From: Candidatus Micrarchaeota archaeon
GTDB lineage: Archaea > Micrarchaeota > Micrarchaeia > Micrarchaeales > CABMGC01
DNA: 37,267 nt
Assembly: GCA_021809925.1 (NCBI GenBank)
Contig: JAJZJV010000004.1
Location: 1-37,267, forward strand
Direction: 5' to 3'
Position 1 is the stretch's first letter, and each line of letters begins with the position of its first letter. Below the pieces are notes generated by a model. The model did no database searches, had not been told where the DNA came from, and saw nothing but the letters and a program-made list of their open reading frames with translations. The position numbers and the translations under genes are program-made. This document shows, piece after piece, positions 1 to 37,267 of this stretch.

Positions 1-2
1 TC

Positions 3-347
3 ACAACGATGGGAGGAGCCCTCCCCAATGCTTTGTCATCTACACTACACTCTTCTGGAGCGCCAAGCAGCATTATACCATATATATCCTCAATCAGCCC
101 CACAGAAGCCCTATTCTCAGCTCTTCTCGGATATAATCCAGTATCATCAATACTTTCAGGTCTTCCAGAAGTAACAGCAAAACTTTCAGGAAGCATAATA
201 AACAAGATAACGAGCCTGACATTCTTCCCTGAGGCAATAGGCAGTGCATACATGCGGGGATTTAGGGAAGTCGTCATGATATCTGCAATACTTTTAATAA
301 TATCAGCAGTTGTATCTTACTTTAAGAAAAGTGGAAGGAGATCCTGA
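3..347 (+). CDS. MFS transporter (DHA2/EmrB-QacA-like), C-terminal part; 5' end outside window
   Basis: Frame is open from the window start. Long loop (PTEALFSALLGYNP...FFPEAIGSAYMRGF) followed by a final TM helix and basic tail, typical of the end of archaeal 14-TM MFS proteins. Confidence 0.75.
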   Translation, partial: TTMGGALPNALSSTLHSSGAPSSIIPYISSISPTEALFSALLGYNPVSSILSGLPEVTAKLSGSIINKITSLTFFPEAIGSAYMRGFREVVMISAILLIISAVVSYFKKSGRRS

Positions 348-392
348 GGGCATCGCAATGCAACTTTGTGGGACTATTAGGTTGGTATAAGT

Positions 393-758
393 ATGGCAAA
401 ACGTACGAAAGATTCTGAGATAGCTACAAGGTATGTTTTCCTCTTTTTGGGATTGCTATTGATCCTTGCAACATTTCTAAGCAATTGGTGGGGAGAAGCG
501 GGAATAAGTTCATATCTTATCTATGATGTTGGAGCACTTTTGATATCGATAATAGCTGTGATACTGATAATAATGAATTGGAAGGACCAGAGACTGGATA
601 GCCTTGTCAGGCAGAACGATATCCTGCTGGTTATAGTTGTCATCGGATTGGTAATAGAAGCGATAGGTTTTTACGTCAAGAAGGATACTGCTTATGTCGG
701 CAACAACATCCAGGTAATGTTCGGGCTGATAATGGCAATGGTAAACAGGTACTTATGA
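393..758 (+). CDS. 4-TM membrane protein, paralog type A1
   Basis: Four hydrophobic segments. Motifs RYV..., (N/D)(W/F)WG, W....L.RQN(D/N), N(I/V)(Q/H) and C-terminal NR(Y/F) are shared with 1126..1488 and 1837..2208. Confidence 0.85.
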   Translation: MAKRTKDSEIATRYVFLFLGLLLILATFLSNWWGEAGISSYLIYDVGALLISIIAVILIIMNWKDQRLDSLVRQNDILLVIVVIGLVIEAIGFYVKKDTAYVGNNIQVMFGLIMAMVNRYL

Positions 759-767
759 GGGGATTCT

Positions 768-1118
768 TTGAAGAGCATGATTCCAGAGGCGGCACGCCTC
801 AAGATGTGGATGTTTTTCTCTGTTATATTGTTTGTTATAGAGCTTCAGAACATAAATAACAATGTCTTAAATGCGAGTGGGATAATAGACTCGATTGGAG
901 TCGCGATCTTCGTCGCTCTGATAATAATCGCAGTAATGTTTACAAGAAAGAGCAGGAAGAAAGGTACTGTCAGCCTTAGGAACAACCTTATACTCCTCTT
1001 CTCGTTATTGGCATTTCTCTTCGAGATTATAGGAGTGGTGATGAGGACGCAGAACGTCAATTATACGATGGCAGGGATGGCCGCAGTAGTTCTCATGATA
1101 ATAAACAGGTTTGTTTGA
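768..1118 (+). CDS. 4-TM membrane protein, paralog type B1 (start TTG 768 or ATG 777)
   Basis: IPE...FFS.I...NIN...LN motif shared with 2205..2582 and 1488..1835. Basic loop TRKSRKK; ends INRFV. Confidence 0.85.
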   Translation: MKSMIPEAARLKMWMFFSVILFVIELQNINNNVLNASGIIDSIGVAIFVALIIIAVMFTRKSRKKGTVSLRNNLILLFSLLAFLFEIIGVVMRTQNVNYTMAGMAAVVLMIINRFV

Positions 1119-1125
1119 TGGTCAT

Positions 1126-1488
1126 ATGAAAGGTGTTGGGCTTGAGATTGAGAGAAGGTATGTCTTCTTTTCACTCTCAGTGCTTTTCGTAATAGCTACA
1201 ATCCTCACTGATTTCTGGGGGATAGGTACATCTGATTTTGGCATGCTTGCCGGAGATATCGGGACCCTGCTTATAACCATATTGATAAGTTATTTCATAC
1301 TCATCAACTGGAATGAGAAGAACACAAGGAAACTTTCGCGCCAGAATGATGCAATTGTACTCATGATGGCTATGGCTGTAGCGTTCCAGCTGTACGGCTA
1401 TTACAAGGATCTGAATACGCAATACGCAGTCGGCAATGTCCAGGTGATACTTGGACTTGTCTTAGCAATACTAAACAGGTATGTTTGA
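1126..1488 (+). CDS. 4-TM membrane protein, paralog type A2 (track start 1111)
   Basis: RRYVFF, TDFWG, NWNE...RQND, GNVQV, LNRYV align with A1 and A3. Confidence 0.85.
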   Translation: MKGVGLEIERRYVFFSLSVLFVIATILTDFWGIGTSDFGMLAGDIGTLLITILISYFILINWNEKNTRKLSRQNDAIVLMMAMAVAFQLYGYYKDLNTQYAVGNVQVILGLVLAILNRYV

Positions 1489-1835
1489 TGGGAAGGGGGA
1501 TTTTATCATATAGAGCTGCCAGGAGAGCCATACTCTTCTTCTCGTTCATACTCTTACTGGCACAGGCAGAGGACATTAACGCAGACATACAGAGCCTTGG
1601 GCTTCTTATTGTAGATCTCCTTGTAGCATTATCCCTGCTCTTTGTGGTGGGACTTCTCGCCAAGGCAAAGAAGAAGCCAGAAAGGATCATTATTGATGCG
1701 GTAATAGTATTGCTTGCATTCGGTCTCTCTCTCGAGATTTTTGTGATCTTTGTCATGGATGCGAATATTAATTATCCTGCTGTCGCACTGCTGATGTTCG
1801 CGATGATGATAATAAATGCATTCTTGGGGAGATGA
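1488..1835 (+). CDS. 4-TM membrane protein, paralog type B2
   Basis: TGATG overlap with A2. RRAILFFS, DINADI, basic loop KAKKK, NINY and MMIIN align with B1 and B3. Confidence 0.85.
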   Translation: MGRGILSYRAARRAILFFSFILLLAQAEDINADIQSLGLLIVDLLVALSLLFVVGLLAKAKKKPERIIIDAVIVLLAFGLSLEIFVIFVMDANINYPAVALLMFAMMIINAFLGR

Positions 1836-1836
1836 A

Positions 1837-2208
1837 TTGAGTTCTGAAAGGCTTCGGAGGAAAGAGCTTGGCAGGAGATTCATACCTTTCGCCCTCTCGA
1901 TATTTTTCATATGCGCAACTCTTGCGACTGATTTCTGGGGAGAAGGAATTGCAGACCCAATTTCTATCATTGATTATATTGGAACCATGGTTGTGTGTAT
2001 CAGTATAATATATGTGGTTGTAGCCCGATGGAATGATGTCTCGCTGAATAGACTTAAGAGACAAAACAATGTTATCGTTGTACTCCTTCTCGCAAGCTTC
2101 ATGCTACAGCTATACGGATATGTGACAAAGCTCGGCACCACCTACGCAACCAATAACGTGCACATAATTTTCGGCACGGTACTCGCGATATTAAACAGGT
2201 TCGCATGA
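1837..2208 (+). CDS. 4-TM membrane protein, paralog type A3 (TTG 1837 preferred; track start 1816)
   Basis: RRFIPF, TDFWGEG, RWND...RQNN, NNVHI, LNRFA. Confidence 0.85.
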   Translation: MSSERLRRKELGRRFIPFALSIFFICATLATDFWGEGIADPISIIDYIGTMVVCISIIYVVVARWNDVSLNRLKRQNNVIVVLLLASFMLQLYGYVTKLGTTYATNNVHIIFGTVLAILNRFA

Positions 2209-2582
2209 TCATGAAGAAGCTTATCCCAGAATATGTCAAGAAACGCGCAATATTATTCTTCTCTGCGATTTTTTTTGTTGTATCGCTGAGCAACATAAAC
2301 TACGACATACTCAACCCATTATATCTTGTGAATGGAATTGGAGGAGCGATCATGTTCTTCTACATAATGCTGATTGTGGCTTTATCAAAGGAAAATGAAG
2401 CTAAGAAAAAGGCAAGGAAGAGAGAGCTCATCATAACGCTTGTGCTGCTTATTGCCCTGGTGTATTATGTCTCTGAGATAGTAGTAAGAACGCTTGTGCT
2501 GCGCATACCTTACGATGCTTCCCAGTCTTATGCGGCTGCAGTCATAATGCTTATGATAATGATAGTTATTGCCAATATATGA
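2205..2582 (+). CDS. 4-TM membrane protein, paralog type B3
   Basis: ATGA overlap with A3. LIPEYVKKRAILFFS, NINYDILNP, basic loop KKKARKR. Confidence 0.85.
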   Translation: MIMKKLIPEYVKKRAILFFSAIFFVVSLSNINYDILNPLYLVNGIGGAIMFFYIMLIVALSKENEAKKKARKRELIITLVLLIALVYYVSEIVVRTLVLRIPYDASQSYAAAVIMLMIMIVIANI

Positions 2583-2583
2583 A

Positions 2584-3177
2584 TTATCTGCTTTTCCTTA
2601 TTGTTCCATTCTTTGCAAGCATTGCTGAACCGATCACTCCTGCCCAGAGAAGAAGAGGATATATTGCCATACGCTCCATGCCGCCATTGCCTATTCCGAG
2701 GTATGTTCCTGTTATGAAAAACAGGAGGCCGGTGAGGCTTGTGATGCCTGTGGCTATGCTGTAATATGCAAGCGGCTTGCCCAAGTTCCTGGAAAGGATT
2801 ATTGCAGCCATTGCGCCGAAAGTCAGGGCTATGCCAGAGAAGAGTACATGTAGCGATCCAAAGTACTCTGTGACTATCCCTATCGCACATGTTCCTATCC
2901 CTGCTATAGAAAGGATGAGGGGAAAAAGAATGCTTCTCATCTTTTTGTATATGAAGTATGAAGCGATGATCCCTGCAATGCCATACGTGATTATTGAGAG
3001 ATTGAACAGGCCTGAGAAGTTGCCCACGCCGAGATCGCTCACTGGCATTTGCAAGACACTGTATCCCGGATTAAGCAGTTCTGTTATTGCAATTGCAAGA
3101 AGGAATTGCACAGAGCCTATGAAAAATGCTGCGCCTCCGAGCTTCTCATAAAATCTTTCAGCGATCATTTTATCCAC
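2584..3177 (-). CDS. DUF998-family membrane protein
   Basis: PGYS...VSDLG, LH...A and G.GG.ER...YP...W motifs with multiple TM segments. Confidence 0.8.
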   Translation of the reverse strand: MDKMIAERFYEKLGGAAFFIGSVQFLLAIAITELLNPGYSVLQMPVSDLGVGNFSGLFNLSIITYGIAGIIASYFIYKKMRSILFPLILSIAGIGTCAIGIVTEYFGSLHVLFSGIALTFGAMAAIILSRNLGKPLAYYSIATGITSLTGLLFFITGTYLGIGNGGMERMAIYPLLLWAGVIGSAMLAKNGTIRKSR

Positions 3178-3257
3178 GCATTATTACATATCGGCTGCCA
3201 ATTTTTAGAACTATGCTGCACCCGAATCATTTTATTCTTTGAGAGGCATTGATTATT

Positions 3258-4421
3258 ATGCGAGATGAGAGTTCTGACAAGATGATCTCTTCCCTGATAA
3301 GGGATTATTACAGGAGAGCAGTCATTGATGTTGACCATGTTGATAAGAGAGAATTTGCTTACGGAACGTTTGAGTCAAAGATAAAGGTGAGGCATCTTTC
3401 ATTCGGGAGCATTCGGGAACTATCAAGATATCTTGTAGATAATGCTCCACCATATCTCTCTTATTCCTCTGCATACTATGAATTTCCTGCAGGAAGGCCG
3501 ATGGAAAAAAAGAACTGGCGGGGATCCGAACTTGTATTTGATCTTGATGCTACAGATATGGATATTCCTTGTAAGAAAGAGCACAGTAAGGGATGGATAT
3601 GCAAGATTTGCCTTGAGGCAGTGAAAGGCGAAGCGATAAAATTAATAGAAGACTTCCTGATCCCAGATTTTGGATTCTCAGAGAGCGAGATGATAATAAA
3701 TTTTAGCGGGAACAGGGGATACCACATACATATAAATAAAGAGGACGTACTAGGCCTTGATAAGAATGAACGAAAACAGATAAGCGATTACATATCTGGA
3801 AATGGAATTGATTCAGAAGAGATCTTTCCAGATTCAGGAAAGAGGGGGAAGAGGCTTATAGGGCCGAGGCCAGAGGAGAAAGGGTGGCCTGGAAAGATAG
3901 CCAAGAACTTCGTATCGAAGCTCAATAAAGGACCGGAGGCGATGCAGGCTCTCGGGATGAGCAAGCAGATGGCCGAGAAGCTTTACAAAAACAGATCGCT
4001 CGTTGAGATGGGCATACGCTCCGGGAACTGGGATATGATAAGCATAAAGAACAAGTCGGAATTTTGGAAGGATGTGCTTAAGAAAGAGGCAGTCATACAA
4101 AGTGATAGGATAGACGGAAATGTGACAAATGACACCTCGCACCTCATAAGACTTCCAAATACAATACATGGAGAGACGGGGCTCATAGCTAAAAAGGTAG
4201 GCTCTTTGTCTGAGCTGCATAAATTTGACCCAATGAAGGATGCGATAGCATTCGAGAAAGGAGAGCTCAGAGTCTGTGCGAATGCAGAACATGAACTCGA
4301 GATAAAAGGAGAGGTATTCGGACCGTACAGAGGCGAGGAAGTTGTACTGCCCGTATATGCCGCAACATATCTATATTTAAAAGGTTTGGCACATATAATT
4401 AATTCAACAGATATTTCATAA
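3258..4421 (+). CDS. priS: DNA primase catalytic (small) subunit PriS
   Basis: KREFA, YSSAYY, ELVFDLD, FSGNRGYHIH, ID..VT.D..LIRLP.TIHG.TG motifs. Zn-knuckle C..H....C..C. C-terminal GINS-B-like domain (FGPY...LP..AA.YL..KG.A). Confidence 0.97.
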   Translation: MRDESSDKMISSLIRDYYRRAVIDVDHVDKREFAYGTFESKIKVRHLSFGSIRELSRYLVDNAPPYLSYSSAYYEFPAGRPMEKKNWRGSELVFDLDATDMDIPCKKEHSKGWICKICLEAVKGEAIKLIEDFLIPDFGFSESEMIINFSGNRGYHIHINKEDVLGLDKNERKQISDYISGNGIDSEEIFPDSGKRGKRLIGPRPEEKGWPGKIAKNFVSKLNKGPEAMQALGMSKQMAEKLYKNRSLVEMGIRSGNWDMISIKNKSEFWKDVLKKEAVIQSDRIDGNVTNDTSHLIRLPNTIHGETGLIAKKVGSLSELHKFDPMKDAIAFEKGELRVCANAEHELEIKGEVFGPYRGEEVVLPVYAATYLYLKGLAHIINSTDIS

Positions 4422-4470
4422 AGGTTAGAATTAGGGTCAAGTCCTTTAACCAATGAACTGGTGCTTACAG

Positions 4471-5046
4471 ATGGGCGCATATAAATATATAACGAAGACA
4501 TTCCAAGACGAATACAAGGAGAGAAGCAATCTGCTTAGAGAGAGGATAGCTTCCTGGAGAAGAGAGTCTCCAGTTACTAGAATTGAGAGGCCAACAAATG
4601 TGGCAAGGGCAAGAGAACTGGGATACAAGGCAAAACAGGGAGTTGTAATTGTAAGAGTCAGAGTCAGAAGAGGACTGAGGAAAAGAGAGAAGCCGGCAGG
4701 AGGAAGAAAGCCTTCGAATAATGGAAGATTCTTCGCGTATACAAAATCATTGCAGTCGATGGCAGAGGAAAGAGCCGCGGCAAGATTCACAAATTGCGAG
4801 GTGCTGAACTCATATTTTGTAGGAGAAGACGGAAAATACAAGTTCTTCGAGGCAATAATGCTGGATAGAGACCATGGATCAATCAAAAACGATCCAATTT
4901 ATTCAGGAATAGCCGGAAGCAGGAGAAGAGTATTCAGAGGATTGACAAGCTCCGGAAAGAAGCACAGAGGATTGCTTCATGACGGATTCGGAACAAATAA
5001 GAACAGGCCTAGCATAAGGTCGAAACGCAGAGGAATAAGAGCATAA
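4471..5046 (+). CDS. rpl15e: 50S ribosomal protein L15e (eL15)
   Basis: MGAYKY, RIERPT...AR.LGYKAKQG, AEERAA, EVLNSYFVGEDG.YK.FE, FRGLTSSG.K.RGL. GGTG SD at 4460-4463. Confidence 0.98.
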   Translation: MGAYKYITKTFQDEYKERSNLLRERIASWRRESPVTRIERPTNVARARELGYKAKQGVVIVRVRVRRGLRKREKPAGGRKPSNNGRFFAYTKSLQSMAEERAAARFTNCEVLNSYFVGEDGKYKFFEAIMLDRDHGSIKNDPIYSGIAGSRRRVFRGLTSSGKKHRGLLHDGFGTNKNRPSIRSKRRGIRA

Positions 5047-5083
5047 TAAAAAATGTCATCTATAATCCTCTCAATACAGCGAT

Positions 5084-5098
5084 AGAAATATAAATATA
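5084..5098 (+). promoter_or_regulatory. BRE/TATA box of the rpl3 operon
   Basis: AGAAA followed by TATAAATA (5089-5096), about 130 nt upstream of the rpl3 ATG. Confidence 0.55.
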
Positions 5099-5114
5099 TA
5101 TTAACAAAGATTAT

Positions 5115-5205
5115 CTTAACTTTTCATTGAGGTTTATGCGTGCTTTCATGCTTTCGGGCATGATGCAACGTGTTTTATGTTAAGTTTTGCCCATGTTTAT
5201 GGGCA
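5115..5205 (+). promoter_or_regulatory. Structured 5' leader upstream of rpl3 (candidate r-protein autoregulatory leader)
   Basis: Hairpins TCATGC-TTTCGG-GCATGA (5146-5163, extendable to CTTAAC/GTTAAG at 5115-5184) and TGCCCAT-GTTT-ATGGGCA (5188-5205). Confidence 0.45.
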
Positions 5206-5226
5206 TTCATTTAGTAGTGTACGAAT

Positions 5227-6177
5227 ATGAGACATGGCTCGCTTGGATTTTGGCAGCATAGAAGGGCTAAGAGGCAGTTGCCCAGGGTTAGAAGTTATTC
5301 ACTAGTGGACGGACCGTCATTTCTCGGCTTCGTTGCTTTTAAGGCAGGCATGACACACATAACAATGACAGATGATAGTGAATCACCATCAAAGGGAAGC
5401 GAGATTGCCAGGGCAGCAACTGTACTAGAGATACCTAAGGTCCTTATTTATGGGATACGGGCTTACAAGAAATCTTATGTTTACAATGAGCCGTTTTTAG
5501 AGGTTTATGATGGCAATGCGGCAAAGGCTGTCGGAATAAAAGCTGTGAAGAACACAGACATTGCGGCATTCAAGAAAAAGGCTAATGAATTTGAAGACAT
5601 TAGGGCCTTGGCATTCTTCGATGCGAAGAGTGTGGGAAGCTCCAACAAGAGAGTAATGAGATTTGAGATACCAATAGGAGGAAGCGAGACGCAGGCAAAG
5701 ATGGCTTTTGTTGAGAATTGGTTGGGAAAAGAACTAAAGATAAGCGATATCTTAAAAAGCGGAGAGTATATTGACGTTATCGGCATTACAAAGGGGAAAG
5801 GGTGGGCAGGAGCCATAAAAAGATTTGGTGTAGCAAAACAGCCTAGAAAAGCAACAGGAAGGATAAGGCACGTTGGAGCTCTTGGTCCATTCACCCCACA
5901 TAAGGTAATATTCAGCGTACCACAGGCAGGTCACCTTGGATACAATTATAGAACAGAGCTTAACAAGATGGTACTTAAGCTGGGCCACTCAAATGCTGCT
6001 TCAGAGATTAATCCGAAAGGAGGCTACCCAAATTATGGTGTAGTGAAAAGCGATTATATAATAGTGGATGGTTCTGTTCCGGGACCAGCAAAGAGGCTTC
6101 TCAGGATAAGGAAGGCTATGAGAAAGAAGGCATCTGGAGAGCCTCAGATAATCTATACATCTCTTGAATCAAAGTGA
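5227..6177 (+). CDS. rpl3: 50S ribosomal protein L3 (uL3)
   Basis: RHGSLGF, FKAGMTH, DVIGITKGKG..G.IKRFGV, VPQAG.LGY..RTE.NK, INPKGG.PNYG, GSVPGPAKR. Confidence 0.98.
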   Translation: MRHGSLGFWQHRRAKRQLPRVRSYSLVDGPSFLGFVAFKAGMTHITMTDDSESPSKGSEIARAATVLEIPKVLIYGIRAYKKSYVYNEPFLEVYDGNAAKAVGIKAVKNTDIAAFKKKANEFEDIRALAFFDAKSVGSSNKRVMRFEIPIGGSETQAKMAFVENWLGKELKISDILKSGEYIDVIGITKGKGWAGAIKRFGVAKQPRKATGRIRHVGALGPFTPHKVIFSVPQAGHLGYNYRTELNKMVLKLGHSNAASEINPKGGYPNYGVVKSDYIIVDGSVPGPAKRLLRIRKAMRKKASGEPQIIYTSLESK

Positions 6178-6182
6178 GTTTT

Positions 6183-7001
6183 ATGGAAGCAAATGTTTAT
6201 TCATTAAACGGAGAGAAGGCAGGAAAGAGAGCACTGCCTGGCGTATTCTCAGGCAAGTTCAGAAAGGATATCGTGAGAAGAGCGCTGCTCTCTGAACAGA
6301 GCTCTAAGCGCCAGCCGCAAGCTCATTATGTCATGGCAGGGCTCCAGACAACAGCAACATACGTTGGAACGTATGGAGGATACAGGCACTTGAGGCATAT
6401 GGGAGTCTCTGCAAACCCAAGGCAGAAACTTGCAGGAGGAGGAATGGGAGATGTAAGAAGGATACCTTCAAGCGTTAAGGGAAGAAGGGCACACCCGCAC
6501 AAGCTTGAGAAAAGGATTGAAGAGAGAATCAATAAGAAAGAATACATTAAGGCTCTCGAATCTGCAATAGCGGCAAGTACTGATGAAAAGGTGATAAGTG
6601 CAAGGCACGTCTTTGAGAAGAGAGAGATGCCAATAATAATTGAAAATAAGCTTGAAGAGGTCTCTAAGACAAGCGAGTTATTGAAGATCTTAAACAAGAT
6701 GGGACTTTCAGAAGACCTTAATAGATCACACAAGCCAAGGCTTAGTAGGGGCTTGAAAAGGGCCGCGAAGGCAAGGCATTTCAGAAACAGCGTATTGATA
6801 CTTGTAAAGAATGACGAGAAGATAGGGAAGGCTGGAAGGAATATTCCAGGAGTGGATGTCTGCAGCATCAGCAAGCTTTGCATAGAAAAGCTCTCACCTG
6901 GCGCTGAGCCGAGGATGATACTCTGGAGCGATGGTGCAGTATCTGAAATAGAGAAGGGAATAGAAGAAAGCAGCAATGCTGCTGGAAACCTCTTTAAGTG
7001 A
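6183..7001 (+). CDS. rpl4: 50S ribosomal protein L4 (uL4)
   Basis: LP.VF...R.DIVRRA, GRRAHP, INKKE..KA..SAIAA, AGRNIPGVDV, L.PG. Operon position after rpl3. Confidence 0.97.
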   Translation: MEANVYSLNGEKAGKRALPGVFSGKFRKDIVRRALLSEQSSKRQPQAHYVMAGLQTTATYVGTYGGYRHLRHMGVSANPRQKLAGGGMGDVRRIPSSVKGRRAHPHKLEKRIEERINKKEYIKALESAIAASTDEKVISARHVFEKREMPIIIENKLEEVSKTSELLKILNKMGLSEDLNRSHKPRLSRGLKRAAKARHFRNSVLILVKNDEKIGKAGRNIPGVDVCSISKLCIEKLSPGAEPRMILWSDGAVSEIEKGIEESSNAAGNLFK

Positions 7002-7006
7002 TATTC

Positions 7007-7258
7007 ATGAATACATTGATGTATCCTATAGCGACTGAAAAAGCCCTTGGAATGGTTGACAGAGACAATGTAATAATATATGTTGTCGACTTCAGGGCCC
7101 AGAAAGTAGATATTTTGAAAGAATTTGAAGCTGTATTCAAGGTGAAGGTTGAGAAGATCAATACAGCCATAACATCAAAGAACACGAAGCGCGCTTACAT
7201 TAAATTAAAGAAGGATTTCAAGGCTTCAGATATAGCCAGAAAGCTAAAGCTGGTATGA
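7007..7258 (+). CDS. rpl23: 50S ribosomal protein L23 (uL23)
   Basis: YPIATEKA, F.VKVEKINT, KRAYIKL, ASDIARKL. Confidence 0.97.
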   Translation: MNTLMYPIATEKALGMVDRDNVIIYVVDFRAQKVDILKEFEAVFKVKVEKINTAITSKNTKRAYIKLKKDFKASDIARKLKLV

Positions 7259-7270
7259 GCGGTGTGAATA

Positions 7271-7987
7271 ATGGGAAAGAAATTAAGGCAACAGAGAAGA
7301 GGAAAAGGCTCCAATACATATAGGAGGCCGCCAAGCAAATTAAAGCTTGATGTCAGGTTTAACAAAGATACTGGAAGCAAGATTTATGGAGAAGTGATAG
7401 AGTTCGTTGACGATCCTGTAAGGACAGCGCCTCTCATGAGGGTTAGATACGACGACAATTCCGAGAATATGCTCATAGCTCCTGAAGGGATGAAGGTAGG
7501 TGACAGGATACAGGAAGGGGAGAATGCTGAGCTCGCGCTTGGCAGCGTCATGTACTTAAAGAATATACCTGAAGGAAGCATAATATACAACATAGAAGTG
7601 ACTCCTGGAGACGGAGGGAAGCTTGCAAGGACAGCAGGAAGCTATGCAACAGTCAAATCTCACATAGGAGATAAGGTAAGTATAACGCTTCCGTCAAAGC
7701 AGTCTGTTGACATTGACGGAGATTGCAGGGCTGAGATAGGAGCTGTTGCCGGAGGCGGATACACAACTCAGCCAATAATGAAAGCTGGAAAGAACCATCA
7801 TATTAAACATGCAAGAAACATGATGTGGCCTAGAATAAGAGGAGTTAAATCAAACCCTGTAGACCACCCATTCGGAGGCAAGCAGCACCATAAAGGAACT
7901 TCAAGCATGGTATCGAGAAATGCTCCTCCAGGTGCAAAGGTTGGGCATCTTGCTGCTAGAAGAGTAGGTAGGAAGAAGAGAGGTTAA
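7271..7987 (+). CDS. rpl2: 50S ribosomal protein L2 (uL2)
   Basis: MGKKLRQQRRGKG, NIE..PGDGGKLAR.AG, WP.IRGV..NPVDHPFGG, RNAPPGAKVGHLAARR.G. Confidence 0.99.
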   Translation: MGKKLRQQRRGKGSNTYRRPPSKLKLDVRFNKDTGSKIYGEVIEFVDDPVRTAPLMRVRYDDNSENMLIAPEGMKVGDRIQEGENAELALGSVMYLKNIPEGSIIYNIEVTPGDGGKLARTAGSYATVKSHIGDKVSITLPSKQSVDIDGDCRAEIGAVAGGGYTTQPIMKAGKNHHIKHARNMMWPRIRGVKSNPVDHPFGGKQHHKGTSSMVSRNAPPGAKVGHLAARRVGRKKRG

Positions 7988-7991
7988 TTGT

Positions 7992-8384
7992 ATGCCACGA
8001 ATATTTTCATTTAGAGGAAAGACAATAGAGGATCTTCAGAGCATGAAGATCGATGATTTTGTGATGCTCCTAAACTCAAGAGAGAGAAGGTCTTTCAAGA
8101 GGCAGGGAATGGATTACAAGAGATTAGTCGCAAAGGCAGATAAGATAAAGAAGTCAGGAAGCGAAAAGATTGTCAGAACAAGAACAAGAGAGGCTGTCAT
8201 TCTGCCATCGTGGGTTGGAATGAAATTCGGAGTGCATAATGGAAAGGAGTTCAAGGAGCTTCTAATTGCTCCAGAGATGCTAGGACACAGGCTAGGCGAG
8301 TTCGTCTTCCCGATAAAGCACGTAGTACATTCTGCTCCAGGAATAAGGGCAACGAGAGGAAGCAAGTTCCTTGCGGTGAAGTAG
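7992..8384 (+). CDS. rps19: 30S ribosomal protein S19 (uS19)
   Basis: F.FRGKTIEDL, VHNGKEF, PEMLGHRLGEF, V.HSAPG..ATRGSKF. Confidence 0.98.
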   Translation: MPRIFSFRGKTIEDLQSMKIDDFVMLLNSRERRSFKRQGMDYKRLVAKADKIKKSGSEKIVRTRTREAVILPSWVGMKFGVHNGKEFKELLIAPEMLGHRLGEFVFPIKHVVHSAPGIRATRGSKFLAVK

Positions 8385-9026
8385 ATGAGATATTCAAACG
8401 AATTGGTTTTGCAGCTTCCGCGCGCTATGCGCTACGACATCAATGCCAGCTACAAGGATCTTGGGGCTGTCTGTGATGCTATAAGATATAAGAGAGCTGA
8501 CGAAGCTCTTAGGATAATAGACAATATCATCTCAATGTCCATGCCAATAGAATTCAAGAAGCACAATAAACATATGGGCTCAAGGCATGAGCTTGGCGGA
8601 AAAAAGGGAGCTTACCCTAAAAAGGCAGCTAAGGAAATAAAGGTCGTGCTTGTTAACGCCATTGCTAACGCGAGGAATGCCGGGCTTGGTGGAGATGATA
8701 TGTTCATAGTGCACGCTACTGCAAACAAGACAAGGATAGAGAGAAGAAGGCCTTCGAAAGGAACGCTTGCGTGGGGCCGAGGAACGTATGGATTCCCATC
8801 GCCGATGCACAGCGACCTTGAGTATGCGAAGGTTGAGATCGCTCTCGCTAACGGCGATGAGAAAGAGCTCTCGAAGAATATGAGGTACTTCATCAAGAAG
8901 GGCGCTGAAAAGAGGAAGGGAGAGAAGAAAGAGGGCCAGAAGAAGCCAATTAAGAAGGAATCTGCAAAGAAGGGAGAGAAGAAAGAGGCAAAGGCTGAGA
9001 AGAAAGGAGAAAATGTCGGTGAATAA
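8385..9026 (+). CDS. rpl22: 50S ribosomal protein L22 (uL22) with Lys/Glu-rich C-terminal extension
   Basis: S.KD...VCDAIR, YPKKAAKEI...L.NA.ANA, FIVHA.ANK. Operon position between rps19 and rps3. Confidence 0.96.
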   Translation: MRYSNELVLQLPRAMRYDINASYKDLGAVCDAIRYKRADEALRIIDNIISMSMPIEFKKHNKHMGSRHELGGKKGAYPKKAAKEIKVVLVNAIANARNAGLGGDDMFIVHATANKTRIERRRPSKGTLAWGRGTYGFPSPMHSDLEYAKVEIALANGDEKELSKNMRYFIKKGAEKRKGEKKEGQKKPIKKESAKKGEKKEAKAEKKGENVGE

Positions 9027-9653
9027 ATGGTAGTGGAGAGAAGATTCATAGAAGACTTGATGATAAAGAATAACATTTCAAAATATCTTGAGAAGGAGCT
9101 TAGCAGGGCAGGCTTCTCAAGAGTTGAGATTCAGAAAACTCCAGTCATAACGAGGATAACAACATATGTCACAAATCCAGGAAGAGTCATTGGCAGGGGA
9201 GGAGAGACAATCAATGCCCTGACAGAGACCATGAAAAAGAAGTTTGGTGTTGAGAATCCTCAGATCAGCGTTGCTGAAGTAAAGAATCCAAAGCTTGAGC
9301 CTATGCTTGTAGGCAAGTATATAGCTAACTCTTTAGAGAGAGGCATGAATGCAAGAAGGCTTCTTCACTCAGCAATAAAGGATATTATGAACAATGGAGC
9401 TCTTGGGGCAGAGATAATTGCTCAGGGAAAGCTTGCTGCGAAGGGAGCAAGGGCAAAGTCGATAAAAGTTAGGCTTGGATATCTGCCAAAAGCAGGAGAT
9501 GTAACAAAGCTTGTTGATGAAGCCAAGATTGCTGCATATCCAAAGTACGGGGCAATAGGGGTAGTAGTAAGGATCGTGCAACCTGGAACAAAGTTCCCTG
9601 ACAGAGAACTTAAGAAGATAGAATTGCCAAAGAACATAGCAGCCTCCAAGTAA
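9027..9653 (+). CDS. rps3: 30S ribosomal protein S3 (uS3)
   Basis: LEKELSRAGFS, KH motif PGRVIGRGG, GALGAEI...GKL, K.GAIGV.VRI..P. Confidence 0.98.
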   Translation: MVVERRFIEDLMIKNNISKYLEKELSRAGFSRVEIQKTPVITRITTYVTNPGRVIGRGGETINALTETMKKKFGVENPQISVAEVKNPKLEPMLVGKYIANSLERGMNARRLLHSAIKDIMNNGALGAEIIAQGKLAAKGARAKSIKVRLGYLPKAGDVTKLVDEAKIAAYPKYGAIGVVVRIVQPGTKFPDRELKKIELPKNIAASK

Positions 9654-9695
9654 CCAAGAAGGTATTTATATCAAATTGTGTAAAAGGTTTTATAA

Positions 9696-9893
9696 ATGAA
9701 GATTAAGGAATTAAGATCCCTTTCAAAGGAAGCTCTCGAAGCTAAGCTTGGGGAGCTGAGGCTTGATGTGAGCATTGAGAGAAGGAAGATAGCATCAACA
9801 GGAGTCGCAAGCAAGAAAGTCAAGCTTAGGGAGATGAAGAGAACCATGGCTCAAATATTGACTCTGCTTAAGGAGAGAGGTGCCAAAGCGTAA
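9696..9893 (+). CDS. rpl29: 50S ribosomal protein L29 (uL29)
   Basis: MKIKELRSLS..EL, K.REMKRT.AQILT. Operon position. Confidence 0.95.
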   Translation: MKIKELRSLSKEALEAKLGELRLDVSIERRKIASTGVASKKVKLREMKRTMAQILTLLKERGAKA

Positions 9894-10198
9894 TGCCTGA
9901 TATATGTCCAAAGTGCGGTCTGCCAAAGGAAATCTGCGTATGCGATATTCTTGATAGGGAGACAAACAGAAGGATCAAGATCTATACGGAAAAGAAGAAG
10001 TTCAGGAAGTTCATGACTGTTGTCAATGGCCTCAGTGGAGATGAGTTGGAGAAGACTGCAAAGGAACTTAAGAGAATGCTAGCATGCGGAGGAACATACA
10101 AGAACGGGACCATAGAACTCCAGGGAGGAGACAAGGAAGGAGTAAAGAAAGCATTGATCAGCTTAGGCTATCCTGAAGAAAGCATAGACGTATCCTGA
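9893..10198 (+). CDS. sui1: Translation initiation factor SUI1 (aIF1)
   Basis: CPKCGLPKEIC.C, ELKR.LACGGT.K.G.IELQG. Canonical position after rpl29. Confidence 0.97.
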   Translation: MPDICPKCGLPKEICVCDILDRETNRRIKIYTEKKKFRKFMTVVNGLSGDELEKTAKELKRMLACGGTYKNGTIELQGGDKEGVKKALISLGYPEESIDVS

Positions 10199-10269
10199 TA
10201 AAGGGAAATTCAGTAAAACCTTTTATCTTTTTCAGTTATAAGTCAATTATAATTGTTAGAGATGATAAT

Positions 10270-10866
10270 ATGCAAGGAGAATTAAGAATAGGCGAGTCTG
10301 CTCCAGAGATAAAGTCAAAGGCATGGTACCCAAAGAGCAACAAGATAGAGGAATTCGTGCTGTCTGAGCACAGGGGGAAATGGGTCATACTCACATTCTA
10401 CCCGGGAGACTTCACATTTGTATGCGCAACAGATATAGAGGCTTTCATGTCATCGCACCAGGATTTCGAGAAGAATGGAGCAATTATAGTCGCGATAAGC
10501 ACTGACAGCGTATTCTCGCATAAGGCATGGAGCGAGACCTCTCCGAGGGTGAAGGAGAGCACAATACCACTCATAGATGATTTCAACAAGAAGATCTCTA
10601 CAAAGTACGGTTTCCTAAACGAGGAGAGCGGCGCTGCGAGAAGAGGAACAGTAATAATAGATCCGGATATGAAGGTACAGTACATAGCGATACACAATGA
10701 TGCACTGGGTAAAGATGTGGAGCATATCTTTACCTCCTTTATGGGATTGAAATACATAAGAGAGACAAAGATGTCTGAGGGGCATGTCTGCGCAATCCCG
10801 GCCAACTGGCGCCTTGGGAAGAAGGCTCTCGATATAGACATTGTGAACGACATAGGAAAGCTCTGA
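10270..10866 (+). CDS. ahpC: Peroxiredoxin (AhpC/TSA family)
   Basis: GKWV.L.FYPGDFTFVCATD, ISTDS.FSHKAW, A.RGT.IIDP, VCAIPANW. Confidence 0.93.
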   Translation: MQGELRIGESAPEIKSKAWYPKSNKIEEFVLSEHRGKWVILTFYPGDFTFVCATDIEAFMSSHQDFEKNGAIIVAISTDSVFSHKAWSETSPRVKESTIPLIDDFNKKISTKYGFLNEESGAARRGTVIIDPDMKVQYIAIHNDALGKDVEHIFTSFMGLKYIRETKMSEGHVCAIPANWRLGKKALDIDIVNDIGKL

Positions 10867-10867
10867 T

Positions 10868-10903
10868 AAGAAGGCGCCGGGGGCGCTCTTTCTTAATTTT
10901 TTT
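10868..10903 (+). terminator. Hairpin plus oligo-T terminator after the peroxiredoxin gene
   Basis: AAGAAGGCGCCGGGGGCGCTCTTTCTT followed by AATTTTTTT. Confidence 0.55.
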
Positions 10904-10966
10904 ATCTGATATCAGAGAATTCTTTAACTATACTGCACCATAGAGTAGTATTTGGGGCATGCGAAC

Positions 10967-11533
10967 TTAGCTCTTCTTGTGCTTCTTTTCCAACGCTTCC
11001 AATTCTTCCTGTGTCATTTTCTGGGACTGAGCGACAAAATCAGTAACCTTCTTGTAAGTGCCAGAGCTGAAGATTATTGGAACTGCCTCTTTCCTGACTT
11101 CTGAGTGCAAAACTTCCCCTATTATCATCATCTTGCTGCCTATGTTTTCATGACGTATTACCTTGCATTCCAGATTCAGTGCTGCTCCCTTTAGCATTGT
11201 AACATTTATCTCCTTTGCACCATAGAATTCTACGCCAAGCTCCTTAAGCATTGATATCTTGTTAATGTCCTTGCCACTCCTGCTTCCGGATATGCTTGAT
11301 ATGCCATTGTGCTCTTCTGCAGCTATGTTTACTCCAAAGACATTTGTCTCGAGTATATTCTCTGCTGTTGCAGAGCTCATGCCAATGTTTATCATTACAA
11401 GCCATGGGAAATATGAAACGACATGAGTCCATTCAGCTGCCATTATGTTCTCTCCATGCTTTCCGTTGCTTGTTATGAGTCCGACATTTGTTACAAATTT
11501 CTTAGCTTCGTCGCTTCCATATTTAAGGTCCAT
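10967..11533 (-). CDS. Flavin reductase-like (DIM6/NTAB) FMN-binding protein
   Basis: GLITS.G..G.NIMAAEW, T.ENI.E...FGVN, SG..SG....K, LECKV, IIGEV. Confidence 0.9.
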   Translation of the reverse strand: MDLKYGSDEAKKFVTNVGLITSNGKHGENIMAAEWTHVVSYFPWLVMINIGMSSATAENILETNVFGVNIAAEEHNGISSISGSRSGKDINKISMLKELGVEFYGAKEINVTMLKGAALNLECKVIRHENIGSKMMIIGEVLHSEVRKEAVPIIFSSGTYKKVTDFVAQSQKMTQEELEALEKKHKKS

Positions 11534-11842
11534 TCTCTCACCATCGATAATTTAGGATAATCAATTGATTATGCAGTAATATATTGCAGTAAAGGTTTTT
11601 ATTTATATAGGGCATCCTATATTTATCATGCCTAAGTGTGTCGTCAAATATTCTGGCCGGGTATTGCGATAAAGCAGGTTGACGCAAAGGAGATCGCAAA
11701 AGTTATTTCTTTCTGAACCTAGCATTAAGATTCAGAAAGTTCTTTATCATTTTTGCAACGCTTTCGGCAGCATATGGCAAATTCACTAACGCCTAAAAAT
11801 TAGTAAATTCTGAAATTTATTTATAGTAAGATTTTTATGGAA

Positions 11843-12583
11843 TTAGTGGGATACAATACAGGTAACACTAGAATAGGTATGTGCAAGACTTCCTATTGCT
11901 GCCGCGATGTTAGCTGCTACAATTCCATCAGAAGGAAGTGAGTCGGATCCTATAACTATCTGAACTACAGGCTGTCCTGCATTATTTATGATGGGTATAT
12001 TCTGGAATGAGATGCCCGCAAGTGAACTGTTATTATTTGAAGCTATAGTGAATAAATCCTGCACAAATTGATCTCCAGCCTGAACGGTTCCATTAGCAGA
12101 GTAACCTGCTATCAATATCCGAGTACTACCATAAGCTTGGACTATGTTGCTGTTTGAGGTGGGGCTTATTCCATTCTGTTTTTCTATCTGTTGACTTATT
12201 AGATTACCATGACCCCCCGATTCGGTGCCATTACCGACAGATATTAAAGTAGTGCTTGGATTTGCCTGAGAATCGAACACAACAAGAGGAGTTACTGCTG
12301 TGTTGAGATTATTTGGCACTGCTGCAAGAGTAGTTGAAGGCGTGCACTGAGTATTGTTCAGACTGCTGCTCAGACTGGCAATTGTATTGTTATCTGAAGT
12401 TAGTTGTGTCTTTAGATTATTGTTTTCACTTTGTAGATTGCCTACATTGGTTTGTAAAGCATTGCTATGGTTGGTCGCTACAATATAAAGTAAAGACAAT
12501 ACAATCAATATTAATGCTAAGCACCCGATTATTGCTTTAGTTAATGTGCTTGATTTAGTAGGGATTTCGCCATCTCCTTCCAT
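11843..12583 (-). CDS. Membrane-anchored protein: TM helix, coiled coil, then S-layer C-terminal-like and S-layer N-terminal-like segments
   Basis: TM at aa 17-36 and heptad stalk at aa 43-78. PLVVFDS...ILIAGY...T..A (S_layer_C-like) precedes VQIVIGS...SDG..AANIAA.IG (S_layer_N-like). Confidence 0.8.
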   Translation of the reverse strand: MEGDGEIPTKSSTLTKAIIGCLALILIVLSLLYIVATNHSNALQTNVGNLQSENNNLKTQLTSDNNTIASLSSSLNNTQCTPSTTLAAVPNNLNTAVTPLVVFDSQANPSTTLISVGNGTESGGHGNLISQQIEKQNGISPTSNSNIVQAYGSTRILIAGYSANGTVQAGDQFVQDLFTIASNNNSSLAGISFQNIPIINNAGQPVVQIVIGSDSLPSDGIVAANIAAAIGSLAHTYSSVTCIVSH

Positions 12584-12679
12584 AATACCACTAGTAATTA
12601 ATAGCTAAATGCTAAGTACATTTTTAGAATTACAGTAAAAGTTTAATAAATGTATGCTCCGCCCTCTCAAAAACGATGA

Positions 12680-12707
12680 TTTTGATGAAACTTTTTCCAA
12701 AAGTTTC
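12680..12707. repeat. Short palindromic dispersed repeat, copy 1
   Basis: TTTTGATGAAACTTTTTCCAAAAGTTTC, with stem GAAACTTTT/AAAAGTTTC. A similar copy lies at 26033-26063. Confidence 0.55.
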
Positions 12708-12742
12708 TTTTTCGAACCCTGAGCTGCGTCTTCAGAAATGGA

Positions 12743-12815
12743 CGCCTTGGCCGGGATTCGAACCCGGGTCGCAGCCGTGACAGGGCCGCATGCTGGTCCA
12801 CTACACTACCAAGGC
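12743..12815 (-). tRNA. tRNA-Asp(GTC), no encoded CCA
   Basis: GCCTTGGTAGTGTAGTGGACCAGCATGCGGCCCTGTCACGGCTGCGACCCGGGTTCGAATCCCGGCCAAGGCG folds as a cloverleaf with discriminator G. Confidence 0.97.
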
Positions 12816-12883
12816 ACTCTATAAATAGCACTAATTATTTGTTAGCAATAATATTAAACCTTTATATGGGTTCAGGAATCAAA

Positions 12884-13705
12884 CTATCTTGAAAATACGT
12901 ATCTTTCTCCTCCTGTAAGCAGATGCATAGATATTCTTGAGATGGATTCTGCATCTACCTCCATAGCAGAAGGAAGTGGAGCAACAAGCACCCTGCCTTC
13001 TTCCAGTTCTACATCATAACCATTGTTTTGTATCACAACACGCTCCCCAGAGGATCTTATTCTAAGAACAGCCGGATCAGTAAGCTTGATCTCTCCATAA
13101 GAATTAATCCAGAGAGTAGATGGAGAGATGTTGCCATGTACATTTCCTGCCTTTTTAAGGTCTTGGCCCAGCTCGGTTAGCTGCTCAGCCAAAGCAAGAC
13201 CCTCTTTTCCATTGATCTCTCTTGACATTAATACCTCGCCGAGAGTCCTTCCCTCTATCGGTTCTATATAATATCCAACAGTCCTTGACATCGCATCTCT
13301 CGCAACACCTGTTGGGGGTGGAATATGTTTTGGGCTTGACATCCCTAAAGAGGTCTGTGCGCAAAATGCACTCTCGTTTGAAAAGTCAGTATCGCTATCA
13401 CTCCTAAATAACCCCACATATGTACTTTCTCTTGTGCTGATTGAGGATGCTACACCATGAACCTCTCTCCAGAGAATGCTGAAGAAAGAAGAAGAAGTAT
13501 TGCCTTGTTCGGTAAGGGAGAATTCATCTCCAGATTGGTATGCGAAACCAATTACATAAAGTTTCCTTAACGAGGCTTTTATAGCATCGATGCCTATGCT
13601 GTTCTTCATCTTGGAGTCAAGATCTTCTGCAGAAGACTTTTTTGAATCATGCATGAATGCAAGCACTTTGGCTTCTGTAGAGGAGATCATTACAGAATAT
13701 ACCAT
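12884..13705 (-). CDS. Winged-helix plus degenerate protein-kinase-fold protein (RIO2-like architecture, probable pseudokinase)
   Basis: Real start is likely ATG 13705, with GAAAGTATATA (BRE/TATA) upstream. wHTH ends FSLTEQG. Kinase-like motifs YYIEPIEGRTL, VHGNISPSTLWI, IKLTDP. Confidence 0.7.
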   Translation of the reverse strand: MVYSVMISSTEAKVLAFMHDSKKSSAEDLDSKMKNSIGIDAIKASLRKLYVIGFAYQSGDEFSLTEQGNTSSSFFSILWREVHGVASSISTRESTYVGLFRSDSDTDFSNESAFCAQTSLGMSSPKHIPPPTGVARDAMSRTVGYYIEPIEGRTLGEVLMSREINGKEGLALAEQLTELGQDLKKAGNVHGNISPSTLWINSYGEIKLTDPAVLRIRSSGERVVIQNNGYDVELEEGRVLVAPLPSAMEVDAESISRISMHLLTGGERYVFSR

Positions 13706-13750
13706 AAAATCACAATCAATCAGATAATGATTAAAATATATACTTTCCGT

Positions 13751-14092
13751 GTAAACTACCCACCAGTAAGGGTGTGAGCTTTCCATAAGTTGATGAAAAT
13801 GTCGCACTGTAACAATCAGTTCAGCAATCGCATCTGGATGGATTATGTCGTTTACGGGAACTCTCCTATTGGAAATCTGAAGAGCAATATGGTTAGTATC
13901 GTCTCTCCGATCCGATAAGGACTTTGTGGCAATATTAAGGCCTGCATTTCTATTGGAGTTCATGACAACTCTGCATTCCTTGCATCTGAACAAGGCATAT
14001 TTTCTATCGACATGTTCTTTTCTGATAGTAGCACGGCAGAAAGAGAACTTAGAGGCATGCCGCGCATCAATGATACTCGGAGTAATGTTTTG
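13751..14092 (-). mobile_element. tnpB: IS200/IS605-family relic: TnpB C-terminal fragment plus right end
   Basis: IIDARHASK...ALFRCKEC...NSNRNAGLNIA corresponds to the Zn ribbon and RuvC-III, with Asp replaced by Asn. Right end GAAAGCTCACACCCTTACTGGTGGGTAGTTTAC ends at 13751. Confidence 0.8.
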
Positions 14093-14344
14093 TCAAAGAT
14101 AAACAACAATTCTATTTCGCGGATAGATTCACAATCCAATAAAAGCATATTCATATCAAAAATTTTACAGTTGCGTGGAACATTGAATTTGGAGGTAATT
14201 CCCCTGGATTTATCTTTGCTTCTCCAAACAGACATAAACTTGAACATTGAATCCTGTTCTTGCTTTGAATTCAGCAGGAGTCTTTCTATGGAAATCCGTA
14301 AAGACATTGCAGAAATGCTTATCTTCTCAAAGTACCTTGTAGCC

Positions 14345-14396
14345 AAATCTAAAGAAATAGGAAAAGAAGAAGTAAAAGAAAGACACCGTACGGTGT
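14345..14396 (-). terminator. Palindrome plus pyrimidine tract downstream of the secreted protein gene
   Basis: Perfect 14-bp palindrome ACACCGTACGGTGT (14383-14396), followed on the minus strand by CTTTCTTTTACTTCTTCTTTTCC. Confidence 0.55.
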
Positions 14397-14418
14397 TCGA
14401 TCCGATAATTATATGGTC

Positions 14419-15171
14419 TTAGTTATAGTATACGTCCCCTATATAGTTGCCTCCTTTGTATATGTACGCACTCTCATAAGAACCATTTGAGAGATAGTAA
14501 ACTTCAGCACCATTCGAGAGCGAAATTGATATGTACTGATAACCACTTCCGGATTCATTCTTTGCTGTGCCCAAAGAGACATCTCCATTCAGGACAGATG
14601 CAGCCTGATTCAGTATTATCGATGTATCTACAGTATATCCGTTCGCCACATAGACGCTTACGCTTGCATTAGGAGTAAGCCCTACAGCATAATTCTCTAC
14701 CTGCTGTTTCATGCTATCGAGCACTCCTGCTATTTGGCTATTCTGGTAGGAGGGTTGTACTTCTGTGAAGTATACTTCTCCAACATAATTCCAGTTAGGA
14801 GTATATACTAATGCCGAATAATAAGAGCCATCATAACCCCCTGAAAAAGATATCGAGTATCCACTTGAAGACTGTACATAGTAATTCTGGTAGCCATTAT
14901 AAGAGTCATTATACACTCCAGCGGCATTATTATTTATCATGCTTGCTGCCTGTTGCAGAACCACTGCCATTTTACTGGAGTACGAACTGTTAGACAGTGA
15001 GATGCTGACATTATATCCAGAATAAGTCGGTATTAAACCTACGTTAGATTGTAATACACTATTAGACATTCCGTTTAATACCGTGCCTGCTGGTTGGTTT
15101 GCTGCATTGAGCAAAGGAATAGATCCTAAAGCAAAAACGGCCATCATGTACACTAGAGTCTGTATTTTCAT
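14419..15171 (-). CDS. Secreted Tyr/Ser/Asn-rich protein with two internal repeats
   Basis: Signal peptide MKIQTLVYMMAVFALGSIPLLNAA. Repeats L.QAAS..N...GYQ...GSY.SA..Y....NY.G.VY. Confidence 0.8.
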   Translation of the reverse strand: MKIQTLVYMMAVFALGSIPLLNAANQPAGTVLNGMSNSVLQSNVGLIPTYSGYNVSISLSNSSYSSKMAVVLQQAASMINNNAAGVYNDSYNGYQNYYVQSSSGYSISFSGGYDGSYYSALVYTPNWNYVGEVYFTEVQPSYQNSQIAGVLDSMKQQVENYAVGLTPNASVSVYVANGYTVDTSIILNQAASVLNGDVSLGTAKNESGSGYQYISISLSNGAEVYYLSNGSYESAYIYKGGNYIGDVYYN

Positions 15172-15263
15172 ATAATCGGAATATCTCTTGTTTTTGGTGA
15201 TATATGAGCTTTGTGCTGCATGAATAGATAAATATATAAACATTTCCTAGATGGAGTGCTGTG

Positions 15264-15381
15264 GGAGTTGACATTTACATTCAATCGCCTCGCCGATCCC
15301 AATATCCTTAGATAACATACCTAATCGCATATGCAGGGAGACAACAAAAGATATGCGTCGATACCTTTTCCAAGAACCCTA
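15264..15381 (+). repeat. About 118-bp dispersed repeat, copy 1 (inverted relative to 23756-23871)
   Basis: Core CAATATCCTTAGATAACAYACCTAATCGCATATG (15300-15333) is 33/34 identical to the reverse complement of 23802-23835. Roughly 80% identity overall by hand alignment. Confidence 0.85.
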
Positions 15382-15439
15382 TGGATTGATAATCTCTAAA
15401 ATTCCTCTCTTGTTTTATCACAAGTGCAACGACATATTT

Positions 15440-15690
15440 TGCGAATTTCTTCGTATGGCCATATCTCTGCACTATGACACGGGCCTCCGCCCAAACCTTT
15501 ACTGTTTTATCATATATATTTCTATTGACGGTTTCATGGCTGTCAACTCCTGGCGATGCAACCAAACCTCTAAGAGACTCTATGCTAACCTGTTTCCGAA
15601 GATAAAAAGAAAAAGAAAATTCATATTCATTTGGATGAAAAGAGTATTGATATGCCAAGCCCCTACGTTCACTTTCATTCTGCGATTGAA
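15440..15690 (+). pseudogene. Tyrosine recombinase/integrase relic
   Basis: LRMAISLHYDTGLRP (box I Arg motif). Downstream in other frames: FG* and DMPSPYVHF, the archaeal integrase catalytic-Tyr motif GW....MP..YVH. Adjacent to the tRNA-Tyr 3' end. Confidence 0.65.
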
Positions 15691-15728
15691 AGCTGTAGAT
15701 TTTTCCGCTATGATATTATAAATGGAAA

Positions 15729-15834
15729 TCCCGTTGGAGAGATTTGAACTCCCAGCCTGCCGGTATCTTTCTTGAAGCTCATCAAGAAACTTTTCAGACT
15801 ACAGCCGGCCGCTCTGCCATTGAGCTACAACGGG
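15729..15834 (-). tRNA. tRNA-Tyr(GTA) with a 34-nt intron at 37/38 (15765-15798)
   Basis: Acceptor stem CCCGTTG/CAACGGG with C1-G72 and A73. Anticodon arm GCCGG-CTGTAG[intron]A-CCGGC. T arm GGGAG-TTCAAAT-CTCTC. Confidence 0.95.
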
Positions 15835-15898
15835 GTGACATTACATATTTTACAATTAGAAATACTATTTATATAAATATGGTTAAATATTAAAGACT

Positions 15899-18697
15899 AT
15901 GTCTAAAAACAGGGAGAATATAAAAGTAAAGGAATCCTCGAGGATGAGGAGCAACCCTGCCCCTGATAAACCAGATGTTCAGAAGAAAGAATCCGCAAAG
16001 AAGAAGGAGCGGAGAGAATCCAAATTGGTTCCTATATCCTTCTATTGGATCAAGGATTATATTAGGCAATTCCTGAGGAACAAAAATTTTCCGGATGCGA
16101 TGGCTGCGACTTTTGCCGTTGCAAGCGTGGCAATCGCTTTCCCATTATTTCCGCTGCCGGTATTGATAGCATTGCTGGCTATAACGTTTGTAATAACGAT
16201 ATTCAGCCCGCTCTTGGGGCTTATGGCGTTGCTTTTTGAGACATTTCCGATGTTTATATACCAATCCCCGCTCCTGGCATGGATACTTACAATATTCATA
16301 ACAATCTCACTCTTCCTTGGATACAAGCATTATAGGACAATAACGCTGATTTACCTTCTTGCAGTGCTTCCACTTTCCTATCTTGGATACCTCCTTGAAT
16401 TCCCTGCGCTTATTGTTGGAATACTTTTCATAGGGCTTAAGAGGGGAAGCATTGCAGCAATAGCAACAGTGCTTATAGTTGCGATGCTTTCAGGGCTTAC
16501 TGGAATACAGAACACAGGTCCAATAGTGTACAATGCAAGCTCTGCGCACGCTATCCTTGCAAAATCAGAAGTTGCCTCGTTATTTGTTCCAAGCAAAGCA
16601 GTAGCCACTCTCGGAGGAGTCCTGCCTGCTCTCTCAAACTCTATCTCAAACTTCTTCAGCTTCAGCGTCTCATCACACATATTTGATGGATTCGCACTTG
16701 CATTCACTGCACTCTCGTATGATTGGATAATGACAGGCATACAGGCATTGATATGGCTTTTTGTTGTCTTCTCGATAAGCAACTACGTAATAAAGAGCAG
16801 GTCACCGTATAAGGGGGCCGAGTCAAGCATATTGGGAGTCATAATACCTATATCGTATATAGCAATCTCATATATTACCACCACCCCTTACACAATGTAT
16901 ATATTATGGAGCTTTGTGATCACTCCCTTCGCAATATTCTCTCTTGAGATAAATAACATTGACGTTGTAAGGGCCCTTGAAGTCATGAAGCAGGACTTCC
17001 TTGGAAAGTTTGGGGAATCTTTTGAGGAATTTTCCACAGGATCCAGGGAGACACTCGACGACATAGCTAATTACAACGAGACAAAAAAGGAGCTCAAGGA
17101 AGCGATACTCGCACCGATAGAGCATAGGGAGATATCTGGAGCATATAATGTCAAACCCACAAAAGGCATTCTTCTCTTCGGCCCTCCGGGAACAGGTAAG
17201 ACATTGCTGATGAGAGTAATATCAAACGAGATACGCGCCCGCTTCTTTTATATCAAGACATCTTCTATACTATCGCCATATTCTGGAGAGGGCGCACAGG
17301 TTCTTGCAAAAATATTTAACACTGCGAAGAAGAACAAGCCTGCTGTCCTGTTCTTTGATGAGATAGATGCGATAGCAGGCAGTAGGGAGATGCAGGAGAG
17401 CGAGAGCACAAGGCAGCTTCTCTCCACTTTACTGAGTGAGATGGACGGATTCCAGAAGAGCGAGGGAATAGTTGTCGTAGGAGCTACTAATATACCACAT
17501 GTGCTCGACCCGGGAATAATGAGGCCCGGAAGGTTTGATAAGATAATATATATGCCTCTGCCAGACAAGAAAGGCAGGGAAGAGATATTCAGGTATTACC
17601 TGAAGAAGCTGCCGGTAAGCGATAACATAGACTACCAGAGGTTATCTGAGCTTACTGAAAGATTCTCCGGCGCAGATGTCAAGAGCATATGCGATGAATC
17701 TGCAAGACAGGTTGCTGATGTTGCAGTAAGCCAGGTCAAAGTACTTAAGATAACAACAGATGATCTAATAACCAATATCAAAAGGACAAAGCCTTCAACA
17801 TCGCTTAGCCAGATCGAGACTTACAACAATTTCAGGCTTGATTACGAGAGAAGGTCGCATCCGGAAAAGGTTATCAGGGACCAGAATGCCATTATAATAA
17901 ATGATGTCGTCGGGCTTGATGAAGCAAAGAATGCGCTGAAGGAAGCTGTGGAGATGCCGCTACTGCACCAGAACATGATTAAAAAGTATGATATATCCGC
18001 TATTAAAGGCATTCTTCTCTTCGGCCCTCCGGGAACAGGTAAGACAATGCTGATGAAAGCGGTTGCAAATGAAATGGGTGATATTAGCATGATAGTCATC
18101 TCGGGCCCTGATGTACAGATGGCTGGAGCTGAGAATGCGACATTGGCCATAAAGCAGATATTCGAAAGGGCGAAGGAGAATGCACCAAGCATACTCTTTA
18201 TTGATGAAATAGATGCGATAGTTCCTTCGCGAGAAGGAGCCAGCGAGACAGGATTGCAGATGACAAGCCAATTTCTGCAGGAGATGGATGGGATAAAGGA
18301 ATCTAGCGGAATAGTGATTGTTGGAGCAACAAATAGGCCCGATGCTCTTGATTCTGCGCTTCTCAGGGCTGGCAGGTTTGATAAGCTCATCTTTGTACCG
18401 CCACCAAATCAGGATGAGCGGGAAAGGCTGTTCGAGAAGTATCTTAAGAAAGCCCCGATTGCAAAAGTGGAGTTTGCAGAGCTTGCAAAGGAGACAGATG
18501 GATTCACAGGAGCTGATATAGCTAATCTCTGCAGGGAGGTAAAGATGAAAGTTATGGAGAATGCGATAAAAGTCTCTGAAGAAAGAGAGATCATGATGGA
18601 AGATATACTTCTTGCAATGAAAGAGATCAGGCCATCAGCGCCTGAGAGCGAGATCCTGAGGTATAAAGAATTTATATCAAGATACGGGAAGAGATGA
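15899..18697 (+). CDS. CDC48/VCP-type double AAA+ ATPase with an N-terminal polytopic membrane domain
   Basis: Two complete AAA modules (GILLFGPPGTGKT x2, FFDEID/FIDEID, ATN, RPGRFD/RAGRFD). Residues ~65-350 contain about 9-11 hydrophobic segments. Confidence 0.95.
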   Translation: MSKNRENIKVKESSRMRSNPAPDKPDVQKKESAKKKERRESKLVPISFYWIKDYIRQFLRNKNFPDAMAATFAVASVAIAFPLFPLPVLIALLAITFVITIFSPLLGLMALLFETFPMFIYQSPLLAWILTIFITISLFLGYKHYRTITLIYLLAVLPLSYLGYLLEFPALIVGILFIGLKRGSIAAIATVLIVAMLSGLTGIQNTGPIVYNASSAHAILAKSEVASLFVPSKAVATLGGVLPALSNSISNFFSFSVSSHIFDGFALAFTALSYDWIMTGIQALIWLFVVFSISNYVIKSRSPYKGAESSILGVIIPISYIAISYITTTPYTMYILWSFVITPFAIFSLEINNIDVVRALEVMKQDFLGKFGESFEEFSTGSRETLDDIANYNETKKELKEAILAPIEHREISGAYNVKPTKGILLFGPPGTGKTLLMRVISNEIRARFFYIKTSSILSPYSGEGAQVLAKIFNTAKKNKPAVLFFDEIDAIAGSREMQESESTRQLLSTLLSEMDGFQKSEGIVVVGATNIPHVLDPGIMRPGRFDKIIYMPLPDKKGREEIFRYYLKKLPVSDNIDYQRLSELTERFSGADVKSICDESARQVADVAVSQVKVLKITTDDLITNIKRTKPSTSLSQIETYNNFRLDYERRSHPEKVIRDQNAIIINDVVGLDEAKNALKEAVEMPLLHQNMIKKYDISAIKGILLFGPPGTGKTMLMKAVANEMGDISMIVISGPDVQMAGAENATLAIKQIFERAKENAPSILFIDEIDAIVPSREGASETGLQMTSQFLQEMDGIKESSGIVIVGATNRPDALDSALLRAGRFDKLIFVPPPNQDERERLFEKYLKKAPIAKVEFAELAKETDGFTGADIANLCREVKMKVMENAIKVSEEREIMMEDILLAMKEIRPSAPESEILRYKEFISRYGKR

Positions 18698-19228
18698 ATT
18701 CCTTGCAAAGACGAGATATGCGGTGTGCCATATTCCTTTTGTGGAAGGCCTAGTCCCCTCTTCCCTTACTAGCATGTCCCTTACGATCGCTTCTATCGCG
18801 TGAATGTCGGTAAATCCAAGAGCGTTAAGCTTTGCAGCGAACCTGCTGGCCTGCTCAGTATGGGGAAGGTATCCAACAACCACACCATCTTTCTTGAGTG
18901 CCTTCTTCGCATGCCTTAGTGCCCTCTCTGATGATGGCAAGTCTAATGTTACAAGATCGACTTCCCTCTCGGATATGCCTTTGGTAATGTCCTTGTTCTT
19001 GAATGTTATATTGTCCAGAGAAAGAATCTGCCTGTTTTTTTCAGCTATCTTCAGGAAATCCTCCCTGACTTCGTAGCTATAGACATGCTTGCATATCCGC
19101 GCGAGGCTGAGTGCCAGCCATCCACTTCCTGTTCCCGCATCAACGCAGACACTATCCTTACTCACGCAGGAATAAGCGATTATCATGCCTATGTCCTTTG
19201 GTAGGATCACCTGCGGTCCTCGCTTCAT
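18677..19228 (-). CDS. trmI: tRNA (adenine-N1)-methyltransferase TrmI/GCD14, catalytic domain only
   Basis: KRGPQVILPKD, DAGTGSG, YSYE.REDF...A, LDLP, Y.P..EQ, E...R......TRP...HTAYL.FAR. Confidence 0.93.
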   Translation of the reverse strand: MKRGPQVILPKDIGMIIAYSCVSKDSVCVDAGTGSGWLALSLARICKHVYSYEVREDFLKIAEKNRQILSLDNITFKNKDITKGISEREVDLVTLDLPSSERALRHAKKALKKDGVVVGYLPHTEQASRFAAKLNALGFTDIHAIEAIVRDMLVREEGTRPSTKGIWHTAYLVFARNSSLPVS

Positions 19229-19279
19229 CTTCCTGTATATCTCAGGATAGACAAAAAGTGAGATTCAAAACACCATGCT

Positions 19280-20671
19280 TCAGGAACTTATGGTGCCCTG
19301 CTCTTTTGTGTAAAGCCTTATCTCAGTATGCTTCTTTGGCATAGGGTTGGCTCTCACACCATACACTGCGCTTATTCCCTTTTGTATTGAGAGTTCTACA
19401 AGGCGCTGAGTGATGACACCGTCAAGCACTATCGCATATACATCGTTTGAGTCTTGAACTGCAGTCAGTAGCTCGCGAATTGGGATCTCTTTCACGACAT
19501 TTCCAGTACTGTCGTATAGCCTGCTTCTCAATGTTCCAGAAAGCTCATCCAGACCGCTAAGCAGTTGTGTCAGAACCATGCTCTCCAAAGCAGGCTTCGG
19601 CTGCGGCGGGGCGGGCTTCTTGTATCTCTGCGGCTCGATGTTTTGTATCGATGCTTCCGAGTCTTCGCCGGAATTTCCAGCGCTTCCTATTATTTTAAGC
19701 TCAGGTTGAGGCTCTGGAGCAGAATCAGGTAATTCTGGATTGTTTTGAGGTAAAGGCTGCTGTTGCTGCTCCCTACTCTGGTAATTGTGATCGTTGTGCT
19801 GTTGGAAGTTCTGGTGCTTCTCATACTGCTGCTTTTTTCTGCTGCCGGTGTACTGATCGAGAGGCGTCTTTGTTCTTATTGCTTTTATTATCTCTTTTCT
19901 TGTAAGATCCTCAACTTCCTTTCCGTCAGGAGCCTTTGCAACAAAGTCTATCTCTGTGTTGTTCATCAAGGTCCTCAATATAAGTTCTCCTCCCCTGTCT
20001 CCATCAAGGAAGACGGTAACCTCTTTCTGCTCTGCAAGAGTTATTATCGTTTTTGGTATGTTATTTGTCGCTCCGCCTACTGCCACTACGTTGGTTATAT
20101 CATTCCTAAGAAGGTTAAGTACATCAGCCCTTCCCTCAACAATGACCAGCTCGTCGCTCTTGCCAACGTCAGGACCTGCGGGCAGATGCTCGGGACCATA
20201 TGCTATTATCTCGCTTGCCCGTACCTCGGACTGGACCTTCTCTGCTATCTCCTTGCTGTCAGGGATCTCTGTGTTTAAGAGCTGCTTGACGAGATCCTTT
20301 GCTCGTGATAAGATCTTTCTTCTCTTCTCCGACCTTGTATCTTCTACCTTATCTACAGAAAACTGCGCTTCGTATGGGCCGACTCTGTCAACAGATTCTA
20401 CAGCTGCAGCAAGTATACATGTCTCTATCCTGTCAAGTGAGGCAGGAAGGAATAACTTTCCCGAAGTCTTGCTTCCTGAAGGGAGAAGCTCTATCTCTAT
20501 CCTGCCTATCTTTCCATTCTTTTGGAGTTCCCTCAGGTCTAGATCATCTCCAAGAAGACCCTCAGTCTGGCCGAAGACAGCACCGATTATGTCGGGCTTG
20601 TCCACAGAACCATCAATCACAAATTTTGCTTCTACCATGTATTTTACTATGTCTAAATATGTCTTTGCCAT
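19280..20671 (-). CDS. dnaG: Archaeal DnaG (primase-like, exosome-associated)
   Basis: VDKPDIIGAVFGQTEGLLG.DLDLRELQK.GKIGRI, Toprim VEGRADV and FLDGDRGG, AP.GKEVE.L, DGVITQRLV. Confidence 0.98.
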   Translation of the reverse strand: MAKTYLDIVKYMVEAKFVIDGSVDKPDIIGAVFGQTEGLLGDDLDLRELQKNGKIGRIEIELLPSGSKTSGKLFLPASLDRIETCILAAAVESVDRVGPYEAQFSVDKVEDTRSEKRRKILSRAKDLVKQLLNTEIPDSKEIAEKVQSEVRASEIIAYGPEHLPAGPDVGKSDELVIVEGRADVLNLLRNDITNVVAVGGATNNIPKTIITLAEQKEVTVFLDGDRGGELILRTLMNNTEIDFVAKAPDGKEVEDLTRKEIIKAIRTKTPLDQYTGSRKKQQYEKHQNFQQHNDHNYQSREQQQQPLPQNNPELPDSAPEPQPELKIIGSAGNSGEDSEASIQNIEPQRYKKPAPPQPKPALESMVLTQLLSGLDELSGTLRSRLYDSTGNVVKEIPIRELLTAVQDSNDVYAIVLDGVITQRLVELSIQKGISAVYGVRANPMPKKHTEIRLYTKEQGTISS

Positions 20672-20676
20672 ATTAA

Positions 20677-21054
20677 TCAACTATTTAATATTTCTTCTAT
20701 CGGCTTTAGGATCTGCTCAACAGAGGTCAAATTTAGCGCCTTAAGCAATCTCTCCCCGAGATGCTCATCAAACTTGAGATCTTTTTCAAGCAGCTTCCCT
20801 TTAAGCTGTTCTGTCCTGAATTCACCGCTCTTGTCATCATCCATTATTATAAAAATAGTGCATCCTTCTGGCAGCTTCTCAAGCACATTATCAACATCTC
20901 CCATTAAAGTACCATATGTCAGTGCTTCTATGCCAAGCTTGCGGAAAACCTCTATGTCATGTTTCCCCTCAACTACAACGACTCCGCTACGGAGCTCTTC
21001 CAGAAGCTTTGTAAGGCGCTTCTTTCTATCTGACTCTTTTTCTGACTGCAGCAC
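20677..21054 (-). CDS. Small Toprim-domain protein
   Basis: VVVEGKHD and IIMDDDKSG (DxD) motifs; lies directly upstream of dnaG. Confidence 0.88.
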   Translation of the reverse strand: MLQSEKESDRKKRLTKLLEELRSGVVVVEGKHDIEVFRKLGIEALTYGTLMGDVDNVLEKLPEGCTIFIIMDDDKSGEFRTEQLKGKLLEKDLKFDEHLGERLLKALNLTSVEQILKPIEEILNS

Positions 21055-21300
21055 GACATCACTAAGAAATAGTTGCCACTAACTTATGTTTAATGTGCCA
21101 GCGATCTTCTTATTAATAGTATAAAATATCATTAACACACCAGTTATGCAACTTTTTGATAATTACTTTACTAACAAAAAGATTAATAAACATATTCTAG
21201 TATATTGCTGGAGGCAGCTTTTCGGATGATATATAGTATATGATTATATGGAGCTCCAAAACATTGCAACATTTTTAATACGTGCTTGCGTATAATAAGC

Positions 21301-21708
21301 ATGCGCAGGTACATGAAGGGTGCTAGAAGCGAGAGAGAACTCCTCAACACATTTTATGGGATGGGCTACTCGGTCATAAGGGCTGCAGGAAGCGGGGTAA
21401 ATGCATTGGGACCCGATATACTTGCCATTAAGAAAGGGATCTGCCTCTCATTTGAATGCAAGGCCTGGGAGAAGAGCAGCCTCAGCCTTGATGATGACCA
21501 ATTCCTTAAGCTCCTTGAGTGGGAAGAAAACTCTGCCTCAGATACATATATAGCGTGGAGAATGAACGGTGAAGGCTGGTTTTTCATAAAGCTCAGCGAG
21601 ATGGAGAAGGGAAATGGGCATTTCAACATAACTAAGAAGAAGGCAATGGGGATAAACAGGAGGCTGGAGCATTTACTGAAAGTAGATAGCTCTTCAAGCC
21701 TCAGCTAA
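21301..21708 (+). CDS. hjc: Holliday junction resolvase Hjc
   Basis: KGARSEREL, GYSVIRAAGSG, PDILA, FECK (PD-(D/E)xK nuclease). Confidence 0.95.
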   Translation: MRRYMKGARSERELLNTFYGMGYSVIRAAGSGVNALGPDILAIKKGICLSFECKAWEKSSLSLDDDQFLKLLEWEENSASDTYIAWRMNGEGWFFIKLSEMEKGNGHFNITKKKAMGINRRLEHLLKVDSSSSLS

Positions 21709-22726
21709 TTATGAAATCTATTACCACTTCAACCTCCCTTGCAGAATAGGGCCGCGCTATCCTCTCGCCGATGAACTTCACGCTTCTCCTTTTTGAGAAG
21801 AAAAACGCATGTACTTTCTCTTTTAGGTCCTTGAATGGCTCTTCGTTGCCTGAGAAGGAATAAAGATGTACAATGCATACCTTCGCAGCCACTGTACTAA
21901 GCGCGTTGAGAAATTCCATGGAGCTCGTTGGGAGAGGCATTATTACGCGATCCGCGAATCCCGCATATTTTTTGGCCTTTTTCCTGGCGTCCCCGCATTC
22001 TACAACTACATTTCCAACCTTGTTAAGGCGAATATTCTCTTCCATGTACCCGCACGCGCTTTTGTTCAATTCGATTGCTATGATATTAGAAGACCTGTGC
22101 GACTTCGCAAGCTCTATTGCAAATGGGCCTACGCCAGCAAACATAACGATCACCTTCTCCCCATCCTTTGAGATAGAAGTTATGCGCTTTCTCTCGAAGG
22201 CAAGCCTCGAGGAAAAGAAGGTCTTTCTGACATCGAATCTGAAGAGAGAGCCATTCTCCTTATAAGTAGATATGTAATTCCTTCTTCCCATCACATAGAT
22301 GTGCTTTCTCGTCCTATACTTTCCGCTTATTGGTCCTCCCTTCCTCAACACGGTACCTACTCCCTTATTCTCTGCCATTATCCTTGATGCAAGAGCCCTG
22401 GCAGCGCTTCCGGTGGCATCTATCACAGCGATGTTTCCAAGTATATCGTAGCTTTTCGAGAATCGCTCCCCGTCTTTTGGGATAACCAATTCCTTCTTTT
22501 CTCGTACCGCTTCAAACTCCATTTTTGACAGTGATGCTCCAAGTTCCACTAGCTTTTCCTTAAAGTCCTTGCTTCTCAGCGTTTTCTTTGAAGCATTGCC
22601 AGCAATAGGAAAGTATATAAATAAGTTTCTTCTCATTAGGGTATGGTTTTTATCCAGTAGCGAACGCTTTTTTAAAAAATCTTTGAGTTTTTCTGCGTTT
22701 TGGAGCCTTGCTCTGATTGCTAGCAT
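21701..22726 (-). CDS. trm5: tRNA (guanine37-N1)-methyltransferase, Trm5/TYW2 family
   Basis: SYDILGNIA, YKENG..F.FD..K.FFS.RL..ER.RI, MFAGVGPF, ELN, DRVIMPLP. Confidence 0.92.
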   Translation of the reverse strand: MLAIRARLQNAEKLKDFLKKRSLLDKNHTLMRRNLFIYFPIAGNASKKTLRSKDFKEKLVELGASLSKMEFEAVREKKELVIPKDGERFSKSYDILGNIAVIDATGSAARALASRIMAENKGVGTVLRKGGPISGKYRTRKHIYVMGRRNYISTYKENGSLFRFDVRKTFFSSRLAFERKRITSISKDGEKVIVMFAGVGPFAIELAKSHRSSNIIAIELNKSACGYMEENIRLNKVGNVVVECGDARKKAKKYAGFADRVIMPLPTSSMEFLNALSTVAAKVCIVHLYSFSGNEEPFKDLKEKVHAFFFSKRRSVKFIGERIARPYSAREVEVVIDFIIS

Positions 22727-22740
22727 GAAAATCACAATAA

Positions 22741-22750
22741 GTTTATATAA
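22741..22750. promoter_or_regulatory. TATA element between divergent trm5 and spt5
   Basis: TTTATATAA in a roughly 60-bp divergent intergenic region. Confidence 0.5.
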
Positions 22751-22788
22751 TTAAAACTGTCAGGACTAAATGCATTTTGAGTGGTCTG

Positions 22789-23235
22789 ATGTATTTCATA
22801 GTAAGAGTGACTTCAAGCCAAGAGAAGATTACTGCAGATATTCTAGAGAATAAGATAATCAAGCAGGGTCTTCCGATATACGCTATAATACTCCCGCATG
22901 GCATGAGAGGTTACTTGATAATAGAAGCTGAAAATGAGCTTACATGCAGGGAACTAATAATGAACGAGCCGCATGTCAAGGGAATGCTTGTATCGCCTCT
23001 TGGAGAGAGCGAGCTTGACAAGATGCTAGTGGCAAAGCAGACAGTCCAGAAGGTAGATGTCAACGACATAGTAGAGCTTCTCTCGGTTCCTTTCAAAGGA
23101 TATAAGGCAAGAGTAATAAAAGTTGACTCTGCAAAGGATGAAATTACTGTAGAGCTGATGGATGTAGCGGTACCAATACCTGTCACAATAAAAGCTAATA
23201 CTGCAAGAATTATAGAAAAAGCAGAATCGGTGTGA
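22789..23235 (+). CDS. spt5: Transcription elongation factor Spt5 (NusG)
   Basis: VRVT..QE, RGY..IEA, KOW motif DIVEL...PFKG.KARV, TVEL....VPIPVT. Confidence 0.96.
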   Translation: MYFIVRVTSSQEKITADILENKIIKQGLPIYAIILPHGMRGYLIIEAENELTCRELIMNEPHVKGMLVSPLGESELDKMLVAKQTVQKVDVNDIVELLSVPFKGYKARVIKVDSAKDEITVELMDVAVPIPVTIKANTARIIEKAESV

Positions 23236-23237
23236 AT

Positions 23238-23708
23238 ATGAGCGAAGTAATAATCAATGGTTTGATTGAGGGAGGGAAGGCGACAAACGGGCCCCCTTTT
23301 GGACCTGCTCTGGGGCCTCTCGGGATAAATATCAATAACGTAGTCAGCGAGATCAACTCAAAGACTGCAGCTTTTGCAGGAATACGCGTTCCGGTCAAGG
23401 TGATTGTAGAGACCTCAAACAAGAGCTTTGTTGTTGAGGTTGGATCCCCACAGACAAGCGCCCTAATAATGAGGGAGCTTGGCATACAGAAGGGAGCAAA
23501 AACGAAAGAGGAGGTTCCTGGAGACATAACAATGGAGCAGGTAACAAAGATTGCGAAATCTAAGGAAGCATCCCTCTATGGAGAATCACTTAAGGATAGA
23601 GTAACTCAGGTCCTTGGAACATGCGTCAGCATGAATATAACATGCGAAGGAGGAAGCGCAAAGGAAGCGATAAAGAAAGTTAAGAAGGGAGAGATTGAAG
23701 TTAAGTAG
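23238..23708 (+). CDS. rpl11: 50S ribosomal protein L11 (uL11)
   Basis: EGGKAT.GPP.GPALGPLG, G..VPVKV.V, EVG.P.TSALI..ELG..KG, V.GTC.SM. Confidence 0.98.
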   Translation: MSEVIINGLIEGGKATNGPPFGPALGPLGININNVVSEINSKTAAFAGIRVPVKVIVETSNKSFVVEVGSPQTSALIMRELGIQKGAKTKEEVPGDITMEQVTKIAKSKEASLYGESLKDRVTQVLGTCVSMNITCEGGSAKEAIKKVKKGEIEVK

Positions 23709-23755
23709 TTCTTGACCAATACCATCCTATCCTTCTTTCTCTCTTCTTTAACTCG

Positions 23756-23871
23756 TAGAGTTCTTGGAAAAGATCTCAATATATGTTTTCTTGTCTCATT
23801 ACATATGCGATTAGGTGTGTTATCTAAGGATATTGAACTTGACGAGGAGATGTAATGTACATCTCAACTCC
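23756..23871 (-). repeat. About 116-bp dispersed repeat, copy 2
   Basis: Reverse complement aligns with 15264-15381. Confidence 0.85.
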
Positions 23872-23880
23872 TTAATGGGA

Positions 23881-23920
23881 GATAATGGGACTGGAATAAA
23901 TTCGTTTGGAAAGATTGGGA
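23881..23920 (+). pseudogene. Remnant of the 3' end of another B-type membrane gene
   Basis: 32/40 nt identical to 24649-24688. Reads DNGTGINSFGKIG versus NNGAGIN*FGDIG. Confidence 0.6.
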
Positions 23921-23998
23921 ATAATAATCATTAGTTTTGTCTGCCCCAAACCTTGATGCAGATTGGCTTTTTATTACTTGCTTTCCTCAGTTAAGAGG

Positions 23999-24732
23999 AT
24001 GGACAAAAGAACAGAGCTTTATATTGCGAAAAGATACGTTGCATTTGTTTTTGCGATGTTGGCAGTGTTAGGTTATCCTGCGACAATGTTTTTTGAGGTA
24101 AAACAAAGAAACCTTCTTCTTTTGGAAGTAATAATATTTATCATCGGAATAGGCATAGTGGCGTACATAGCTAGGAGTAGGAAGAAAAACAGTAGTAGGG
24201 AATTAAGGAAGCAGATCCGAACCATTGCCTTTCTGTTAGCAATAGACACTGCGCTTCAGTTCTTTTGCGTTGTTCTTACGATACACCTTGCCGTCTTTGT
24301 AGACATGATCTACATAACTGTAGGATTTATGGCAGTGATATTAAACTTAGTGAGCGGAGAGGCGGTGAATTCATTCATGAGCAGGCATTTGCCCGACTCT
24401 GCCAGAAAAAGAGCATGGACTTACATGATTATACTGCTTTTATTATCGAATGTGGCTGCAGTTAATAGGGATATAAGTAATCCAAATGTGATAATCCCGA
24501 TAGATGAAATTATCATAATACTTGTATCATTTGTTCTACTCTGGCTTGTAAGGTTCGTATCATTATCAACGAAGAAAAGGTTGGTTAAAAGAGACAGATG
24601 GATTGCCACGCTTGTATTGTTTGGGCTGTATTCTTGTTTGATATGATAAATAATGGAGCTGGAATAAATTAGTTTGGAGACATTGGAGGCCTCATTACCC
24701 TGGGATTGATGCTTCTAACTGTTTTTATGTAA
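23999..24732 (+). pseudogene. In-frame A+B membrane protein pair (paralogs of the 393-2582 array), 3' frameshift and stop
   Basis: A part: IAKRYVAF...RELRKQ...AVILN. B part from ATG 24377: HLPDSARKRAW...VNRDISNP. Frameshift near 24615; the alternative frame reads IVWAVFLFDMINNGAGIN*FGDIGGLITLGLMLLTVFM* with TAG at 24670. Confidence 0.75.
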
Positions 24733-24756
24733 ATCGCAATTTTGAGGTACTGCTGT

Positions 24757-24772
24757 AACAATATATAAATAC
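24757..24772 (+). promoter_or_regulatory. TATA box upstream of the single-repeat TBP gene
   Basis: AACAATATATAAATA about 40-50 nt upstream of ATG 24811; GAGGGAG immediately before the ATG. Confidence 0.55.
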
Positions 24773-24810
24773 CTTTACTCAAAAGCTTAAATTGGGTAGA
24801 GAGGGAGTAT

Positions 24811-25155
24811 ATGGCTGCTAATCCAAAACAAAAGAAGGGCATTGCACTTCATCCTGATTTTAAGATAGAGAATATAGTAGCCAGTGCTGACCTTGGAGTT
24901 GATCTTGACCTTTATGGAATAGCTAAGGTTTCAACAGATGTTGATTATGAGCCTGAGCAATTCCCTGGAGCGATATGCAAGATCCATGAGCCTAAGACAG
25001 CTTTGCTGCTCTTTAAGAATGGCAAGATAATTTGCACAGGGGCAAAGACAGAAGAGGATATAAGAAGGGCAATAGATCAGGTAATAAAGATAGTGAAGAA
25101 CTTTATCCTGATGCAAAATCAGCCGAAGCCAAAAAAAGCAAGCAGATCGAAGTAA
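24811..25155 (+). CDS. tbp: TATA-binding protein with only one TBP repeat
   Basis: KIENIVASADL, DYEPEQFPG, PKTALLLFKNGKIICTGAK..EDI..A. 114 aa, whereas canonical TBP is about 180 aa with two repeats. Confidence 0.93.
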   Translation: MAANPKQKKGIALHPDFKIENIVASADLGVDLDLYGIAKVSTDVDYEPEQFPGAICKIHEPKTALLLFKNGKIICTGAKTEEDIRRAIDQVIKIVKNFILMQNQPKPKKASRSK

Positions 25156-25181
25156 TATGCACTGTGTCGTGTAAAGCATTA

Positions 25182-25409
25182 TCATAATTCTTTATTCGGT
25201 AGCCACTTCCATAATGGAACAAGTGCTATTTTCTTCCCTTCTGTTACAATACTACCATCATAATCCCACATGACTATGAGGAGATTCTTGCATCTCAGTT
25301 CTTTAGAAGCCATTACTAGCGATGTTATTTCCCTGTCTTCAATTGCTTCGCGGCTTGTTGCGTAAGTAGCTTGGATTAGCTTAGTGATTTCTCTACCTTC
25401 CTTAATAAC
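25182..25409 (-). pseudogene. C-terminal fragment of an AAA_14/DUF4143 ATPase paralog
   Basis: VIKEGREITKLIQATY...REITSLV.ASKEL....IVMWDYDG...LVPLWKWL aligns with the C-terminus of 26079..27377. No start codon or ATPase domain upstream. Confidence 0.85.
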
Positions 25410-25461
25410 CTAACCTCGCCAAATGTGATTCCTACCTCTAATCCTAATGCGTGATGCAGTT

Positions 25462-25502
25462 CGCCAAAACGATTTTACCAGCGCAGATTCAGGTCTTTTG
25501 TA
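25462..25502 (-). repeat. 41-bp perfect inverted repeat, left copy
   Basis: Reverse complement TACAAAAGACCTGAATCTGCGCTGGTAAAATCGTTTTGGCG is identical to 30379-30419. Confidence 0.92.
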
Positions 25503-25831
25503 CCGTATTTATCCAGAAAATCACCGAATATTCTCAGTATTTGAGGAGAAATGTTGCTGACAGGGGTGAATTTGAAGGCATTATCCGACTTTACAATGGT
25601 CACTGTCAAATTTATCAGGGATTTTTTGAGTAGCTTTACATTCTTGTCGATGGAAATCTTCGCAGAAAACAGTGTCTAGACTATCACAGATGTGTTGTGC
25701 CACAAGACGGTAATTGACAAGGTCTGAATAATCCACAATAAAAGCAATACGCCAGATTAATTAAAACTTTTTAAAGTATCCGTGTACCTCAAAACGACAT
25801 CTATTATATCACATCACAAGGGAAATATTAG

Positions 25832-25881
25832 TGGACTCGGCGGGATCGCGCCAGCGACCTCCAGCTTGCAAAGCGGACGCT
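25832..25881 (-). pseudogene. Degenerate 3' two-thirds of tRNA-Ala(TGC) (att-like scar)
   Basis: AGCGTCCGCTTTGCAAGCTGGAGGTCGCTGGCGCGATCCCGCCGAGTCCA: anticodon loop TTTGCAA and Ala-type 3' end CGAGTCCA. T loop is decayed and the 5' acceptor strand is missing. Confidence 0.7.
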
Positions 25882-26032
25882 TCAAGCTTTTGCCGTCGTT
25901 TTCTCTAGCCATTCAAGCCACCGTAGATTTTATTTTTGTTTAATGCGAACATCTGTGTTCCGCACACAGATTATAGCGCGTTTAGAAATATAAACAGATA
26001 CGGTGCAAATCTAGCCGTAACCGCACCCAGTG

Positions 26033-26063
26033 TTTTTGATGAAGCTTTTCGTAAAAAGGTTTC
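26033..26063. repeat. Short palindromic dispersed repeat, copy 2
   Basis: TTTTTGATGAAGCTTTTCGTAAAAAGGTTTC, similar to 12680-12707. Confidence 0.55.
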
Positions 26064-26078
26064 ACATATTCCCCCTTC

Positions 26079-27377
26079 TTATGTCAGGGCCCATTCCCAG
26101 AACGGCAGATACACTATCTTTATTCCATCTACATTTTCACTGCCATCGTAATCATAAGTAATTATGATTCCTTCCTTAAGTTTAAGCGCCTTTGCAGCTT
26201 CAACTAACGCTGAAGTTTCCCTGCCTTTTACATCAATGCTAGAAAGTTCATAACATACTTGTATTAGTTTAGTAGGTTTCCGACCAACAATGAAATCAAT
26301 CTCCTTACCAGATTTCAGTTTTAGATAATAAATATTGTCTGATACTTTTTTTCTTCTGAGCAACTCGATAAACACCGCATTTTCAAGTGCCCTGCCCTTG
26401 TCTATATCTGTAAATAATTTTGATAATCCAACATCAACAATGTAACTCTTTACTTGCCTGGCAAAACGCTTTCTCGGGCTTTTTAAGTATTGTTCCAAGA
26501 TTTCAGCAAAGAATACGGATTTAGAGTATTCTAAAAAATTAAGAATTGTAACCCTGCTAATCTCAAAACCCATACTGTTGAAATAATTCTGGGTCTTTGT
26601 TGAGCTGAAATACGTTGAATAGTTACTAGCAAGTATCTTAAGGAAAATGTTTAATGCTCCAGTTTCCCTCAAGTTATACCTCTTTATTATGTCCCTAAAG
26701 AATATTGCGTCAAAGTACGATGATAAAAGATCCATTTTTCTTGTAGTATTATTTGAAAGTATAACTTCTGGAAAAGAGCCGTATTCAAGAAATTCGTCTA
26801 GTGCTTTTAGTACAGTACCTTTCTTTGAAGAAAATTTTATACTGCTCATTCCTGCGGTTATACCTCTCGATTTTAGCATCTCGCTAAAAGAGAATGGATA
26901 AACAGTATAGGAAAGATTTCTGCCTGCAAGCGCTGTTGCTATTTCGCTGCTAAGTAGCTCTGATGACGACCCCGTTATTATAATTCTGTACTTCTTAGTG
27001 TCGTATACCTTCCTTATCCATTTATCCCAATTCTCCACGTTTTGAATTTCGTCTAAGAACAGATATACGATTCCCCCTATGGGATTAAATATTTGCGAAT
27101 GTGCGATTAGAAGATTATCCATGTCTGTTGCTTTAGTAGCTATTAGGCGCTCATTCTCAAAATTAACATAAATAATATTGTCTTTTGTTACCTTCCTTTT
27201 CATTAGCTCTTTAATGTGCTGAAACATTAAGCTTGTTTTACCAGAACGCCTTACACCAGCAATGACAATTACTTTATCTGCGTCTAAATCTAGCATAATT
27301 TTCCTTTCTATGACTTCTGGGAGTTTCATCTCTTTCCAGAGAGTAAGCACATACTTAAAGTCATCAATTCTAGCCAT
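26079..27377 (-). CDS. AAA+ ATPase, AAA_14/DUF4143 (COG1373) family with wHTH and C-terminal nuclease-like fold
   Basis: GVRRSGKTS, YVNFENER, LFLDEIQNV..W, ITGSSS, L.GR, YPFSF.E, G.FPE, ENAVF.EL, EIDF...LIQV. Confidence 0.95.
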   Translation of the reverse strand: MARIDDFKYVLTLWKEMKLPEVIERKIMLDLDADKVIVIAGVRRSGKTSLMFQHIKELMKRKVTKDNIIYVNFENERLIATKATDMDNLLIAHSQIFNPIGGIVYLFLDEIQNVENWDKWIRKVYDTKKYRIIITGSSSELLSSEIATALAGRNLSYTVYPFSFSEMLKSRGITAGMSSIKFSSKKGTVLKALDEFLEYGSFPEVILSNNTTRKMDLLSSYFDAIFFRDIIKRYNLRETGALNIFLKILASNYSTYFSSTKTQNYFNSMGFEISRVTILNFLEYSKSVFFAEILEQYLKSPRKRFARQVKSYIVDVGLSKLFTDIDKGRALENAVFIELLRRKKVSDNIYYLKLKSGKEIDFIVGRKPTKLIQVCYELSSIDVKGRETSALVEAAKALKLKEGIIITYDYDGSENVDGIKIVYLPFWEWALT

Positions 27378-27442
27378 ACTTGTATAGTATGCTATACCTA
27401 TTTATATATTTTACGTTTAGTATACTGTACGTAAATAAAAGA

Positions 27443-27592
27443 GTTCCGAATGTAACTGCAGCTACTGTGGAGCGCTACGTCGATAAACATGAATATTCAA
27501 AGTACATATCTGGCGGCGGGGACATCAAAGCAAAATGGGGCGATTCATGTAACTGCCATCGAAGCATCGGGCCTTGGTCCGAGGTAGTTCAC
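27443..27592 (+). mobile_element. tnpA: IS200/IS605 relic: TnpA C-terminal helix plus right end
   Basis: VPNVTAATVERYVDKH resembles the TnpA catalytic-Tyr helix (G.V....I..YI). Right end GAAGCATCGGGCCTTGGTCCGAGGTAGTTCAC at 27561-27592. Confidence 0.75.
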
Positions 27593-27884
27593 CATCGACT
27601 TCTTGGAAGGAAAGAGAAATGGGGTTATCAAAGGCATATACCATACTTGCAGATATGCATAACAAACTCGAAATTACAAGACCTATGAAAACGAAGGTGT
27701 CTAAGTTCCATTCAAGGAAATTCTCTGTTATACGTAGTGATGCGTTTGCGAAAGAGATACTGAGTAGTATAAAGAACAGAGAAATAAAACAAGTGAGGCC
27801 GTATTTCTGGCGGATTTTGCTTCGAATTTTTGAAAATTCCGTCCGCACTAAAAATTCGTTATATTTATAAGCAAAACGGCTCAA
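27593..27884 (-). pseudogene. Possible membrane-protein fragment running into the IS right end
   Basis: Two hydrophobic stretches in the minus ORF. No recognisable family. Confidence 0.25.
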
Positions 27885-27958
27885 TTAGAAATACCCTTAG
27901 TGTGTTTCCAACATCTTGGAATGAATATATAGTATATAAATAAGACTTGGATAAGATA

Positions 27959-30406
27959 ATGAAAACTTCAAGACTCTCAGTACTACATGGAATCTGGTTC
28001 GAGGAGGAAACAGGAGGATTATTCTTTCTCTGAGTAGAAACATCATTATCAAAAAAACGGAAGGATCGTATCCATCCGCGTACACTCGCTTCTAAAGCTC
28101 TTGCCACTGCCGTTTCAAGTCTATATCCACTCATTTCAGACAGCATACTGCCCAAGAAGTTGGTGCTCAGACTTCCAAGTTCCAAAACAGAACCTCTTCC
28201 ATCACCGCAGCTTGAAGGCATTGTAGAATATGATGAAGAAGATGCAGAAGAATTTGCAGAATGGAAGGTTGAAGGTATTGTGCTCCCTGCGGACTGTGCA
28301 GCAGAAGTGCTTAAGGACAGTGCAAGGCTTGAAGACATGCTTAATGCAGTGCGCGGACGGGACTTGCTTCTTTTTGTCTACGCGAGAGACTTCGCGCTAA
28401 GACTTCTGGCAAACAAGAGATTTCTTCCTTCAGTTCAGGATAAGAACGGAAAGATTACATCCATATGGCTTCCGTTGATTGATAGAGAAGAGGAGAGGCT
28501 GGAACTGAGCGTAATTGAAGGGGCGATGCCACAAGCGTGCACCTCTGCACAGCCAGATAAGATCGGTTCCGAACTTCTTCGCGGCTTCATTAGGAATTTC
28601 ATTGATCTGATGTGCAGGAAACTTGCTGCAGATAGCAAAAAGGTAGATGCAAATGAAGGATATGAAGACTCAGTAAGATGGGCTCTCGCGCTTGGCGACA
28701 GAAACCCCGCCTTATCCTGCAATTCAGAGAGCCTTGTCTGCAAGGCAATATGGGAATGGAGCTCCAGAATACTCAAGTCGTCGGAAGGCGAGTTCAGACT
28801 CTGCTTCAGAATAGATGATGTTGGAGAAGTACTCCGGCTAAGCACTCTTGCACAGTCGAGAAAAGATCCGAGCCTTGTGGCCGATCTCTCAGACAGCAAG
28901 TTAATATCGGCAGGGAGATTCGGTGGTGAGACGGAGGGAATGATGCTACACATGGGCTTCGCTTCTAGGCTTTCTCCCCTCGTAGAACGAATTCTGCATA
29001 TGCAAAGGCCTGGAGGTTTGGTGCTTTCGCCCTCTGAAGCTTACGACTTCCTCGATCGTCATGCGCCTTTGCTTGCACAGAACGGATTTGGCGTTATGGT
29101 GCCTGACTGGTGGAAGGAGCGGAGGAAATTGTTGGGCATGAAGGTTATTGCAAGACCGGCTAATGTTCCAAAACCTTCAGGAGGAATGTTCGGCATTGAT
29201 GCGCTTCTTGATTATGATTTGGAGATCATGAGTGGAGGGCGAGAGCTCGAGAAAGAGGAGATCGAGAGGCTTCTATCGCTTGATGTGCCTCTTGCAAGGC
29301 TTGATGGCAGATGAATTGAGATAGACAAGGAGAAGATCAAATCCGCCCTAAGACTTATTCATAAAAAAGGTAAGCGCTCCTCATTCAGGGATGTGATGAA
29401 GCTTGGAAGCGATGGAGGCCTCCCCATTGTAGAGTATGAGGGAGAGGGCTGGGTTGGAAAGCTTTTTGGAGACACAGAGCGTTTTACCCCACTTAACCAG
29501 CCCAGGGCATTCGCTGGCACTTTGAGGGAGTATCAGAAGTTTGGTTTCTCATGGCTCTCCTATCTCGGAGAGACTGGCTTCGGATGCTGTCTGGCGGACG
29601 ATATGGGCTTGGGAAAGACTGCACAGACCATTGCAATGCTGCTCAAACGAAAAGAAGGTGGAAATTCTAAGGGTTCGTCGCTCGTCCTCTGCCCTACCTC
29701 GGTAGTAAGCAACTGGGTTCACGAATTTGAGAAGTTCGGTCCAGACCTTAAAATCATGGTCCATCATGGCTCAGAAAGACGGCATGGAAAGAGCTTTAGG
29801 AATGCGGCAGCAGAGTCGGACATTGTAATAAGCACATATGCAGTGCTTAATAGGGATATCTTGCACCTGCAGAAGGTTGCATGGGACGGCATCATACTCG
29901 ACGAAGCACAAAATATAAAGAACGAGTCTACAAAACAGAGCAGAAATTCCAAATCGTTACTCGCAAACTACAAGATTGCGCTTACTGGAACCCCCGTAGA
30001 GAATAGGCTCTCCGAACTTAAGTCAATACTCGACTTTCTGAATCCAGGCTATCTGGGCTCTACAGATAAATTCGTAAAAGAATATTCTATTCCGATAGAG
30101 AAATTTAACGATGCAGAGCGCATGGCAACATTGCATCGCATGGTGAGCCCATTCATACTGCGCAGGGTGAAGACAGATAAACATATAATATCTGACCTTC
30201 CCGAGAAAAATGAAATGAAAGTTTACTGCTCTATAACAAAAGAGCAAGCTGCGCTTTACGAAAATACTGTGGCTGACATGATGCGGAGAATAGAGGGAAC
30301 TTCGGGCATAGAAAGGAGGGGCATTGTTATAAACGCGATTCTGAAGCTGAAACAGATACTCAATCATCCAGCGCAGTTTACAAAAGACCTGAATCTGCGC
30401 TGGTAA
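27959..30406 (+). pseudogene. SNF2-family helicase (DUF3670-like N-terminus plus SNF2 ATPase domain), two in-frame TGA stops, C-terminal helicase domain missing
   Basis: One frame from ATG 27959 with TGA at 28031 and 29312. Motifs LREYQ..G.SWL, CLADDMGLGKT, ILDEAQNIKN, LTGTPVENRL.EL, PFILRR.K, LKQILNHP. Truncated at 30379. Confidence 0.92.
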
Positions 30407-30419
30407 AATCGTTTTGGCG
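30379..30419 (+). repeat. 41-bp perfect inverted repeat, right copy, at the SNF2 breakpoint
   Basis: Identical to the reverse complement of 25462-25502. Confidence 0.92.
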
Positions 30420-30420
30420 G

Positions 30421-30603
30421 AGTTAAGTAGATAAACTCTATGAGGAAGGAATTGGCGGAGCGCCGATAAAGCTCAACAGCCTTATTGCATGGTGGTAGCT
30501 GAATGGAAACGCTAACGATTATTCAGGAAATAATAATGATGGATCAGCTTCGAACCTTATCTGGTCGGGAAATTGGTGGCAGACTTACGCAAACAAACAA
30601 TGA
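30421..30603 (+). pseudogene. C-terminal remnant of a LamG/concanavalin-like surface protein
   Basis: S*VDKLYEEGIGGAPIKLNSLIAWW*LNGNANDYSGNNNDG matches the LY.EGIGG.P...LVGWWPLNGNANDYSGN LamG-boundary motif. Stops at 30424 and 30496. Confidence 0.8.
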
Positions 30604-30609
30604 CAGTCA

Positions 30610-31260
30610 TTATGCTTTTGACTGCCTGCGAATGCCCTTGAGGAGCTTTGTATATAGCAAATACAATATTATTCCAAATACTGCGAGTGATATTGTAAGC
30701 AAATATATGTTCTTTGTTGAGAGTGCATAATATCCGAACCACATCAGTATGGCATCCCAGATTATCGATCCTGCTGTAGAATATATGTAGAATTGTTTCT
30801 TGTCCATCTCTGCAAAGCCTGCAGGGAAGCTGATGAGGCCGCGCACGACAGGTATCAATCTTCCTATGAAGACTGCGAATGCTCCGTTTTTCTCAAACCA
30901 CTTTTCGAACGCTTCCAAGTCTTCCTTCTTGATATGAAACTTTTCAATGTGCTTGTATAGAAGATCCTTGCCTATGAAGAAAGCTATAAAATAATCCACA
31001 GTTATTCCGATTATCCCGCCGACCACAGCTGCTATAAAAGAGAGATAGCCGTTAAGGCAGAATGGCCCGCACACTGCTGCGTTGGAAAAATATCCAATTG
31101 CCGGAAGAATCACCTCGCTTGGAATTGGGAGGGAAGCAGACTCAAGGCCCATCAGGAAGAGTATCCCGAAGTAGCCGTAAGATGTTATTATCGAGTGGAA
31201 TTCATAGTATGTGCTTGAAACCGCACTTTGAGGCAATGTCGAAAGTATAAAAGGCAACAT
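30610..31260 (-). CDS. dedA: DedA-family membrane protein
   Basis: LESASLPIPSEVILP..G, WFEKNG..AVFIGRLIPVVR..ISFPAG..M. Confidence 0.95.
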   Translation of the reverse strand: MLPFILSTLPQSAVSSTYYEFHSIITSYGYFGILFLMGLESASLPIPSEVILPAIGYFSNAAVCGPFCLNGYLSFIAAVVGGIIGITVDYFIAFFIGKDLLYKHIEKFHIKKEDLEAFEKWFEKNGAFAVFIGRLIPVVRGLISFPAGFAEMDKKQFYIYSTAGSIIWDAILMWFGYYALSTKNIYLLTISLAVFGIILYLLYTKLLKGIRRQSKA

Positions 31261-31323
31261 GAGAGAATATTATATTGATATTTTAATAATACTATCTAAG
31301 ATAATACAATCAATAGTGTTTGA

Positions 31324-32361
31324 ATGAGGGTTCTTAAATTCAATGATATCAGCAATACGATCAAGCTGGAGCCTGATTCATTTGACGATTTATACCTGCT
31401 TGCAATGATAATTGCAAACGGAGACAAAGTTGATGGAAGAAGCTACAGAAGATTCAAGCCCAGTGAGGGAGATCTCGGAGAGCAGAAAGAGGTCTTTGTC
31501 AGGATCGATGTTGAGAAGGTAGAGATAGACAAGAACTCGGATAGGCTGCGGATAACAGGAAAAATTCTCTCTGGCAGGCCCGAGGAGTTTATCAGGATGG
31601 GAAGTTACCATACATTAAATCTTGCCCCAGGAGACATCATAGAGATAACGAAAAGGGAATGGAAGAATTATATCCTCAAAAGAATCAAGGAAGCTGTTGC
31701 AGAATCAAAAAAGCCGAAACTCGGAGTCATAGCCATGGATGACGAGAAGGCGACTCTTGCATACATTAAAGGATATGGGATAGAGATAGTTTCTGAGATA
31801 TACAGCCATCTGAGCAAGAAGATGGGCGAGAAGGATTTTGCAAAGCAGAAAGAGGCATTCTTCATTGAGATAATAAAATCCATTGAGAATATGAAAGTGG
31901 AGATAGTAGTTATTGCTGGACCGGGATTCACAAAGGATGACCTCAAGAAGCACATAGAGAACATGGGAGTGAAGGTAAGCAAAAGGATAATTTATGCCTC
32001 TGCAAGCGATGCTGAGAGATCGGGAATACGTGAGGTGATGCAGAGCAGGACCGTTGGGAAGTTGCTTGAGAGCGAGCATGTCAAGAAGGAATTTGAATAC
32101 CTGAACGTGTTCCTTGGTGGGCTCAGGTTTGGTGCATCGTTCTTTGGCATTGAGGGAGTAAGAGAGGCGCTTGGATCCCATAGAATAGGTGTTGTAATGA
32201 TTAATGACTCTTCACTTAACGATGAAAAAATGAAGGAGATATTAGACAGGGTGGATGAATCTGGAATAAAAATAGAGATATTTAACTCAGAAGATGATGC
32301 AGGGGCGCAGCTGCATGGGTTTAAGGATATTGCTGCGATAAGCATCTCTCTGCTGGAATGA
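31324..32361 (+). CDS. pelA: mRNA surveillance/ribosome rescue protein Pelota (Dom34)
   Basis: DDLY.L, GD.V, RLRITGKI, GSYHTLN, IAGPGFTK, G.QL.GF..IAA. Confidence 0.96.
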   Translation: MRVLKFNDISNTIKLEPDSFDDLYLLAMIIANGDKVDGRSYRRFKPSEGDLGEQKEVFVRIDVEKVEIDKNSDRLRITGKILSGRPEEFIRMGSYHTLNLAPGDIIEITKREWKNYILKRIKEAVAESKKPKLGVIAMDDEKATLAYIKGYGIEIVSEIYSHLSKKMGEKDFAKQKEAFFIEIIKSIENMKVEIVVIAGPGFTKDDLKKHIENMGVKVSKRIIYASASDAERSGIREVMQSRTVGKLLESEHVKKEFEYLNVFLGGLRFGASFFGIEGVREALGSHRIGVVMINDSSLNDEKMKEILDRVDESGIKIEIFNSEDDAGAQLHGFKDIAAISISLLE

Positions 32362-32362
32362 A

Positions 32363-33400
32363 TCACTTGAGCCCTGTTATCTGGATTGCCTGCACGCCAC
32401 CGCCGCATGCGCTCATCCATTCTACGCTGAACTTATAGAAGCCTTGCTGCAGTGTATTTGCATATGTGTATTTCTGTGGAGAACCGACGATGCTCCAAGC
32501 TGCGCCATTGAATATACTATTCCAGGTATTCGAGCCTTCTGCGCTGTAATACAGCTCTATCGCATCCTTGCTTGTTGCATTAAATACTATATTACCGGGT
32601 ACAGGAAGATAGAGCTCTGTTGATGCAAGAGTAAGCAAGGAGTTGTAAGGGGAGGTACATGCAATATTATTATTGTTCAGATCGGACAACGATGCTGGGA
32701 AGCCTGTTGTTGGATACCCATAATAGCTCTGCCCCTGATAGCTCTGTGTCCCGTATGAGTATGTCAGCTGGCTTACCGCATTAGATACTGCGAACTGGCC
32801 ATTCTGGATAACTGTAAAGTTTGATGGGATAATTGGTGCTGCATTGTAGGGTATGAATTGTACGCTGTCAGGGGCTTGAAGAGCTATCACAGCAAAGGCA
32901 GTCACCCTTGCGTTTTCCGATGAGGTGGCAAATGAACCAGAATAAACGCCAGGCTCGAAGGAGCACTCCTGCATGGAGAGCTCATTAAGCCCAGAGTTAC
33001 AGTATTTGGCGCTAATTGTATAGCTTCCCTGGACATAATAACCTATTGGCTCGGCCCTTGGAAGAAGGAAGAGGCAGACTGTTCCCTGCCCCGGGAAAAC
33101 TAAGGTAGGATTGCAATCACCGTTTGATAAAACCCCATTGACAGTTATTTTTGCGCCTGTGATGTTGATTGGAGTGCTCTCCGAATCCGAGAGCACAAGC
33201 TGTAGCGTTGAATATGCATATGTGCTGCTCGAGTACACAGATGCGAAATGGCAGTACAGGCCGCTGGCTCCTGCACACTGTTCTGGAAAGAAGTTCGTTG
33301 TTGATGTTGATATAATGAGAAATATGCTTATCGCGGCTGCGAGTATGAGGAAAAGAAAGCTGTACGTGGAAAGAAATTCTACGGCAGACTGCAACTTCAT
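32363..33400 (-). CDS. Class III signal peptide (type IV pilin-like) protein with a C-terminal PA14-like domain
   Basis: MKLQSAVEFLSTY followed by a hydrophobic helix (Q+1/E+5). Cys-rich pilin head. C-terminal F...SKDAIELY...L..G.Y...VEW...GGG. Confidence 0.8.
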   Translation of the reverse strand: MKLQSAVEFLSTYSFLFLILAAAISIFLIISTSTTNFFPEQCAGASGLYCHFASVYSSSTYAYSTLQLVLSDSESTPINITGAKITVNGVLSNGDCNPTLVFPGQGTVCLFLLPRAEPIGYYVQGSYTISAKYCNSGLNELSMQECSFEPGVYSGSFATSSENARVTAFAVIALQAPDSVQFIPYNAAPIIPSNFTVIQNGQFAVSNAVSQLTYSYGTQSYQGQSYYGYPTTGFPASLSDLNNNNIACTSPYNSLLTLASTELYLPVPGNIVFNATSKDAIELYYSAEGSNTWNSIFNGAAWSIVGSPQKYTYANTLQQGFYKFSVEWMSACGGGVQAIQITGLK

Positions 33401-33482
33401 AGTAACAACCGTGCAATTTTGCTAATGATACCTCAATCTCAAAGGTTATATATCGATTGGGTTCTTAACCTTAATCAAAAAT

Positions 33483-34295
33483 ATGATGGGGCTTTGCATG
33501 CAGGACTTGAAGATTTTGTACACGCCTATAAAGGCTCTCGGGCAATCCTTTCTCATAAATGAGAAGATAGTCAAGGCTGAGGCTGCCCACTCGGACGGGA
33601 AGATTGTCCTAGAGATTGGCCCTGGTTATGGAATACTCACAGGGGAGCTTTGCAAGAAGGCAAAGAAGGTCATCGCTGTTGAAAAGGATGAGAATCTATA
33701 CATGCTCCTTAAAGGAATGAAGTGCAAGAACCTCAACCTAATTAACAAGGATTTTTTCAAGTTAAGCCCTGATGAAATTGATATAGAGAGCATAGACATA
33801 ATGATAGCAAACATACCTTACGCACTTTCCAGCAAGATTATTGAGTGGCTTGGAGAGAACGGGCTCGAAGCTGTTCTATGCCTACAAAAGGAGTTTGTGG
33901 ATAGGATGATAGCAGATGCCGGAAGCAAGGAGTATTCAAGACTGAGCGTGATGACATCCCTCCTCTTTTCCGTGACCAAGATAATGGATGTGCCTAGAGG
34001 AAATTTCAGGCCTATGCCAAAAGTCGATTCTGCATTGATATACATGAAACCGAAAAAGGTGCAGATTAAGGAGTTAGAGAGGAAGCTTATAGGATTGATA
34101 ATGCAGCATAAGAAGAAGACGCTACGAAGCGCTGTCCTCGACTGCGGCAGACAGCTCGGTATAGAGAAGAAAGCTCTTGCAGAGGTTGCTGATAGGCTTG
34201 AACTCAAGGAAGCAAGAGTATTCAGGCTAAGCCCTGAAGAGATACTTGGAATTGCAGAAGAGCTCGGCAGATCCTTGAAGATCAAGGCTCATTGA
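33483..34295 (+). CDS. rsmA: 16S rRNA m6,2A dimethyltransferase RsmA/KsgA (start 33483 or 33498)
   Basis: LGQSFL, VLEIGPG.G.LT, AVEKD, ANIPY.LSS, QKEF..R, YSRLSV, F.P.PKVDSA. Confidence 0.96.
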   Translation: MMGLCMQDLKILYTPIKALGQSFLINEKIVKAEAAHSDGKIVLEIGPGYGILTGELCKKAKKVIAVEKDENLYMLLKGMKCKNLNLINKDFFKLSPDEIDIESIDIMIANIPYALSSKIIEWLGENGLEAVLCLQKEFVDRMIADAGSKEYSRLSVMTSLLFSVTKIMDVPRGNFRPMPKVDSALIYMKPKKVQIKELERKLIGLIMQHKKKTLRSAVLDCGRQLGIEKKALAEVADRLELKEARVFRLSPEEILGIAEELGRSLKIKAH

Positions 34296-34948
34296 AAGGA
34301 ATACTTTTGTTCCTGTATCTCAATGAGTATCCTAGCGTTCTTGACTTCTTTTAGGAATTTCTCTTCTGCTTTCTTTGATCCTTCCTTGCCTAGAAGCGCT
34401 TTGTAATGCATCGGTATTACAACCTTTGCATTTAAGCTATTTGCTGCGGGAATTGCCTCTTCAACGCTCATCACATATGTGCCGCCAATTGGAATAAGTG
34501 CAACATCCGCATTGAGTCCCTTCATTTCTTCTATGAAATCAGTATCGCCTGCATGATAGATGGTCTTACCATCAACCTCTATTATGTATCCGACCCACCT
34601 ATTCTCTTTAGGATGATTCTTCAGCCTGCTCTCAACAACATTGTATGCTGGTATCGTCCTAAACTTTATCCCATCTACAGTATACGCCTTGTTTGGCTCC
34701 ACAGCTATCTTTTTGCCAAAATCAATCTTGTCAATGCTATCTTTTGGAAGAACTATGGTCGTATCTTTTCCGGCTATTTTTCGTATATCTTCCATATTCA
34801 TATGGTCAAAGTGCGGGTGAGTTATGAATATGATATCGGCTTTCTCAGATCCCTCTACCTTGAAAGGATCAATGTATATTGTCTTTCCCTTATCCTTTAT
34901 TATGAAAGCAGAATGGTTCACAAGCCTCAAAAAATTTATTTCCATCAT
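34289..34948 (-). CDS. MBL-fold metallo-hydrolase (UlaG-like)
   Basis: IYIDP, THPHFDH, PAYN, YHAGDT, LIPIGG.Y.M, IPMHY. Confidence 0.93.
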   Translation of the reverse strand: MMEINFLRLVNHSAFIIKDKGKTIYIDPFKVEGSEKADIIFITHPHFDHMNMEDIRKIAGKDTTIVLPKDSIDKIDFGKKIAVEPNKAYTVDGIKFRTIPAYNVVESRLKNHPKENRWVGYIIEVDGKTIYHAGDTDFIEEMKGLNADVALIPIGGTYVMSVEEAIPAANSLNAKVVIPMHYKALLGKEGSKKAEEKFLKEVKNARILIEIQEQKYSFQ

Positions 34949-35000
34949 AAGACCTCAATACAATTCTTTATATAATGTTGCAATTATTTATTAAAGTGGT

Positions 35001-35999
35001 TTGATCTTGGAGTTTAACTCTGGTCTCCTGAAGATACACAGGGAACCAAATGAATGGAAAGGGATTCTTGCCAGTAGAATTACAGGAGCTGCAGAACTGA
35101 TGTCAAAACTAATAGGATCCGAGATCAATAGGGCCATCTCTTCACAGAATATCCTGATAAAGATCGTGGTAAAGATAATGGGCAAGAAGGCAGAGGATGC
35201 AATATCTCCGTATATTGCTGCAGTGGTGCTCCTCGTCTCTTCAGCAAGAAGCGTAAGTCCAGAGAAGGTTGGAGATTTGCTTAAGGCAATAGGCATCGAG
35301 CCGCAGAAGAGGGAACTTGGCTTTGTATCGATGATACGCTTTGACGCTGCAACTGCAGCATACGCTCCAGTATTCTATTTCATGACTCTTGTGAAAGACG
35401 AGCCTGATGCAGAATCACTAATGGTAGTCATAAAGGCGCTTGGGCTTGAGGCAAATAAAGAGACTGCAGATTATGTTATGAAGATATATAGAGAAAATAT
35501 TCTCAGCAAGGAAGTACAGAGGCCAAACAAGCTTCAAGAGATGCTCGATGCATCAATCAAGTCTGCTTCAGATATGCTCTCAAAGCTTGAGCTGATGGAA
35601 CTTGAGAGGATCTTTGAGATCAAGAACATGAAAACTTATATCGAGGAAGGCATAATACCCTACTTAGGAGCAGTTGGGGTGATGGAATATATGGGCAGGG
35701 ACATCGGGCTTGAGGGCATTGAGAGCTTCAGGAGCGGAGTAAAAGAGGTAATAGAGGCTATTGGCGCTGTGCCTGACGATAAGATGCTCGATGTCGTTAC
35801 AAAGTCCCTAAACATAGGCAACTTTCCTTTCATATATGTATCTGTAATCTTCTTCATATTGGGAGCTGGCCAGGAGCCTAACGTGCAGAAGATGATTGAT
35901 GTGGTGAGAACAATGGGGCTCAAGACAGATGAAGCTGCAGCATCTTATCTGCTGACACTTTACCGGCAGATGAATCCCAGATCTGACGGAACTAACTAA
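35001..35999 (+). CDS. Protein with four tandem ribosomal P-stalk (aP1/L12p N-terminal)-like domains
   Basis: Four Y..A..hh.....h....h..hh.AhG...(D/E) units at aa ~70, 120, 220 and 278. No acidic C-terminal tail. Confidence 0.75.
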   Translation: MILEFNSGLLKIHREPNEWKGILASRITGAAELMSKLIGSEINRAISSQNILIKIVVKIMGKKAEDAISPYIAAVVLLVSSARSVSPEKVGDLLKAIGIEPQKRELGFVSMIRFDAATAAYAPVFYFMTLVKDEPDAESLMVVIKALGLEANKETADYVMKIYRENILSKEVQRPNKLQEMLDASIKSASDMLSKLELMELERIFEIKNMKTYIEEGIIPYLGAVGVMEYMGRDIGLEGIESFRSGVKEVIEAIGAVPDDKMLDVVTKSLNIGNFPFIYVSVIFFILGAGQEPNVQKMIDVVRTMGLKTDEAAASYLLTLYRQMNPRSDGTN

Positions 36000-37140
36000 T
36001 CCTGAAGGCTTTGAAGATGCGGATCTTAATGAAGTTGTTCAGCAGCATGAAGAGAATTGAGATTGCGAATATTGTGCATACGGCAGTTATGCTTATAGGT
36101 GTCATTAGGATTCCGAAGTAGGAGAATGAAGCGCCAACCAAAACGCTGGAGAGAGATGCAATAAGAAGCATGTTGCTAGGCCGGGATTTCAAGAAAGAGT
36201 TCCTCTCTCTTATTGTAAATATGAGGAGTTGGTCAGTTACATTGAATAATAGGAATATAGAGGTTTGGAATTGCTTGATGCTCATTCCAAATATTGCTAG
36301 GTTGATCGGTATAAATATCAGGGACTCTGCAAGTAGCACTATTCCGAGTATGCATGATGAGTATACTATCGATCTGATATTCCAGACATCTGGCTTCCTG
36401 GAGTAGACGCTCGTATCTGTAGACAGAGAGATGCTGGTTATGTCGTTGGTGAACAGGAGAAGTATAAGCAAGAAAGAGGATATAGGTACAATATTCATAA
36501 AGATGAATGCTATCGCTATAAATCCTATTATCTGGAAGACCTTCGCTACCTTTACCATGGAATATGTGACTATCCTCTCGAAGATCCTCCTGCTCTCCTT
36601 AACAGCATCTACTATCACGCCTATGCCATCTGCTGTGAGAACCAGATCGGCTGCGCTCTTTGCAACATCTGTTGCATTTGATACTGCTATACCAACCTCA
36701 GCCTGTTTGAGCGAGGGTGCATCGTTTACACCATCGCCAGTCATCCCGACATGGTATTTTAGCTTTTGCAATGCCTTTACTATGAGATACTTGTCTTCAG
36801 GATAGATATTAGCAAAACCATCCACATTCTCTATCTTCTCTGCCAGATCTGCTTGATTCATATTCTTCAGGTTCGCGGAATCCAGTATATTGGTTCCAAG
36901 GCCGACTTCTGCTGCTATCTCCCTGGCAACGCTTACACTGTCTCCGGTTAACATCTTTGACCTTACTCCAAGGTCCCCGAGATCTTTTATCAGGAGCTTT
37001 GCATCCTGCCTGGGCTCATCGTAAAGTGCCAATATCCCAAATAATTCCTCTCCTCCTCTTGATCTGGCTACAAGTATGCTTCTAAAGCCATCCTTTGAAA
37101 GTTCCTCGACCGTACTCTCTATCCATGACTTTGTAGTTTT
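35992..37140 (-). pseudogene. P-type ATPase (type IIIA H+-ATPase-like), 3' part, interrupted by an IS element
   Basis: GFRSI.VA, LYDEPR.D, KMLTGD, FA.IYPEDK, GMTGDGVNDAP.LK.A.VGIAV, SRRIFER, and TND (proton-acceptor Asp). ATPase-like sequence stops at the IS end at 37141. Confidence 0.9.
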
Positions 37141-37267
37141 GTGACATCCTCCAACGACTAAAGGTCGTTGGCTTCCCCTGCATTTGCAGGGTATGTTCTC
37201 AGTTCCTCGAGAGTCGCCTCCTGTTGAGGTCTTACATTCTCTCCCTGAGCGTGACTTCCCCTCTGTC
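37141..37267 (-). mobile_element. IS200/IS605 right end with TnpB C-terminal tail and omega/reRNA scaffold (continues beyond window)
   Basis: GGAAGCCAACGACCTTTAGTCGTTGGAGGATGTCAC: perfect 8-bp hairpin and terminal TCAC. Upstream frame QRGSHAQGENVRPQQEATLEELRTYPANAGEANDL* is a typical TnpB tail. Confidence 0.88.

Follow-up and report, generated by a model that had tools for sequence, protein, structure and literature searches.

A stand-alone gene for a single-repeat TATA-binding protein in a Candidatus Micrarchaeota archaeon

An intact gene for a TATA-binding protein (TBP) with exactly one TBP repeat was found in a small DPANN archaeon of the Micrarchaeota type, whose 907,647-bp, 48-contig assembly (GCA_021809925.1, 93% complete) yields no two-repeat TBP. 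The same state is seen in most of its class: about 111 of 148 class genomes with a TBP match carry only single-repeat genes, and 68 of them, two closed genomes among them, carry just one repeat. The most likely reading, held with fairly high confidence, is that the protein is a working TBP subunit which dimerises to form the DNA-binding saddle, so that the long-proposed dimeric ancestor of this transcription factor could be studied in a living lineage. The gene lies in the interior of the stretch analysed here, referred to as the window (contig JAJZJV010000004.1, positions 1 to 37,267, forward strand; contig C5 of the assembly). The window had previously been examined from its letters and open reading frames alone. 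The observation made in that sequence-only reading, an intact single-repeat TBP gene with its own promoter, is borne out by the present analysis. Its interpretation is supported only in part, as described below.

The ORF encodes 114 aa from an ATG start to a TAA stop. A Pfam search finds the TBP profile PF00352 once, over profile positions 1–85 of 85 (residues 16–98), with E 4.8e-30 and 103.7 bits against a cut-off of 22.9. The protein thus belongs to the TBP domain family, but it does not show the two tandem repeats in one polypeptide that characterise canonical TBP. Against solved archaeal TBPs it aligns about equally to both repeats (81.0 and 78.0 bits for 2z8u; 71.4 and 70.6 bits for 1pcz), and the match to the M. 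jannaschii TBP chain 2z8u has E 4.7e-46. The motifs named in the sequence-only reading are all present: ENIVAS at residues 20–25, YEPEQFPG at 46–53, LLFKNGK at 66–72 and TGAK at 76–79. By analogy to the yeast and archaeal structures, N21 and T76 correspond to the minor-groove Asn and Thr, and F51 and F68 to the two intercalating Phe; all four are invariant in 40 of 40 aligned orthologues, as is the stirrup Y46–G53, which includes the acidic YEPEQ that binds TFB/TFIIB in TBPs. L13 and F17 are at least 90% conserved. The basic tails noted at both ends are real in this copy, although among orthologues only the N-terminal tail is consistently basic and the C-terminal tail varies in length and charge. 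The suggestion that the lead-in KKGIALHPDF marks a second repeat is not supported, since it resembles both the N-terminal lead-in and the inter-repeat linker of the nearest two-repeat relatives.

No second repeat lies near the gene. A full-sensitivity profile scan of all six frames of window 23701–26100, with stops read as X, gave only this repeat and one noise match with a negative score. In the whole genome only two PF00352 matches were obtained at E<=1, this one and an intact, unlinked 103-aa ORF on contig C4 (G000:C4:66968–67279 (-), where G000 is the window's genome; L002:1489–1800 (-) in the fetched locus). The two proteins, designated A (window) and B (contig C4), are 51% identical over 92 residues. 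TFB is single and intact in the genome, with two cyclin repeats in one 373-aa frame.

Table 1. Positions of the A gene, its upstream elements and neighbouring features in the window.
Position	Strand	Feature	Remarks
23963–24646		227-aa membrane-protein-like ORF between L11 and the TBP gene	No Pfam match
24760–24771	+	TATA-box-like element AATATATAAATA	Core TATATAAATA at 24762–24771; about 40–50 nt upstream of the ATG
24764–24776	+	Extended motif TATAAATACCTTT	TATA box plus proximal ACCTTT
24786–24793	+	Second AT-rich box CTTAAATT	Near the expected transcription start; role inferred only
24801–24807	+	Purine-rich SD-like motif GAGGGAG	3 nt before the ATG
24811–25155	+	Gene for single-repeat TBP subunit A	114 aa including basic tails
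24838–24858	+	Lead-in segment (residues 10–16, GIALHPD) before strand S1	Predicted to pack on helix H2 of the partner
24856–25104	+	TBP repeat proper	Residues 16–98
25156–26078		No long ORF	
25405–25676	.	Repeated element of ~272 nt, not part of the gene	Copies elsewhere in the genome
26079–27377	-	AAA_14 plus DUF4143 ATPase gene	E 4e-38 and 2.9e-17

Upstream regions of 85 related loci were lined up by eye on the start codon. The TATA-like box followed by ACCTTTCA recurs almost unchanged in most of them, across many genera, even though synonymous sites of the gene are saturated between the same genomes. A counterpart of the second AT-rich box (ATTTAAATAG or TTTATAAA) is seen at about -30 to -15 in most of these regions, whereas at the place of the SD-like motif, whose match to the anti-SD sequence is presumed, the orthologues mostly have GTGGT or GTGAT. 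The strong conservation of TATAAATACCTTT first raised the idea of a TBP-specific, autoregulatory operator. This was dropped, because the motif has two exact copies in the genome and 12 sites with at most one mismatch, upstream of unrelated genes; the core TATATAAATA occurs 31 times and TATAAATA 163 times. TATAAATA(C/T)(C/T)TTT lies 11–47 nt (motif start to start codon) upstream of the 10 assorted ORFs found downstream of the 12 sites (for example C27:16725, C4:46419 (-) and C29:20058 (-)). It thus appears to be the general strong promoter consensus of this organism, and many of these genes would then have very short leaders.

The surroundings of the gene are less conserved. The order Spt5-L11-(membrane protein)-TBP is found only in the same genus (loci L013, L014) and not in the other 78 loci fetched for comparison, so that gene neighbourhood says nothing about function. 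The membrane-protein-like ORF is missing in the same-genus relative L014, where L11 lies closer to the TBP gene, and contigs of other strains diverge from the window exactly at 24643; it is probably a strain-specific insertion. The ATPase gene is found next to the TBP gene only in the window's own contig among the loci compared. The repeated element downstream has copies of about 96% identity on contigs C29 and C19 and weaker ones on C19 and C9 (blastn), and summed contig depth is very high there in other metagenomes. It looks like a small mobile or repeated element.

A truncated gene call, a recent deletion, a pseudogene or a mis-assembly of an ordinary two-repeat TBP could in principle account for the gene. 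Whether close relatives carry a two-repeat gene at this locus, with no purifying selection or expression, had been set beforehand as the condition that would overturn the observation. The 80 nearest loci, from 80 MAG contigs of several projects, were fetched, and 79 hold one repeat in an open frame of 94–206 aa; the exception, L054, has a partial second repeat because the gene runs into a contig end. The same 114-aa product occurs in a cluster of 4 member sequences, all 114 aa, on 24 contigs in total, and the cluster of B has 7 members, all 103 aa. Contigs from public metagenome runs of other studies cover 24643–25120 and 24643–25165 with 12–13 differences and diverge from the window just outside these limits, indicating that promoter plus ORF travel as a unit in different surroundings. 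These contigs are DNA; among the 10 runs that contain the stretch no RNA run was listed, and no expression data were found. A few close relatives do have two-repeat versions, namely four database proteins (P0001–P0004) and genome G021, whose gene is cut by a contig end. In view of the above, of the absence of any vestige of a second repeat and of the strong purifying selection described below, an artefact is extremely unlikely.

Selection was assessed by Nei-Gojobori counts on the 82 core codons. Between A and its same-genus copy dN is 0.005 and dS 0.039 (ratio 0.14). Between A and the listed orthologues of other genera pN is 0.03–0.06 against saturated pS of 0.67–0.90. For B and its orthologues pN is 0.10–0.16 and pS 0.6–0.9, and against the B copy of genome G002 pN is 0.011 and pS 0.755. 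Both genes are under strong purifying selection.

The distribution of TBP repeats was then examined. In the 41 genomes of the order, every TBP match lies in a frame of about 100–185 aa, apart from one of 274 aa with a single domain, and where there are two matches they are on different contigs or far apart. In the family of the window (f1, 25 genomes in this survey), 15 genomes have A and B, 7 have A only, G021 has a tandem A cut by a contig end, and two show only B. The latter, G002 (72% complete) and G007 (88% complete), are likely to reflect incompleteness, although this cannot be proved. Five A-only genomes, the closed G020, G005 (3 contigs, 97% complete), G022, G012 and G013, were searched again at E<=10 and still only one repeat appeared in each. 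In the class survey described below the closed G119 also has one match at E<=0.001. One f1 genome (G100) has, beside an A-type gene, a divergent two-repeat TBP (locus L111, G100:C77:653–3695; 191-aa frame, repeats only 40% identical, very long branches) on a 3.7-kb contig, which may be mis-binned or derived from a mobile element or virus.

In the class, 151 genomes at least 80% complete were sampled. One repeat in the whole assembly was found in 68, two or more repeats not in one frame in about 43, a tandem two-repeat gene in about 37, and no match in 3. Of the tandem cases 29 were seen directly and eight (G072, G077, G087, G096, G145, G166, G140, G148) were assigned by family only, and for several of the unlinked cases only one of the matches was seen. 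Most of the genomes are MAGs and only a few are closed. The order and class counts include one unpublished genome (G038, two matches on separate contigs), on which no claim rests alone. Paralogue expansion is not limited to the window's order, as family f8 genomes have 1–3 single-repeat genes and one 1.18-Mb contig (G065:C1, loci L145–L147) carries three unlinked ones, two of them identical in the repeat core. In the sister DPANN phylum Iainarchaeota, 50 of 51 genomes (G169–G219) have the ordinary tandem gene. The remaining one, G175, has a single high-scoring repeat (100 bits, G175:C38:27624–27869) in a 90-aa frame and no tandem gene, and could be an independent case or a misplaced genome. 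The single-repeat state as the only TBP is thus a trait of Micrarchaeia.

To understand the relationship of A and B, repeats were cut out with an HMM built from the data, aligned in 82 columns and used for IQ-TREE LG+G4 trees, a quick one with 157 rows and a careful one with 124 rows. All repeats of families f1 and f3 form one order-specific clade (99 SH-aLRT in the quick tree; 100/99 in the careful one). B forms a well-supported clade (98; 100/98) on a long stem of about 0.5, nested inside the A diversity of the order (SH-aLRT 98–99, UFBoot 100). A, the f3 A-type and B share residues that every other group lacks, namely SADL, Asp instead of Glu before Tyr-Glu-Pro, and Thr after TG.., the other groups being the other single repeats, the N and C repeats of tandem genes, and the Iainarchaeota N and C repeats. 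A and B were at first taken as the two halves of a split gene, but these results favour B as a lineage-specific paralogue that arose by duplication of an already single-repeat gene in the ancestor of the order. The alignment is short, however. An AU test rejects the grouping of B with all N repeats only marginally (p 0.035), a value further weakened because both groups tested were named after the first tree had been seen, and it does not reject the grouping of B with all C repeats (p 0.184).

Tandem forms look secondary in several places. The two repeats of P0001–P0004 (195–196 aa), natural A-A fusions and the closest database proteins, differ at few positions and form one clade (93/89) inside the A-only subclade, which shows that two A-type repeats make a viable TBP. 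In G074 (family f7) the N and C repeats are sisters (94/95) inside the f7 single repeats (97/96), and in f14 the N and C groups are sisters (99/89) next to the f6 singles. Identity between N and C repeats is 49–85% in tandem Micrarchaeia TBPs and mostly 51–60% in Iainarchaeota. Either repeated tandem duplication and fusion or gene conversion would produce this pattern; either way, one-chain and two-chain forms seem interchangeable in this class.

A saddle needs two repeats, and in relatives with only A the partner can only be another A, unless a very divergent TBP-fold partner has escaped the Pfam profile. A complex model was made for the A homodimer only, with the 40-row alignment. It scores ipSAE 0.66 (runs 0.65, 0.68, 0.66) against a best control of 0.01; in the calibration of the method the mark was reached by 20 of 30 proteins solved as pairs of one chain and by 1 of 23 solved as single chains. 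The runs share at least 85% of contacts and partner pLDDT is at least 81. The predicted interface is symmetric and involves residues 10–30 of both copies, with antiparallel pairing centred on 22:22, together with 74–75 and helix residues 81–99. This is the arrangement of S1/S1' and H2/H2' within ordinary TBP, and the score may therefore simply reflect likeness to solved TBP structures, in which the same interface is intramolecular; it shows compatibility and not binding. The interface strand FKIENIVASADLGV is identical in the consensus of A genes from genomes with B and without B, and A2 is therefore taken to be a working TBP in this organism too.

Of the three options offered in the sequence-only reading, the homodimer thus gains support. 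The second, a split TBP with its partner encoded elsewhere, is half right, since a second single-repeat gene does exist. An obligate A-B heterodimer, forming an asymmetric saddle like the N and C repeats of ordinary TBP, remains possible but is considered unlikely. In its favour, both genes are intact, unlinked and under purifying selection, and B keeps the Asn, both Phe, the Thr and the YEPEQFPG stirrup, and is present in 22 of 22 sampled f3 genomes (21 of 21 without G038) as well as in the 15 f1 genomes, which may mean that where B exists the working form is A-B; the AU result with C repeats also leaves room for it. Against it, B is missing from the 7 f1 genomes that keep A, including closed or near-closed ones, so A is inferred to be self-sufficient in near relatives, and the interface residues of A do not differ between genomes with and without B. 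The trees and shared residues likewise argue against B as the complementary half. The third option, a dominant-negative regulator, has no support, as both proteins keep the DNA-contact and stirrup residues and no full-length TBP was found for either to poison. An accessory role more generally, for example as a non-transcriptional DNA- or RNA-binding protein with basal transcription run by something else, is very unlikely. Single TBP-domain proteins of unknown or non-essential function are documented (PMC3597702), and about 30 of the 51 Iainarchaeota genomes carry beside their normal TBP a weak extra single TBP-like ORF of 20–32 bits in frames of about 94–155 aa (for example G171:C1:531657–531857). 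However, neither this genome nor most genomes of the class have a full-length TBP to regulate, A keeps every functional motif unlike the diverged accessory proteins, and its promoter has the general consensus shape.

In the favoured view, two A subunits would assemble side by side through their first β-strands (S1 against S1', antiparallel about Ile22), with the lead-in of each packing on helix H2 of the other, thereby rebuilding the ten-stranded saddle that ordinary TBPs form from two covalently linked repeats. The dimer would bind and bend the TATA box through Asn21, Phe51, Phe68 and Thr76 of each subunit and recruit the single TFB of the organism through a YEPEQ stirrup. As A2 would have two identical stirrups, promoter direction would be set by the BRE-TFB contact, as is already held for archaea. 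B, which differs in TGSN for TGAK, VVSADLH for VASADLG and other positions, is probably an alternative subunit forming B2 or A-B dimers. The sequence, its conservation, its distribution across genomes, the purifying selection and a dimer model that passes its controls are what the analysis itself establishes, whereas dimerisation in the cell, binding and bending of DNA, TFB binding, support of transcription initiation and the predominance of one or other dimer are inferences from these.

A wider reading is somewhat more likely than not: across most of the class Micrarchaeia the only TBP would be a one-repeat protein working as an exactly symmetric homodimer with two TFB sites, a living version of the proto-TBP postulated for the origin of the archaeal and eukaryotic initiation machinery. 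The class would also have switched repeatedly between the single-subunit, paralogous-subunit (A plus B) and re-fused tandem states, replaying the duplication-fusion step several times. That the single-repeat state is a primary relic which was never fused is very unlikely. TBP is the textbook case of a pseudo-symmetric protein thought to descend from a homodimer, but a literature search (including PMC3597702, PMC4910066, PMC8407392, PMC12917281, PMC7289017 and PMC5501381) found no description of a lineage whose only TBP is single-repeat, although it did not extend to subscription papers, such as the original ARMAN genome papers, or to supplementary files, which may bear on novelty. The one paper found to mention both Micrarchaeota and TBP only scores TBP as present (PMC8407392). 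If these proteins are the sole TBPs of Micrarchaeia, natural proteins could be used to ask whether a symmetric saddle binds TATA boxes in both orientations, whether BRE-TFB alone sets promoter polarity, what linking or diversifying the two halves adds, and how easily the architecture toggles, at least three tandem forms here looking like recent re-duplications. In addition, single-repeat TBP calls in DPANN genomes should not be dismissed as truncated genes.

Single TBP-domain proteins as such are already known. TbpA of Halobacteria (Brindefalk et al. 2013, PMC3597702) is likewise a single TBP domain that clusters by sequence with real TBP repeats, but it co-exists with several full-length TBPs and is not essential, whereas no two-repeat TBP was found here at E<=1 and the state is fixed across most of a class. 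The monopartite TBP-domain proteins of Thermococcales (82–136 aa, same paper), whose function is unknown, also have one TBP-like fold, but are strongly diverged from TBP and sit beside a normal TBP; the weak extra ORFs of Iainarchaeota look more like them than A does. The hypothetical homodimeric proto-TBP of the duplication-fusion model (PMC3597702, PMC4910066) is a one-repeat subunit that would form a symmetric saddle, as is proposed for A. The state seen here is nevertheless probably secondary and not a relic, although the polarity of change is not settled: the sister phylum has the tandem form, which is generally the rule in other archaea, and tandem and single forms interconvert within the class. 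Canonical archaeal TBP (one chain of ~180–200 aa; for example 2z8u, 1pcz, 1ais/1d3u and 1mp9) shares with A the domain family, the DNA-contact and stirrup motifs and, by prediction, the inter-repeat interface. It differs in that A has one repeat per polypeptide, so that the saddle must be built from two chains and, if homodimeric, would be exactly and not pseudo-symmetric; the tails of A are basic, while many archaeal TBPs have an acidic C-terminal tail. The A-A fusions P0001–P0004 of the same family are 76–80% identical to A over one repeat and, like the tandem TBPs of other Micrarchaeia families, hold two repeats in one chain; the close likeness of the two repeats in P0001–P0004 and their position inside the single-repeat A clade suggest recent tandem duplication and fusion, or gene conversion.
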